In this document: positions 1-64,000 of the stretch, one piece after another | How positions within the stretch are numbered: position 1 is the stretch's first letter | Layout of the letters: each line of letters opens with the position of its first letter | IMG/VR virus record: IMGVR_UViG_2718218305_000006 | Source of the DNA: a virus | Lineage: Duplodnaviria > Heunggongvirae > Uroviricota > Caudoviricetes | Reading direction: 5' to 3' (one strand) | Length of the DNA: 64,000 nt | Notes under the pieces: model-generated | What the model saw: the letters and a program-made list of their open reading frames with translations, nothing else | What the model was told of the DNA's origin: nothing | Database searches by the model: none | Program-made: the position numbers and the translations under genes

Positions 1-214
1 TTGCTGCGCTTTCTATACCAGGTAATTATGAAGTAATAGTTCTTGGGAATGGTGAGTTTATCGTAATGCCATTGCCATCTGATGTTATTCTGATCAGCAA
101 AGAATCGCATGCGGATTCGGTCAGTTACTTCAGCATTAAAAGAGACTAGATTATAATGCTGTAGTAAAGCCAGCCTGAACAACTGGCGTCTGTCGCACCA
201 TTACGAGGATAGTA

Positions 215-493
215 GTGGTGCATTACAAGAAACTTAACAATTCTGATAATTCAGCCGTCTTTGCCAGCAGGCACGGGCGGTGTTCTCATGCATTCAAATC
301 TGACTGGTTCCAGCATGACCCATGCACTGAAGAACAGGCCGAATGGCTGATTCAGTGCTACCGCAGACGTGGTTACGAGTTTCAGAAAGATCTCAGCTTC
401 GATCGTCGTCACTGGATAATCTCCGCCAGGCTCCCTTATTCCGAACGCCCACCGCGTCCGTCCCGCACATTCCAGCAGCGCATCTGGAGGTAA
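215..493 (+). CDS. hypothetical protein (92 aa) immediately upstream of DUF968 gene
   Basis: ORF ends ..QQRIWR overlapping the next start; same slot and similar C-terminal pattern as 41150..41422 (..RQRVWR) in prophage 2. Confidence 0.35.
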   Translation: MVHYKKLNNSDNSAVFASRHGRCSHAFKSDWFQHDPCTEEQAEWLIQCYRRRGYEFQKDLSFDRRHWIISARLPYSERPPRPSRTFQQRIWR

Positions 494-494
494 C

Positions 495-1559
495 GTGCGG
501 GTATTACTTCGACCTGTTCTGGTACCGGAACTCGGGCTGGTGATCGTTAAGCCGGGCCGTGAATCCATGCCGGTATTCCACAATACCCGGGTACTGGTGG
601 AGCCGGAACCGAAAAGCATGCGTAATCTGCCGTCCGGGGTCGTTCCTGCCGTTCGCCAGCCGCTGGCGGAGGATAAATCATTACTGCCATTTTTCAGCGA
701 CGAACGAGTGATTCGTGCTGCTGGTGGCGCTGGCGCATTGTCTGACTGGTTACTGCGCCATGTTAAATCCTGCCAGTGGCCACACGGTGATTATCACCAC
801 AGTGAAACCGTCATTCACCGTTATGGTACCGGCGCAATGGTGTTGTGCTGGCACTGCGACAACCAGCTGCGCGACCAGACCTCCGAATCACTGGAACATC
901 TGGCTCAACAAAACCTGGCAGCTTGGATGATTGACGTCATACGCCATGCAATGAATGGCTCGCAGGAGCGTGAATTATCTCTGGCTGAATTATCCTGGTG
1001 GGCGGTCCGCAATCAGGTGGCGGACGCGCTACCGGAAGCGGTATTACGTCGTTCGCTGGGGTTGCGTGCGGAAAAAATCCGCTCAATGTACCGTGAAAGC
1101 GACATCGTACCGGGAGAGCAGACCGCCACCGGCATACTGAAGCAGCGCACAAAAAATATTGCGCTACCGCCTCACGTCCACCAGCACCAGCAACAGAACC
1201 CACCACAGGAAAAGACGGTGGTCAGCATTGCCGTTGATCCGGAATCTCCGGCTCAGTATCTCCAGCGCCAGAAACCACAACGGGAAGAGATGCCTGTATA
1301 CACGCGCTGGGTAAAAACGCAGAAATGCATGACATGCGGTAATCAGGCAGATGATCCGCATCACATCATTGGTCATGGACTGGGAGGGATGGGAACAAAG
1401 GCTGATGATTTGTTTGTTATTCCGCTGTGCCGTAAATGCCATAGCGAACTACACGCCGGGGTAAAAGATTTTGAAGAAAAACACGGCAGCCAGCTGTTGT
1501 TGCTGATTCGTTTTTTAATGCACGCGAGAAATTCGGGTGTTCTGAAGTGGAAAGCATAA
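495..1559 (+). CDS. DUF968-family prophage protein (YdfU-like)
   Basis: 354-aa ORF with GTG start and Cys/His-rich C-terminus; sits upstream of rusA-Q; paralogue at 41370..42473. Confidence 0.65.
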   Translation: MRVLLRPVLVPELGLVIVKPGRESMPVFHNTRVLVEPEPKSMRNLPSGVVPAVRQPLAEDKSLLPFFSDERVIRAAGGAGALSDWLLRHVKSCQWPHGDYHHSETVIHRYGTGAMVLCWHCDNQLRDQTSESLEHLAQQNLAAWMIDVIRHAMNGSQERELSLAELSWWAVRNQVADALPEAVLRRSLGLRAEKIRSMYRESDIVPGEQTATGILKQRTKNIALPPHVHQHQQQNPPQEKTVVSIAVDPESPAQYLQRQKPQREEMPVYTRWVKTQKCMTCGNQADDPHHIIGHGLGGMGTKADDLFVIPLCRKCHSELHAGVKDFEEKHGSQLLLLIRFLMHARNSGVLKWKA

Positions 1560-1925
1560 ATGACTGAACGCATAGAATTTGTTTTGCCTTACCCGCCAAC
1601 GGTGAACACTTACTGGCGTCGTCGTGGCAGCACATATTTTGTATCAAAAGCCGGGGAGCGTTATCGCCGGGCAGTGGCGCTTATTGTTCGCCAGCAGCGG
1701 CTGAAATTAAGCCTGTCCGGAAGGTTGGCAATAAAAATTATTGCAGAACCACCGGATAAGCGCCGCCGTGACCTGGACAATATCCTGAAAGCACCACTGG
1801 ATGCGTTGACGCATGCCGGACTTCTCATAGACGACGAGCAGTTTGATGAAATCAATATTGTGCGCGGTCAGCTCGTTCCTGGTGGGCGGCTGGGCGTGAA
1901 GATTTACAAAATTGAGAGTGAGTGA
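1560..1925 (+). CDS. rusA: Holliday junction resolvase RusA
   Basis: 121-aa translation MTERIEFVLPYPPTVNTYWRRRG..DLDNILKAPLDALTHAGLLIDDEQ matches the RusA family; nin-region position. Confidence 0.85.
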   Translation: MTERIEFVLPYPPTVNTYWRRRGSTYFVSKAGERYRRAVALIVRQQRLKLSLSGRLAIKIIAEPPDKRRRDLDNILKAPLDALTHAGLLIDDEQFDEINIVRGQLVPGGRLGVKIYKIESE

Positions 1926-2488
1926 TCGTAAATATGATATACCCGGAAATTACAGGCAAAAGCGGCGAGCATTTACGTCTAAAAACGCTGGAAGCCGTCT
2001 GGATCCAGGGGAAATTACGGATGTGGGGGCGTTGGTCGTATATAGGTGGTAGCAAAACAGGAAATATGTTCAATCAGTTGCTGGCATCCAAAAAACTGAC
2101 AAAAACCGCAATCAATGAAGCCCTGCGTAGAATCAGGGAGTCAGGGATTGATAAACCAGAGCTGGAAGCATTCTTGCGAGAGATGATCGCTGGCAGACAG
2201 AAGAGCTGGTTGTCTCACTGTACTGATGCAGAGGCGTTACGCATTGATGGGGTGATAAGTAAAGCGCTTGCACGTTATCCTGGATTGATTTATATCCTGC
2301 GGCAAAGATACGAAGGGCGGGGGATGAGTAAACGCAAAATGGCTGAATTGTTGAATGAGGTTCACCCTGAGTGGTGTTACGCCACGTGCCGTAATCGCAT
2401 AGATGCGTGGTTGAAAATGGCAGAGTTTATGCTCTATCTGCCGATGCGTGATGCATTCTCTTCCGGGGATCTAAAAACCGTCTGTTGA
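1922..2488 (+). CDS. late-gene antiterminator Q-like protein
   Basis: 188-aa ORF overlapping the rusA stop (GTGA), directly followed by a sigma70-like promoter and terminator; N-terminus shared with 42842..43408. Confidence 0.7.
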   Translation: MIVNMIYPEITGKSGEHLRLKTLEAVWIQGKLRMWGRWSYIGGSKTGNMFNQLLASKKLTKTAINEALRRIRESGIDKPELEAFLREMIAGRQKSWLSHCTDAEALRIDGVISKALARYPGLIYILRQRYEGRGMSKRKMAELLNEVHPEWCYATCRNRIDAWLKMAEFMLYLPMRDAFSSGDLKTVC

Positions 2489-2514
2489 CTCAATCTGTTA
2501 TCCGGGGCTATATT
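2485..2514 (+). promoter_or_regulatory. candidate late promoter pR' (TTGACT-N17-CTATAT)
   Basis: -35 TTGACT overlaps the Q stop codon; 17-bp spacer; -10 CTATAT/TATATT. Confidence 0.45.
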
Positions 2515-2577
2515 CCTCACGCGCCAGCAAAATCTGGCGTCGGGATTAGCACCCCGGATGTTTACGGAGCGATATGA

Positions 2578-2597
2578 GACGCGCCCGCGTCTTTTTT
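2578..2597 (+). terminator. rho-independent terminator (tR'-like)
   Basis: GACGCG-CC-CGCGTC hairpin followed by TTTTTT, about 65 nt downstream of the candidate pR'. Confidence 0.5.
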
Positions 2598-2761
2598 CAT
2601 ATCGTTTGCACAGTCACATTCGCGATTTATGGCGGGCTGTGTGGGGGAGCCGAAAGGCTCGCCGGTTTCCGTACCCGGTAGTGCTAACCCCGCACAGTTC
2701 GCCACCACGATGATTAGCACCTGACGGTGGCGATAATGTCCAAATGTACGGAGTTATCGTT

Positions 2762-3319
2762 ATGACCACTCAGATTTCTGTCGAAACTCTTTCCCCAATT
2801 ACACACAACCAAATTCCCGTTATCACTACCGAGTTACTGGCACAGCTTTACTGTACCGAGATCAACAACATCAAAGTAAATTACACCCGTAATTCCGAGC
2901 GTTTTGTTGAGGGTAAACACTTTTTCAAGGTTGTTGGTGATGAGTTGAAAAATTTGCGGGTTACTTTAAGTAACTCACAAACGCCTGTTTCCCCCAAAAC
3001 CCGCTCCCTCATCCTCTGGACAGAACGAGGCGCAGCCCGTCACGCCAAAATGCTCGAAACCGATCAGGCGTGGGATGTGTTCGAAAAACTGGAAGACTGC
3101 TATTTCAGACAAAAGGATCCGTCAGCGCCAGCTTCATGCCAGAAAAGTTACGACACGCGAGTTCTCTGTTATCAGCGAGGCGGTGTCACTGTTTCCACAA
3201 TTCAGTTGCGGGATGATGATATTGTTATTTCCCTTGAGTCATGGCTGGAACTGGCGAGAGCCAATGGTTGGTTTGTTGTTCGCAGAGATAAACTGGTGGA
3301 AAGGCTGATGCAGCTTTAA
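2762..3319 (+). CDS. ORF6N-domain (antirepressor N-terminal-like) protein
   Basis: GGAG RBS 8 nt upstream of ATG; motifs NSERFVEGKHFF..LWTERGAARHAKML..AWDVFEKLEDCYF resemble the ORF6N/antirepressor N-domain. Confidence 0.5.
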   Translation: MTTQISVETLSPITHNQIPVITTELLAQLYCTEINNIKVNYTRNSERFVEGKHFFKVVGDELKNLRVTLSNSQTPVSPKTRSLILWTERGAARHAKMLETDQAWDVFEKLEDCYFRQKDPSAPASCQKSYDTRVLCYQRGGVTVSTIQLRDDDIVISLESWLELARANGWFVVRRDKLVERLMQL

Positions 3320-3477
3320 AAAAGTTCTTGCAATTTTAGCCATAAACTGCTTCAATTCCGGTACGCTTCGCAAAGCTGTATCGCGAGGCGAACCAAGCGC
3401 ATGAACTTTACCAGAACCCGCCATTGAGCGGGTTTTTTATTGCGGAATTAATTACGGACCGTTATTATTCTGCTCCC

Positions 3478-3553
3478 GGCCCTTTAGCTCAGTGGTGAGA
3501 GCGAGCGACGCATAATCGCCAGGTCGCTGGTTCGAATCCAGTACAACGCGCCA
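3478..3553 (+). pseudogene. chimeric tRNA remnant (tRNA-Ile 5' part, tRNA-Arg 3' acceptor strand)
   Basis: 5' 56 nt near-identical to tRNA-Ile at 44708; 3' ACAACGCGCCA matches tRNA-Arg at 44884; acceptor strands cannot pair; position 33 is G instead of T. Confidence 0.5.
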
Positions 3554-3567
3554 CACTTATTTTCCCT

Positions 3568-3593
3568 GGCTCGCTTTTGCGGGCCTTTTTTTT
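3568..3593 (+). terminator. rho-independent terminator after tRNA remnant
   Basis: GGCTCGC-TTTT-GCGGGCC stem-loop followed by a T8 run. Confidence 0.55.
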
Positions 3594-3659
3594 AAATGTC
3601 TCACAATTCAGGCGGTTGACTGTTGTCTGGTTTGCGGGGAGTTTGTTAAAAGAAACTGG

Positions 3660-3765
3660 CATGGTGAATCCCCCTGTGCGGAGGGGCAATCAGTGAGTAG
3701 GTATATGGGATAATCGCGGATTCAGGTGCTGGTACTGAATTCACCGGGAGGCACCCGGCACCATG
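3660..3765 (+). other. conserved 106-nt structured element upstream of nanS-p (copy 1)
   Basis: Bounded by CATGGTG..CACCATG; internal CCCCTGTGCGGAGGGG hairpin; second copy at 45760..45865. Confidence 0.3.
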
Positions 3766-4032
3766 CAAGAAAAAGAATGTGCATGCAAACATGCCCCTCT
3801 CCGGAGGGGCATTTTTTATGGGTAAAAAATGCCCGAATGGGTTCGGGCAATAGCATGAGATACTGATATTGTTGTGTTGTTATCGTGTGGATTTTAACCA
3901 GGGTTTATCAGGCTGCGCAACTGCGTGGCCTTTTTTCATTTCTTGGGCTGTAGTCCCCGTGTGTCATTCAGGCTTCCGGACTACAGCCCACTCCATATCT
4001 GATTTAATACACTATCCCGGCCGGGAGGAATA

Positions 4033-5979
4033 ATGACATTTAAACATTATGATGTTGTCAGGGCGGCGTCGCCGTCAGACCTTGCTGATGCACTTGCTCA
4101 AAAAATTCGTGAAGGATGGCAACCATACGGCGGGCCGTTTTCTTCGTATACGGATGATGGCGCAGCACTTATTCAGGCGATTGTCGCAGAAGGTGATGTG
4201 AGCACACCTGTTGTGGTGAAGCCGACAGGTGGAGAAGGTGCAGTAATCAGCGCCACCAGAGACCCGGAGTATTACTTTGTTGTGGTTCTGGCGGGGCAGT
4301 CAAACAGCATGGCATATGGTGAAGGCCTTCCGCTGCCGGAGACATATGACCGTCCGGACCCGCGTATTAAGCAGCTGGCGCGCCGCAGTACGGTGACACC
4401 GGGCGGTGCAGCATGCAAATATAACGACATCATTCCGGCGGACCATTGTCTGCATGATGTGCAGGACATGAGCCGCCTTAACCATCCGAAAGCGGACCTG
4501 TCAAAGGGGCAGTACGGTACCGTGGGGCAGGGGCTGCATATTGCCAAAAAACTGCTGCCGTTTATACCGGAGAATGCGGGCATTCTGCTGGTTCCGTGCT
4601 GTCGTGGTGGTTCAGCGTTCACCACCGGAGCTGATGGCACATACAGTGACGCGAGTGGTGCCTCGGAGAATTCAACCCGCTGGGGTGTGGACAAGCCGCT
4701 GTATAAGGACCTTATCGGTCGAACAAAAGCAGCACTGAAGAAGAACCCGAAAAATGTGCTGTTTGCCGTGGTGTGGATGCAGGGGGAATTTGATTTTGAC
4801 GGCACGCCCGGAAATCACGCAGCACAGTTTGGTGCGCTGGTTGATAAATTCCGTGCAGACCTGACGGATATGGCAGGTCAGTGCGTCGGTGGCTCTGCTG
4901 GCGGTGTTCCCTGGATATGTGGAGATACGACGTATTTCTGGAAGCAGAAGAACGAATCCACGTACCAGACGGTGTACGGCAGCTATAAAAACAAAACGGA
5001 AAAGAATATCCATTTCGTACCGTTCATGACCGATGAGAACGGGGTGAATGTGCCGACGAACAAACCGGAAGAAGACCCGGACATTCCGGGTATCGGATAT
5101 TACGGTTCGAAATGGCGTGACAGCTCAGCCACCTGGACGTCACAGGACAGGGCGAGCCATTTCAGCGCCTGGGCACGCCGTGGGATTATTTCCGACCGTC
5201 TGGCAACGGCGATTTTGCGCCATGCGGGAAGAGTGGCGCTAAACGCGGGGGCATCATCGACAGTATCAGAGGTGCGCCCGTCATCGCCTTCCGGTGCAGA
5301 AGCCACAGGCGTCACAACACTGCTCTCTTACCTTGCCAGCGAGTCAGAGGGAAGCCTGAAAGTACAGGGATGGTCAGCCAGTGGCGGCAGGGCAGAAGTG
5401 GTCAGCGATGCGGAGGGAACCGGAGGTAAGGCAGTGAAGCTGACCAAGGAAGCCGGTAAAAGCAGCTGGGTGCTGGAGTACGCCGCGGGCAACGGTGCGG
5501 CTCTGTTACAGAAAGGGGGGCAGATTCGCTGCCGCTTTAAGGTTTCGGGAGCGCTGGCTGCGAACCAGTATGTTATGGCGTTTTACTGGCCGGTATCTTC
5601 ACTGCCACAGGGCGTTGCCCTGACCGGAGACGGGGGGAATAACCTGCTGGCAGCGTTCTACATCCAGACAGATGCAAAAGACCTGAATGTGATGTACCAC
5701 AATGCGAAAGTAGCGACAAACAACCTGAAACTGGGAACCTTTGGCGCATTTGATAACGAATGGCATACGCTGGCTTTCCGCTTTGCCGGGAATAACAGCC
5801 TTCAGGTGACGCCGGTTATTGATGGTCAGGATGGCACACCGTTCACGCTGACGCAGTCACCGGTCAGTGCATTTGCGGCGGATAAACTGCATGTGACAGA
5901 CATTACCAGGAATGCGACTTACCCGGTGCTGATTGACAGCATTGCGGTGGAAGTGAACAACGCGGATGCCGCGGCATGA
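4033..5979 (+). CDS. nanS-p: prophage sialate O-acetylesterase NanS-p (DUF1737 + SGNH/SASA domain)
   Basis: 648 aa; GGAGG RBS; N-terminal MTFKHYDVVRAASPSDLA (DUF1737-like) and VVLAGQSNSMAYGEG SGNH block I; same slot as nanS-p downstream of stx in Stx phages. Confidence 0.8.
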   Translation: MTFKHYDVVRAASPSDLADALAQKIREGWQPYGGPFSSYTDDGAALIQAIVAEGDVSTPVVVKPTGGEGAVISATRDPEYYFVVVLAGQSNSMAYGEGLPLPETYDRPDPRIKQLARRSTVTPGGAACKYNDIIPADHCLHDVQDMSRLNHPKADLSKGQYGTVGQGLHIAKKLLPFIPENAGILLVPCCRGGSAFTTGADGTYSDASGASENSTRWGVDKPLYKDLIGRTKAALKKNPKNVLFAVVWMQGEFDFDGTPGNHAAQFGALVDKFRADLTDMAGQCVGGSAGGVPWICGDTTYFWKQKNESTYQTVYGSYKNKTEKNIHFVPFMTDENGVNVPTNKPEEDPDIPGIGYYGSKWRDSSATWTSQDRASHFSAWARRGIISDRLATAILRHAGRVALNAGASSTVSEVRPSSPSGAEATGVTTLLSYLASESEGSLKVQGWSASGGRAEVVSDAEGTGGKAVKLTKEAGKSSWVLEYAAGNGAALLQKGGQIRCRFKVSGALAANQYVMAFYWPVSSLPQGVALTGDGGNNLLAAFYIQTDAKDLNVMYHNAKVATNNLKLGTFGAFDNEWHTLAFRFAGNNSLQVTPVIDGQDGTPFTLTQSPVSAFAADKLHVTDITRNATYPVLIDSIAVEVNNADAAA

Positions 5980-6115
5980 TAAAAAAAGCCGCCAGTTGCC
6001 TGAGACCTCTGGCGGTGTGAGATTCATGGAGAATCAAGGAAAGATACTACCACTTTCGTCATCGGCATTTTTAAATGAAAACTGTTTACTTAGTCAACAA
6101 TAACGGAAAGAAATT

Positions 6116-6295
6116 ATGACATTTCTGAACCAGTTAATGCTGTACTTCTGTACGGTGGTCTGTGTGCTGTATCTCCTTTCGGGTGGGTACAGGGCCATGC
6201 GTGACTTCTGGCGCAGACAGATTGACAAAAGGGCCGCTGAGAAAATCAGCGCCGGTCAGTCAGCCGGAAGCAAACCCGAAGAGCCGCTCATTTAG
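6116..6295 (+). CDS. small hydrophobic protein (59 aa)
   Basis: ATG with upstream GGAAAG; translation MTFLNQLMLYFCTVVCVLYLLSGG.. has one predicted TM helix; below the ORF-track size cutoff. Confidence 0.3.
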   Translation: MTFLNQLMLYFCTVVCVLYLLSGGYRAMRDFWRRQIDKRAAEKISAGQSAGSKPEEPLI

Positions 6296-6335
6296 CGGCA
6301 ACTTTCTTAATCACACCTTTCGACGAGAAAATCCC

Positions 6336-6608
6336 ATGTCAGAAATTACATCCCTGGTCACTGCAGAGGCAGTGAAGGAAGTCCTGCGCTCTGAAGAAGT
6401 CCTGAGCGCACTGAAACAAAAACTTCGCCATAACCTGGAAGCGCGTCTTGATGCAGAGGTTGATGCCATTCTGGATGAGCTGCTTGGTGTACAGGCAGAG
6501 CCACCGACTGAAGCGGGAGATACCACCGCAGAGAGCGGTGAAGTTCAGCCTGAATCACCGGTCGCCGATGCGACTGAACCTCAACCCGAATCGGTCATGA
6601 TGCTGTAA
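6336..6608 (+). CDS. hypothetical acidic helical protein (90 aa)
   Basis: Internal ATG of ORF 6162..6608; [21 protein letters not shown]..; between nanS-p and holin. Confidence 0.35.
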
Positions 6609-6684
6609 CGGGGAGTCAGGGCCATCAGTAAACAGCTGCTGGCCTTTTTCATGTTGTGAGCTTCCGGATAACGGGAGACGGGGT

Positions 6685-6900
6685 ATGTACCAGATGGAAA
6701 AAATCACAACGGGTGTGTCATACACCACGTCAGCGGTGGGGACGGGATACTGGTTACTGCAGCTGCTGGACAAAGTCTCTCCGTCCCAGTGGGTGGCGAT
6801 AGGTGTGCTGGGGAGTCTGCTGTTTGGCCTGCTGACGTATCTGACTAACCTGTATTTCAAAATTAAAGAGGACCGTCGCAAGGCTGCCCGGGGAGATTAG
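6685..6900 (+). CDS. S: class II holin (phage 21 S-like pinholin), dual-start
   Basis: 71 aa, [10 protein letters not shown].. with two in-frame Met codons (antiholin/holin pattern); resembles phage 21 S holin as recalled. Confidence 0.85.
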
Positions 6901-6903
6901 GTG

Positions 6904-7461
6904 ATGAACCATGAAGAAATGAATCAGCGCTTCAGTCGTCTGGAAAATGAAATTGCTGAACTGAATAAAAAACTGTCGACGCTGATGCCTTCTGAAGATG
7001 AAAAAAAACGCCGCGATGAGCAGTTTGCTGCGTTTGACGATTATTGTCGGAAAGTGATGAGCAGAAATCTCTCAGAGTGTTTCAGTATTCATAATGATAA
7101 TTTCAGTGAGCTGGAATGGGAGTGTAACCGGCCATCCTTTGTTGTATCCGGTGATGCTGGGAAAATAACCATCTCAGAAAATGGAAAAGTAACACCGCCA
7201 TCGCACCAGCATAGTGAGGAGCTCATTGAATTTGCCATTGATTACCTGAAGAACAATAAAAAACAGGGGCTGATGAAGTGCATTGGTCGTTGCATGGGAT
7301 ATCTGCAGATAGCTGCTGAGATTGAAGCGCTGGCCAGTGGTGCGGACAAGGATGCAGTTGTGCGGGAGGCTCTTCTTCGTGAGTTTGACAACCCGCCCTT
7401 TAAAAAAGTGCCGGCTTACTGGTTTCATCCAGGACTGACTTATCTTAAAGGACGTATATAA
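6904..7461 (+). CDS. hypothetical protein inserted between holin and endolysin
   Basis: 185 aa; N-terminal coiled-coil-like segment (ENEIAELNKKLSTL); no family recognised; tightly packed after the holin stop. Confidence 0.5.
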   Translation: MNHEEMNQRFSRLENEIAELNKKLSTLMPSEDEKKRRDEQFAAFDDYCRKVMSRNLSECFSIHNDNFSELEWECNRPSFVVSGDAGKITISENGKVTPPSHQHSEELIEFAIDYLKNNKKQGLMKCIGRCMGYLQIAAEIEALASGADKDAVVREALLREFDNPPFKKVPAYWFHPGLTYLKGRI

Positions 7462-7503
7462 GCTGGCTCGTTATCTGTTGCCGATAAATCCTGATAAATA
7501 TCC

Positions 7504-8037
7504 ATGAACACCAAAATCAAATACGGCCTGTCGGCTGCCGTTCTGGCGCTGATTGCCGCTGGTGCGCCTGCGCCTGACATTCTCGACCAGTTTCTGGATG
7601 AAAAGGAAGGTAACCACACCACGGCATACCGTGATGGTGCGGGTATCTGGACCATCTGCCGAGGTGCCATCATGGTGGATGGTAAGCCTGTGATTCCTGG
7701 CATGAAGCTGTCGAAGGAAAAATGCGACCGGGTTAACGCCATTGAGCGTGATAAGGCGCTGGCATGGGTGGAGAAAAACATCAAAGTGCCACTGACCGAA
7801 CCCCAGAAAGCGGGTATTGCGTCATTCTGTCCTTACAACATTGGCCCAGGTAAGTGTTTCCCGTCGACGTTTTATAAACGAATTAATGCAGGTGATCGCA
7901 GGGGAGCGTGTGAGGCGATTCGCTGGTGGATTAAGGACGGTGGGCGTGATTGCCGCACACGTTCAAATAACTGCTACGGACAGGTTATTCGTCGTGACCA
8001 GGAAAGCGCATTAGCTTGTTGGGGGATAGATCAGTGA
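7504..8037 (+). CDS. R: SAR endolysin (lysozyme R)
   Basis: 177 aa; N-terminal signal-anchor-release segment [16 protein letters not shown] then lysozyme-like domain; near-identical to 48943..49476. Confidence 0.85.
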
Positions 8038-8501
8038 GAAGAGTAACCGCGATTATTTACGCTCTGGTTATCTGCATCATCGTCTGTCTGTTATGGGCTG
8101 TTAATCATTACCGCGATAACGCCATCACCTACAAAGCGCAGCGCGATAAAAAAGCCAGAGAGCTGGAACAGGCGAATGCCACCATTACTGACATGCAGGT
8201 GCGCCAGCGTGATGTTGCTGCGCTCGATGCAAAATACTCGAAGGAATTAGCCGATGCGAGAGCTGAAAATGAAACTCTGCGTGCTGATGTTGCCGCTGGT
8301 CGTAAGCGCCTGCGGATCAACGCCACCTGCCACGGTACCGTGCGTGAAGCCACCGGCACCTCCGGCGTGGATAATGCAACCGGCCCCCGACTGGCAGACA
8401 CCGCTGAACGGGATTATTTCATCCTCAGAGAACGGTTGATGATGATGCAGAAGCAGCTGGAAGGGGCGCAGGAATATATCCGCACTCAGTGTATTAACTA
8501 G
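8034..8501 (+). CDS. Rz: i-spanin Rz
   Basis: GTG start overlapping the R stop; N-terminal TM then coiled-coil; embedded Rz1 in +1 frame. Confidence 0.8.
8269..8439 (+). CDS. Rz1: o-spanin Rz1 (lipoprotein), embedded in Rz
   Basis: [15 protein letters not shown] lipobox followed by a Pro-rich segment, entirely inside Rz. Confidence 0.65.
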
Positions 8502-8524
8502 TATTTTTGTTATCCGGAGAATGC

Positions 8525-8749
8525 ATGAAGAAATTACTGGTAACCGTAAAGCCTTTTCAGGGAACAATTCCGTTCCGTATTTTGCAGCGTGGTCGTGTTC
8601 TTGTTGAAGGTTCGTTCAGTGGTAAATGTACGCAATTACACTCCCGGACCTTTCAGGTGAATGCCACGAATGAAGAGCTAACCGTTGAGTGTACGATGAA
8701 TGCCGCTAAATGCCGCATGGTATCCGCTGCATTACAGCCAGTGTGTTGA
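8525..8749 (+). CDS. hypothetical small protein (74 aa)
   Basis: ATG after a GGAGA RBS; between lysis cassette and terminase; no family recognised. Confidence 0.3.
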   Translation: MKKLLVTVKPFQGTIPFRILQRGRVLVEGSFSGKCTQLHSRTFQVNATNEELTVECTMNAAKCRMVSAALQPVC

Positions 8750-9167
8750 GCGACCTTATTATCCATGCGCGGTATTGTCGCCGTATTCCCGTATTAACAG
8801 AGACCGCAGCCCGACAGGGAGACTCCTCTGCGCGAGTGTGCGGGGATAATCAAAAACGATACACACCGGGGTTTACCGCGTTAACGGAGCGCGGCGTTGT
8901 CCCCTCATGGTCGCTGGTCCGGTGCGATGGTGGAAGAAACCGGACTACATTACAAATGATAACCATTATCATTTTTCGGGTCCTCCTGGTGTGGTGGGCC
9001 TGAACACGGGGCGGGCGGCGCGGAAAAAGGCGCATTTTTTGATTTTTATGGCACCATCACCACCAGTGTAAGTTATTGATATATAGAAAAATAAAAATTT
9101 TTAGTGTCGAATCTGGTTGTTTTTTGTTCATCACTGGTGTGTGTTTACATAATTTTCAGGGGGAGTT

Positions 9168-9644
9168 ATGGATCGTGAATTAAAAAATCTGCATCTGAAT
9201 ATTTCCCAACTGGCCGCATTATCCGGTGCTCATCGACAGACTGTTGCGGCTCGGGTAAAAAACATAAGCCCAGCCGGTGGTCATGAGAGCAATCTCAAAC
9301 TGTACCGACTGACAGATATCCTTGCCGAGCTGATGAAAGCTCCTCTGCCTGTAGATAACGAGGAAATGGATCCTCATGCGCGTAAAGCATGGTACCAGTC
9401 AGAACGTGACCGACTGAAATTTGAGCAGGAAACTGGTCAGCTTGTGCCAGTCAGTGATGTCAGGCGGTCCTTTTCTGTCGTGGTGAAAGCGATAGTTCAG
9501 GTACTGGAAACCTGGCCTGACCGGCTGGAGAGGGACAGGGGGTGGACCGCATCACAACTGAATGAAGTACAGATTGTGGTTGATGAGATCCGCGACACAC
9601 TGGAAAAGGCAGTCATTGACTGTTGTGATGAGGCCGATATGTGA
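9168..9644 (+). CDS. terminase small subunit
   Basis: 158 aa with N-terminal HTH-like segment, immediately upstream of and overlapping the large terminase. Confidence 0.65.
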   Translation: MDRELKNLHLNISQLAALSGAHRQTVAARVKNISPAGGHESNLKLYRLTDILAELMKAPLPVDNEEMDPHARKAWYQSERDRLKFEQETGQLVPVSDVRRSFSVVVKAIVQVLETWPDRLERDRGWTASQLNEVQIVVDEIRDTLEKAVIDCCDEADM

Positions 9645-11764
9645 ATCAGGTGAACGAGAGCCATAGCCGCGCATCCGATATCTGGCGCGAAGTGGCCTCG
9701 CTGTTTCGCCCACCTGGCCGGTTACCAGTAGCGGAAGCCATCAGGCGTTATATGCGGGTTCCACGGGGAGCCAATACTTCCGGTCCGTGGGAGTCATCGC
9801 TGACGCCCTATATGATTGACCCCATTAATACATTATCAGCCCGTGAATATGACGCGGTGGTGTTTGTGGGACCTGCGCGAACCGGGAAAACCGAAGGGCT
9901 GATTGATGGCTGGATTGTGTACGGCATCATCTGTGATCCGGCGGATATGCTGGTGGTGCAGATGACTGAGACGAAGGCGCGTGAGCATTCCAGAACGCGT
10001 CTTTCCAGGACGTTTCGCCACAGTCCGGAGGTCAGCAAGCGCCTCAGTCCTTCCCGTAATGACAACAACGTCCACGATAAAATGTTTCTTGACGGCTCCT
10101 TCCTGAAGATTGGCTGGCCGTCGATCACCGTCTTTTCCTCTTCGGATTACCGTCGTGTGGCGCTGACGGATTATGACCGTTTCCCTGAAAACGTGGACGG
10201 GGAAGGGGATGCCTTCACGCTGGCCTCAAAGCGTACCACCACCTTTATGTCCTCGGGGATGACCCTGGTCGAGAGTTCACCGGGGCGGGATATCACCGAT
10301 ACCAAATGGCGTTGTGGTGGCGCACATGAGGCACCGCCAACAACGGGTATCCTGTCACTGTATAACCGGGGAGACCGCCGCCGGTGGTACTGGCCGTGTC
10401 CGCACTGCGGGGAATATTTTCAGCCGGTGATGGATAACATGACCGGATACCGGAATAACCCGGATTTTGTGGCTGCCGGTCAGGCTGCCCGTCTGATGTG
10501 TCCGCATTGTCGCGGGCTGATTGCCCCTGAGCAGAAACGCGAACTGAATAACCAGGGGATCTGGCTTCGTGAAGGTGAACGGGCGGCGGCGGACGGCAGT
10601 ATCACCGGAACGCCACGAAACTCCCGGATTGCGTCATTTTGGATGGAGGGGCCAGCTGCGGCGTTTCAGACCTGGGAACAACTGATTTTTAAACTGCTGG
10701 CGGCAGAAGAAGAGTATGAGCGAACCGGCAGTGAAGAGACCCTGAAAGCGGTGGTGAACACCGATATCGGACGACCCTATCTGCCCCGTTCAGCCACGGA
10801 ACAGCGTAAAAGTGAACTGCTTGAACAGCGTGCCGAGCCGTTTCCCCGGCGATCTGTGCCGGATGGTGTGCGTTTTATTGAGGCAACGGTTGACGTACAG
10901 GGCGGTAAAAATCGCCGTTTTGTTGTGCAGATCACCGGATACGGAGAGCAGGGGGAACGCTGGATTGTTGATCGCTACAACATCCGGCATTCACTGCGCT
11001 GCAGTCCCAACGGTGAAAGTCTGCCGGTTGATCCGGCGGCATATCCGGAGGACTGGGATTTGTTGCTGACGGATGTGTTCCATAAAACATGGCCGCTGGC
11101 TTCTGATCCGGATGTGCGCATGCGTCTGATGGCCATGGCGGTGGATACGGGAGGGGAAGCCGGGGTGACAGATAACGCCTATCGTTTCTGGCGTCGTTGC
11201 CGGAGTGACGGACTGGGCAACAGGGTGTTTCTGTTCAAGGGGGATGGACTTCGCCGTGACAGGCTGATTAACCGAACCTTCCCGGATAATACCGGCAGAA
11301 GTGCCCGCCGTGCCAGAGCCAGTGGCGATGTCGCGCTGTGGCTGGTTCAGACGGATGCGTTTAAGGATCGTGTAAATAATGCCCTGTGGCGTGACACACC
11401 AGGGCCGAACTATATCCACTTTCCCGACTGGCTGGGGCGGTGGTTTTACGATGAGCTGACCTATGAAGAGCGCGGCAGTGACGGAAAATGGCGAAAACCG
11501 GGCAGGGGCGCTAACGAAGCGTTTGACCTGCTGGTTTATGCGGATGCGCTTGCCGTTCTGCATGGTTACGAAAAGATCCGCTGGCCCTCCGCACCGGACT
11601 GGGCACAGCGGGAAACGTGGCTCGTCTTCCCGCAGGAGCGTTCTGGTGAAACGGTATCCCCGGAACTGACGGCCGGGGCAGAAAAACGCCGTCGCCGGAA
11701 GAAAAAACTGCGGACGGAGCGTGCGGAAGATAATCCATGGATAACATCAGGAGGCTGGTTGTGA
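9641..11764 (+). CDS. terminase large subunit (lambda gpA family)
   Basis: 707 aa; VFVGPARTGKTEG P-loop; overall colinear with lambda A as seen in prophage 2. Confidence 0.9.
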   Translation: MNQVNESHSRASDIWREVASLFRPPGRLPVAEAIRRYMRVPRGANTSGPWESSLTPYMIDPINTLSAREYDAVVFVGPARTGKTEGLIDGWIVYGIICDPADMLVVQMTETKAREHSRTRLSRTFRHSPEVSKRLSPSRNDNNVHDKMFLDGSFLKIGWPSITVFSSSDYRRVALTDYDRFPENVDGEGDAFTLASKRTTTFMSSGMTLVESSPGRDITDTKWRCGGAHEAPPTTGILSLYNRGDRRRWYWPCPHCGEYFQPVMDNMTGYRNNPDFVAAGQAARLMCPHCRGLIAPEQKRELNNQGIWLREGERAAADGSITGTPRNSRIASFWMEGPAAAFQTWEQLIFKLLAAEEEYERTGSEETLKAVVNTDIGRPYLPRSATEQRKSELLEQRAEPFPRRSVPDGVRFIEATVDVQGGKNRRFVVQITGYGEQGERWIVDRYNIRHSLRCSPNGESLPVDPAAYPEDWDLLLTDVFHKTWPLASDPDVRMRLMAMAVDTGGEAGVTDNAYRFWRRCRSDGLGNRVFLFKGDGLRRDRLINRTFPDNTGRSARRARASGDVALWLVQTDAFKDRVNNALWRDTPGPNYIHFPDWLGRWFYDELTYEERGSDGKWRKPGRGANEAFDLLVYADALAVLHGYEKIRWPSAPDWAQRETWLVFPQERSGETVSPELTAGAEKRRRRKKKLRTERAEDNPWITSGGWL

Positions 11765-11973
11765 GCACAGAAGAAGCCAGAGAAATGATACAGCGGTACC
11801 GTGAAGCGGAAATGGCCGTACTGGAGGGAAAGTCTGTCACCTTCAACGGGCAGCAACTGACGCTGGAAAGCCTTTCTCAGATCCGCGCCGGACGTCAGGA
11901 GTGGGAACGCAGGCTTGCCGCGATGGTGAGCCGCAGGCGGGGAAAACCGGGATTTAAACTGGCGAGGTTTTAA
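11737..11973 (+). CDS. head-tail joining protein (gpW-like)
   Basis: 78 aa between terminase and portal; W-like position and size. Confidence 0.6.
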   Translation: MDNIRRLVVSTEEAREMIQRYREAEMAVLEGKSVTFNGQQLTLESLSQIRAGRQEWERRLAAMVSRRRGKPGFKLARF

Positions 11974-13475
11974 TGGCAATTATTGATGATGTGATCGGCG
12001 TGTTTTCCCCCGGGTGGAAAGCAGCCAGACTGCGTTCAAGGGCGTTAATCATGGCCTATGAGGCGGTGAAACCGACCCGGACACATAAAGCCCGGCGGGA
12101 AAATCGCTCTGCTGATCAGCTCAGTAAATACGGTGCGGTTTCCCTGCGGGAGCAGGCCCGTTTTCTGGATATCAATCATGACCTGGTGATTGGTGTGTTT
12201 GACAAGCTGGAAGAGCGGGTGATTGGTGCCAGGGGAATTATTGTGGAGCCTCAGCCATTACGAAAAAACGGGGAAATGGCGGCTGAGCTGGCTGCGGATA
12301 TCCGCCGTTTGTGGGCTGAATGGTCCGTGAGTCCGGATGTGACAGGGCAGTATACCCGTCCTGTGCTTGAACGTTTACTGCTGCGGACCTGGCTGCGGGA
12401 TGGTGAAGTGTTTGCGCAGATGGTCAGTGGTGCGGGAAACGGTCTGGAACGGACGGCGGGAGTGCCATTCTGGCTTGAGGCGATGGAGCCGGATTTTGTT
12501 CCCATGCGCACTGATGAATCCGCCGGACTGAATCAGGGGGTTTTTCTTGATGAGTGGGGAAGACCGAAAAAATATCTGGTTTATAAAAATTATCCGGTCA
12601 GCGGCCGGCAGAGTGATACGAAAGAAATCGCTGCCGGAAAAATGATCCACCTGAAGTTCACTCGTCGTCTGCATCAGACGCGAGGCTCATCCATGTTATC
12701 GGGGGTGCTGATGCGGATCAGTGCCCTTAAGGAGTATGAGGATGCGGAACTGACAGCGGCGCGTATTGCTGCGGCGCTGGGACTGTATATCCGTAAAGGT
12801 GACGGACAGGACTATGAAGATCCGGGGATCAAAGAAACCGAGCGGGAAGTCCATATCACCCCGGGTATTATTTATGACGATTTGCGCAAGGGCGAGGATA
12901 TCGGCATGGTCAAATCTGACCGTCCCAATCCCAACCTTGAAACTTTCCGCAACGGCCAGTTGCGTGCAGTGGCAGCAGGCAGTCGTCTGAGTTTTTCCAG
13001 TGCGGCGCGTAACTATAACGGCACCTACAGCGCCCAGCGGCAGGAGCTGGTCGAGTCCACGGATGGTTACCTGATCCTGCAGGACTGTTTTATTGGCGCG
13101 GTAACCCGCCCGGTGTACCGGACATGGCTGAATATGGTGGTTGCGGCAGGTCTGCTGAAAATTCCGGCGGATGTGGAGATGAAAACGCTATATAACGCGA
13201 CGTATTCCGGTCCGGTGATGCCGTGGATCGACCCGGTTAAGGAAGCTGAAGCCTGGAGAATTCAGATCCGGGGTGGTGCAGCGACAGAATCTGACTGGGT
13301 GCGTGCTGGTGGGCGCAATCCGGATGAGGTCAAACGTCGCCGCAAGGCTGAAATTGATGAAAACAGCAGACTGGGGCTGGTCTTTGATACTGACCCCGTC
13401 AACGACAAAGGAGGCAACAGTGCCGGAACTGAACAACAGCGTCAGCAGGCCACCGACAGCCAGCATGAAGAATAA
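11973..13475 (+). CDS. portal protein
   Basis: 500 aa following the W-like gene; lambda B-like order. Confidence 0.85.
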   Translation: MAIIDDVIGVFSPGWKAARLRSRALIMAYEAVKPTRTHKARRENRSADQLSKYGAVSLREQARFLDINHDLVIGVFDKLEERVIGARGIIVEPQPLRKNGEMAAELAADIRRLWAEWSVSPDVTGQYTRPVLERLLLRTWLRDGEVFAQMVSGAGNGLERTAGVPFWLEAMEPDFVPMRTDESAGLNQGVFLDEWGRPKKYLVYKNYPVSGRQSDTKEIAAGKMIHLKFTRRLHQTRGSSMLSGVLMRISALKEYEDAELTAARIAAALGLYIRKGDGQDYEDPGIKETEREVHITPGIIYDDLRKGEDIGMVKSDRPNPNLETFRNGQLRAVAAGSRLSFSSAARNYNGTYSAQRQELVESTDGYLILQDCFIGAVTRPVYRTWLNMVVAAGLLKIPADVEMKTLYNATYSGPVMPWIDPVKEAEAWRIQIRGGAATESDWVRAGGRNPDEVKRRRKAEIDENSRLGLVFDTDPVNDKGGNSAGTEQQRQQATDSQHEE

Positions 13476-15444
13476 ATCCTGGTTCAGGATGCTGGCGGGT
13501 AGTCAGGGTGAGGCAGATATTTATATTTATGACGAGATTGGTTTCTGGGGAGTTACCGCGAAGCAGTTTGTCAGCGATATGAATGCCCTGGGTGATATCA
13601 CCCACATTAATCTCCATATCAATTCACCGGGTGGCGATGTCTTTGAAGGCATCGCCATTTTTAATGCCCTGAAAAATCAGGGGGCGACCATTACCGTGTA
13701 TGTGGATGGCGTTGCCGCCTCGATGGCATCTGTGATTGCGATGGCCGGTGATACGGTCATTATGCCGGAAAATGCCTTCATGATGATCCATAAGCCATGG
13801 GGATTCAGTGGCGGGGATGCTGAGGATATGCGCAGTTATGCCGATTTGCTGGATAAAGTCGAATCGGTACTGTTGCCAGCCTATGCGCAGAAAACCGGAA
13901 AAACCACCGATGAAATTGCCGCCATGCTGGCGGATGAAACCTGGATGTCCGGTGCCGAATGTCTGGCACACGGATTTGCTGACCAGGTGACACCCGCTGT
14001 TGAGGCAATGGCATGTATTCAGTCAAAACGTACAGAGGAATTTAAAAAGATGCCGGAATCCATCCGAAACATGATTACTCCGCCACGCAACAGTGCCCCG
14101 CGTGATACCACAGTGACAATCCCTGCACCGGCGGTAACAGAACCATCACCGGTACCGGCAGTGTCTGATGAGGCGACCATTCGCGCCCGCGTTATGGCTG
14201 AGCAGAAAGCCCGCATGTCAGGCATTAACGATCTGTTTGCCATGTTCGGTGGTCGCTATCAGACGCTTCAGGCACAGTGCGTGGCTGATCCTGACTGTTC
14301 GCTGGAAATGGCCCGTGAACGTCTGCTGAATGAAATGGGCAAGGAGTCCTCGCCGACCAACAAAAATACACCGGCTCATATTTATGCCGGAAACGGCAAT
14401 TTTGTGGGGGACGGGATCCGCCAGGCGATGCTGGCCCGTGCCGGATTTGAAAATGTCGAGAAGGATAACGCCTATAACGGGATGACCCTGCGTGAATGGG
14501 CTCGCATGTCACTGACGGAGCGCGGTATTGGGGTGGCCAGTTATAACCCCATGCAGATGGTCGGGCTGGCGCTGACGCACAGCACCTCTGATTTTGGCAA
14601 TATTCTGCTGGATGTGTCGAACAAGGGGCTGATCCAGGGCTGGGAGGAATCAGAAGAAACCTTCCAGAAGTGGACCCGTAAGGGACGCCTGTCAGACTTC
14701 AAAACAGCGTATCGCGTGGGGATGGGCGGTTTTGGTTCTCTGCGCCAGGTTCGTGAGGGGGCGGAGTATAAATACATCACCACCTCAGATCGCAAGGAGA
14801 CCATTGCACTGGCCACTTACGGGGAGATTTTCTCCATCACCCGCCAGGCCATTATCAATGATGATCTGAATATGCTGGTGGACGTGCCGATGAAGATGGG
14901 GCGTGCGGCGAAGGCAACGATTGGTGACCTGGTCTACAAGGTGCTGACGGATAACCCGAAACTGTCCGACGGTAAGGCGCTGTTCCATGCCGATCACAAA
15001 AATATTGCCACCGGGGGGATCTCCGTTTCCGGACTGGATGCGGCCCGTCAGATGATGCGCCTGCAGAAAGAAGGCGATCGTGCCCTGAATATCCGTCCGG
15101 CCTTTATGCTGGTACCGGTGGCACTGGAGACGGTGGCGAACCAGACCATCAAATCGGCCAGTGTGAAAGGGGCGGATGCAAACGCCGGTGTCATTAACCC
15201 TATCCAGAACTTTGCTGAGGTGATTGCAGAAGCGCGTCTTGATGCGGCAGACCCGAAAACCTGGTATCTGGCGGCGGCACAGGGCACTGACACCATTGAA
15301 GTGGCCTGGCTGGATGGTGTGGACACGCCATACATTGATCAGCAGGAAGGTTTCACCACTGACGGCATTGCCACAAAAATCCGTATTGATGCCGGAGTGG
15401 CACCACTTGACTGGCGCGGGCTGGTGCGTTCGTCGGTGGCCTGA
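13465..15444 (+). CDS. prohead protease (ClpP/S49-like) fused to major capsid protein
   Basis: Start ATG overlaps the portal stop; INSPGGDVFEGIAIFNAL..MASVIAMAGD serine-protease motifs then capsid-like C-terminal domain. Confidence 0.8.
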   Translation: MKNKSWFRMLAGSQGEADIYIYDEIGFWGVTAKQFVSDMNALGDITHINLHINSPGGDVFEGIAIFNALKNQGATITVYVDGVAASMASVIAMAGDTVIMPENAFMMIHKPWGFSGGDAEDMRSYADLLDKVESVLLPAYAQKTGKTTDEIAAMLADETWMSGAECLAHGFADQVTPAVEAMACIQSKRTEEFKKMPESIRNMITPPRNSAPRDTTVTIPAPAVTEPSPVPAVSDEATIRARVMAEQKARMSGINDLFAMFGGRYQTLQAQCVADPDCSLEMARERLLNEMGKESSPTNKNTPAHIYAGNGNFVGDGIRQAMLARAGFENVEKDNAYNGMTLREWARMSLTERGIGVASYNPMQMVGLALTHSTSDFGNILLDVSNKGLIQGWEESEETFQKWTRKGRLSDFKTAYRVGMGGFGSLRQVREGAEYKYITTSDRKETIALATYGEIFSITRQAIINDDLNMLVDVPMKMGRAAKATIGDLVYKVLTDNPKLSDGKALFHADHKNIATGGISVSGLDAARQMMRLQKEGDRALNIRPAFMLVPVALETVANQTIKSASVKGADANAGVINPIQNFAEVIAEARLDAADPKTWYLAAAQGTDTIEVAWLDGVDTPYIDQQEGFTTDGIATKIRIDAGVAPLDWRGLVRSSVA

Positions 15445-15531
15445 TAACCGCGTTATCACAATCACTGCCCGAAAGGGCTTTTTTTATGCCTGAAAAACAG
15501 CCCCACAGGGGCTGTCCGGAGAAACAGCATT

Positions 15532-15858
15532 ATGGCGAAAAATTTTGTACAGGACGGTACCACCATTGAACTGGTGAATGCCGGAGATCAGACCATCCTG
15601 AGCGGTGCTGCGGTGGTGGTCGGCAGTATGGTGGCCGTGGCCATTACCGATATTCCTGCCGGTGAGGCCGGTGACGGTTTTGCCGAAGGCGTGTTCCTGC
15701 TGCCCAAACAGTCTGCTGACGACATTCAGTCCGGCGCGGTGGTTTATCTGAAGGACGGGGTTGTGCAGCTGGCTGCCGACGGTGCGGTGGCCGCGGGGGT
15801 AGCCTGGGAAAATGCTCCTGCAAACAGCGCCACTGTGGCGGTAAAAATCAATGTCTGA
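15532..15858 (+). CDS. hypothetical head protein (108 aa, Gly/Ala/Val-rich)
   Basis: Position after the capsid gene. Confidence 0.4.
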   Translation: MAKNFVQDGTTIELVNAGDQTILSGAAVVVGSMVAVAITDIPAGEAGDGFAEGVFLLPKQSADDIQSGAVVYLKDGVVQLAADGAVAAGVAWENAPANSATVAVKINV

Positions 15859-16132
15859 TCTGTTTACGCGAATGTGTTGCCGGATGGACGTGGCGACCGT
15901 TCGGATGATGGGCAAACAGGCGGAGATTAACGGCGTCGTGTACGACGTGATGCCGGAGGAAGAGTCCGCGGAGATGGGGGCGCTTTCGGGCAGCCAGTTG
16001 TCACTGGTGGTGTTTTCAGCCCGGTACCGTCCGGCCCGTCATGATGTTGTTGTGTTTGCGGGGCGCACACTGACGGTGACCCGTTATGACACGTACAACG
16101 GTAAACCCCGGATTTTTGTCGAACAGGAATGA
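15851..16132 (+). CDS. putative head-tail adaptor (FII-like position)
   Basis: 93 aa, overlaps neighbours, position before the Z-like gene. Confidence 0.4.
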   Translation: MSDLFTRMCCRMDVATVRMMGKQAEINGVVYDVMPEEESAEMGALSGSQLSLVVFSARYRPARHDVVVFAGRTLTVTRYDTYNGKPRIFVEQE

Positions 16133-16758
16133 GTATGGCAATAAAAGGTCTGGCGCAGGCCATGAAAAATCTGGATGCAATTGATCGCCGTGCCGTTCCC
16201 CGGGCCTCTGCCACGACACTGAACCGCGTGGCGGGGGCCATTATTGCGAAAACGGCCTCTTCAGTTGCCAGGGAGCTGGCCGTTCCCCGTCGTCTTATCC
16301 GTGCCCGCATCCGGTTAAGTCCGGCACGACCGGATAAGGTTTACGCAAAGGTTTACATCAATACCGGCAACCTGCCCGCCATCAAACTGGGGGAGGCCCG
16401 CGTTCGACTTTCCCGCAGAAAACGGAGAAAGAAAGGACAGCGTGCGGCCCTGAAAGGGGGCGGCAGTGTGCTGATTGTGGGGAAAAGACGGATCCCGGAC
16501 GCCTTTATCACCCGGCTGGCTAACGGACGCTGGCATGTGATGCAGCGTATGCCGTGGGCATCATCATCCACCGGCGCGGACAGCAAAGGGAGGCCGAAAC
16601 GCCACCGTCTGCCGATCGAAGTGGTGAAGATTACGACTGCCGGACCGCTGGCAGAAACCTTTGAACGTGAACGGGACCGGATGTACCGGGAAAAATTACC
16701 GGCGCAGATGATGAAAGCCATGACGCATCAGTTACGCCTGGTGCTGAAAAGAAAATGA
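16129..16758 (+). CDS. Z: minor tail protein Z
   Basis: MAIKGL..RLANGRWHVMQR shared with lambda-type Z at 60192. Confidence 0.75.
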   Translation: MSMAIKGLAQAMKNLDAIDRRAVPRASATTLNRVAGAIIAKTASSVARELAVPRRLIRARIRLSPARPDKVYAKVYINTGNLPAIKLGEARVRLSRRKRRKKGQRAALKGGGSVLIVGKRRIPDAFITRLANGRWHVMQRMPWASSSTGADSKGRPKRHRLPIEVVKITTAGPLAETFERERDRMYREKLPAQMMKAMTHQLRLVLKRK

Positions 16759-16770
16759 CTGGGAGGGTGT

Positions 16771-17169
16771 ATGAAACACCGTGAAATACGGGCGGCAGTT
16801 CTGTCTGCCCTGAAAGAAAATATTTCTGAGAGGGTGAGCTGGTTTGACGGTCGCCCGGTTTTTATTGATGAACAGGAACTGCCTGCTGTTGCTGTTTACC
16901 TGACAGATGCGTCTGCTGCTGACGAGTTCGTTGATGAGGGAACCTGGGAGGCGACACTGCATATTGAGGTTTTTCTCAGGGCAAAAGAACCGGACTCGGC
17001 ACTGGATATGTGGATGGAAGAAAAAATTCTTCCTGCGCTGGAGGCAGTTCCCGGGCTCAGTGCATTACTGCTGAAGATGAATCTTCAGGGGTATGACTAC
17101 CGCCGGGATGATGAGTTTATGATGTGGGGATCGGCAGATCTCCTGTGGAAAATTACCTACGAGATGTGA
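16771..17169 (+). CDS. U: tail terminator protein U
   Basis: 132 aa, homologous to 60722..61117 (lambda U pattern ..YDYRRDD..ITYEM). Confidence 0.8.
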
Positions 17170-17176
17170 GGACGAT

Positions 17177-17929
17177 ATGGCAACACCAAATCCCCTTGAG
17201 CCGGTAAAAGGTGCCGGTACCACTCTGTGGGTTTACAACGGCAAGGGTGATGCTTATGCAAACCCGTTGTCAGACGATGACTGGCAGCGACTGGCTAAGG
17301 TGAAGGATCTGACGCCGGGCGAGATGACGGCAGAACCCTACGATGATAACTACCTGGATGATGAAGACGCGGACTGGACCGCGACCGGGCAGGGGCAGAA
17401 GTCTGCAGGAGATACCAGTTTTACGCTGGCCTGGAAACCGGGAGAAGAAGGTCAGAAAGGGCTTATAGGCTGGTTTGAAAGCGGGGATGTGCGGGCCTAT
17501 AAAATCCGTTTCCCAAATGGCACGGTGGATGTGTTCCGTGGCTGGGTCAGCAGTATCGGTAAGGCCGTGACGGCGAAAGAAGTGATCACCCGCACGGTGA
17601 AAGTCACTAACGTGGGCAAACCTTCCGTGGCGGAAGAACGCAGCGAAATTACGCCGGCCACTGCAATTAAGGTGACACCGACATCCGGTACGGTGGCAAA
17701 AGGGAAAACAACCACCCTGACGGTTTCTTTTGAGCCGGAAAGTGCAACCGACAAGACGTTCAGAGCGGTTTCCGCCGATCCGTCGAAAGCCACCATTAGT
17801 GTGAAAGATATGACAATTACGGTAAACGGCGTGGCGACAGGTAAGGTGCAGATCCCTGTGGTGAGCGGAAATGGTCAGTTCGCCGCAGTGGCTGAAGTCA
17901 CCGTTACTGAAGCGGGCGCTGCAGGGTAA
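17177..17929 (+). CDS. V: major tail protein V (with C-terminal Ig-like domain)
   Basis: 250 aa; translation identical to 61125..61877. Confidence 0.9.
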
Positions 17930-17942
17930 ACGGAGGTAATAC

Positions 17943-18365
17943 ATGTTTCTGAAAACAGAACAATTTGAATATAACGGTGTGTCCGTCACGCTTTCCGAAT
18001 TGTCTGCGCTGCAGCGGTTTGATTATATGAAGTTTGTTTCAGACGCAGCACAACAGAAGACAACGAAGCATAATGCCGTGCACATTAACCAGCGATATCT
18101 GGAAACGGCATCCCTGCTTGTGGCGATGTCGCTATGGCATTCCCATTCCCTCAAAGGCACTCTGGCCTCTCCGGAGACAGAGATGCAGCAGATCCGCCGT
18201 GAAGTGATGCTGGGATGGCCTGCTGATGCACTGAATCAGGCAACGAACCGGGTGCTTTATCTTTCAGGTATGCTGGATAACCGGCACGATGCCGATCCTG
18301 AACCAACCGGGAAAGCAGAAGCGACAGAGCCGGTAACATCAAAAAAGCATTCGAAGGTGAGCTGA
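17943..18365 (+). CDS. G: tail assembly chaperone G
   Basis: MFLKTEQFEYNGVSVTLSELSALQR.. lambda G-like; slippery heptamer near the 3' end. Confidence 0.85.
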   Translation: MFLKTEQFEYNGVSVTLSELSALQRFDYMKFVSDAAQQKTTKHNAVHINQRYLETASLLVAMSLWHSHSLKGTLASPETEMQQIRREVMLGWPADALNQATNRVLYLSGMLDNRHDADPEPTGKAEATEPVTSKKHSKVS

Positions 18366-18700
18366 ACTTTGTCCTGAAACTGGCGCGTGAGATGGGGAGA
18401 GCCGACTGGCGCGCCATGCTTGCCGGGATGACATCCACCGAATATGCCGACTGGCGACGTTTTTACTGCACGCATTATTTTCAGGATACCCAGCTGGATA
18501 TGCATTTTTCCGGGCTGACGTACGCCGTACTCAGCCTGTTTTTTTGCGATCCGGATATGCATCCGGCGGATTTCAGCCTGTTCGCTCCGGAGGCAGAGGA
18601 AGGACAGGCGGAGACGCCGGACGAAAATGATGTACTGATGCAGAAGGCGGCGGGCCTCGCCGGTGGAGTCCGTTTCGGGGAGGAGGGAAGGAGGTTGTGA
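18341..18700 (+). CDS. T: T segment of the G-T fusion (reached by -1 frameshift)
   Basis: A AAA AAG heptamer at 18341..18347 in the G frame; -1 frame reads KKAFEGELNFVLKLAREMGRADWRAML.. (lambda T-like) to a stop at 18700. Confidence 0.65.
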   Translation, partial: KKAFEGELNFVLKLAREMGRADWRAMLAGMTSTEYADWRRFYCTHYFQDTQLDMHFSGLTYAVLSLFFCDPDMHPADFSLFAPEAEEGQAETPDENDVLMQKAAGLAGGVRFGEEGRRL

Positions 18701-18734
18701 CAGTTATTGATGGTATCAGAGGACATTTCAGGAG

Positions 18735-21389
18735 GTGACCACGATGGCAGGTAATTTTGCCGATCTGACAGCCGTGCTGACACTGGATTCTGCCCGTTTT
18801 TCTGAAGAGGCAGCGCGGGTAAAAAAAGAGCTGGGTGAAACCAGTGCGCTTGCTGATTTGATGTCCGGGAAAGTCAGTCAGTCTTTCAGAAAACAGGCTG
18901 ATGCTGCTGAGCAGAGTCTGAGCCGACAGGCGCTGGCTGCACAAAAAGCCGGGATATCAGTCGGACAGTATAAGGCTGCCATGCGCACACTGCCCGCACA
19001 GTTCACGGATATTGTCACTCAGCTTGCCGGTGGTCAGAATCCCTTCCTTATCATGCTGCAGCAGGGGGGGCAGATCAGCGATTCATTCGGTGGACCGCTC
19101 AGCCTGCTTACCCTGCTGAAGGAGGAACTTCTCGGGATCAGGGATGCCTCTGAATCATCAGAGGAGTCGCTGTCAGATACGGCAAATGCACTGGCTGAAA
19201 ATGCCCGGAATGCCGGTGAGCTGGGACGATTTATGTCGGTGGCCCGTGTGGCGGCAGGTGGCGGGGTTGCCGTACTGGCCGCGCTTGCTGCCGCCGCCTG
19301 GCAGGCAGAGCAGGCTGACCGGGCCTTATTGCGTTCACTGACCCTGACCGGAGGGGCTGCTGCCACCACAACGGCAGAATTGTGGAAAATGGCCGGGGTG
19401 ATCAGCGATGAAGCCGGTGGTGGTATCAGACAGGCGGCAGAAAATCTGGCCCGTCTGGCAGAAAGCGGGAAATATACCGCCGGGCAGCTACGGATCATGG
19501 GGGAAACCTCTCAGAGATGGCTGCAGACGGTGGGGGACGATGCCGGGAAGGTGGAAAAAGCCTTTGAAGGGATTGCAGCAGATCCGGTGAAGGCGCTGGC
19601 CTCCCTGAATCAGCAGTATAACTTCCTGAGCGTTTCCCAGTTACGCCATATTGATGAGCTTGAGCGCACGAAAGGTAAACAGGCTGCGGTGACGGAGGCG
19701 ATGTCCCTGTTTGCGGATGTCATGAATGCACGTCTGGAGCAACTTGATAAAGCGGCCACGCCGGTGGAAAAAATCTGGGACGATGTTAAAACCTGGACTT
19801 CTGACGCATGGGCATGGATAGGTGATCATACACTGGGGGCACTCAGTCTGATCACTGACGTGGTGGCAGGAACCGTTGAACAGGTGAAGCTGCTGCTTGT
19901 GCAGGGGGATCTGGCGCTGGCTGAATTTATTCAGTCAGCCTGGGAAACGACAAAGAATGTGCCCGGCGTTGGTGCGTTGTTTGGTGAACTGGCAGAAGAG
20001 AACCGCGTATTTATTGAGAAAACAAAACGCGATGAACTGGCGCTGAGAAAATCCATTGCGGAACGGGATGCGCGTATACGCCAGGGGGAAATGGGGTACA
20101 TCAACCGTTCGCGTGCAACAGGCGTCAGCAAAGGTCCGGGGCAGCAGGAAGCCGTCAGCCGTCTGGCTGAAGAGCTGACAGGTAAAAAGCATACATCACC
20201 GAAAACGCGCTCTGCCGGGGAGAGGGAAGAGGAGCAGGCAAGAGAGGCTCTGCTTGCCCTTGAAGCTGAGCTCAGGACGCTGGAAAAACACAGCGGTGCG
20301 AATGAGAAAATCAGCCGGCAGCGCCGTGATTTATGGAAGGCGGAAAGTCAGTATGCGGTCCTGAAAGAGGCTGCCACGAAACGACAGTTATCTGAGCAGG
20401 AAAAATCCCTGCTGGCGCATAAAGACGAGACGCTGGAGTACAAACGCCAGCTGGCTGAGCTGGGCGACAAGGTTGAATACCAGAAACGCCTGAATGAGCT
20501 GGCACAGCAGGCGGTGCGGTTTGAAGAGCAGCAGAGCGCGAAGCAGGCCGCCATCAGCGCAAAAGCCCGCGGTCTCACTGACCGTCAGGCGCAGCGGGAG
20601 TCTGAAGCGCAGCGTCTTCGGGACGTGTACGGTGATAATCCGGCTGCGCTGGCGAAGGCCACATCGGCACTGAAGAACACCTGGTCTGCGGAGGAGCAGC
20701 TTCGTGGAAGCTGGCTGGCCGGGCTGAAGTCCGGCTGGGGGGAGTGGGCGGAAAGTGCGACGGACAGTTTTTCGCAGGTTAAAAGTGCTGCCACGCAGAC
20801 CTTTGACGGTATTGCACAGAATATGGCGGCGATGCTGACCGGTGCAGAGGCAGACTGGCGGGGATTCACCCGTTCGGTGCTGTCCATGATGACAGAAATC
20901 CTGCTTAAACAGGCCATGGTGGGCATTGTCGGGCGTATCGGCAGCGCCATTGGCGGTGCTTTCGGTGGTGGTGCATCTGCTTCCTCGGGGACGGCCATTG
21001 AGGCTGCGGCGGCGAACTTCCATTTCGCGACCGGAGGATTTACGGGGACGGGCGGCAAATATGAGCCTGCGGGGATAGTTCACCGCGGGGAGTTTGTTTT
21101 CACGAAAGAGGCAACCAGCCGGATAGGTGTGGGGAATCTTTACCGTCTGATGCGCGGCTATGCGGAAGGTGGTTATGTGGGTGGTGCCGGAAGTCCGGCG
21201 CAGATGCGGCGGGCGGAAGGTATTAATTTTAATCAGAACAATCACGTGGTGATTCAGAACGACGGCACCAACGGACAGGCGGGGCCGCAGCTGATGAAGG
21301 CGGTGTATGACATGGCCCGCAAGGGGGCGCAGGATGAGCTCCGGCTGCAGTTGCGTGATGGCGGTATGTTATCGGGGAGCGGGCGATGA
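18735..21389 (+). CDS. H: tail tape measure protein H
   Basis: 884 aa; C-terminal half colinear with lambda H (..LWKAESQ..HKDETLEYKRQLA..FHFATGGFTGTGGKYEPAGIVHRGEFVFTKEAT..). Confidence 0.9.
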   Translation: MTTMAGNFADLTAVLTLDSARFSEEAARVKKELGETSALADLMSGKVSQSFRKQADAAEQSLSRQALAAQKAGISVGQYKAAMRTLPAQFTDIVTQLAGGQNPFLIMLQQGGQISDSFGGPLSLLTLLKEELLGIRDASESSEESLSDTANALAENARNAGELGRFMSVARVAAGGGVAVLAALAAAAWQAEQADRALLRSLTLTGGAAATTTAELWKMAGVISDEAGGGIRQAAENLARLAESGKYTAGQLRIMGETSQRWLQTVGDDAGKVEKAFEGIAADPVKALASLNQQYNFLSVSQLRHIDELERTKGKQAAVTEAMSLFADVMNARLEQLDKAATPVEKIWDDVKTWTSDAWAWIGDHTLGALSLITDVVAGTVEQVKLLLVQGDLALAEFIQSAWETTKNVPGVGALFGELAEENRVFIEKTKRDELALRKSIAERDARIRQGEMGYINRSRATGVSKGPGQQEAVSRLAEELTGKKHTSPKTRSAGEREEEQAREALLALEAELRTLEKHSGANEKISRQRRDLWKAESQYAVLKEAATKRQLSEQEKSLLAHKDETLEYKRQLAELGDKVEYQKRLNELAQQAVRFEEQQSAKQAAISAKARGLTDRQAQRESEAQRLRDVYGDNPAALAKATSALKNTWSAEEQLRGSWLAGLKSGWGEWAESATDSFSQVKSAATQTFDGIAQNMAAMLTGAEADWRGFTRSVLSMMTEILLKQAMVGIVGRIGSAIGGAFGGGASASSGTAIEAAAANFHFATGGFTGTGGKYEPAGIVHRGEFVFTKEATSRIGVGNLYRLMRGYAEGGYVGGAGSPAQMRRAEGINFNQNNHVVIQNDGTNGQAGPQLMKAVYDMARKGAQDELRLQLRDGGMLSGSGR

Positions 21390-21715
21390 AAACATTTCGC
21401 TGGAAAGTGAAGCCGGATATGGAGGTGAACTCGCAGCCGTCGGTGCGTGAAGTGCGTTTTGGTGACGGGTACTCACAGCGTATGGCGGCAGGGCTGAATG
21501 CTGACCTGAAAACATACCGTGTGACGCTTTCCGTGACCCGGGAGGAGGCCCGGCATCTGGAAGCGTTCCTGGCAGAGCACGGAGGCTGGAAGGCATTTTT
21601 GTGGAAGCCACCCTATGCATACCGGCAGATAAAGGTGACCTGTGCCGGGTGGTCTGCGCGGGTCGGGATGTTGCGCGTTGAGTTCAGCGCGGAGTTTAAG
21701 CAGGTGGTGAACTGA
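21386..21715 (+). CDS. M: minor tail protein M
   Basis: 109 aa, lambda order after H. Confidence 0.85.
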   Translation: MKTFRWKVKPDMEVNSQPSVREVRFGDGYSQRMAAGLNADLKTYRVTLSVTREEARHLEAFLAEHGGWKAFLWKPPYAYRQIKVTCAGWSARVGMLRVEFSAEFKQVVN

Positions 21716-22413
21716 TGCAGGATATCCACGAAGAAAGTCTTAACGAGTCGGTAAAATCAGAGCAGTCACCGCGGGTGGTGCTCTGGGAAATTGACCTGAC
21801 GGTGCAGGGCGGTGAGCGCTATTTTTTCTGCAATGAGCTGAATGAAAAAGGGGAGGCGGTCACCTGGCAGGGGCGGCAATATCAGGCATACCCGATTGAC
21901 GGCAGTGGCTTTGAGATGAACGGGAAGGGCAGCAGTGCCAGACCGTCGCTGACGGTGTCCAATCTGTTTGGTCTGGTCACCGGGATGGCGGAGGACCTGC
22001 AGAGCCTGGTGGGGGCCACGGTGGTCCGCCGCCGGGTGTATGCCCGTTTTCTGGATGCGGTGAATTTTGTGGCGGGCAATCCGGAAGCGGACCCGGAGCA
22101 GGAGCTGAGCGACCGCTGGGTGGTGGAGCAGATGTCAGAGCTGACGGCCATGACAGCCTCGTTTGTGCTGGCAACACCGACGGAGACGGACGGGGCGCTG
22201 TTTCCTGGTCGCATCATGCTGGCGAACACCTGTATGTGGGATTACCGGGGAGATGAATGCGGGTATAACGGTCCTGCGGTGGCGGATGAGTTCGACAACC
22301 CCACCACGGATATCCGTAAGGACAGATGCAGCAAGTGCATGCGCGGGTGTGAGATGCGCGGCATGGTGGCTAATTTTGGCGGTTTCCTTTCCATTAATAA
22401 ACTTTCGCAGTAA
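21715..22413 (+). CDS. L: minor tail protein L
   Basis: 232 aa with C-terminal Cys cluster, lambda order. Confidence 0.85.
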   Translation: MQDIHEESLNESVKSEQSPRVVLWEIDLTVQGGERYFFCNELNEKGEAVTWQGRQYQAYPIDGSGFEMNGKGSSARPSLTVSNLFGLVTGMAEDLQSLVGATVVRRRVYARFLDAVNFVAGNPEADPEQELSDRWVVEQMSELTAMTASFVLATPTETDGALFPGRIMLANTCMWDYRGDECGYNGPAVADEFDNPTTDIRKDRCSKCMRGCEMRGMVANFGGFLSINKLSQ

Positions 22414-22423
22414 ATCCCGGTTT

Positions 22424-23167
22424 ATGACACAGACTGAATCAGCGATTCTGGCGCATGCCCGGCGGTGTGCGCCTGCGGAGTCGTGCGGCTTCGTGGTGAG
22501 AACGCCGGAGGGGGAGCGGTATATCCCTTGTGTGAATATCTCTGCAGAGCCGGAGGCGTATTTTCGTATTGCACCGGAAGACTGGCTGCGGGCAGAGATG
22601 CAGGGGGAGATTGTGGCACTGGTCCACAGTCATCCCGGTGGTCTGCCCTGGCTGAGCGAGGCCGACCGGCGGCTGCAGATAAAAAGTGCACTGTCCTGGT
22701 GGCTGGTCTGCCGGGGGGACATTCATAAATTCCGCTGTGTGCCACATCTGACAGGACGGCTCTTTGAGCACGGGGTGACGGACTGTTACACGCTGTTCCG
22801 GGATGCATACCATCTGGCGGGGACTGAAATGCCGGATTTTCATCGCGAGGATGACTGGTGGCGCAACGGCCAGAACCTGTACCTGGACAATATGGAGGGA
22901 ACGGGCTTTTACCGGGTGCCCCTGTCCTCTGCACAGGCGGGCGATATTCTGCTGTGCTGCTTTGGTGCTTCGGTACCGAACCATGCCGCCATTTACTGTG
23001 GCAACGGTGAGCTGCTTCACCATCTGCCTGAACAACTGAGTAAACGGGAGAGGTATTCCGAAAAATGGCAACGACGAACGCATTCTGTCTGGCGTCACCG
23101 CCACTGGCACGCATCTGCCTTCACGGGGATTTACAACGATTTGGCCGCCGCCTCAGCCTGTATGTGA
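22424..23167 (+). CDS. K: tail assembly protein K (MPN/NlpC-P60 domains)
   Basis: MTQTESAILAHARRCAPAESCGF..HSHPGG.. lambda K-like; the ORF-track upstream extension is not used. Confidence 0.85.
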   Translation: MTQTESAILAHARRCAPAESCGFVVRTPEGERYIPCVNISAEPEAYFRIAPEDWLRAEMQGEIVALVHSHPGGLPWLSEADRRLQIKSALSWWLVCRGDIHKFRCVPHLTGRLFEHGVTDCYTLFRDAYHLAGTEMPDFHREDDWWRNGQNLYLDNMEGTGFYRVPLSSAQAGDILLCCFGASVPNHAAIYCGNGELLHHLPEQLSKRERYSEKWQRRTHSVWRHRHWHASAFTGIYNDLAAASACM

Positions 23168-23742
23168 ACACGGCAGCGGAAGCCATCCGGGCGCTGTCGT
23201 TACAGGTGCCCGGATTCCGCCGTCAGATGAACGAAGGCTGGTACCAGATACGTATTGCCGGTGATGACACGGCACCGGAGGCGGTGTACGCCCGTCTTCA
23301 CGAACAGCTGGGTGAGGGAACGGTCATCCACATTGTGCCGCGACTGGCCGGGGCCGGAAAGGGTGGACTGCAGATTGTGCTGGGGGCGGCAGCCATCGTG
23401 GGCTCTTTCTTCACTGCCGGGGCATCGATGGCGTTATGGGGTTCAGCCCTGGCAGCCGGTGGTTTTTCTGCCACCACGATGCTGTTTTCTCTGGGGGCCA
23501 GCATGATTCTGGGTGGTGTGGCCCAGATGCTGGCCCCGAAGGCAAAAACACCGGATTACCGCGCAACGGATAACGGCAGACAGAACACGTACTTTTCGTC
23601 ACTGGACAACATGATTGCCCAGGGTAACCCGATGCCGGTGCCTTATGGTGAAATGCTGGTTGGTTCACGACGGATATCCCAGGACATCAGCACCCGTGAT
23701 GAGGGCGGAGACGGGAAAGTGGTGGTTATCGGGCGGGGATGA
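23065..23742 (+). CDS. I: tail assembly protein I
   Basis: 225 aa, ..ARICLHGDLQRFGRR..QNTYFSSLDNM..; overlaps the K 3' end as in lambda. Confidence 0.8.
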   Translation: MATTNAFCLASPPLARICLHGDLQRFGRRLSLYVNTAAEAIRALSLQVPGFRRQMNEGWYQIRIAGDDTAPEAVYARLHEQLGEGTVIHIVPRLAGAGKGGLQIVLGAAAIVGSFFTAGASMALWGSALAAGGFSATTMLFSLGASMILGGVAQMLAPKAKTPDYRATDNGRQNTYFSSLDNMIAQGNPMPVPYGEMLVGSRRISQDISTRDEGGDGKVVVIGRG

Positions 23743-23982
23743 AAATAAAAAAATCCCGCAGAGTTAGCGGAGCTGCGGGAGAGAACGATGAAGATTAACG
23801 TTATGGAGTTATTTTTCAGGCATCAAAAAAGTAACGCAGCGTCATTATTGCGGCTACAGGCAATTGCCGGAAATGTGAAGAGTTTCAGAAATTTTATTCC
23901 GTCATGACACAGGCACCCTCCGGGGTGCCTGTTGTTTTCTGGCATAAACAGATTCAGACATCAGACAGGAGAGGGGGACAGA

Positions 23983-26900
23983 GTGGGTAAAGGGGGCGGC
24001 AAGGGGCACACGCCGGTAGAGGCAAAGGACAATCTTAAGTCCACGCAGATGATGAGCGTGATTGACGCCATTGGTGAAGGGCCGATTGAAGGTCCGGTGA
24101 AGGGGCTGCAGAGTATCCTGGTGAACAAAACCCCGCTGACGGACACGGACGGTAATCCCGTGATACACGGTGTGACCGCGGTCTGGCGTGCCGGGGAGCA
24201 GGAGCAGACACCGCCGGAAGGTTTTGAGTCCTCCGGAGCTGAAACCGCACTGGGCGTGGAAGTGACGAAGGCAAAGCCGGTGACGCGCACCATTACGTCC
24301 GCGAACATTGACCGCCTGCGGGTCACCTTCGGGGTGCAGTCACTGGTGCAGACCACGTCAAAGGGTGACCGAAACCCGACATCCGTCCGCCTGCTGATTC
24401 AGTTACAGCGTAACGGTAACTGGGTGACGGAAAAGGATGTCACCATTAACGGCAAGACAACCTCGCAGTTTCTGGCGTCGGTGATTCTGGATAATCTGCC
24501 TCCCCGTCCTTTTAACATCCGGATGGTCAGGGAGACGGCGGACAGCACCACGGACCAGCTGCAGAATAAGACGCTGTGGTCGTCATACACCGAAATCATC
24601 GATGTGAAACAGTGCTACCCGAACACGGCTATTGTGGGGCTGCAGGTGGATGCGGAGCAGTTCGGCGGCCAGCAGATGACGGTGAACTACCATATCCGCG
24701 GTCGCATCATCCAGGTGCCGTCAAACTATGACCCGGAAAAACGCACGTACAGTGGTATCTGGGACGGTAGCCTGAAACCGGCATACAGCAATAACCCGGC
24801 CTGGTGCCTGTGGGACATGCTGACCCACCCGCGCTACGGAATGGGAAAACGCCTGGGGGCGGCGGATGTGGACAAGTGGGCGCTGTATGCCATTGCGCAG
24901 TACTGCGACCAGATGGTCCCTGATGGTTTCGGGGGCACAGAGCCGCGGATGACCTTTAATGCGTACCTGTCACAACAGCGTAAGGCGTGGGATGTGCTCA
25001 GTGATTTCTGCTCGGCGATGCGCTGTATGCCGGTATGGAACGGCCAGACGCTGACGTTCGTTCAGGACCGCCCGTCGGATGTGGTGTGGCCGTACACCAA
25101 CAGCGATGTGGTGGTGGATGATAACGGCGTGGGGTTTCGCTACAGCTTCAGCGCCCTGAAGGACCGCCACACGGCGGTGGAGGTGAATTACACCGACCCG
25201 CAGAACGGCTGGCAGACCTCCACGGAACTGGTGGAAGACCCGGAAGCCATACTGCGCTACGGGCGCAACCTGCTGAAGATGGATGCGTTCGGCTGCACCA
25301 GTCGCGGTCAGGCCCACCGTGCCGGGCTGTGGGTGATAAAGACCGGACTGCTGGAAACGCAGACGGTGGATTTCACGCTCGGGTCACAGGGGCTGCGTCA
25401 CACACCCGGTGACATTATTGAAATCTGTGATAACGACTATGCCGGGACCATGACCGGCGGACGTATCCTGTCCATCGATGCCGCCAGCCGCACCCTGACG
25501 CTGGACCGTGAGGTGACCCTGCCGGAGACCGGTGCCGCCACGGTGAACCTGATTAACGGCAGCGGTAAGCCGGTGAGTGTGGACATCACCGCACACCCCG
25601 CGCCGGACCGGATACAGGTCAGCACCCTGCCGGATGGCGTGGAGACATACGGTGTGTGGGGGCTCTCCCTGCCGTCACTGCGTCGTCGCCTGTTCCGCTG
25701 TGTCTCCATACGGGAAAACACGGACGGCACCTTTGCCATCACGGCGGTGCAGCACGTACCGGAAAAAGAAGCCATCGTGGATAACGGGGCCAGCTTTGAG
25801 CCGCAGTCAGGCACCCTGAACAGCGTTATTCCACCGGCAGTGCAGCACCTGACGGTGGAGGTGAGCGCGGCTGACGGTCAGTATCTGGCACAGGCGAAAT
25901 GGGACACGCCGCGGGTGGTGAAGGGTGTGCGCTTCAGTCTGCGCCTGACCAGCGGAAGCGGAGAAGACAGCCGTCTGGTGACCACCGCCATCACTGCGGA
26001 TACAGAGCATCGTTTCAGTGGTCTGCCGCCCGGGGAATACACCCTGACAGTCAGGGCAATTAACAGTTATGGCCAGCAGGGCGAACCGGCCACCACCACG
26101 TTCAGGATTAATGCACCTGCGGTACCCGCCACGATTGAGCTGACACCGGGCTATTTTCAGATAACAGCGGTCCCGCGTCTTGCGGTGTATGACCCGACGG
26201 TACAGTTTGAGTTCTGGTTTTCGGAGACAAAAATCGCAGACACATCTCAGGTGGAAACCTCTGCCCGTTATCTGGGGACCGGCAGTCAGTGGAGTGTATC
26301 CGGCCCGCACATTAAGCCCGGGAAGGATTTCTGGTTTTACGTGCGCAGCGTCAACCTGGTGGGGAAATCTGCTTTTGTGGAAGCCAGTGGCCGGGCCAGC
26401 AATGATGCAGAAGGGTATCTGGGGCTGTTTCGGGAAAAAATAGGAAAACTGCATCTGGCTCAGGGGCTGTGGGAGCTGATAGACAACAGCCAGCTTGCGG
26501 ATGAGATGGCGGAGATGAAGACCACCATCACCGAAACCCGCAATGAAATCACACAGACGGTCAGTAAAACGCTGGAAGACCAGAGCGCCACCATACAGCA
26601 GATACAGCGCGTGCAGAAGGACACAAATGATGACCTGGCTGCGCTGTACATGCTGAAGGTTCAAAAAACGAAAGACGGCATTCCCTATGTGGCCGGGATT
26701 GGTGCAGGGATTGAGGATACTGATGGCCAGCCACTGAGCAACATACTGCTGCTGGCTGACCGTATCGCGATGATAAATCCGGAGAGCGGCAACAGCACGC
26801 CGTTATTTGTGGCGCAGGGGAATCAGCTGTTCATGAACGACGTGTTCCTGAAACGACTGTTTGCGGTGAGCATCACGTCATCCGGCAATCCTCCGGCATT

Positions 26901-27459
26901 TTCCCTGACGCCGGACGGGCGACTGACGGCGAAAAATGCGGATATCAGTGGCAGTGTGAATGCGAACTCAGGGACGCTCAACAACGTCACGATTAATGAG
27001 AACTGTCAGATTAAGGGGAAACTGTCAGCCAACCAGATTGAAGGTGATATTGTCAAAACGGTCAGCAAGTCTTTCCCCCGCACGAGCACTTATGCCAGTG
27101 GCACCATCACGGTAAGAATCAGTGATGATCAGAAGTTTGACCGGCAGGTCATGATACCGCCAGTGTTATTCCGCGGTGGTAAGCATGAGAATTTCAACAG
27201 TAATAACCAACAGTCATATTGGTATTCAACCTGCCGGTTAAGAGTGACCCGCAATGGTCAGGAGATTTTTAATCAGTCCACGACGGATGCTCAGGGCGTA
27301 TTTTCCTCAGTTATAGATATGCCTGCCGGACAGGGGACGCTGACACTGACATTCACCGTATCTTCATCAGGAGCGAATAACTGGACACCAACAACCAGTA
27401 TCAGCGATCTGCTGGTTGTGGTGATGAAAAAATCCACAGCAGGTATCAGTATCAGCTGA
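23983..27459 (+). CDS. J: host specificity / central tail fibre protein J
   Basis: GTG start giving [22 protein letters not shown].. (lambda J N-terminus pattern); about 1158 aa. Confidence 0.9.
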
Positions 27460-27525
27460 ATTTTATAACCCATAACGGGCGTCAGAAATGACGCCTTTTT
27501 TATTGCAGAAAAGCGAGAGGTAATT

Positions 27526-28125
27526 ATGCGTAAACTTTATGCCGCCATTTTGTCCGCAGCCATCTGTCTGGCCGTATCCGGTGCGCCTGCATGGGCGTCT
27601 GAACATCAGTCCACGCTGAGCGCGGGCTATCTTCATGCCTCGACGAACGTTTCCGGCAGCGATGATCTGAACGGGATTAACGTGAAATACCGTTATGAGT
27701 TTACGGACACTCTGGGAATGGTGACGTCATTCAGCTATGCAGGAGACAGGAATCGCCAGCTTACCCGTTACAGCGATACCCGCTGGCATGAAGATTCCGT
27801 TCGTAACCGCTGGTTCAGCGTAATGGCGGGGCCGTCTGTGCGCGTGAATGAATGGTTCAGCGCGTATGCGATGGCGGGTGTGGCTTACAGCCGTGTGTCG
27901 ACTTTCTCCGGGGATTATCTCCGCGTAACTGACAACAAGGGGAAAACGCACGACGTGCTGACCGGAAGTGATGACGGTCGCCACAGCAACACGTCTCTGG
28001 CGTGGGGGGCTGGCGTGCAGTTTAACCCGACCGAATCCGTGGCCATTGATATTGCTTATGAAGGCTCCGGCAGTGGCGACTGGCGCACTGACGGTTTCAT
28101 CGTGGGTGTCGGTTATAAGTTCTGA
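27526..28125 (+). CDS. lom: outer membrane protein Lom (Ail/Lom family)
   Basis: Signal peptide [24 protein letters not shown], beta-barrel-like alternating pattern ending ..GVGYKF; position after J. Confidence 0.85.
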
Positions 28126-28152
28126 TTAGCCAGGTAACACAGTGTTATGACA

Positions 28153-28179
28153 GCCCGCCGGTTCAGGCGGGCTTTTTTG
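28153..28179 (+). terminator. rho-independent terminator after lom
   Basis: GCCCGCC-GGTTCA-GGCGGGC followed by TTTTTT. Confidence 0.5.
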
Positions 28180-28189
28180 TGGGGTGAAT

Positions 28190-29503
28190 ATGGCAGTAAA
28201 GATTTCAGGTGTACTGAAAGACGGCACAGGAAAACCGGTAGAGAACTGCACCATTCAACTGAAAGCCAGACGGACCAGCAGCACGGTGGTGGTGAACACG
28301 GTGGCCTCTGAAAATCCGGATGAAGCCGGTCGTTACAGCATGGACGTTGAGTACGGTCAGTACAGCGTCATTCTGTTGGTGGAGGGCTTCCCGCCGTCAC
28401 ATGCCGGGACCATCACCGTGTATGAAGATTCTCAACCCGGTACGCTGAATGATTTTCTCGGTGCCATGTCGGAGGATGACGTCCGGCCGGAGGCACTGCG
28501 CCGTTTTGAACTGATGGTGGAAGAGGTGGCGCGTCACGCTGAGGAGGCGAAGAAGAATGCCGGAGAGGCGGAGACGTCAGCGAGGAATGCCGGCATATCA
28601 GCCAGTCAGGCAGAAGAGAGCGCTGCAAATGCTGACACTTCAGCAGGGGATGCATCGGAGTCAGCCCGGCAGGCGGCAGAAAGTGCAGCCGCTGCAAAGC
28701 AGTCAGAGGAGGCGTCCTCGTCCTCGGCCTCTGCGGCCGCTCAAAAAGCCAGTGAGTCATCACAAAGTGCAGCAGAAGCTGAATTGTCAAGAAAGACGGC
28801 AGAAAGTGCAGCCGGTAATGCAGCCAGGGATGCAACGACCGCAGCAGAAAAAGCCCGGGAGTCAGCAGAAAGCGCACAGTCAGCGGAACAAAGCAGGATA
28901 GCGGCGGAAGAGGCCGTAAACCGAATCCCCACCGTGGTGGGGCCTCCCGGGCCAAAGGGGGAACAGGGTCCCGCGGGTCCTCAGGGGCCGAAGGGAGATA
29001 AAGGAGAGCGTGGCGACACCGGCCCGGCAGGGGCAACCGGTGAACGGGGGCCGGCAGGTGATGCTGGTCCGGCAGGCCCGCCGGGGCCGAAAGGTGACAG
29101 GGGAGAGCGGGGAGAGACCGGTCTGACGGGAAATGCAGGTCCACAGGGTCCAAAGGGAGATACCGGTGCGGCAGGCCCGGCAGGCCCACAGGGACCGAAA
29201 GGAGAAACAGGTGCGGCTGGCCCGGTGGGGGCGACCGGACCTCAGGGACCGAAGGGCGACCCGGGGGAGACGCAAATACGGTTCCGTCTGGGGCCGGGAA
29301 ACATTATTGAGACAAACAGCCATGGCTGGTTCCCGGATACAGATGGCGCACTCATCACCGGACTGACCTTTCTTGACCCCAAAGATGCCACACGGGTTCA
29401 GGGTTTTTTTCAGCATTTGCAGGTCAGGTTTGGTGACGGGCCGTGGCAGGATGTTAAGGGGCTGGATGAAGTGGGCAGTGATACAGGCAGAACAGGAGAA
29501 TGA
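28190..29503 (+). CDS. side tail fibre-like protein with collagen-like Gly-X-Y repeats
   Basis: Ala/Ser/Glu-rich coiled segment then long GPxGxxGxxG triplet run (about 28930..29280). Confidence 0.7.
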
Positions 29504-29506
29504 CAT

Positions 29507-29774
29507 GAACATATTAAAAAAAATTATGCAGCGTCTGTGTGGTTGCGGAAAGCATGATGACCGTGAACACGGGGAGTTACTTACAGCACAGCTGCGACTG
29601 GGACCGGCAGACATCCTGGAGTCAGATGAGAATGGCATTATCCCGGAGCAGGACAGGGTAATCACGCAGGTGGTGATACTGGATGCGGATAAAAAGCAGA
29701 TACAGTGCGTGGTAAGACCGCTGCAAATCCTGCGTGCTGACGGGACGTGGGAAAATATTGGCGGGATGAAGTAA
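29507..29774 (+). CDS. hypothetical protein (88 aa) downstream of tail fibre gene
   Basis: Internal ATG of ORF 29373..29774 just after the fibre stop; [19 protein letters not shown].. Confidence 0.35.
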
Positions 29775-29792
29775 CCCGACAGCTTCACAAAA

Positions 29793-29814
29793 CCGGAGTC
29801 CGGCTCCGGTTTTG
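29793..29814 (+). terminator. rho-independent terminator
   Basis: CCGGAG-TCCGG-CTCCGG hairpin followed by TTTTGTG. Confidence 0.45.
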
Positions 29815-30140
29815 TGTTGCAATGTCCGGGGGATATTTGTTAAGTAGATTGTATTGTATGTAAAGGCAGAGCTCCGAATTTTACTGTTGTAAGTGGGCCT
29901 GGCGGGAATGGTATCGCCAGCATCATTGGCTTGGGTCCAGTAAAAAGAGACGCAGAAAGATGCACAATAGGCACTACGCGTCATGCATGGATTAGGTCGC
30001 TCATTATTTACACAGTACTGCTAAAAAATTATTAAGGAAAGCGCGGCACTTCGTATGTAAGAGCGTGTCGCGGTTGGCTGGTGAACTTTCGATAGTGCGA
30101 GTATTGAATGATTTCCAGCCGTTACCGATTTACGTGTTTA

Positions 30141-30347
30141 TTAGCGAACAAACCACTCGTCAGCAGACTCCCAGGTATCTTTCAGCGTCTCCTGAACAAA
30201 AGTTTTTGCAGAATCTTTATCGGCGGTGCGAGTAACTGAAAGGCCATCGTTGCTGGTGGATTTGATGATCACTTCTACATCGTCATAACGTTTACTGACA
30301 CGTCGCAGCATTTCTTGTTGCAGGGCAGGAACAGAACCTTTTGGCAT
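30141..30347 (-). CDS. DinI-like protein
   Basis: 68-aa product from an internal ATG; C-terminus ..[20 protein letters not shown] resembles the DinI family end (..ILQETWESADDWFV). Confidence 0.6.
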
Positions 30348-30560
30348 TTTGTTGATTTTGGCTGCGGGGTATCTGTGGGGCATATATGGGACATAAAAAG
30401 GCCTCAAATAAACAGCAAAATCGAGATTAGGGATTTTTAGAAAAAATACAACCATCTGAAAAAACTTAGAAAACACCCAAAAACCCACAGAATAGTAAAA
30501 AACATCTATGAATTATGGATTTCAAGAGTCATTCAATCTAACTAATTGATAAATAAAAAA

Positions 30561-31112
30561 TTAACTTTTCATCGCTTCGTTATGGGGCATGGTTGGGGCA
30601 AACTCGCTTAACTGTGTATTTAACAGCGTTACCTGCGCATTATTATTTTCTGACATCCATTTCCCGTACACCTGAAACACCATTTGCGCATCTGCATGGC
30701 CCATCTGGTTTGCAATGAATGCCGGGTTAGCTCCTGCTGTTAACGACCAGCAGGCATAAGTGTGTCTCGACTGATACGATTTGCGATGGCGGATTCCGGC
30801 ACGCTTTACCGCTGCGTCCCACATCTGCCTTATTGAGTCAACGGTAAAATGGTCGCCATAATTTTTTACTTTCGCTGACACTTCAGGTTGAAAAACAAAG
30901 GTACATTTTTGTTTCTCTGTTCTGCCGAATTCTCTGAGGTGAACATCGATGATATGCTCTTTGCTCAGTCTCGTTAGTGCCATCTGACTCCGGAGAGCGT
31001 CGATTGCGGGCTTAATAAGGTGAATCACACGATTGGTTCCCGCCTGTGTTTTTGGTACTGTAAAACGGTCTTTTGCCAGATTTCTTCTGATTATCATTCT
31101 GCCATTGCGCAA
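30561..31112 (-). pseudogene. int: tyrosine integrase remnant, C-terminal catalytic half only
   Basis: ..TVPKTQAGTNRVIHL..SRHTYACWSLTAGANPAFIANQMGHADAQMVFQVYGKWM carries K/H-R-H-Y box residues; in-frame stop 6 codons upstream of the start; arm- and core-binding domains absent. Confidence 0.7.
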
Positions 31113-32338
31113 GATGGTTGCGGTTTTTCTTCATCATTTTCTTCTTCTGTTTCCTGCTTAGCAGACAGTTCGCGGTTAACTTCTTCCAGGATATCTTTTT
31201 CCGGTGTATGTCGTGCAGCAGTGAGAGTTTCCTTGCTGGGGTTCTCGTGATCAGTCTCCGTTAAGTAGGCGTTGATATACCCCTGAAGGCGTCCCGGGTA
31301 GTGATAAAACTCAGGGTGAGCGCTCCGGATAAGTGCAAAAATAGCGGCGCGGGAATAGTCCAGAATACCCGGGGTTGCGCGAAGTGCTGCGGACCATTCT
31401 TTGAACGGACTTTCTCTTTTCAGGACGATTTCTTTTGCGCGACGATAAACGCTGCCCGGAATTTCATAAATATTAAAATCCATCGGAAGTGTGGCTGCTG
31501 CAATCTCCACATCCAGCGTATCGAAGGTGTGTACTAAATTCGGATTGCGATCGGTTTTGTTCCCGCCACCGGCATTTGCACCGGAAGCCGTACGGGTGAT
31601 ACGCGAAACACGATTTCCTTTCATCCACTCTTTTGTCAGCAGACCCCGATCAGTGTAGTCAGCGTCCAGGTATGCCTCGAAAAAAGCAGTTATCAGTCCC
31701 AGGTCTGAATTACCGGGATTAGGGAAAACTTTGTCAGTGTCGCGTACCAGTTTGTGAAGGTCGCGAATCTCCAGCGGGTCGAGCAGCTTTGTTTTGTGAG
31801 AAATGGCCAGGGCAGTAACAGCCGGCAGTTCTTCCGCCCGTGCTATATGTAATGCCTGAAGTTCTTCCCGTGCAACGTGCGTTACTGGTTTTTCGCTGCC
31901 GTGTTGCGCAAGCCAGCGAATGGGCAGCTCCTGACCAGAAACCGGCAGGAGCATATTCTCCTCAATCTCCGTCATGTCTTCGCCGTTGACGTTGGTATTG
32001 TCAGTACTGGCTGGTTTCTCCTGCACGGAGGGAGAGGGCGCGATAAATACCATTGTAATGCCATCTTCCCCGCCTTTTTCGTATCGGTTGCAGAATTCGG
32101 TATCAAACACGCCTTCAGGTGGAAGGTCATTCACAACGGGTAAATGGACGCGAACGGGTTTTTTAAAGTCGTCTTCATCATAATCGTTGTCATCCATTGC
32201 GGTAATGCAGCGGGAGATGGCAACAGATAATTTTTTTGCTGTAGTCCAGTAAAAACCACCTTTAATTCCCAGACGTTTTCTGACTTTGTCATTTTTTGCT
32301 TCGCAATATAGCGCAAATTCTTCTTTATCAGTGCTCAT
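31094..32338 (-). CDS. hypothetical acidic protein (414 aa), ydfE-like position in a Qin-type operon
   Basis: Intact 1245-nt ORF overlapping the integrase remnant by 19 nt in another frame; Asp/Glu-rich stretches; no motif recognised. Confidence 0.55.
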   Translation of the reverse strand: MSTDKEEFALYCEAKNDKVRKRLGIKGGFYWTTAKKLSVAISRCITAMDDNDYDEDDFKKPVRVHLPVVNDLPPEGVFDTEFCNRYEKGGEDGITMVFIAPSPSVQEKPASTDNTNVNGEDMTEIEENMLLPVSGQELPIRWLAQHGSEKPVTHVAREELQALHIARAEELPAVTALAISHKTKLLDPLEIRDLHKLVRDTDKVFPNPGNSDLGLITAFFEAYLDADYTDRGLLTKEWMKGNRVSRITRTASGANAGGGNKTDRNPNLVHTFDTLDVEIAAATLPMDFNIYEIPGSVYRRAKEIVLKRESPFKEWSAALRATPGILDYSRAAIFALIRSAHPEFYHYPGRLQGYINAYLTETDHENPSKETLTAARHTPEKDILEEVNRELSAKQETEEENDEEKPQPSCAMAE

Positions 32339-32430
32339 TGATAAACCTCATTACAGATTTAAGGGTGAACAAATCCCTGCCATTGCTGGCATTTTTAATC
32401 CGTTGGTATGGTGTTAATATGGCTGGAGGG

Positions 32431-32619
32431 TTATCCAGCCGGTGTTTCGTTATTCAGGTACAGCGATACTTTTTTTACCGGGAGGCATTCACCAGAAATT
32501 TTTTGCTCGTCTCTTGCCTGGAGGCAGGATTCTTTACTGGCATAAATTCCGGTAATCACATTCTGTGATTCACCCGTTATAAGAAAAACCGTCATCATCA
32601 GTGCAAATGCTGAAGTCAT
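32431..32619 (-). CDS. YdfD-like small protein with N-terminal hydrophobic segment
   Basis: 62 aa, MTSAFALMMTVFLITG..; ATGA overlap with dicB; position as ydfD in the Qin dicB operon. Confidence 0.5.
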   Translation of the reverse strand: MTSAFALMMTVFLITGESQNVITGIYASKESCLQARDEQKISGECLPVKKVSLYLNNETPAG

Positions 32620-32804
32620 TGACGTTCTCCGAAAATACCAAGTTCAAGAAGAGCAATTCGGGAAAGTATGGAATTATCATTGAGCAGATAAGGCTCATAT
32701 TTCCTCATGTTAATGGCATCTTCAGTAAACTCCCGGTTACTGAGCAGAACACCAATATCAAAACAACCTTCAGACGTATTAACGTTTGGTAATAACGTTT
32801 CCAT
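32616..32804 (-). CDS. dicB: cell division inhibitor DicB-like
   Basis: 62 aa, METLLPNVNTSEGCFDIGVLLSNREFTEDAIN.. matches recalled E. coli DicB N-terminal half; lies just downstream of DicF. Confidence 0.7.
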   Translation of the reverse strand: METLLPNVNTSEGCFDIGVLLSNREFTEDAINMRKYEPYLLNDNSILSRIALLELGIFGERQ

Positions 32805-32973
32805 TATCGCGTCCTCAACAATGAATTTTGTGATGCAGTGCCTGGTGCCTCCAGGTGACGTTAACCAGTTAACAATTAACGCCGGATACAGAGAATCCAC
32901 CCATAACACTGTTTTTGGTTTTAACTGTTCCGCGTGCGCTTAGCCGCATTCACCGCATCACAAAATTCACTTT

Positions 32974-33031
32974 AAAAAGGGCGGCAGAGCAGCCACGGAG
33001 TAAAACTGATACCGCCAAACGTCACCAGAAA
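32974..33031 (-). ncRNA. dicF: DicF small RNA
   Basis: Minus strand reads TTTCTGGTGACGTTTGGCGGTATCAGTTTTACTCCGTGGCTGCTCTGCCGCCCTTTTT, matching recalled DicF with its terminator hairpin. Confidence 0.7.
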
Positions 33032-33368
33032 ATTGATAACAGAGGGCGTTGCAGCGGGGTTGTCACTTAAGCGTATGGTCAACCTGACAACCCGGTGTCC
33101 TCAATGGGGAAGGAATAACCCCGCCATACTTACCGCCGCGCCATTTCGCGGAGTGCCACAACCGGAAGCGCACGTTCGAAGAAATCTAACGACAAGCCTT
33201 CTAAGGGAAAGAGCTTCGCCGTACGCTTTCGCGTTATGCACTGACTTTTCAGGGAAATATCCTTTCAGTAAACTGTCAGTACCGGATTCTTATCCGTGTC
33301 CGGCGCACGACCACACGTGACAGCGTGTTGGTCTCCATTTTTAACCCAGAACCTCAATGGAGGATAAA

Positions 33369-33578
33369 ATGCCAAACAAAAAAAGAAATCCGCTTATTGA
33401 AAAACAGATTGAATGCCTGGTAAATCAACTCAGGCAATCAGGGTTATTAAAAACTCATTCAGAGTTGAGGCTCACAGAATCAGCATTCGACGATAAATTA
33501 AATAATGTCCTTTATAATGGCATTATTGATTTTAATCGTTCTGTTGGTCGCCGCGGCCCTGCTGGTGTTTCCTTATAA
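33369..33578 (+). CDS. hypothetical small protein (69 aa), convergent with dicB operon
   Basis: GGAGG RBS 6 nt upstream of ATG; an overlapping hydrophobic 32-aa ORF (33517..33615) is an alternative. Confidence 0.3.
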   Translation: MPNKKRNPLIEKQIECLVNQLRQSGLLKTHSELRLTESAFDDKLNNVLYNGIIDFNRSVGRRGPAGVSL

Positions 33579-34229
33579 TTACCAGTCAATCCAGAGTGGA
33601 CCGTGTTCAGCGTAAATATAACTGTACACATCCAGATTATATTTGTGGTCTGTTAAGAACAGGCCGCAAATACATGCCGAAGCTTCCAGTGCAGCGGCTC
33701 TGTTACTGAATAACCATGTAGCAACATTCCAGCGTTTTTCTGCATCCCAGTCTTTCTCAAGGCCTGATACCATGAAGAAACCGTTAGTGTTGCCATCAAA
33801 TAATTCTGTTTCCAAATTTTTAAGCAATGCCTGATGGACTCTTGCCAGGTATTCCGCCGGAATTTCGCCACGAATTCTGATGAGATTGTCATAAACAAAC
33901 ATGTTCCCCGCATATGGCGATTTTTCTTTCTTGTTTTTTAAACCAGCATCATGAGCAAACTGATCAATTTCTTCTTCCGTTGGTTTCGTATTGATGTTTT
34001 GCGCTGTCGTTTCTGCAATTTTATTTGCCACACTCTCTGAGTCGTGTTTATTTATAGACGCACAGAAATACAATCCGGTAAACGCATCGCGCACATTACG
34101 AGCCATATTATCAGTGTCTTTTTTCGTTACCGATTCCAATTCAAGTTCGTTCAGACGATGACGAAGTGTGTGTGCTGCAATCTCCTGGATTGAAGGAGGT
34201 AAATCTTTAAATTCCATCGTCAACCTCAT
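33579..34229 (-). CDS. hypothetical protein (216 aa), second gene of the coupled pair beside cI
   Basis: ATG overlaps the stop of the upstream 77-aa gene (TGATG); no family recognised. Confidence 0.6.
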   Translation of the reverse strand: MRLTMEFKDLPPSIQEIAAHTLRHRLNELELESVTKKDTDNMARNVRDAFTGLYFCASINKHDSESVANKIAETTAQNINTKPTEEEIDQFAHDAGLKNKKEKSPYAGNMFVYDNLIRIRGEIPAEYLARVHQALLKNLETELFDGNTNGFFMVSGLEKDWDAEKRWNVATWLFSNRAAALEASACICGLFLTDHKYNLDVYSYIYAEHGPLWIDW

Positions 34230-34462
34230 CAGTCAGTGTTTCTGGCTAACCAGCGACGCGCGCCAGCTTCAGTTTTAAACGTTTTGCTTTTGGTATACGT
34301 CATCGCGGTGAACGTACCGTCCTGGTTGGGGAACACGCCACATACCAGAGATTCGTTGTTGCCAAGATTGAGCGTATCCATGTTGACCTCATTTCCCCTT
34401 AACGCCGGGGTAGCGGAACAAAAACCTGCTGCATAGTTATTAAAGTTGAACCCTGCCGTCAT
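34229..34462 (-). CDS. hypothetical protein (77 aa), first gene downstream of cI
   Basis: Same strand as cI, separated by a 211-bp gap; coupled to the 216-aa gene. Confidence 0.5.
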   Translation of the reverse strand: MTAGFNFNNYAAGFCSATPALRGNEVNMDTLNLGNNESLVCGVFPNQDGTFTAMTYTKSKTFKTEAGARRWLARNTD

Positions 34463-34673
34463 GTTCTTACGCCTCGGGCTGGCTACTTAACCCCTGACCA
34501 CTGCCTGGTAACTCGAAGTATTGCCCTGCATTCTGTGGGGCGGGGTGAGGGAATGAATGAAGTTTAGAAAAACGAACATTTAAGGTCAATGTTTTTTTAT
34601 CAAAACATTTTAAGCAGGCAGCTGTTACGCCATCACTACGATGGCATACAGTTAATCAAATAGATGAGGTTGG

Positions 34674-35312
34674 TTAAATATCTTGTTGAATTTTAAAGCA
34701 TACTCCCAATATGCAAGATAGATCATCCAGCATAATTGAAGGGTAGCGAGGATTCGTGGGGACTAAAAGAATATCCGGCCCTTCTATCTCCAGTTTGCGA
34801 ATGACAGGCGTTGTGGTCCCTTTGGGTAAGGCAAGGACAATATTTCCTGGTTGTACGATTCGATCGGGATCAACAAAAACTGTTGAACCATTTGGGATGG
34901 AAACTCCACCACCAGATGTCGACATACTGTCACTCTCTAGAACAACAGCAAAGGTATTGGCCGGGATTTCTCCGACAAGCTGCACACAAGAGGTTATTGA
35001 GGAATTTTTCATATAATCACTCCAGCTTGCTGCCTGCTGAAGTGATAGTAGCGGAACCGTTTTTATCGGCGGTAAAGATAGATCAAGCGAATCACCTGTA
35101 TTTAACTCTCCTCCATTAAGAAGCCAATTTTCGTTTACTTTCAATATCTTTGCCAGTGAACTTATGTAACGCGAGGACGGCGCTCCTCCACCGTTCATCC
35201 ATTGACTTACGGAGCCTTTTGATGCGCCAGTGGCATTGACAAGGTCTTTGCCTTTCAAGTTTAGCGCATGCATACGTTGGGTTATGCGTTCAGATATTGT
35301 TTGCTTGTTCAT
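34674..35312 (-). CDS. cI: CI-type repressor (HTH + S24 LexA-like peptidase domain)
   Basis: 212 aa; N-terminal HTH (..GASKGSVSQWMNG..) and C-terminal S24-like segment; divergent from cro-like gene. Confidence 0.85.
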   Translation of the reverse strand: MNKQTISERITQRMHALNLKGKDLVNATGASKGSVSQWMNGGGAPSSRYISSLAKILKVNENWLLNGGELNTGDSLDLSLPPIKTVPLLSLQQAASWSDYMKNSSITSCVQLVGEIPANTFAVVLESDSMSTSGGGVSIPNGSTVFVDPDRIVQPGNIVLALPKGTTTPVIRKLEIEGPDILLVPTNPRYPSIMLDDLSCILGVCFKIQQDI

Positions 35313-35403
35313 GTTTTGATTTTAAAACACAGATGGTTTTGTTTCTTGACTTTCTTTGGTTTTGATTATTAAACTTTTGGCGTTCAGTTTTATGGAGCGA
35401 CTC
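35313..35403. promoter_or_regulatory. immunity-region intergenic (divergent pRM/pR with operators, inferred)
   Basis: 91-bp AT-rich spacer between divergent cI and cro-like genes containing TTGACT and partial palindromes. Confidence 0.4.
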
Positions 35404-35646
35404 ATGAAAAAATCAGAAGTATTAGGCTATTTTGGCGGAGTTGTTAAAACAGCCGCCGCTCTAGGAACGTCAAAAACCACAGTCAGCATGTGGGGGGAAG
35501 ACGTTCCGTGGAAATGGGCGTTGCTAATTCAGGCAGTCACTGCCGGGGCGCTCAAATATGAGTTACACATACCGACGGTTGTCATTCCCGATTCTGATCA
35601 TAATCCGCCTTCTAACCAAGGGGGGATTCATGAAAATCAAGCATGA
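35404..35646 (+). CDS. cro: Cro-like DNA-binding protein
   Basis: 80 aa, GGAG RBS, HTH-like ..AAALGTSKTTVSMW..; first rightward gene opposite cI. Confidence 0.65.
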   Translation: MKKSEVLGYFGGVVKTAAALGTSKTTVSMWGEDVPWKWALLIQAVTAGALKYELHIPTVVIPDSDHNPPSNQGGIHENQA

Positions 35647-36055
35647 ACACATCCGCATGGCGATGAATGCCTGGGCGCGTCCTGATGGCGAAAAAGTTCC
35701 GGCAGCTGGAATAACCCAGGCTTATTTTGAGTTGGGTATGACGTTTCCTGAACTGTACGACGACAGCCATCCGGAAGCCCTGGCTCGCAATACCCAGAAA
35801 ATTTTCCGCTGGATAGAGAAAGACACCCCTGATGCAGTTGAAAAAATGCAGGCTCTGTTACCGGCGATCGAAAAGGCAATGCCGCCTCTGCTGGTGGCCC
35901 GTATGCGCAGTCACAGCTCTGAATATTACCGTGAGATCGTCGAACGGAGGGATCGGCTGGTGAAAGATGTGGATGATTTTGTCGCAGCGGCGATCGCCTG
36001 GGGCACCCTGACTAACAGTGGGGGTCAGCCTGGTAATGCTGTTGTCGTGCATTGA
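35630..36055 (+). CDS. CII-like regulator (YdaT family)
   Basis: 141 aa from an internal ATG; position after cro; MKIKHEHIRMAMNAWARPDGEK.. resembles Rac YdaT as recalled. Confidence 0.55.
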   Translation: MKIKHEHIRMAMNAWARPDGEKVPAAGITQAYFELGMTFPELYDDSHPEALARNTQKIFRWIEKDTPDAVEKMQALLPAIEKAMPPLLVARMRSHSSEYYREIVERRDRLVKDVDDFVAAAIAWGTLTNSGGQPGNAVVVH

Positions 36056-36123
36056 CCAACAATATTCATGCCGGATTTCTTCCGGATGTTCGAGGGTAAA
36101 GTTCGGTATCAGAAGAGGTGAGT

Positions 36124-37167
36124 ATGGCTAATGCCTGGCTCAGATTGTGGCATGACATGCCAAATGACCCCAAGTGGCGAACGATTGCCAGGGTATCAGG
36201 ACAGCCAATCGCAACAGTGATGGCAGTGTATATCCATCTTCTGGTGAGCGCGTCACGAAATGTCACGACATGTCACGGCGTGTCACTACGTGGTCACATT
36301 GATGTCACGACGGAAGATTTAGCAAGTGCGCTTGATGTGACGGAAGACGTAATTGATTCAATTTTGCATGCAATGCAGGGGCGGGTTCTGGATGGTGACC
36401 TTATTTCCGGATGGGAAAAACGTCAGGTGCTGAAAGAGGACAATGGTAACGTTTCGCAAACGGCAAAATCCCCGGCAGAGCGCAAGAGAGCGCAGCGGGA
36501 GCGGGAAAAGCTGCGGAAACATAATGCTGATTGTCACGATGAGTCACGACGTGTCACGCATCTGTCACGACAAGTCACGACAGATAAAGATACAGATAAA
36601 GATACAGATACAGAATTAAACCCCACACATAACGCGCGCGAGAGTATTCCGACCAGTGAGTCGAATGGTGCGCCGTTGCAGACAGCCGAACCTGAATACC
36701 TGGACGGCCTGAGCGAACCGATCGGGAAATTTTCGATGACTACTGTCTGGCAGCCGTCGCCGGATTTTCGACAACGGGCAGCAGTGTGGGGTATGGCTCT
36801 GCCTGAGCCGGAATTTACACCTGCTGAGCTTGCCGCATTCCGGGATTACTGGATGGCGGAGGGGAAGGTTTTCACGCAGGTTCAGTGGGAGCAGAAATTT
36901 GCCCGCCACGTGCAGCACGTCAGGGCACAGGTAAAACCAGTCAGCAAGGGGGGAAGCCATGCAGCATCAGGTGGCACGGCATCACGGGCAGTTCAGGAAA
37001 TCCGGGCTGCACGCGAACAGTGGGAACGTGACAACGGATTTATCAGCAACGGAAACGGCCTGGAAGCTGTGGGAGCTCATGGGGGAGGTGTATTCGAACC
37101 GCTGGACTCAGAAGAACGGGGCCGCACCTTCGAAGCTCTGGATTGCCCAGATTGGTGCGATGACTGA
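36124..37167 (+). CDS. replication initiation protein (O-like, DUF1376/YdaU-type) containing origin iterons
   Basis: MANAWLRLWHDMPNDPKWRTIA.. N-terminus; two clusters of GTCACG repeats inside the coding sequence. Confidence 0.7.
   Translation: MANAWLRLWHDMPNDPKWRTIARVSGQPIATVMAVYIHLLVSASRNVTTCHGVSLRGHIDVTTEDLASALDVTEDVIDSILHAMQGRVLDGDLISGWEKRQVLKEDNGNVSQTAKSPAERKRAQREREKLRKHNADCHDESRRVTHLSRQVTTDKDTDKDTDTELNPTHNARESIPTSESNGAPLQTAEPEYLDGLSEPIGKFSMTTVWQPSPDFRQRAAVWGMALPEPEFTPAELAAFRDYWMAEGKVFTQVQWEQKFARHVQHVRAQVKPVSKGGSHAASGGTASRAVQEIRAAREQWERDNGFISNGNGLEAVGAHGGGVFEPLDSEERGRTFEALDCPDWCDD
36250..36312. repeat. iteron cluster 1 (GTCACG repeats at about 10-bp spacing)
   Basis: cgtcacgaaatgtcacgacatgtcacggcgtgtcactacgtggtcacattgatgtcacgac. 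Confidence 0.55.
36532..36615. repeat. iteron cluster 2 plus GATAAAGATACA tandem repeats
   Basis: tgtcacgatgagtcacgacgtgtcacgcatctgtcacgacaagtcacgac then gataaagatacagataaagatacagataca (encodes DKDTDKDTDTE). Confidence 0.5.
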
Positions 37168-37621
37168 ACAGCAAATCCGTCTGGTGTGCCGTCAGTGCAT
37201 GGACCGCTGCCGGGCGGGTGAAACGTGGCCCCCGGACCTGGCTGAGTTTGTTGCGCTGATTTCGGAGAGTGGGGCAAATCCATTTGGTCTTACGGTGGAT
37301 GCCGTGATGGAAGAGTACCGGCGCTGGCGCAATGAATCCTGGCGATACGACGGGAGTGATAAATACCCGTGGCCACAGCCTGTGCTGTACCACATCTGCC
37401 TCGAAATGCGTACCAGAGGGATTGAGCGCCAGATGACGCAAGGTGAGTTAAAACGACTTGCGGAACGGCAACTGACGAAATGGGCAAAGCATGTTGGTAA
37501 CGGGATGAGTGTTCCGCCAGTGCGACGACAACTGGAAGGGGCGAAACACCCGCAAGGGCCAACGCCAATTGAACGGCTGAAACAGGAATACGAACGCCGG
37601 AAGGCAGCTGGTTTTATTTGA
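37160..37621 (+). CDS. replication protein P-like (helicase loader family)
   Basis: ATG overlaps the O-like stop; ..FVALISESGA..KYPWPQPVLYHICL.. parallels lambda P (FVAWCREEA..SYPWKSNAHYWLV); start could instead be 37079. Confidence 0.55.
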   Translation: MTEQQIRLVCRQCMDRCRAGETWPPDLAEFVALISESGANPFGLTVDAVMEEYRRWRNESWRYDGSDKYPWPQPVLYHICLEMRTRGIERQMTQGELKRLAERQLTKWAKHVGNGMSVPPVRRQLEGAKHPQGPTPIERLKQEYERRKAAGFI

Positions 37622-37654
37622 ATCTGAGAAACGATTTTGTCGGAGGAAATATTA

Positions 37655-38371
37655 ATGGAAACCGTATTTGACGCACTGAAAGCACTGAAAAAAGCCTCTT
37701 CACAGGTAGTGGCATCGCGCCTTGGAATCAGCCGCGAAGATGCTGTCAACGAACTGTGGAAACTGAAGCGCCGTGGTGAAGCGGATAACAAGGGGTCGAT
37801 GTGGTGGCTGACTCAGACTGGTGAAAGTGAACCAGTGTCACCGGTACCGAAAGTGACAGCGCAAATGCTGACTGAGGCGATTGAACATCATGGCCCACAA
37901 ACGGCGGATGAGCTGGCACTGATGTTCGGGATTACCTCCCGCCGGGCGAATTCATCACTGGCCATGGCAATCAGCAAAGGGCGTCTGATTCGCGTGAATC
38001 AGGGCGGTAAATTTCGGTACTGCATACCGGGCGCTGATTTACCGGCAGAGCCGAAAGCCGCATCCATAACGGAAACGGATGGTAAAGCCTTTCCTCAGCC
38101 AGCAGGTGTTGCGTTACCAGTCGGGGAAGCGGAAACACAGGAAGAAATAAAAACGGAAAGTGTGGCGGTCACAGTGCAGTCACAGCCGTCGTTCACCAGA
38201 AAGCATCCGGATGGTCTGATTTTACCATCGCTGCATGTGGCTAACCGCGAGCTGCGCCGGGCAAAAGGTCAGGTTCAGAAGTGGGAGCGAGTCTGCGCCG
38301 CGCTGCGGGAGCTGAACAAGTGCCGGGATATTCTCCGGGATATTACCGCCACCAGAGAACAGCAGCGGTGA
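37655..38371 (+). CDS. hypothetical nin-region protein (238 aa)
   Basis: GGAGG RBS; two winged-helix-like segments; no family assigned. Confidence 0.45.
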
Positions 38372-38685
38372 GTGGGTGGAAGACGTGGTGCCGGGCGGAA
38401 ATCATGATACTCCGGCAGTGTGCGGGAACGATGAAGGTAAAAAGCGTTGGCGCACTTATCGGACGAACTGAAGCGGCAGTGAGAACGAAGGCACGGGAGC
38501 TGGGCATCAGCATGATGTTACGTGGTGATTTTCACCCGTCGGCAAAATATTCTCAGCGTGATATTGAGCTGGCGCGGCAACTGCATCAGAGAGGCATGCA
38601 AAGAAGGGAAATTGCCAGAAAATTAGGCATGCCGCTGCGCATAGTGAATAACTACGTTTATTTCGACAGGAGGGTGTCTGCGTGA
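38368..38685 (+). CDS. small HTH DNA-binding protein
   Basis: GTG overlapping the upstream stop; C-terminal ..[32 protein letters not shown].. HTH. Confidence 0.45.
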
Positions 38686-38909
38686 AAATCCTGTATCAGG
38701 ATTACGGCCCGGTGGGGCAGGTGGTTATCAGCAGTACTGTAATGGAGTTTCGGAAGCATAACCGTGTGGTGGATGCTGTGCTGTTAACCTGTCCGGGGAT
38801 ATCGGCGAGTCGTGCAGGTGTGTTTATTATGAAGACGAAATTATATGGCAGTAAGGCGTGGATAAAGAAGGCGTATCGTGTAGCGTTGCAGGAGGTTAAC
38901 AGTGAGTGA
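38682..38909 (+). CDS. hypothetical protein (75 aa)
   Basis: Overlapping operon member in the nin-like region. Confidence 0.4.
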   Translation: MKILYQDYGPVGQVVISSTVMEFRKHNRVVDAVLLTCPGISASRAGVFIMKTKLYGSKAWIKKAYRVALQEVNSE

Positions 38910-39213
38910 AATTAAAGAAATGCCGGTAGTTCGTGACGGATATGGCTACTGGACACATCCTGAATATGAAAAATTCTGTGATGGTCGGGAATATATTTCA
39001 ACGGAAGAGTTTAACGCCTGGATGGAGGAAAATAATCTTCAATACGTCCTCTGCTTCAGAGATGAAGGATGTGCTGACCTTGATGCGTGTGATGCTGATA
39101 TTTCTGCATGGGAACCGGAACGACCAGAGGGCGATGGCTGGTTTATTGGTTCCATTCATGATACGGAAGATGGCCCGGTTTGTGTCTGGTTGCGAAATAA
39201 GGCTGAAGCATAA
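38902..39213 (+). CDS. hypothetical protein (103 aa)
   Basis: Overlapping operon member; acidic, Cys-containing. Confidence 0.4.
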   Translation: MSEIKEMPVVRDGYGYWTHPEYEKFCDGREYISTEEFNAWMEENNLQYVLCFRDEGCADLDACDADISAWEPERPEGDGWFIGSIHDTEDGPVCVWLRNKAEA

Positions 39214-39340
39214 AGGCGATAAACCAACTAACAACTAAATACTGAAGATTTAAATCAGAAACGATTTTTATTAAATCCTTAACCGGAGGGATTCCTGCAC
39301 CCTCAGAACATCAGGAGGCCGCCCGAAAGGGCGGTAAGAA

Positions 39341-39559
39341 ATGAAACATTATTTAGAAAAAAATTACCCACGAAAGAGCAGAACAACAGAGTTTCTGTTT
39401 TTCATTCTGTTTATAGTGTTGATGATACCGATATCCCCGCTATTACTGGTCTGGATAATTGGAAGGACATTTGAACCAGTTATTGAGCTATATACCGATG
39501 TGACATGGGAATCATTCAGCGCACTGCACAATAAAATTAATCCGTATAAGGAAAACTGA
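39341..39559 (+). CDS. small membrane protein (72 aa)
   Basis: Central hydrophobic helix FLFFILFIVLMIPISPLLLVWIIG. Confidence 0.3.
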   Translation: MKHYLEKNYPRKSRTTEFLFFILFIVLMIPISPLLLVWIIGRTFEPVIELYTDVTWESFSALHNKINPYKEN

Positions 39560-39560
39560 T

Positions 39561-40118
39561 ATGAGCACTATTACCAGAGAACGCGCGGAGATTAAATCAT
39601 ACATCACAGGCTTCCTGAGCGACTCGGCGCACGATAACAAGTCTTCAGACAGCCTGCTGGCTAATGTGTTTCGTATCGCGCTGGCATCACTGGAAGCAGA
39701 GCCGATAGCAATGGTAGTGCCTGATGAAATGGATTTGCTTACCTGCCATCTCGACGGTGTAACTAAAACATATGCTGATGGCTGGAACGCCTGCCGCGTC
39801 GCCATGCTTCAGGCCGGAAACTTTCGGGAAAATAAGAATTCGTCAACCAACAATTTTCGGGAAATCTCGGAAACGTCAACCAGATCTCCGATAACTCTGG
39901 ATGGCTGGATAAGCTGTACTGAGCGAATGCCTGAAAAGAGCCAGAACGTGCTTATTTCGATGAATATCGATAGCGAGGCTGGGCCATTAATATATTCCGC
40001 ACGCTATCTCGGAGGCACGTTCCGGCGCGGAGGTATAGCAGTTAGTCCGGGTAATGATCTTAGGCAAGCAACCCACTGGATGTCGCTACCAGAACCGCCG
40101 CAGGAGGTGAATCAATGA
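39561..40118 (+). CDS. DUF551-like prophage protein
   Basis: C-terminal ..DGWISCTERMPE..THWMSLPEPP pattern typical of DUF551 as recalled. Confidence 0.5.
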   Translation: MSTITRERAEIKSYITGFLSDSAHDNKSSDSLLANVFRIALASLEAEPIAMVVPDEMDLLTCHLDGVTKTYADGWNACRVAMLQAGNFRENKNSSTNNFREISETSTRSPITLDGWISCTERMPEKSQNVLISMNIDSEAGPLIYSARYLGGTFRRGGIAVSPGNDLRQATHWMSLPEPPQEVNQ

Positions 40119-40408
40119 CCTGGCCTGAAGCATTCACAACGGTAGGAATTGCGATGGCGGTGGCGCTGGTGGTGTATTCGATTTGCCGCTGGGGATAAAA
40201 ACGGTTTGCGGGAAAAGGATAGTTAAGTAGAATTGCTGCGGGTGCTTGAGGCTATCTGCCTCGGGCATGAACACCAACGGCAGATAGAGAAAAGCCCCAG
40301 TTAACATTACGCGTCCTGCAAGACGCTTAACATTAATCTGAGGCTCAATCCATGCTGAACACATGTAGGTTAGCCTCTTACGTGCCGAAAGGCAAGGAGA
40401 AGCAGGCT

Positions 40409-40564
40409 ATGAAGCAGCAAAAGGCGATGTTAATCGCCCTGATCGTCATCTGTTTAACCGTCATAGTGACGGCACTGGTAACGAGGAAAGACCTCTGCGA
40501 GGTGCGAATCCGAACCGGTCAGACGGAGGTCGCTGTCTTCGTAGACTACGAATCTGAGAAGTAA
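40409..40564 (+). CDS. hok: Hok/Gef-family type I toxin (overlapping mok-like frame from 40352)
   Basis: MKQQKAMLIALIVICLTVIVTALVTRKDLCEVRIRTGQTEVAVFVDYESEK parallels Hok (..LTRKSLCEIRYRDG..EVAAFMAYE..). Confidence 0.7.
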   Translation: MKQQKAMLIALIVICLTVIVTALVTRKDLCEVRIRTGQTEVAVFVDYESEK

Positions 40565-40683
40565 GAGACCAGGCGGGGGAGTAATCTCCCGCCACCTCTG
40601 ATGTGTCAGGCATCCTCAACGCACCCGCGCTTTACCATACTGAAAATGCTGTTTGAATGTTCATCTCTGAAAGAGGACTATGA

Positions 40684-41028
40684 ATGAAAAAGGTATTGAT
40701 TGCAGCACTTATTTCCGGTGTGTCTTTTGGCGCTTTTGCACAGCAGGGTGGTTTCCAGGGGCCAGAAGCAGAGCGTTCAACAGTAGCGCAGGCAAAAGAA
40801 CTGAAGGATGATGCATGGGTTATCCTTGAAGGGAGCATCGTTAAAAAAGTGGGTGATGAACGTTATGAGTTTCGTGACAATAGCGGGACAATTGTCACGG
40901 ATATTGATGACAGCGTATGGGCCGGGCAGAATGTTTCTCCGAAAGACAAAGTAAGAATTGAGGGTGAAATTGATAAAGACCTGAGCAGTGTTGAAGTTGA
41001 TGTAAAGGCACTGAAATTATTAAAGTAA
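40684..41028 (+). CDS. YgiW/YdeI (BOF) family periplasmic OB-fold protein
   Basis: Signal peptide MKKVLIAALISGVSFGAFA then ..ILEGSIVKKVGDERYEFRDNSGTI.. Confidence 0.7.
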   Translation: MKKVLIAALISGVSFGAFAQQGGFQGPEAERSTVAQAKELKDDAWVILEGSIVKKVGDERYEFRDNSGTIVTDIDDSVWAGQNVSPKDKVRIEGEIDKDLSSVEVDVKALKLLK

Positions 41029-41149
41029 CCGCCCCTGCTTGTTAAGCCCGTCTTACTGACGGGTTTTCTGTTTGTACATTCCGGCGTATTGCCTTACAAT
41101 TCGCGCAGTCAGCCTGAACAACTGACACCTGCTGTCACCGGAGAATCCG

Positions 41150-41422
41150 ATGACACAACACATAAAATCCCACAATTCTGAAGCCGACCCGGAAATTAAG
41201 CAGGGGAGGCGTTTTCGTGCGCCTCAGTATGGCTGGTTTCACTATCTGTTCTGTACGATCGATGAGGCAGATATGCTTCAAGAGGCGTATCTGCGTCGCG
41301 GTGTCCGTGTGGAGCGGAGTCTGAACGCTGATCGTCTGACCTGGACCGTTTCTGTATATCTTCCTGTTCGTGCACATCTGCCACGGACACATGCCTGCTA
41401 CCGTCAGCGCGTCTGGAGGTAA
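41150..41422 (+). CDS. hypothetical protein (90 aa) upstream of DUF968 gene
   Basis: Same slot and similar pattern as 215..493. Confidence 0.35.
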   Translation: MTQHIKSHNSEADPEIKQGRRFRAPQYGWFHYLFCTIDEADMLQEAYLRRGVRVERSLNADRLTWTVSVYLPVRAHLPRTHACYRQRVWR

Positions 41423-42473
41423 TGTGCGGGTATTACTTCGACCTGTTCTGGTTCCGGAACTCGGGCTGGTGGTCCTTAAGCCCGGTCGTGAATCATTGCC
41501 AGTTTTTCATCGCGGCAGGGTGCTGGTGGAGCCGGAACCGAAAAACATGCGGGCGCTGCCATCTGGAGCGGTTCCTGCTGTTCGCCAGCCGCTGGCGGAA
41601 GATAAATCACTGCTGCCATTTTTCAGCGATGAGCGGGTGATTCGTGCAGCTGGCGGCGCTGGTGCACTGTCTGACTGGTTATTACGTCACGTGAAATCCT
41701 GCCAGTGGCCACACGGCGATTATCATCACAGCGAAACCGTTATTCACAGTTACGGTGCTGGCGCAATGGTGTTGTGCTGGCACTGCGACAACCAGCTGCG
41801 CGACCAGACCTCCGAATCACTTGAGCAACTTACTCAACAAAATCTGACAGCCTGGATGATTGACGTCATACGCCATGTAATGAATGGCACGCAGGAGCGG
41901 GAATTATCGCTGGCTGAATTATCCTGGTGGGCAGTCTGCAATCAGGTGGTGGACGCATTACCTGAGGCAGTATCGCGTCGCTCTCTGGGATTACCGGCGG
42001 AAAAAATCCGCTCCGTATACCGTGAAAGCGACATCATACCGGGAGAACAGACCGCCACCAGCATACTGAAGCAGCGCACAAAAAATATTGCGCTACCGCC
42101 TCACACCCACCAGCAACAGAACCCACCACAGGAAAAGACGGTGGTCAGCATTGCCGTTGATCCGGAGTCTCCGGAATCCTTCATGAAACGACCTAAACGT
42201 CGCCGCTGGGTAAATGAGAAATACACACGCTGGGTAAAGACACAGCCGTGTGCGTGTTGTGGTAAGCCAGCGGACGATCCTCATCATCTGATTGGTCATG
42301 GTCAGGGCGGAATGGGAACAAAATCCCACGATATTTTCACGCTACCGCTGTGTCGGGAGCATCACAACGAGCTTCATGCGGATCCGCTGGCGTTCGAAGA
42401 AAAGCATGGTTCCCAGGTTGATTTAATTTTTCGTTTTCTTGATCACGCCTTTGCAACCGGCGTGCTCGGGTAA
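41370..42473 (+). CDS. DUF968-family prophage protein (YdfU-like)
   Basis: 367 aa; long stretches identical to 495..1559. Confidence 0.65.
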   Translation: MHICHGHMPATVSASGGNVRVLLRPVLVPELGLVVLKPGRESLPVFHRGRVLVEPEPKNMRALPSGAVPAVRQPLAEDKSLLPFFSDERVIRAAGGAGALSDWLLRHVKSCQWPHGDYHHSETVIHSYGAGAMVLCWHCDNQLRDQTSESLEQLTQQNLTAWMIDVIRHVMNGTQERELSLAELSWWAVCNQVVDALPEAVSRRSLGLPAEKIRSVYRESDIIPGEQTATSILKQRTKNIALPPHTHQQQNPPQEKTVVSIAVDPESPESFMKRPKRRRWVNEKYTRWVKTQPCACCGKPADDPHHLIGHGQGGMGTKSHDIFTLPLCREHHNELHADPLAFEEKHGSQVDLIFRFLDHAFATGVLG

Positions 42474-42485
42474 AAGAGGTTACTG

Positions 42486-42791
42486 ATGCGTATAGAGTTT
42501 GTTTTGCCTTACCCGCCGACGGTGAACACCTACTGGCGACGTCGTGGCAGCACATATTTTGTATCAAAAGCCGGTGAGCGTTATCGCCGGGATGTGGCAC
42601 TTATTGTTCGCCAGCAGCGGCTGAAATTAAACCTGTCCGGAAGGCTGGCGATAAAGATTATTGCAGAGCCACCGGATAAGCGCCGTCGTGACCTGGACAA
42701 TATCCTGAAAGCACCACTGGATGCGCTGACGCATGCCGGACTTCTCATAGACGACGAGCAGTTTGATGAAATCAATATTGTGCGCGGCTAG
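42486..42791 (+). CDS. rusA: RusA resolvase, truncated by premature TAG
   Basis: Identical to the copy-1 N-terminus up to ..EINIVRG then TAG where copy 1 has CAG; downstream frame still encodes ..LVSGGRLGVKIYKIESE. Confidence 0.75.
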   Translation: MRIEFVLPYPPTVNTYWRRRGSTYFVSKAGERYRRDVALIVRQQRLKLNLSGRLAIKIIAEPPDKRRRDLDNILKAPLDALTHAGLLIDDEQFDEINIVRG

Positions 42792-42841
42792 CTCGTTTCT
42801 GGTGGGCGGCTGGGCGTGAAGATTTACAAAATTGAAAGTGA

Positions 42842-43408
42842 GTGAGCATAAATATGATATACCCGGAAATTACAGGCAAAAGCGGTGAGCATTTACGCCT
42901 GAAAACGCTGGAAAGTGTCTGGATCCAGGGGAAACTGCGTATGTGGGGGCGTTGGTCGTATATTGGCGACGGTAAGACGGGAAATATGTTCAACCAATTA
43001 CTGACCTCTAAAAAGCTGACAAAAACGGCAATTAACGAGGCGCTCCGGAGGATGAAAAAAGCGGGTCTGGACAAACCTGAACTTGAGGCTTTTTTGCGGG
43101 ATATGATCAACGGCAATCAAAAAAGCTGGCTGGCACATTGTACCGATTCAGAGGCGTTAATAATCGATAGGGTTATTGGTGAAGTACTGGCAGGTTATCC
43201 CGGGCTGCTCAATGTTCTGAGTCAGCGTTATGTGGGGCGGGGGATGACTAAGCGCAAAATGGCTGAATTGCTGAATGATGCACATCCGGAATGGAGTTTA
43301 AGAACCTGTGAAAGACGCATTGAGCATTGGCTAAAGGTGGCAGAATTTATTTTGTACAAACCAATGGTTATGGCTTTTGGTATAGAGAAAAAAGTTATTG
43401 CTTTTTGA
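42842..43408 (+). CDS. late-gene antiterminator Q-like protein
   Basis: 188 aa; N-terminal two-thirds near-identical to 1922..2488, C-terminus diverged; followed by conserved element and terminator. Confidence 0.75.
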   Translation: MSINMIYPEITGKSGEHLRLKTLESVWIQGKLRMWGRWSYIGDGKTGNMFNQLLTSKKLTKTAINEALRRMKKAGLDKPELEAFLRDMINGNQKSWLAHCTDSEALIIDRVIGEVLAGYPGLLNVLSQRYVGRGMTKRKMAELLNDAHPEWSLRTCERRIEHWLKVAEFILYKPMVMAFGIEKKVIAF

Positions 43409-43487
43409 CGTAAAAACTGCTTCAATTCCGGTAAGCTTCGCAAAGCTGTACCGCGAGGCGAATAGCAGACATGGACATTTGAAAGAG

Positions 43488-43509
43488 CCCGCTTTTTGCG
43501 GGTTTTTTT
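43488..43509 (+). terminator. rho-independent terminator (tR'-like)
   Basis: CCCGC-TTTTT-GCGGG followed by a T7 run about 80 nt after Q. Confidence 0.5.
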
Positions 43510-43632
43510 ATGACTGAAAAACGGCACGGGGCGTTAAACGCGCTGGTGGTTGCTAATACCGGTCTTTCAACTTGCTGGCTTTTTCGACAAGAGTTATTGG
43601 TATGTCACGTTAACCGGAAAAGGGAAAAAGAC

Positions 43633-43830
43633 ATGCTAAAACAGCAGGATATGACAGAAACCGCCAGAGTGGTGTTTAATGAATTAAGCGTTACCGAACC
43701 GGCGACAGTCGGGGAGATTGCGCAGAATACTTACCTTTCACGCGAACGCTGCCAGTTAATACTGACCCAGCTGGTTATGGCGGGTCTGGCAGACTATCAG
43801 TGCGGTTGTTACAGACGCATTCAGTCCTGA
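43633..43830 (+). CDS. small hypothetical protein (65 aa), possible winged-helix
   Basis: Internal ATG with purine-rich RBS; ..TVGEIAQNTYLSRERCQLILTQLVMAG.. Confidence 0.35.
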   Translation: MLKQQDMTETARVVFNELSVTEPATVGEIAQNTYLSRERCQLILTQLVMAGLADYQCGCYRRIQS

Positions 43831-43965
43831 AGGCTTTTTATTTGTGGTAAATGGGCGGCTGGTGGGGGGGGCGGCACCTGTCAGTCCTTTGCTTATGTGT
43901 TGATGATAATTTACCTTTTGGGGCTATAATTGAGCTAACCAATTGCTAATGAAAGTAAAATTATA

Positions 43966-44679
43966 ATGGCTGTTGTCTGTTCAGTTATCATGGTTTGCTC
44001 CCCAATTAATATTTTTCTTGAAAAGGATACGTTGTCACTTAAGCCAGGCTCAGTCGTTCTGGCCACCAAATGCATCAGGGAGCTTTTCCTTATGCATTAT
44101 GGCAAAGTTAAAATTGTCGATATAAGCGAATCCGTCGTAAGTCAATATCTGGAAAGTCAGCATAAGCTGACGAGGACTCGTCTGACTGACATTCCGCTTT
44201 ACCTGTTGCTGGAACCCAACAATCCTGCGTTGGCTGCGGCTTTAATTACCAGCCAGGGATTTTCCGGAGAGGTCACGGATATGTTTCTTATGATGGCCTG
44301 CCTGTCTCTGTTTGAAACAGATGAACGGATGTCATTGTTTTTAAGTGGATGTTTATCCAGCATAAGTGCCAAAGTCAGGGCGATAATTCAGACAGATATA
44401 TCAGCAAGCTGGACGCTTGGTGCGATTGCTCTACAGTTGCATATGAGTGAGAGTTTGTTAAAGACAAAACTGAAAAATGAAGGGGGCATGTTCAGTCGCT
44501 TGTTGCTGGAAGAGCGGATGCGTGTTGCTGTAAATATGTTATGTTCCCGGTATGGATATGGACAGGCTGTAGCAGAAAAATGTGGTTATTCAAGCCGGTC
44601 CTACTTTATTTCTGTATTTCACCGCTATTATGGCTTCCCGCCAGACAGATATGTATCCAGGCAAGGGCTTGATTATTGA
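43966..44679 (+). CDS. AraC-family transcriptional regulator
   Basis: C-terminal AraC HTH (..SWTLGAIALQLHMSESLLKTKLK..RSYFISVFHRYYGFPP); located between Q and the tRNA genes. Confidence 0.7.
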   Translation: MAVVCSVIMVCSPINIFLEKDTLSLKPGSVVLATKCIRELFLMHYGKVKIVDISESVVSQYLESQHKLTRTRLTDIPLYLLLEPNNPALAAALITSQGFSGEVTDMFLMMACLSLFETDERMSLFLSGCLSSISAKVRAIIQTDISASWTLGAIALQLHMSESLLKTKLKNEGGMFSRLLLEERMRVAVNMLCSRYGYGQAVAEKCGYSSRSYFISVFHRYYGFPPDRYVSRQGLDY

Positions 44680-44707
44680 TTTTCATCTGATTATTATTTT
44701 TTGGCTC

Positions 44708-44783
44708 GGCCCTTTAGCTCAGTGGTGAGAGCGAGCGACTCATAATCGCCAGGTCGCTGGTTCAAATCCAGCAAGGGCCACCA
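44708..44783 (+). tRNA. tRNA with CAT anticodon (ileZ-like tRNA-Ile2 or tRNA-Met)
   Basis: Cloverleaf: acceptor GGCCCTT/AAGGGCC, anticodon loop CTCATAA, T-loop GGTTCAAATCC, 3' CCA encoded. Confidence 0.8.
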
Positions 44784-44790
44784 TCACAAA

Positions 44791-44870
44791 CCGCCATTAG
44801 CTTATCAGGAAGAGCAGACGACACCATAACAGGGTTGTTGGTGCGGGGCCGGGTCCCCGATGGCGGTCCA
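44791..44870 (+). other. degenerate tRNA-like element between the two tRNAs
   Basis: Perfect 7-bp acceptor pairing CCGCCAT/ATGGCGG, D-stem and CGGGG/CCCCG T-stem, but 6-nt T-loop and no standard 7-nt anticodon loop. Confidence 0.25.
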
Positions 44871-44883
44871 TTATCGGTATTCT

Positions 44884-44960
44884 GCGTTGTTAGCTCAGCC
44901 GGACAGAGCAATTGCCTTCTAAGCAATCGGTCAGTGGTTCGACTCCACTACAACGCGCCA
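44884..44960 (+). tRNA. tRNA-Arg (anticodon TCT, argO-like)
   Basis: Acceptor GCGTTGT/ACAACGC, anticodon loop CTTCTAA, T-loop GGTTCGACTCC, CCA encoded. Confidence 0.85.
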
Positions 44961-44973
44961 CACTTATTTTCCA

Positions 44974-44997
44974 GGCTCGCTTCGGCGGGCCTTTTTT
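44974..44997 (+). terminator. rho-independent terminator after tRNA-Arg
   Basis: GGCTCGC-TTCG-GCGGGCC followed by TTTTTT. Confidence 0.55.
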
Positions 44998-45129
44998 GTA
45001 TCTGCGCCACGCCCGGCGCATACCAACCACAGAGCCTTTCGGGGGTGAGCTTACGGAGTGGTCAGTGTGACTTTCTCTGTGGGCAGATCGCTCCCGGGCG
45101 TTGGCTCACCCACCCAAAGGAACGTCACG

Positions 45130-45561
45130 ATGTTTGGAATCTTCAAAAAGAAAACCCGCAGAGCGGCAACGGAAATTAAAAAGTTTGAAAAACGCGATCT
45201 GGCACAGGTGGTGATTAACGCCGCATACCTGGTGGCCTGTGCAGATGGTGAATGTGAGGCATCCGAGAAAGCGAAGATCGAACAGGTACTGCGTAATCAG
45301 CCTGCGCTGTCCGCGTTTACGTCAGAAATTAATGCGATTAGCGCAACCATTATCGGTCAGCTGGATACGAACTTTAAAACTGGTCGTCGTGCGGCGTTAC
45401 GTGAGATTGAGGATGTGAAACACGATACGCGTGAAGCGGAAGATGTGCTGGATGTGGCGGTGGCCATTGCGGAGGCAGACGGCGAAATTGAGCCGGAAGA
45501 GCGCAAGGTGCTGGAAGAGATTGCCGGTGTTCTGGGTCTTCGTCTGGAGAATCACCTGTGA
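45130..45561 (+). CDS. TerB-like domain protein
   Basis: 143 aa from an internal ATG; paired ..ACADGECEASEKAKIEQVL.. and ..IAEADGEIEPEERKVLEEIAGVLGL.. motifs typical of TerB-like proteins. Confidence 0.5.
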   Translation: MFGIFKKKTRRAATEIKKFEKRDLAQVVINAAYLVACADGECEASEKAKIEQVLRNQPALSAFTSEINAISATIIGQLDTNFKTGRRAALREIEDVKHDTREAEDVLDVAVAIAEADGEIEPEERKVLEEIAGVLGLRLENHL

Positions 45562-45725
45562 CGGTAAAACTGCGCCTGGCTGTGGCTGCACTCCTGCTGT
45601 TTCTGGTGGTGATGGTGGATTTCACCAGCAGAATCATGTCGGTGCTGGCGGATGGGGTGCTGGTCTGCGGCATTGTGGTATTGCTGTGGCCGGTGATAAA
45701 AAGAAACAGCCTGCATAATGCTTGA
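45558..45725 (+). CDS. small membrane protein (55 aa), GTG start overlapping TerB-like stop
   Basis: VTVKLRLAVAALLLFLVVMVDF..VLVCGIVVLLWPV, two hydrophobic helices; below the ORF-track cutoff. Confidence 0.3.
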   Translation: MTVKLRLAVAALLLFLVVMVDFTSRIMSVLADGVLVCGIVVLLWPVIKRNSLHNA

Positions 45726-45759
45726 TTTTTTTGTTTGCTGTTTATTAAAAACACTTCTG

Positions 45760-45865
45760 CATGGTGAATCCCCCTGTGCGGAGGGGCGATCAGCAACCAG
45801 GTATATGGGATAATCGCGGATTCAGGTGCTGATACTGAATTCACCGGGAGGCACCCGGCACCATG
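45760..45865 (+). other. conserved 106-nt structured element upstream of nanS-p (copy 2)
   Basis: Same termini CATGGTG..CACCATG and core as 3660..3765, with a cluster of substitutions in the middle. Confidence 0.3.
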
Positions 45866-46038
45866 CTTTGCCACAAAAGTGTTGTTTCTGTTTTTCTCAA
45901 ACTATCATCGTTATCCCTTTATTTCCGGCTGCGCATGGCGCGGCTTTTTTTTACGACCAGCCACTGGCAGATGGTCATCCTGTGATTTGATTCCGGTTCC
46001 GGCTTTTTAACTCTGTTCCTGTACACGGGAGAAATTCG

Positions 46039-47889
46039 ATGTCGATTAAACATTATGATGTTGTCAGGGCGGCGTCGCCGTCAGACCTTGCGGAAAAGCT
46101 GACACACAAACTGAAAGAGGGCTGGCAGCCGTTTGGTAGTCCGGTGGCCATAACCCCTTATACCCTGATGCAGGCGATTACAGCAGAAGGTGATGTGGTG
46201 GTCAGTGGTGCAACTGAGCCGGATTGGTACTACGTCATCGTACTGGCCGGGCAGTCCAATGCCATGGCTTACGGTGAAGGGCTTCCGCTGCCGGATTCAT
46301 ACGATGCTCCGGATCCGCGCATTAAACAGCTGGCGCGCCGCAGTACAGTGACGCCGGGTGGGGCTGCCTGCAGATATAACGATATTATTCCGGCCGACCA
46401 CTGCCTGCATGATGTGCAGGATATGAGTACGCTGAATCATCCGAAGGCAGACCTGAGCAAAGGGCAGTACGGCTGTGTCGGCCAGGGGTTACATATTGCC
46501 AAAAAACTGCTCCCGTATATCCCGAATAACGCGGGGATCCTGCTGGTACCATGCTGTCGTGGTGGTTCGGCATTTACCCAGGGCGCGGAGGGGATATTCA
46601 GCGAGTCCACGGGGGCCAGCCAGGATTCGGCGCGCTGGGGTGTGGGTAAACCGTTATATCAGGACCTGATTGCGCGCACCAAAGCTGCATTACAGAAGAA
46701 CCCGAAAAATGTGTTGCTGGCGGTGTGCTGGATGCAGGGAGAGTTTGACATGAGCGCCGCCACCCACGCACAGCAACCTGCGCTGTTTACAGCCATGCTG
46801 ACACAGTTTCGTGCTGACCTCTCCGTGTTTAACGCGCAGTGCCATGGTGGCAGTGCTGCAGATGTGCCGTGGATTTGTGGTGACACGACGTATTACTGGA
46901 AAAATACATACGCTACCCAGTACGACACCGTGTACGGCGGGTATAAAAACAGGGAGAGTGAGGGCGTTTATTTTGTGCCCTTCATGACAGACGGTAACGG
47001 CGTCAATACCGCCACTAACGCGCCGGCAGAAGATCCGGATATTCCGGCATCAGGATATTACGGTGCGGCATCGAGAACGAATGGAAACCAGGTATCATCA
47101 AACCGCCCGACACATTTCAGTTCATGGGCGCGCAGGAGCATTATTCCGGATCGTCTGGCAACCGCTATTCTGAACGCAGCCGGGCGCACCTCAGCCTTCA
47201 TCAGTGGTAAGGCACCGGAAATCAAACCCTCGCCCGGCGGCAACACGCCATCGGGTCCGTCTGCAGATACGTCCGTTCGCACAATCTCCCTGCTGCCGGC
47301 AGCCGGAGAGGCTGCTGCGCAGGGCTGGAGCATTAAGGATGGCGGAATTCAGTTGTCAGATGGTGTATTTAAGATCACCAGGCAGAGCAATAAAACCTGG
47401 TCCCTGACGCATCCGGTGGATGACGCAATTACCCTGCTGACACAGGGCGGCAGACTGACCTGTAAGTTCCGCCTGTCAGGCGCACTGACCAACAATCAGT
47501 TCGGGCTGGGGATTTATCTGTATACGGACGCTCCCGTTCCTGATGGTGTGGCGATGACGGGTACCGGTAATCCGTTCCTGATGTCGTACTTCACTCAGAC
47601 CACTGACGGCAGAGTGAATCTGATGCATCACAGGAAAGCCGGAAACACGAAGCTGGGGGAGTTCGGCGATTACGGTAACGACTGGCAGACGCTGGAGCTG
47701 GTGTTCACCGCCGGCAGTGCCACGGTTACTCCGAAACTGAATGGAGTGGCTGGCCCGGCATTCCAGGTTATAAAAGACAGTCTGACACTGGGACTGAATG
47801 CGCTGACGCTGACGGATGTTACAAAAAATGCAGCGTATGGCGTTGAGATAGAAAGTCTGATGCTGGAGATAAATGCACCGGCAGCATAA
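46039..47889 (+). CDS. nanS-p: prophage sialate O-acetylesterase NanS-p paralogue
   Basis: 616 aa; MSIKHYDVVRAASPSDLA.. and VIVLAGQSNAMAYGEG; catalytic domain highly similar to 4033..5979, C-terminal domain diverged. Confidence 0.8.
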   Translation: MSIKHYDVVRAASPSDLAEKLTHKLKEGWQPFGSPVAITPYTLMQAITAEGDVVVSGATEPDWYYVIVLAGQSNAMAYGEGLPLPDSYDAPDPRIKQLARRSTVTPGGAACRYNDIIPADHCLHDVQDMSTLNHPKADLSKGQYGCVGQGLHIAKKLLPYIPNNAGILLVPCCRGGSAFTQGAEGIFSESTGASQDSARWGVGKPLYQDLIARTKAALQKNPKNVLLAVCWMQGEFDMSAATHAQQPALFTAMLTQFRADLSVFNAQCHGGSAADVPWICGDTTYYWKNTYATQYDTVYGGYKNRESEGVYFVPFMTDGNGVNTATNAPAEDPDIPASGYYGAASRTNGNQVSSNRPTHFSSWARRSIIPDRLATAILNAAGRTSAFISGKAPEIKPSPGGNTPSGPSADTSVRTISLLPAAGEAAAQGWSIKDGGIQLSDGVFKITRQSNKTWSLTHPVDDAITLLTQGGRLTCKFRLSGALTNNQFGLGIYLYTDAPVPDGVAMTGTGNPFLMSYFTQTTDGRVNLMHHRKAGNTKLGEFGDYGNDWQTLELVFTAGSATVTPKLNGVAGPAFQVIKDSLTLGLNALTLTDVTKNAAYGVEIESLMLEINAPAA

Positions 47890-48336
47890 TAAAAAAAGCC
47901 AGCGACTGACCTGAAAAAGAAGACGCTGGCTAAAAGGCCTTATATGTTTGTAGAGACTTATTTTTCACAGACAGCAATGATGCCTGTCAATATATTATCA
48001 ATATGCGGATTGTTTCAGTTACAGATGCTTTATTAAGGAAAAAAACAGCCAGCACTGACTTTCGGTGGAGAGGTGCTGGCTCAAAAGGATAGATGTACTT
48101 CACATGTTGCTTCTATATGGCAGTACATTTTCTGACAGACAGTGACGGATGTTGTCAAGATATTGTGTCATTTATAACCTGAATCGGGGGAGGCCGGAAT
48201 GTTATCTGGCATTTTTAGCAGAGCCTGAATGCCATAATCACGGCTCCCGGCGTTGGCCGTCAGTGGGTGACACTGGCGGCTTTTTTGTTTTCCTTTACTT
48301 TCATTTTCTGTCGGCGGTGACGGAGACATACATCAG

Positions 48337-48543
48337 ATGGAAAAAATCACAACGGGTGTGTCATACACCACGTCAGCGGTGGGGACGGGATACTGGTTAC
48401 TGCAGCTGCTGGACAAAGTCTCTCCGTCCCAGTGGGTGGCGATAGGCGTGCTGGGGAGTCTGCTGTTTGGGCTGCTGACATATCTGACGAACCTGTATTT
48501 CAAGATTAAAGAAGACCGGCGTAAGGCGGCGCGGGGAGAGTAA
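48337..48543 (+). CDS. S: class II holin (S-like), single start
   Basis: 68 aa MEKITTG..; the upstream in-frame Met codon seen in copy 1 is ATA here. Confidence 0.85.
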
Positions 48544-48547
48544 AGTG

Positions 48548-48892
48548 ATGAAGAAAAAATACGAACTGGTTGTTAAAGGGATAAATAATTACCCGGATAA
48601 GATTACTGTTACTGTGGCACTGGAAATTGGTGGGTATCCGTCACTGTTGTTGCCAGATGTGGCGATTAGTCTTGACCGTACTGAAGGTGCCACGCTGGAG
48701 TTTTACGAAGCTGAGGCGAAAAAGCAGGCGAAGCAGTTTTTCATGGATGTTGCTGCCGGGTTATGTGAAGGGGATGGTCCGTTACCGGAAAAGCGTCCCG
48801 TAATTTTAGAGGCGCAGGATGTGTTGATAACCTACAGAGGAAAACTACCGGGAATAATTACGGGTTCTCTGAAGACTCCACCGCTGGCCTGA
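48548..48892 (+). CDS. hypothetical protein inserted between holin and endolysin
   Basis: 114 aa, unrelated to the copy-1 insert at the same slot; no family recognised. Confidence 0.45.
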   Translation: MKKKYELVVKGINNYPDKITVTVALEIGGYPSLLLPDVAISLDRTEGATLEFYEAEAKKQAKQFFMDVAAGLCEGDGPLPEKRPVILEAQDVLITYRGKLPGIITGSLKTPPLA

Positions 48893-48942
48893 AGACTTAA
48901 CATATCCAGGGATTTGAAATCGATAAACCCTGATAAATATCC

Positions 48943-49476
48943 ATGAACGCAAAAATCAGATACGGCCTGTCGGCTGCCGTTCTGGCGCTGATTGGTGCAG
49001 GGGCGTCTGCGCCTGAAATCCTCGACCAGTTTCTGGATGAAAAGGAAGGTAACCACACCACAGCATACCGTGATGGTGCGGGTATCTGGACCATCTGCCG
49101 TGGAGCCACCCGGGTGGATGGTAAGCCTGTTATTCCTGGCATGAAGCTGTCGAAGGAAAAATGCGACCGGGTTAACGCCATTGAGCGTGATAAGGCGCTG
49201 GCATGGGTGGAGAAAAACATCAGAGTGCCACTGACCGAACCCCAGAAAGCGGGGATTGCGTCATTCTGTCCGTACAACATTGGCCCCGGTAAGTGTTTCC
49301 CGTCGACGTTTTACAGACGGATTAATGCAGGAGATCGAAAAGGTGCCTGCGAAGCTATTCGCTGGTGGATTAAGGACGGTGGCAGGGACTGCCGTATTCG
49401 CTCAAATAACTGTTACGGTCAGGTATCCCGTCGTGACCAGGAGAGCGCGCTGGCGTGCTGGGGAATCGACAGATAA
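48943..49476 (+). CDS. R: SAR endolysin (lysozyme R)
   Basis: 177 aa, near-identical to 7504..8037. Confidence 0.85.
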   Translation: MNAKIRYGLSAAVLALIGAGASAPEILDQFLDEKEGNHTTAYRDGAGIWTICRGATRVDGKPVIPGMKLSKEKCDRVNAIERDKALAWVEKNIRVPLTEPQKAGIASFCPYNIGPGKCFPSTFYRRINAGDRKGACEAIRWWIKDGGRDCRIRSNNCYGQVSRRDQESALACWGIDR

Positions 49477-49746
49477 GCAGAATATTTTGCTGAAAAATGC
49501 GGTTTGCTTACATGGACGGATAACACGAAATCCTGCAAATTGGCAAAATGTAAGTGAATAAAGTCAAAACAGTTGTTTAACACTCAGGCACCGTAATGAT
49601 GCCTTTGTCATTTCTGCGCATCTCACGCGCATCTCACAACACAGAACCTTTCAGGATGACCCTTGAGGATACCGGTTTGGCTGTCGGTGCCTTTCTGTGG
49701 GCTGGATTCCTGTGAGACAAGGTTCATCACTAAAAGGAAATAACCG

Positions 49747-50316
49747 ATGAATATGATGGCCGTGCCGTTTCACGGCAACTCTCTTTATGTAGTTAACCAT
49801 AATGGCGAACCATACGTTCCCATGAAACCTGTCGTTGCGGGGATGGGGCTGGCCTGGCAATCACAGTTGGCTAAGTTAAGACAGCGTTTTGCGTCAACTA
49901 TAACGGAAATCGTTATGGTTGCTGAGGATGGGAAACAACGCAATATGGTGTCCATGCCACTTCGAAAACTTGCCGGCTGGCTACAAACCATTAATCCCAA
50001 CAAAGTAAAACCCGAAATCCGCGATAAGGTCATCCGGTATCAGGAAGAGTGCGACGATGTTCTTTACGAGTACTGGACGAAGGGTTTTGTCGTTAATCCC
50101 CGTAAAATGAGCGTGATGGAAGAACTCAACCAGGCTTGTGCTGACATGAAACGGGATAAAAACATTGCCAGTGTGTTTGCTACCGGGCTGAATGAGTGGA
50201 AACAGGTTAAAGCCGCGCATGTATCAAAAATCCGTACGCTGGTAAATGAAGCGAATATGCTGATTGATTTTGTCCTGGCTGATACAGGCAAAGGGAAAAT
50301 AACAAAGGCGGATTGA
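49747..50316 (+). CDS. phage antirepressor-like protein (AntA/P22 AR N-terminal type)
   Basis: ..VPFHGNSLYVVNHNGEPYVPMKPVVAGMGLAWQSQLAKL.. antirepressor N-domain pattern; inserted between R and Rz. Confidence 0.6.
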   Translation: MNMMAVPFHGNSLYVVNHNGEPYVPMKPVVAGMGLAWQSQLAKLRQRFASTITEIVMVAEDGKQRNMVSMPLRKLAGWLQTINPNKVKPEIRDKVIRYQEECDDVLYEYWTKGFVVNPRKMSVMEELNQACADMKRDKNIASVFATGLNEWKQVKAAHVSKIRTLVNEANMLIDFVLADTGKGKITKAD

Positions 50317-50462
50317 TGGGGTGGCTAATGATATCAGATAAACTCATAACGCTGGTGAAGAGCCTCTGTGTACTTGTCGGCATTTCATTTTCACTAATGC
50401 TGGTTGCTCTTTTTCTTTCCATGGCCTGGATGGCGTTGACTTCGGCAGGGCTGGTGGGGTGA
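50316..50462 (+). CDS. small membrane protein (48 aa)
   Basis: ATG overlaps the antirepressor stop (TGATG) and its stop overlaps the Rz GTG; MGWLMISDKLITLVKSLCVLVGISFSLMLVALFLSMAWMALTSAGLVG. Confidence 0.25.
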   Translation: MGWLMISDKLITLVKSLCVLVGISFSLMLVALFLSMAWMALTSAGLVG

Positions 50463-50932
50463 GCATAAACCGAATGCTTTCCGCGTTTACCGTTATTCTG
50501 CTGGTGGTCTGTGGTGCGCTTAGTCTGGGGCTGAATCATTACCGCGATAACGCCATAACCTACAAAGAGCAGCGCGATAAAAAAGTCAGTGAGCTGGAGC
50601 TGGCAAATGCAACCATTACTGATATGCAGCAGCGCCAGCGTGATGTTGCTGCACTTGATGCCAGATACTCGAGGGAATTAGCTGATGCGAGAGCTGAAAA
50701 TGAAACTCTGCGTGCTGATGTTGCCGCTGGTCGTAAGCGCCTGCGCATCAACGCCAACTGTCCAGGCTCCTTGCGTAAAGCCCCCATCACCTCCGGCGTG
50801 GATAATGCAACCGGTCCCCGACTGGCAGAAGCCGCTGAACGGGATTATTTCATCCTCAGAGAACGGCTGATGGCAATGCAGAAGCAACTGGAAGGAGCAC
50901 AGGAATATATCCGTACCCAGTGTATACCGTGA
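50459..50932 (+). CDS. Rz: i-spanin Rz
   Basis: 157 aa, homologous to 8034..8501. Confidence 0.8.
   Translation: MSINRMLSAFTVILLVVCGALSLGLNHYRDNAITYKEQRDKKVSELELANATITDMQQRQRDVAALDARYSRELADARAENETLRADVAAGRKRLRINANCPGSLRKAPITSGVDNATGPRLAEAAERDYFILRERLMAMQKQLEGAQEYIRTQCIP
50700..50870 (+). CDS. Rz1: o-spanin Rz1, embedded in Rz
   Basis: [15 protein letters not shown] lipobox, embedded in the +1 frame. Confidence 0.65.
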   Translation: MKLCVLMLPLVVSACASTPTVQAPCVKPPSPPAWIMQPVPDWQKPLNGIISSSENG

Positions 50933-51395
50933 TGTTTTGTTACGAAGGTGTTACCGGTAACGTTAAGGTAATTTAACAAAGAGTCAGTTCCGGACTTTAT
51001 AGTGTGCTCAGTTCATGGCCAAAAACGATTTCTGTGATAAATATTTTGAATATTATTTACAGGTAAATGGAGTGGGGCACATGGATAGAAATATTACAAT
51101 AGAGTATGAAGTATATGCCCGTATTGTATGGGCAGAGAAGGCAAAAACATGGTAATTCCGTGTGTTGCCATGATACCTGACTGGCAGAATTGTTGTTTGG
51201 TTTTGAGTATATAGTCAGCGTCTTTTGTTCGGTAATTGCTCTTTCAATTAAAATGCCAGATATGATTTGCTTTTCTTTGTTGTTTAGTTTTTTTGTATAT
51301 TATTTTTATTGTTTTTATATAATTAGTTTTTTATTGTTGTCTTATTAAGGACGGTAAATTCAGGATGGCAGTCTGTAGATAAACGGAGGTTACTT

Positions 51396-51710
51396 ATGCT
51401 ACATGATCACCTGGCAGAATGTCTGGAGAAAAAAGGACTGTACCGGAGAGCAGCTGAACGATGGGCAAAAGTGATGGTACAGCTAAGTGATGACCAGAAA
51501 AGAAAAGTGGCGGCACAGAAACGAGCAGAGTGTTTGCGTAAGGCGCGCCGGACTCCGGTTTCACCGGTGAACCTGACCGAAATAAAACAAGCGGTCAACA
51601 GACTACATTCTGAGTTGGGAATGGGATTTGAAGAGCGGCGGGTATTCCGACGATATAAAGGGACAGGAGAACAGAATACGTCCGGAAACGCGCGGTCAAA
51701 AAAATGCTAA
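51396..51710 (+). CDS. PerC-family transcriptional activator (Pch-like)
   Basis: 104 aa, ..LAECLEKKGLYRRAAERWAKVM.. resembles PerC/Pch; preceded by a very AT-rich tract. Confidence 0.55.
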   Translation: MLHDHLAECLEKKGLYRRAAERWAKVMVQLSDDQKRKVAAQKRAECLRKARRTPVSPVNLTEIKQAVNRLHSELGMGFEERRVFRRYKGTGEQNTSGNARSKKC

Positions 51711-51791
51711 AAAATATCTGAGAGCGTTATTGCCTGTTACCATAAGAAAAAGCGACTTTAGTGGTCGCTTTTTGTGTCATATATAAGTCGT

Positions 51792-52016
51792 TTAAGTAAA
51801 CCTGTCTGAACAGGTTCTCTGGTCGTGTTTGTCTTTGTTGGGTACAAATTGAGAATATTTTTCATTAATTAATCTTCTTCTGCAGGCTTCAATAACCCAC
51901 GCTGAAAAATTTCCTGAACCTTTCAGATCAAGAGCGATGTTAATTTGTTCAATCATCTGGTTTGGAAATCGGATGTTGCGGGTTGTTGTTCTGCGGGTTC
52001 TGTTCTTTGATGACAT
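51792..52016 (-). CDS. YlcI/YnfO-family small protein (DUF3950-like)
   Basis: ..KNRTRRTTTRNIRFPNQMIEQINIALDLKGSGNFSAWVIEACRRRL.. matches recalled DLP12 YlcI. Confidence 0.5.
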   Translation of the reverse strand: MSSKNRTRRTTTRNIRFPNQMIEQINIALDLKGSGNFSAWVIEACRRRLINEKYSQFVPNKDKHDQRTCSDRFT

Positions 52017-52149
52017 AATGTTGCCCCATATTCAGTGTTGCTGATTTGTATTATCTGAAGTTGCTTTTACGTTAATTTGATGCAGATCAATTAATACGAT
52101 ACCTGCGTCATAATTGATTATTTGACGTGGTTTGATGGCGTAGATGCAC

Positions 52150-52400
52150 GTTGTGACATGTAGATGATAATTATTATCATTTTGCGGGTCCTTTCCGGCG
52201 ATCCGACCGGTTACGGGGCGGCGACCTCGCGGGTTTTCGCTATTTATGAAAATTTTCCGGGGAAAATCATGTCGGTACTTCTCGAACATAACTATTTGTT
52301 TTTTCTAATATCGAATCCGTAAAGGTCCGACATGAAAACGCCTGAAAAAGTCATTTTCGGGCACTTTCATGTCGGACCCTGTATTTGTTGTGAGACTGTT
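52150..52400. other. cos: lambda-type cos site (cosN with 12-nt cohesive end at 52206..52217, plus cosB)
   Basis: GGGCGGCGACCTCGCGGGTTTTCGCTATTTATGAAAATTTTCCGG matches the lambda left end; 197 nt upstream of Nu1. Confidence 0.65.
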
Positions 52401-52402
52401 TC

Positions 52403-52922
52403 ATGAAGGTTAATAAAAAGAAACTTGCCGAAATTTTCAACGTGGATCCGCGAACGATTGAACGCTGGCAGTCTCAGGGGCTCCCTTGCGTCTCCGGAGG
52501 TGGTAAGGGCGTTGAATCTGTATTTGATACCGCCACGGCAATTCAGTGGTATGCGCAGAGGGAAGCTGATATCGAAAATGAAAAACTCCGTAAAGAGGTT
52601 GAGGATTACAGGGCTGCCAGCGAGGCAGATCTCCAGCCTGGGACTATTGAGTACGAACGCCATCGACTTACGCGTGCGCAGGCTGACGCCCAGGAGCTGA
52701 AGAATGCCAGAGACTCCGCAGAAGTGGTGGAAACCGCATTCTGTACTTTCGTGCTGTCACGGATCGCAGGTGAAATTGCCAGTATTCTTGACGGGATCCC
52801 TCTCTCAGTACAGCGGCGTTTTCCGGAACTGGAAAACCGACATGTTGATTTCCTGAAACGGGATATTATCAAAGCCATGAACAAAGCAGCCGCGCTGGAT
52901 GAACTGATACCGGGGTTGCTGA

Positions 52923-52948
<26 letters not shown>
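52403..52948 (+). CDS. nu1: terminase small subunit Nu1
   Basis: 181 aa, [28 protein letters not shown].. near-identical to lambda Nu1 as recalled. Confidence 0.9.
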
Positions 52949-56629
<3,681 letters not shown>

Positions 56630-56649
<20 letters not shown>

Positions 56650-57949
56650 TCTCCCGCATATTGCCAGCATGGCTTTTAATGAGCCGCTGATGCTTGAACC
56701 CGCCTATGCGCGGGTTTTCTTTTGTGCGCTTGCAGGCCAGCTTGGGATCAGCCGCCTGACGGATGCAGTATCCGGCGACAGCCTGACTGCCGGAGAGGCA
56801 CCCGCGGCGCTGGCGTTATCCGGTGATGATGACGGACCACGACAGGCCCGGAGTTATCAGGTCATGAACGGCATCGCCGTGCTGCCGGTGTCCGGTACGC
56901 TGGTCAGCCGGACGCGGGCGCTGCAGCCGTATTCGGGAATGACCGGTTACAACGGCATTATCGCCCGTCTGCAACAGGCTGCCAGCGATCCGATGGTGGA
57001 CGGCATTCTGCTCGATATGGACACACCGGGCGGGATGGTGGCGGGAGCATTTGACTGTGCTGACATCATCGCCCGTGTGCGAGACATAAAACCGGTATGG
57101 GCGCTGGCCAACGACATGAACTGCAGTGCAGGTCAGCTGCTTGCCAGCGCCGCCTCCCGGCGTCTGGTCACGCAGACCGCCCGGACAGGCTCCATCGGCG
57201 TCATGATGGCTCACAGTAATTACGGTGCTGCCCTGGAGAAACAGGGCGTGGAAATCACGCTGATTTACAGCGGCAGCCATAAGGTGGATGGCAACCCCTA
57301 CAGCCATCTACCGGGTGATGTCCGGGAAACACTGCAGTCCCGGATGGATGCAACCCGCCGGATGTTTGCGCAGAAGGTGTCGGCATATACCGGCCTGTCC
57401 GTGCAGGCTGTGCTGGATACCGAGGCTGCAGTGTACAGCGGTCAGGAGGCCATTGATGCCGGACTGGCTGATGAACTTGTCAACAGCACCGATGCGATCA
57501 CCGTTATGCGTGATGCACTGGATGCACGTAAATCCCGTCTCTCAGGAGGGCGAATGACCAAAGAGACTCAATCAACAACTGTTTCAGCCACTGCTTCGCA
57601 GGCTGACGTTACTGGCGTGGTGCCAGCGACGGAGGGCGAAAACGCCAGCGCGGCGCAGCCGGACGTGAACGCGCAGATCACCGCTGCGGTTGCGGCAGAA
57701 AACAGCCGCATTATGGGGATCCTCAACTGTGAGGAGGCTCACGGACGCGAAGAACAGGCCCGCGTGCTGGCAGAAACCCCCGGTATGACCGTGGAAACGG
57801 CCCGCCGCATTCTGGCCGCAGCACCACAGAGTGCACAGGCGCGCAGTGATACTGCGCTGGATCGTCTGATGCAGGGGGCACCGGCACCGCTGGCTGCAGG
57901 TAACCCGGCATCTGATGCCGTTAACGATTTGCTGAACACACCAGTGTAA
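56630..57949 (+). CDS. C: head protease / minor capsid protein C (with nested scaffold Nu3 frame)
   Basis: GTG start giving VTAELRNLPHIASMAFNEPLML.. (lambda C), 439 aa. Confidence 0.85.
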
Positions 57950-57958
57950 GGGATGTTT

Positions 57959-58291
57959 ATGACGAGCAAAGAAACCTTTACCCATTACCAGCCGCTGGGC
58001 AACAGTGACCCGGCTCATACCGCAACCGCGCCCGGCGGATTGAGTGCGAAAGCGCCTGCAATGACCCCGCTGATGCTGGACACCTCCAGCCGTAAGCTGG
58101 TTGCGTGGGATGGCACCACCGACGGTGCTGCCGTTGGCATTCTTGCGGTTGCTGCTGACCAGACCAGCACCACGCTGACGTTCTACAAGTCCGGCACGTT
58201 CCGTTATGAGGATGTGCTCTGGCCGGAGGCTGCCAGCGACGAGACGAAAAAACGGACCGCGTTTGCCGGAACGGCAATCAGCATCGTTTAA
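57959..58291 (+). CDS. D: head decoration protein D
   Basis: 110 aa [27 protein letters not shown].. lambda gpD. Confidence 0.9.
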
Positions 58292-58346
58292 CCTGACCCT
58301 TCATCACTAAAGGCCGCCTGTGCGGCTTTTTTTACGGGATTTTTTT

Positions 58347-59372
58347 ATGTCGATGTACACAACCGCCCAACTGCTGGCGGCAAATGAGCAGAAATTTAAG
58401 TTTGATCCGCTGTTTCTGCGTCTCTTTTTCCGTGAGAGCTATCCCTTCACCACGGAGAAAGTCTATCTCTCACAAATTCCGGGACTGGTAAACATGGCGC
58501 TGTACGTTTCGCCGATTGTTTCCGGTGAGGTTATCCGTTCCCGTGGCGGCTCCACCTCTGAATTTACGCCGGGATATGTCAAGCCGAAGCATGAAGTGAA
58601 TCCGCAGATGACCCTGCGTCGCCTGCCGGATGAAGATCCGCAGAATCTGGCGGACCCGGCTTACCGCCGCCGTCGCATCATCATGCAGAACATGCGTGAC
58701 GAAGAGCTGGCCATTGCTCAGGTCGAAGAGATGCAGGCAGTTTCTGCCGTGCTCAAGGGCAAATACACCATGACCGGTGAAGCCTTCGATCCGGTTGAGG
58801 TGGATATGGGCCGCAGTGCGGCGAACAACATCACGCAGTCCGGCGGCACGGAGTGGAGCAAGCGTGACAAGTCCACGTATGACCCGACCGACGATATCGA
58901 AGCCTACGCGCTGAACGCCAGCGGCGTGGTGAATATCATCGTGTTTGACCCGAAAGGCTGGGCGCTGTTCCGTTCCTTCAAAGCCGTCAGGGAGAAGCTG
59001 GATACCCGTCGCGGCTCTCATTCCGAACTGGAGACAGCGGTAAAAGACCTGGGCAAAGCGGTGTCTTATAAGGGAATGTATGGCGATGTGGCCATCGTCG
59101 TGTATTCCGGACAGTACGTGGAAAACGGCGTCAAAAAGAACTTCCTGCCGGACAACACGATGGTGCTGGGGAACACTCAGGCACGCGGTCTGCGCACCTA
59201 TGGCTGCATTCAGGATGCGGACGCACAGCGCGAAGGCATTAACGCCTCTGCCCGTTACCCGAAAAACTGGGTGACCACCGGCGATCCGGCGCGTGAGTTC
59301 ACCATGATTCAGTCAGCACCGCTGATGCTGCTGGCTGACCCTGATGAGTTCGTGTCCGTACAACTGGCGTAA
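58347..59372 (+). CDS. E: major capsid protein E
   Basis: 341 aa MSMYTTAQLLAANEQKFKFDPLFLRLFF.. lambda gpE. Confidence 0.9.
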   Translation: MSMYTTAQLLAANEQKFKFDPLFLRLFFRESYPFTTEKVYLSQIPGLVNMALYVSPIVSGEVIRSRGGSTSEFTPGYVKPKHEVNPQMTLRRLPDEDPQNLADPAYRRRRIIMQNMRDEELAIAQVEEMQAVSAVLKGKYTMTGEAFDPVEVDMGRSAANNITQSGGTEWSKRDKSTYDPTDDIEAYALNASGVVNIIVFDPKGWALFRSFKAVREKLDTRRGSHSELETAVKDLGKAVSYKGMYGDVAIVVYSGQYVENGVKKNFLPDNTMVLGNTQARGLRTYGCIQDADAQREGINASARYPKNWVTTGDPAREFTMIQSAPLMLLADPDEFVSVQLA

Positions 59373-59413
59373 TCATGGCCCTTCGGGGCCATTGTTTTTC
59401 TGTGGAGGAGTCC

Positions 59414-59812
59414 ATGACGAAAGATGAACTGATTGCCCGTCTCCGCTCGCTGGGTGAACAACTGAACCGTGATGTCAGCCTGACGGGGACGAAAGAAGAA
59501 CTGGCGCTCCGTGTGGCAGAGCTGGAAGAGGAGCTTGATGACACGGATGAAACTGCCGGTCAGGACACCCCTCTCAGCCGGGAAAATGTGCTGACCGGAC
59601 ATGAAAATGAGGTGGGATCAGCGCAGCCGGATACCGTGATTCTGGATACGTCTGAACTGGTCACGGTCGTGGCACTGGTGAAGCTGCATACTGATGCACT
59701 TCACGTCACGCGGGATGAACCTGTGGCATTTGTGCTGCCGGGAACGGCGTTTCGTGTCTCTGCCGGTGTGGCAGCCGAAATGACAGAGCGCGGCCTGGCC
59801 AGAATGCAATAA
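59414..59812 (+). CDS. FI: DNA packaging protein FI
   Basis: 132 aa MTKDELIARLRSLGEQLNRDVSLTGTKEEL.. lambda FI. Confidence 0.85.
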   Translation: MTKDELIARLRSLGEQLNRDVSLTGTKEELALRVAELEEELDDTDETAGQDTPLSRENVLTGHENEVGSAQPDTVILDTSELVTVVALVKLHTDALHVTRDEPVAFVLPGTAFRVSAGVAAEMTERGLARMQ

Positions 59813-59823
59813 CGGGAGGCGCT

Positions 59824-60177
59824 GTGGCTGATTTCGATAACCTGTTCGATGCTGCCATTGCCCGCGCCGATGAAACGATACGCGGGTACATGGGAACGTC
59901 AGCCACCATGACATCCGGTGAGCGGTCCGGCGCAGTAATACGTGGTGTTTTTGATGACCCTGAAAATATCAGCTATGCCGGACAGGGCGTGCGCGTTGAA
60001 GGCTCCAGCCCGTCCCTGTTTGTCCGGACTGATGATGTGCGGCAACTGCGGCGTGGTGACACGCTGACCATTAACGGCGAGATGTTCTGGGTGGACCGTG
60101 TTTCTCCGGATGACGGAGGGAGTTGTTATCTCTGGCTCAACCGTGGGCAACCACCGGCAGTTAACCGGCGACGATAA
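59824..60177 (+). CDS. FII: head-tail joining protein FII
   Basis: 117 aa MADFDNLFDAAIARADETIRGYMG.. lambda FII. Confidence 0.85.
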   Translation: MADFDNLFDAAIARADETIRGYMGTSATMTSGERSGAVIRGVFDDPENISYAGQGVRVEGSSPSLFVRTDDVRQLRRGDTLTINGEMFWVDRVSPDDGGSCYLWLNRGQPPAVNRRR

Positions 60178-60191
60178 ACGCAGGGTGAATT

Positions 60192-60725
60192 ATGGCGATA
60201 AAAGGGCTTGATCAGGCGATTGAAAATCTGAGCCGGGTTCGTAAAAACGCCATTCCGGCGGCTTCAGCAATGGCCATTAACCGCGTGGCCACAACGGCGA
60301 TTAATCAGTCTTCATCACAGGTTGCCCGGGAGACAAAGGTACGCCGGAAACTGGTAAAGGAACGGTCCAGACTGAAACGGGCCACGGTCAGAAATCCGAA
60401 TGCCAGAATTATCGTTAAACGCGGTGATCTCCCTGTGATTAAGCTGGGGATCAGGATGCTGGGCCGTCGTCCGGACAGCATACTTAAAGCTGGTCAGCAT
60501 CGGTATCAGCGGGCATTTATCCAGCGATTAAAAAATGGTCGCTGGCATGTCATGCAGCGTGTGGCCGGGAAAAACCGTTACCCCATTGATGTGGTGAAAA
60601 TCCCGATGGCGGCCCCACTGAAACAGGCGTTTGATGAGAATATTGACCGTATCCGGCGTGAACGTCTGCCCGGAGAACTGGCATACGCGCTGAAACAACA
60701 ACTTAGGATTGCGATAAAACGATGA
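60192..60725 (+). CDS. Z: minor tail protein Z
   Basis: 177 aa, lambda order. Confidence 0.85.
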   Translation: MAIKGLDQAIENLSRVRKNAIPAASAMAINRVATTAINQSSSQVARETKVRRKLVKERSRLKRATVRNPNARIIVKRGDLPVIKLGIRMLGRRPDSILKAGQHRYQRAFIQRLKNGRWHVMQRVAGKNRYPIDVVKIPMAAPLKQAFDENIDRIRRERLPGELAYALKQQLRIAIKR

Positions 60726-61117
60726 AACATACTGATATCCGTGCGGCAGTGCTGGATGCACTGGAGCTGCATGAACACGGGGCGACGCTGTTTGATGGTC
60801 GCCCCGTTGTTTTTGACGAAGAGGATTTTCCGGCCGTCGCGGTTTATCTGACGGATGCAGAGTATACCGGTGAAGAGCTGGATGCAGATACCTGGCGGGC
60901 CACACTGCATATTGAGGTGTTTTTACCGGCACAGGTACCGGATTCGGAGCTTGATCAGTGGATGGAAAGCCGGATTTATCCGGCGGTGACTGCGATCCCG
61001 GCACTGGCAGACCTGATTACGACGATGGTTACGCAGGGCTATGAGTATCGTCGTGATGACGATATGGCGTTATGGAGTTCTGCGGATCTGACTTATTCCA
61101 TTACATACGAGATGTGA
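60722..61117 (+). CDS. U: tail terminator protein U
   Basis: 131 aa, lambda order. Confidence 0.85.
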
Positions 61118-61124
61118 GGACGAT

Positions 61125-61877
61125 ATGGCAACACCAAATCCCCTTGAGCCGGTAAAAGGTGCCGGTACCACTCTGTGGGTTTACAACGGCAAGGGTGATG
61201 CTTATGCAAACCCGTTGTCAGACGATGACTGGCAGCGACTGGCTAAGGTGAAGGATCTGACGCCGGGCGAGATGACGGCAGAACCCTACGATGATAACTA
61301 CCTGGATGATGAAGACGCGGACTGGACCGCGACCGGGCAGGGGCAGAAGTCTGCAGGAGATACCAGTTTTACGCTGGCCTGGAAACCGGGAGAAGAAGGT
61401 CAGAAAGGGCTTATAGGCTGGTTTGAAAGCGGGGATGTGCGGGCCTATAAAATCCGTTTCCCAAATGGCACGGTGGATGTGTTCCGTGGCTGGGTCAGCA
61501 GTATCGGTAAGGCCGTGACGGCGAAAGAAGTGATCACCCGCACGGTGAAAGTCACTAACGTGGGCAAACCTTCCGTGGCGGAAGAACGCAGCGAAATTAC
61601 GCCGGCCACTGCAATTAAGGTGACACCGACATCCGGTACGGTGGCAAAAGGGAAAACAACCACCCTGACTGTTTCTTTTGAGCCGGAAAGTGCAACCGAC
61701 AAGACGTTCAGAGCGGTTTCCGCCGATCCGTCGAAAGCCACCATTAGTGTGAAAGATATGACAATTACGGTAAACGGCGTGGCGACAGGTAAGGTGCAGA
61801 TCCCTGTGGTGAGCGGAAATGGTCAGTTCGCCGCAGTGGCTGAAGTCACCGTTACTGAAGCGGGCGCTGCAGGGTAA
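61125..61877 (+). CDS. V: major tail protein V
   Basis: 250 aa, identical translation to 17177..17929. Confidence 0.9.
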
Positions 61878-61890
61878 ACGGAGGTAATAC

Positions 61891-62313
61891 ATGTTTCTGA
61901 AAACAGAACAATTTGAATATAACGGTGTGTCCGTCACGCTTTCCGAATTGTCTGCGCTGCAGCGGTTTGATTATATAAAGTTTGTTTCAGACGCAGAACA
62001 ACAGGAGACAACGAAGCATGATGTCGTGCACATTAACCAGCGATATCTGGAAACGGCATCCCTGCTTGTGGCGATGTCGCTATGGCATTCCCATTCCCTC
62101 AAAGGCACTCTGGCCTCTCCGGAGACAGAGATGCAGCAGATCCGCCGTGAAGTGATGCTGGGATGGCCTGCTGATGCACTGAATCAGGCAACGAACCGGG
62201 TGCTTTATCTTTCAGGTATGCTGGATAACCGGCACGATGCCGATCCTGAACAAACCGGTAAAGCAGAAGCGACTGAGTCGGTAACATCAAAAAAGCATTC
62301 GAAGGCGAGCTGA
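61891..62313 (+). CDS. G: tail assembly chaperone G
   Basis: 140 aa, near-identical to 17943..18365. Confidence 0.85.
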   Translation: MFLKTEQFEYNGVSVTLSELSALQRFDYIKFVSDAEQQETTKHDVVHINQRYLETASLLVAMSLWHSHSLKGTLASPETEMQQIRREVMLGWPADALNQATNRVLYLSGMLDNRHDADPEQTGKAEATESVTSKKHSKAS

Positions 62314-62753
62314 ACTTTGTCCTGAAACTGGCGCGAGAGATGGGGAGACCCGACTGGCGCGCCATGCTTGCCGGGATGACATCCACCGAATATGCCGACT
62401 GGCGACGTTTTTACTGCACGCATTATTTTCAGGATACCCAACTGGACGCTCATTTTTCCGGGCTGATGTACGCCGTACTCAGCCTGTTTTTTGGCGATCC
62501 GGATATGCATCCGGCGGATTTCAGTCTGCTTGCTCCAGCGTGTGAGGAAGAGCAGACGGAGATGCCGGACGAGGAAGAAATGCTGATGCAGAAAGCGACA
62601 GGAGTTGCCGGAGGCGTCCGGTTCGGAGGGGACGGAGGGCGCGATATTTCACCTTCTGCGGATGTGGTGGATGTCAGCGAGGATGATGTTGCATTAATGA
62701 TGGCTTCAGCGGGGATTTCCGGAGGTGTGAGATATGTCCCAGCCAGCGGGTGA
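62289..62753 (+). CDS. T: T segment of the G-T fusion (reached by -1 frameshift)
   Basis: A AAA AAG heptamer at 62289..62295; -1 frame continues with the T-like sequence to 62753. Confidence 0.65.
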   Translation, partial: KKAFEGELNFVLKLAREMGRPDWRAMLAGMTSTEYADWRRFYCTHYFQDTQLDAHFSGLMYAVLSLFFGDPDMHPADFSLLAPACEEEQTEMPDEEEMLMQKATGVAGGVRFGGDGGRDISPSADVVDVSEDDVALMMASAGISGGVRYVPASG

Positions 62754-64000
62754 TCTGGTTATTGATTTGAGTCTGGATGCGGCCCGGTTTGATGAACAGA
62801 TGGCCCGGGTACGCCGTCATTTTTCCAGTCTGGAGGCGGATGCCAGAAAAACCGCCAGTACTGTTGAACAGGGGCTGAGCCGACAGGCGCTGGCGGCACA
62901 AAAAGCCGGGATATCAGTCGGACAGTATAAGGCTGCCATGCGCACACTGCCCGCACAGTTCACGGATATTGTCACTCAGCTTGCCGGTGGTCAGAATCCC
63001 TTCCTTATCATGCTGCAGCAGGGGGGGCAGATCAGCGATTCATTCGGTGGACCGCTCAGCCTGCTTACCCTGCTGAAGGAGGAACTTCTCGGGATCAGGG
63101 ATGCCTCTGAATCATCAGAGGAGTCGCTGTCAGATACGGCAAATGCACTGGCTGAAAATGCCCGGAATGCCGGTGAGCTGGGACGATTTATGTCGGTGGC
63201 CCGTGTGGCGGCAGGTGGCGGGGTTGCCGTACTGGCCGCGCTTGCTGCCGCCGCCTGGCAGGCAGAGCAGGCTGACCGGGCCTTATTGCGTTCACTGATC
63301 CTGACCGGAGGGGCGGCTGCCACCACAACGGCAGAATTGTGGAAAATGGCCGGGGTGATCAGCGATGAAGCCGGTGGTGGTATCAGACAGGCGGCAGAAA
63401 ATCTGGCCCGTCTGGCAGAAAGCGGGAAATATACCGCCGGGCAGCTACGGATCATGGGGGAAACCTCTCAGAGATGGCTGCAGACGGTGGGGGACGATGC
63501 CGGGAAGGTGGAAAAAGCCTTTGAAGGGATTGCAGCAGATCCGGTGAAGGCGCTGGCCTCCCTGAATCAGCAGTATAACTTCCTGAGCGTTTCCCAGTTA
63601 CGCCATATTGATGAGCTTGAGCGCACGAAAGGTAAACAGGTTGCGGTGACGGAGGCGATGTCCCTGTTTGCGGATGTCATGAATGCACGTCTGGAGCAAC
63701 TTGATAAAGCGGCCACGCCGGTGGAAAAAATCTGGGACGATGTTAAAACCTGGACTTCTGACGCATGGGCATGGATAGGTGATCATACACTGGGGGCACT
63801 CAGTCTGATCACTGACGTGGTGGCCGGAACCGTTGAACAAGTGAAGCTGCTGCTTGTGCAGGGGGATCTGGCGCTGGCTGAATTTATTCAGTCAGCCTGG
63901 GAAACGACAAAGAATGTGCCCGGCGTTGGTGCGTTGTTTGGTGAACTGGCAGAAGAGAACCGCGTATTTATTGAGAAAACAAAACGCGATGAACTGGCGC
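62734..64000 (+). CDS. H: tail tape measure protein H (5' part, runs off the window)
   Basis: ATG at 62734 giving MSQPAGDLVIDLSLDAARFDEQMARVRRHF.. (lambda H N-terminus); no stop before the window end. Confidence 0.85.
   Translation, partial: MSQPAGDLVIDLSLDAARFDEQMARVRRHFSSLEADARKTASTVEQGLSRQALAAQKAGISVGQYKAAMRTLPAQFTDIVTQLAGGQNPFLIMLQQGGQISDSFGGPLSLLTLLKEELLGIRDASESSEESLSDTANALAENARNAGELGRFMSVARVAAGGGVAVLAALAAAAWQAEQADRALLRSLILTGGAAATTTAELWKMAGVISDEAGGGIRQAAENLARLAESGKYTAGQLRIMGETSQRWLQTVGDDAGKVEKAFEGIAADPVKALASLNQQYNFLSVSQLRHIDELERTKGKQVAVTEAMSLFADVMNARLEQLDKAATPVEKIWDDVKTWTSDAWAWIGDHTLGALSLITDVVAGTVEQVKLLLVQGDLALAEFIQSAWETTKNVPGVGALFGELAEENRVFIEKTKRDELA

What the first reader, a model, noticed from the sequence alone, without database searches (positions are those of the whole stretch)
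51250..51710. PerC-like activator with strongly AT-rich upstream region
A 104-aa PerC/Pch-like ORF lies between the lysis genes and cos, preceded by about 100 bp of very AT-rich DNA. Pch-type regulators on lambdoid prophages are known to activate the LEE regulator ler, so this hints at an attaching-effacing pathotype background.
Basis: partly seen in the sequence, partly recalled or inferred. Interest (0 to 1): 0.45.

Follow-up and report, generated by a model that had tools for sequence, protein, structure and literature searches.

The report
pchB, a known prophage virulence activator

Summary
Observation confirmed. Window 51396..51710 (+) encodes a 104-aa protein matching Pfam PerC over its full length (E 5e-44). 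The 100 nt upstream (51247-51346) are the lowest-GC stretch of the whole 64-kb window: 17% GC against a mean of 52.7%. The gene lies between Rz/Rz1 and cosN (52216).

Identity is settled. Window 30240-64000 is 99.96-99.98% identical to prophage Sp11 of O157:H7 Sakai. The CDS is base-for-base Sakai pchB (ECs_2182).

Published work shows that PchA/B/C activate the LEE1/ler promoter by displacing H-NS.

The pathotype inference holds. Among 5,426 complete E. coli genomes, 672 carry this gene and 696 carry ler. The union is 698, so 670 of 672 pch-positive genomes have LEE.

Additional findings:
- The gene looks like a self-contained inserted unit ("moron") with a bidirectional terminator.
- The AT-rich block exists as two discrete alleles, pchB-type and pchA/C-type.
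- The same prophage carries a DicF sRNA gene. DicF's 5' end is complementary to a coding-region strand predicted to sequester the pchB ribosome-binding site, which fits the published DicF-pchA model.
- The PerC fold is predicted to be all-helical, with no helix-turn-helix and no solved relative.

Novelty: already known. Interest: low.

The parts
51229..51349 (+). AT-rich, T-rich upstream block of pchB. It is presumed to be the promoter/regulatory region. This copy is the pchB-type allele.
   Evidence: It has the lowest GC of the whole window (17% over 51247-51346). It is the only strongly divergent segment between Sakai pchB and pchA/pchC, whose flanks are nearly identical. Across E. coli genomes there are two discrete classes: 530 records at >=95% identity and 151 records at only 80-90%.
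51318..51323 (+). Perfect TATAAT hexamer, a candidate -10 element found only in the pchB-type allele. The promoter is not assigned.
   Evidence: The custom scan found only a weak -35 partner, TTGTAT/TGTATA at 18-19 nt spacing. The pchA-type allele has GCGTGG at this position. The standard promoter scan found no site on this strand upstream of pch.
51385..51400 (+). Shine-Dalgarno GGAGG (51385-51389) and start codon (51396-51398). This is the 5' strand of a predicted translation-blocking helix.
   Evidence: Sequence. In the ensemble fold of the mRNA, with an assumed 5' end at 51331, it pairs with 51481-51495 at probability about 0.75.
51396..51710 (+). pchB coding sequence, 104 aa, a PerC-family transcriptional activator of LEE1/ler.
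   Evidence: Pfam PerC E 5.4e-44. The CDS is identical to Sakai ECs_2182. RefSeq protein WP_001302717.1 is annotated as 'PerC family transcriptional regulator'.
51481..51500 (+). Coding-region strand (codons 29-35) predicted to pair with the SD/AUG. It is also complementary to the 5' end of DicF.
   Evidence: Helix with 51385-51400 at P about 0.75. DicF nt 1-18 forms a duplex with 51481-51500 at -17.8 kcal/mol. Forcing 51490-51500 to stay unpaired lowers pairing of the first two SD G residues from 0.88/0.85 to 0.34/0.38. This matches the published DicF-pchA model (PMC7769764, PMC7873438).
51747..51773 (.). Bidirectional intrinsic terminator hairpin (AAAAAGCGACU-loop-GGUCGCUUUUU) between the convergent pchB and ylcI/ynfO-like genes.
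   Evidence: dG -14.7 kcal/mol, z -3.57, and 0 of 200 shuffles fold as well. It is identical in Sakai pchA, pchB and pchC.
51792..52016 (-). YlcI/YnfO (DUF3950) gene, convergent with pchB. It is the conserved right-hand neighbour of pch.
   Evidence: Pfam DUF3950 E 1.8e-18 and NCBIfam YlcI_YnfO_N. The same pch-ylcI pairing is found in O111, O103, O80:H26, dog and monkey isolates next to different terminase types.
50459..50932 (+). Rz (with Rz1 nested at 50685..50870), the last lysis genes and the left boundary of the pch insert.
   Evidence: Pfam Phage_lysis E 1.3e-46.
52216..52227 (+). cosN-like GGGCGGCGACCT, the right landmark.
   Evidence: Exact match. Lambda-like phages align only from window 51882 to 52260, that is ylcI to cos and not pch.
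32979..33030 (-). DicF sRNA gene in the early region of the same prophage. DicF is the published translational activator of pchA.
   Evidence: Rfam RF00039, 75 bits against a gathering score of 48, full length.

Best explanation
The feature is pchB, one of the three near-identical group-1 pch genes (pchA/B/C) of enterohaemorrhagic E. coli. Here it sits on an Sp11-type defective lambdoid prophage.

Gene organisation. It forms a small insert between the lysis cassette and cos. The insert consists of an AT-rich regulatory block, a leader with a strong ribosome-binding site, a 104-aa CDS and its own bidirectional terminator. It points the same way as the late operon.

Protein function (from the literature on the identical protein). 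The protein is a small all-helical PerC-family regulator. It binds the H-NS-coated LEE1 regulatory region, displaces H-NS/StpA/Hha and so de-silences ler. Ler then turns on the LEE type III secretion system and non-LEE effectors.

Regulation. The first two layers come from the literature; the third is inferred here.
1. Transcription is driven from the AT-rich upstream region, which responds to LrhA and other host regulators.
2. Translation is controlled by an SD-sequestering helix formed with codons 29-34, which the sRNA DicF opens. A DicF copy sits in the same prophage.
3. Late-operon read-through on SOS induction is expected.

What is shown here: the gene's identity, its anatomy, its co-occurrence with LEE, the two upstream alleles, and the predicted RNA helix with DicF complementarity.

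What is taken from the literature: activation of ler, H-NS displacement, LrhA dependence and the DicF effect.

What is inferred: that the AT-rich block is the promoter and H-NS/LrhA target, and that the DicF mechanism shown for pchA applies to pchB.
For: Family: Pfam PerC over full length.

Identity: the CDS is identical to Sakai pchB, and Rz-to-nu1 differs at 2 of 1,470 nt. Identity to Sp11 is 99.96% over 28.4 kb and 99.98% over its left end. Sakai annotates ECs_2182 as pchB, 'PchABC family transcriptional regulator'.

LEE co-occurrence: 670 of 672 pch-positive genomes carry ler.

Gene unit: terminator hairpin with z -3.57. Lambda and other deposited phages lack the pch segment at this position, and only 4 of 50,697 phage records hold any PerC relative.

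AT-rich block: it is a compositional extreme. AT-richness is kept in both alleles and even upstream of a 78.6%-identical plasmid homologue whose flanks are unrelated.

RNA control: SD-CDS helix at P about 0.75 and a DicF duplex of -17.8 kcal/mol on the same strand. DicF gene at 32979..33030.

Literature: Pch relieves H-NS silencing at LEE1 (PMC4764244). pchABC are required for full LEE expression, and LrhA activates pchA/pchB (PMC4456613, PMC13012123). Group-1 pch genes are SOS-enhanced (PMC6265319). DicF frees the pchA RBS (PMC7769764, PMC7873438).
Against: - No sigma-70 consensus promoter could be assigned upstream, and the transcription start is unknown to me.
- H-NS and IHF motif scans are at chance level.
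- The first 221 nt of the transcript fold no better than shuffles (z 0.36), so the RNA helix rests on a full-length fold with an assumed 5' end.
- Two substitutions flank the SD in pchB relative to pchA, so the DicF result for pchA may not transfer quantitatively.
- The source genome of the window is not in hand.
- The left-hand prophage is not Sakai's Sp12, so the strain is not Sakai.
Confidence: 0.93

Rival explanations
1. The ORF is a PerC-family paralogue with a non-LEE role, like pchD or pchE, which act on curli, flagella and biofilm rather than on ler.
For: Group-2 and group-3 pch genes exist on other O157 prophages and barely affect LEE (PMC6265319, PMC7369912). Even group-1 Pch affects csgD and biofilm (PMC6265319).
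Against: The CDS is 100% identical to Sakai pchB and differs by one residue each from PchA (L6V) and PchC (V58M). All 686 of 687 records matching this CDS are >=99% identical, and almost all of those genomes carry ler.
Confidence: 0.03
2. The AT-rich stretch has no regulatory function. It is a compositional scar of the recombination that brought the gene in, and pchB is expressed only by read-through of the phage late transcript on induction.
For: - The block's sequence is not conserved between the pchB-type and pchA/C-type alleles.
- No consensus promoter was found.
- Motif scans are at chance level.
- The gene has the orientation of the late operon.
- Group-1 pch genes rise on SOS induction (PMC6265319).
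Against: - Extreme AT/T-richness is retained in every allele, including upstream of a plasmid homologue in an unrelated context.
- Each allele is itself tightly conserved, at >=98.5% or about 81% with nothing in between.
- Published work reports pch transcription in uninduced cells controlled by LrhA, Lrp/butyrate and NtrC/sigma-S (PMC4456613, PMC10714755, PMC13012123).
Confidence: 0.1
3. The 52-aa ORF at 51190..51348, which spans the AT-rich block, is a real small hydrophobic protein, and the AT-richness reflects its coding.
For: An open frame with a TTG start exists.
Against: Single-nucleotide indels between alleles break the frame. There is no Pfam or NCBIfam hit. It is not annotated in any RefSeq record examined. 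Phe-rich 'hydrophobicity' is what T-rich DNA gives in any frame.
Confidence: 0.02

Closest known systems
PchB (ECs_2182) of E. coli O157:H7 Sakai prophage Sp11, with its paralogues PchA (ECs_1091, Sp4) and PchC (ECs_2737, Sp14)
   Same: The CDS is identical to pchB. It has the same flanks from Rz to nu1 (2 differences in 1,470 nt), the same prophage backbone (99.96%), the same pchB-type AT-rich allele and the same terminator.
   Different: Nothing in the gene unit differs. The neighbouring prophage to the left is not Sakai's Sp12, so the host strain differs. Relative to PchB, PchA has L6V and PchC has V58M. Both carry the other AT-rich allele plus three leader substitutions, two of which flank the SD.
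PerC of typical EPEC (perABC operon on the EAF plasmid, e.g. pMAR2 of E2348/69)
   Same: Same Pfam family. Identity is 47% over residues 2-88. It shares the AExLExxGLYRRAAxRW motif and the same target, the LEE1/ler promoter (PMC4456613, PMC4764244).
   Different: PerC is plasmid-borne, is the third gene of an operon under PerA control, and is shorter. Per the literature, it is needed for LEE expression only under some conditions, whereas pch genes are essential in EHEC (PMC4764244).
Lambdoid-phage morons such as bor and lom of lambda
   Same: It is a small accessory gene with its own terminator, inserted at a fixed position of the late region. It is absent from related phages and benefits the lysogen.
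   Different: An independent promoter is not demonstrated here. The product is a regulator of an unlinked chromosomal island rather than a surface or exclusion protein.
Ler and other H-NS anti-silencers
   Same: The functional logic is the same. It is a horizontally acquired small protein that relieves H-NS silencing at AT-rich virulence promoters (PMC4764244).
   Different: There is no H-NS-like domain. The predicted fold is a TPR-like helical hairpin followed by a basic helix. It has no solved relative.

Membership tests
PerC family (Pfam PF06069) | Full-length match to the family profile above the curated cut-off | tested here: met
   148.8 bits against a cut-off of 22.6, E 5.4e-44, profile positions 1-89 of 90.
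PerC family (Pfam PF06069) | Conserved N-terminal motif D4, A7, L10, E11, G14, R17-R18-A19-A20, R22-W23 and C46, in a protein of about 90-105 aa | tested here: met
   All nearly invariant columns of a 54-member alignment are present in the window protein.
Group-1 Pch (PchA/B/C) of EHEC | Near-identity to Sakai PchA/B/C, 104 aa | tested here: met
   The CDS is identical to pchB. It is one residue from PchA and one residue from PchC.
Group-1 Pch (PchA/B/C) of EHEC | Location on a lambdoid prophage between Rz/Rz1 and the ylcI-cos-terminase region | tested here: met
   The same arrangement is found in five other lineages.
Group-1 Pch (PchA/B/C) of EHEC | Occurs in LEE-positive strains | tested here: met
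   670 of 672 pch-positive complete genomes carry ler. LEE in the window's own genome could not be checked.
Group-1 Pch (PchA/B/C) of EHEC | Activates the LEE1/ler promoter by relieving H-NS silencing | not testable with these tools
   Taken from the literature on the identical protein family (PMC4764244, PMC4456613). It needs a reporter assay.
Phage moron | Own terminator, and absence from otherwise homologous phages at the same site | tested here: met
   Terminator with z -3.57. Lambda-like phages align only to the ylcI-cos part. PerC relatives occur in 4 of 50,697 phage records.
Phage moron | Own promoter active in the lysogen | tested here: inconclusive
   No consensus promoter was found. 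A perfect TATAAT at 51318 lacks a good -35. The literature reports regulated expression in uninduced cells (PMC4456613).
DicF-activated mRNAs (pchA model) | SD sequestered by a coding-region strand that DicF can pair with | tested here: met
   Prediction only. Helix 51385-51400: 51481-51495 at P about 0.75, and DicF nt 1-18 duplex with 51481-51500 at -17.8 kcal/mol. The 5' end of the mRNA was assumed and no experiment was done.

The most novel reading that the evidence does not exclude
The confident AlphaFold model (pLDDT above 84 for residues 1-75) shows no helix-turn-helix or other recognised DNA-binding fold. Its only structural neighbours are TPR-like protein-interaction hairpins. So Pch/PerC may relieve silencing mainly by contacting a protein of the nucleoprotein complex (H-NS/StpA/Hha or RNA polymerase), with the basic third helix giving only non-specific DNA affinity.

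A second, milder reading is also open. Sp11 may carry a self-contained circuit of DicF sRNA and pchB, and the two discrete AT-rich alleles may be the cis determinant of the reported differential control of pchA and pchB.
Probability: 0.15. Interest if true: 0.45.

Novelty: already known. Interest (0 to 1): 0.1.

Why it matters
pchB is a textbook link between prophage cargo and the LEE pathogenicity island. Its presence marks the window as coming from an attaching-effacing E. coli, almost certainly of the O157:H7 lineage.

Nothing about the gene itself is new. The results that may be useful to others are these:
- The near-perfect genome-level co-occurrence of group-1 pch with ler: 670 of 672 pch-positive genomes and 670 of 696 ler-positive genomes.
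- The two-allele structure of the AT-rich upstream block.
- The predicted TPR-like, non-HTH fold of a family that has no solved structure.

Tried and rejected
- Sigma-70 promoter scan of 50900-52450 found no site upstream of pch. A relaxed custom scan gave only weak candidates.
- H-NS high-affinity motif and IHF consensus scans were at chance level.
- Rfam, at both gathering and E-value thresholds, found no RNA family in 50900-52300 apart from chance miRNA-like hits at cos.
- The fold of the first 221 nt of the transcript was not better than shuffles (z 0.36).
- Whole-molecule RNAduplex of DicF against the mRNA gave unrealistically long duplexes and was discarded.
- Single-sequence AlphaFold gave pLDDT 50 and was unusable.
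- The word-indexed homologue search returned only 16 close relatives.
- PDB searches by sequence and by profile found nothing. Foldseek against PDB found nothing below E = 2.
- The primary papers by Honda 2009, Iyoda & Watanabe 2004, Abe 2008 and Melson & Kendall 2019 are not held. Their content is cited only through reviews and later papers.
- The 52-aa ORF across the AT-rich block was rejected as coding.

Full report

Yes. An ATG-initiated ORF runs from 51396 to 51710 on the + strand and encodes 104 aa. A GGAGG Shine-Dalgarno lies six bases before the ATG. The protein matches Pfam PerC (PF06069) from end to end at 148.8 bits against a cut-off of 22.6, E 5.4e-44.

The DNA just upstream is strikingly AT-rich. 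Positions 51247-51346 have 17% GC and 51289-51348 have 10% GC. At window sizes of 60, 100 and 150 nt this is the lowest-GC segment of the entire 64-kb window. The 100-nt mean is 52.7% with sd 7.3%. The stretch is 59% T on the coding strand, with several T5-T7 runs.

On the left lie the holin, the endolysin, a P22 antirepressor-like gene and Rz/Rz1 (50459..50932). On the right lie a DUF3950/YlcI-YnfO gene on the opposite strand (51792..52016), a lambda-type cosN (GGGCGGCGACCT at 52216), nu1 (52403..52948) and terminase A.

**2. What is it?**

It is pchB.

- Megablast of 50940-52400 against 5,426 complete E. coli genomes gives 99.9% full-length matches in O157:H7 and O121 strains, annotated 'PerC family transcriptional regulator | YlcI/YnfO family protein'.
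- I fetched the three Sakai loci that carry pchA (ECs_1091, Sp4), pchB (ECs_2182, Sp11) and pchC (ECs_2737, Sp14). I aligned the Rz-to-nu1 interval of each with the window.
- The window equals pchB in every CDS position and differs at 2 of 1,470 positions overall.
- PchA differs by L6V and PchC by V58M.
- BLAST of the whole window shows that 35611-64000 is 99.96% identical to Sp11, with 11 mismatches and no gaps. Window 30240-35610 is 99.98% identical to the Sp11 left end, including the truncated integrase and recE.

**3. Family relations**

- PerC of EPEC E2348/69 (plasmid pMAR2) is 47% identical over residues 2-88, E 1e-17.
- A 78.6%-identical homologue sits on an IncF plasmid of O55:H7.
- More distant PerC-family genes occur on plasmids of E. 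albertii, Salmonella, Klebsiella and Pantoea.
- The family is small. Only 84 representatives reach E <= 1e-3 among 1.84 billion 50%-identity clusters.
- Their alignment shows a near-invariant N-terminal motif, D4, A7, L10-E11, G14, R17-R18-A19-A20, R22-W23 and C46. The window protein has all of these.
- Only 4 of 50,697 deposited phage genomes hold any PerC relative. One of those is a fragment from EDL933.
- Lambda-like phages align only to the ylcI-cos portion (window 51882-52260) and not to pch.

**4. Anatomy of the unit**

- A hairpin lies 37 nt after the stop codon: AAAAAGCGACU-UUAGU-GGUCGCUUUUU (51747-51773), dG -14.7 kcal/mol, z -3.57. An A-run precedes it and a T-run follows it. It sits between the convergent pchB and ylcI genes, so it looks like a bidirectional intrinsic terminator. 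It is identical in pchA, pchB and pchC.
- The gene points the same way as the late operon. Read-through from pR' on induction is therefore expected. This fits the report that group-1 pch genes are SOS-enhanced (PMC6265319).
- The pch-ylcI pair sits in the same position in O111:H8, O103, O80:H26, dog and monkey isolates, next to different terminase modules.
- Together with its absence from related phages, this is the architecture of a moron. I could not assign its promoter. The standard scan found nothing. A relaxed scan found only a perfect TATAAT at 51318-51323 with a poor -35.

**5. The AT-rich block**

- In the paralogue alignment, the first 300 nt after Rz, the last 60 nt of leader and the CDS are nearly identical. 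About 85 nt inside the AT-rich block are strongly divergent between pchB and pchA/pchC, with single-base indels.
- Adding five other lineages shows two main alleles. The pchB-type is found in the window and in O111:H8. The pchA-type is found in Sakai pchA, dog D1, O80:H26 and O103, and pchC is a variant of it. One further divergent form occurs in monkey isolate A25.
- A genome-wide query of 51200-51395 gives a bimodal result. There are 530 records at >=95% identity and 151 records whose best match is 80-90%. Nothing lies in between.
- AT/T-richness is retained in all forms, and even upstream of the plasmid homologue whose flanks are unrelated.
- Composition is therefore conserved while sequence is not. 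That is what is expected for an H-NS-bound or curved regulatory region. It also offers a cis basis for the published 'differential regulation of PchA and PchB' by LrhA (Honda 2009, cited in PMC4456613 and PMC13012123; I could not read the primary paper).
- This step is inference. H-NS and IHF motif scans were at chance level.
- The 52-aa ORF that spans the block (51190..51348) is not coding, because the indels between alleles break its frame.

**6. How the product works**

This section rests on the literature about the identical protein.

- PchA/B/C are required for full expression of ler, for LEE expression and for adherence (PMC4456613, PMC6265319).
[quoted passage not shown] It reduces H-NS occupancy at LEE1 in vivo and in a reconstituted system, so it is an anti-silencer (PMC4764244).
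- That paper notes that Pch lacks homology to known DNA-binding proteins.

I tested this structurally.

- No PDB relative was found by sequence or by profile.
- AlphaFold with a 54-sequence alignment gives a confident model for residues 1-75 (block mean pLDDT 84-95). It has four helices (5-13, 16-29, 33-50, 61-73) and a disordered basic C-terminus.
- Foldseek finds nothing below E = 2.

**7. Post-transcriptional control**

- Reviews of Melson & Kendall 2019 state that the pchA coding region contains an anti-SD that sequesters the ribosome-binding site, and that DicF pairs there to activate translation under low oxygen (PMC7769764, PMC7873438).
- In the window's pchB mRNA, folded from an assumed 5' end at 51331, the SD and start codon (51385-51400) pair with codons 29-34 (51481-51495) at probability about 0.75.
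- The window's own DicF gene lies at 32979..33030 on the minus strand (Rfam 75 bits). DicF nt 1-18 are predicted to pair with 51481-51500 at -17.8 kcal/mol.
- Holding 51490-51500 unpaired lowers pairing of the first two SD G residues from 0.88/0.85 to 0.34/0.38.
- So the published mechanism plausibly applies to pchB, and both partners lie on one prophage.
- Caveats: the 5' end is assumed, a shorter fold was not significant, and pchB has two substitutions flanking the SD relative to pchA.

**8. The pathotype inference**

- The pch CDS is found in 672 of 5,426 complete genomes, with a median of 3 copies and a range of 1-5.
- Sakai ler is found in 696 genomes.
- A concatenated pch+ler query matches 698 genomes. 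The intersection is therefore 672 + 696 - 698 = 670.
- So 99.7% of pch-positive genomes carry ler, and 96.3% of ler-positive genomes carry a group-1 pch.
The window's own genome could not be inspected.

**9. Verdict**

The feature is a known, named and well-studied gene.

Novelty: already known. Interest: low.

The minor additions are the co-occurrence numbers, the two-allele AT-rich block, DicF and pchB lying on the same prophage with a predicted pairing site, and the predicted non-HTH, TPR-like fold.

Noticed in passing
window 32979..33030 (-), with the dicB ORF at 32616..32909 (-): A full-length DicF sRNA gene (Rfam 75 bits) lies in the early region of the same Sp11-type prophage that carries pchB. 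Its 5' end is complementary to pchB codons 29-35, the strand predicted to sequester the ribosome-binding site.
   Followed up: partly
window 51015..51155 (+): A 46-aa ORF between Rz and pchB matches PHROG 2157 over its full length (E 1e-37). It is intact in the pchA, pchB and pchC loci. It is not annotated in the RefSeq records examined. Its function is unknown.
   Followed up: partly
window 30561..31112 (-) and 31094..32338 (-): The integrase and recE-like genes of the Sp11-type prophage are truncated, as in the Sakai pseudogenes ECs_2217 and ECs_2216. pchB therefore rides on an immobilised, decaying prophage.
   Followed up: partly
[not shown]
   Followed up: partly
window 2508..2709, 3630..3885, 40240..40414, 45730..45902: Several prophage-borne regulatory RNAs were detected: isrK and C4 antisense RNA, STnc100 (two copies), the anti-GcvB sRNA AgvB (3824..3885, minus strand), and sok antitoxin RNA next to a hok/mok gene.
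   Followed up: no
E. coli genome collection; locus L012: Group-1 pch occurs at 15 plasmid places, for example the 94-kb NZ_CP027549.1. A 78.6%-identical homologue lies on IncF plasmid pDEC5B-4 of O55:H7. That copy has AT-rich DNA upstream as well, although its flanks are unrelated.
   Followed up: partly
E. coli genome collection: Two pch-positive genomes lack a megablast-detectable ler, and 26 ler-positive genomes lack a group-1 pch. These exceptions were not identified individually.
   Followed up: no
locus L004 (Sakai Sp4) 22131..24700: In Sakai Sp4 the pchA-lysis segment is inverted relative to the late operon and abuts IS629, which removes the ylcI-cos region downstream of pchA. The three paralogues therefore sit in different transcriptional contexts.
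   Followed up: no
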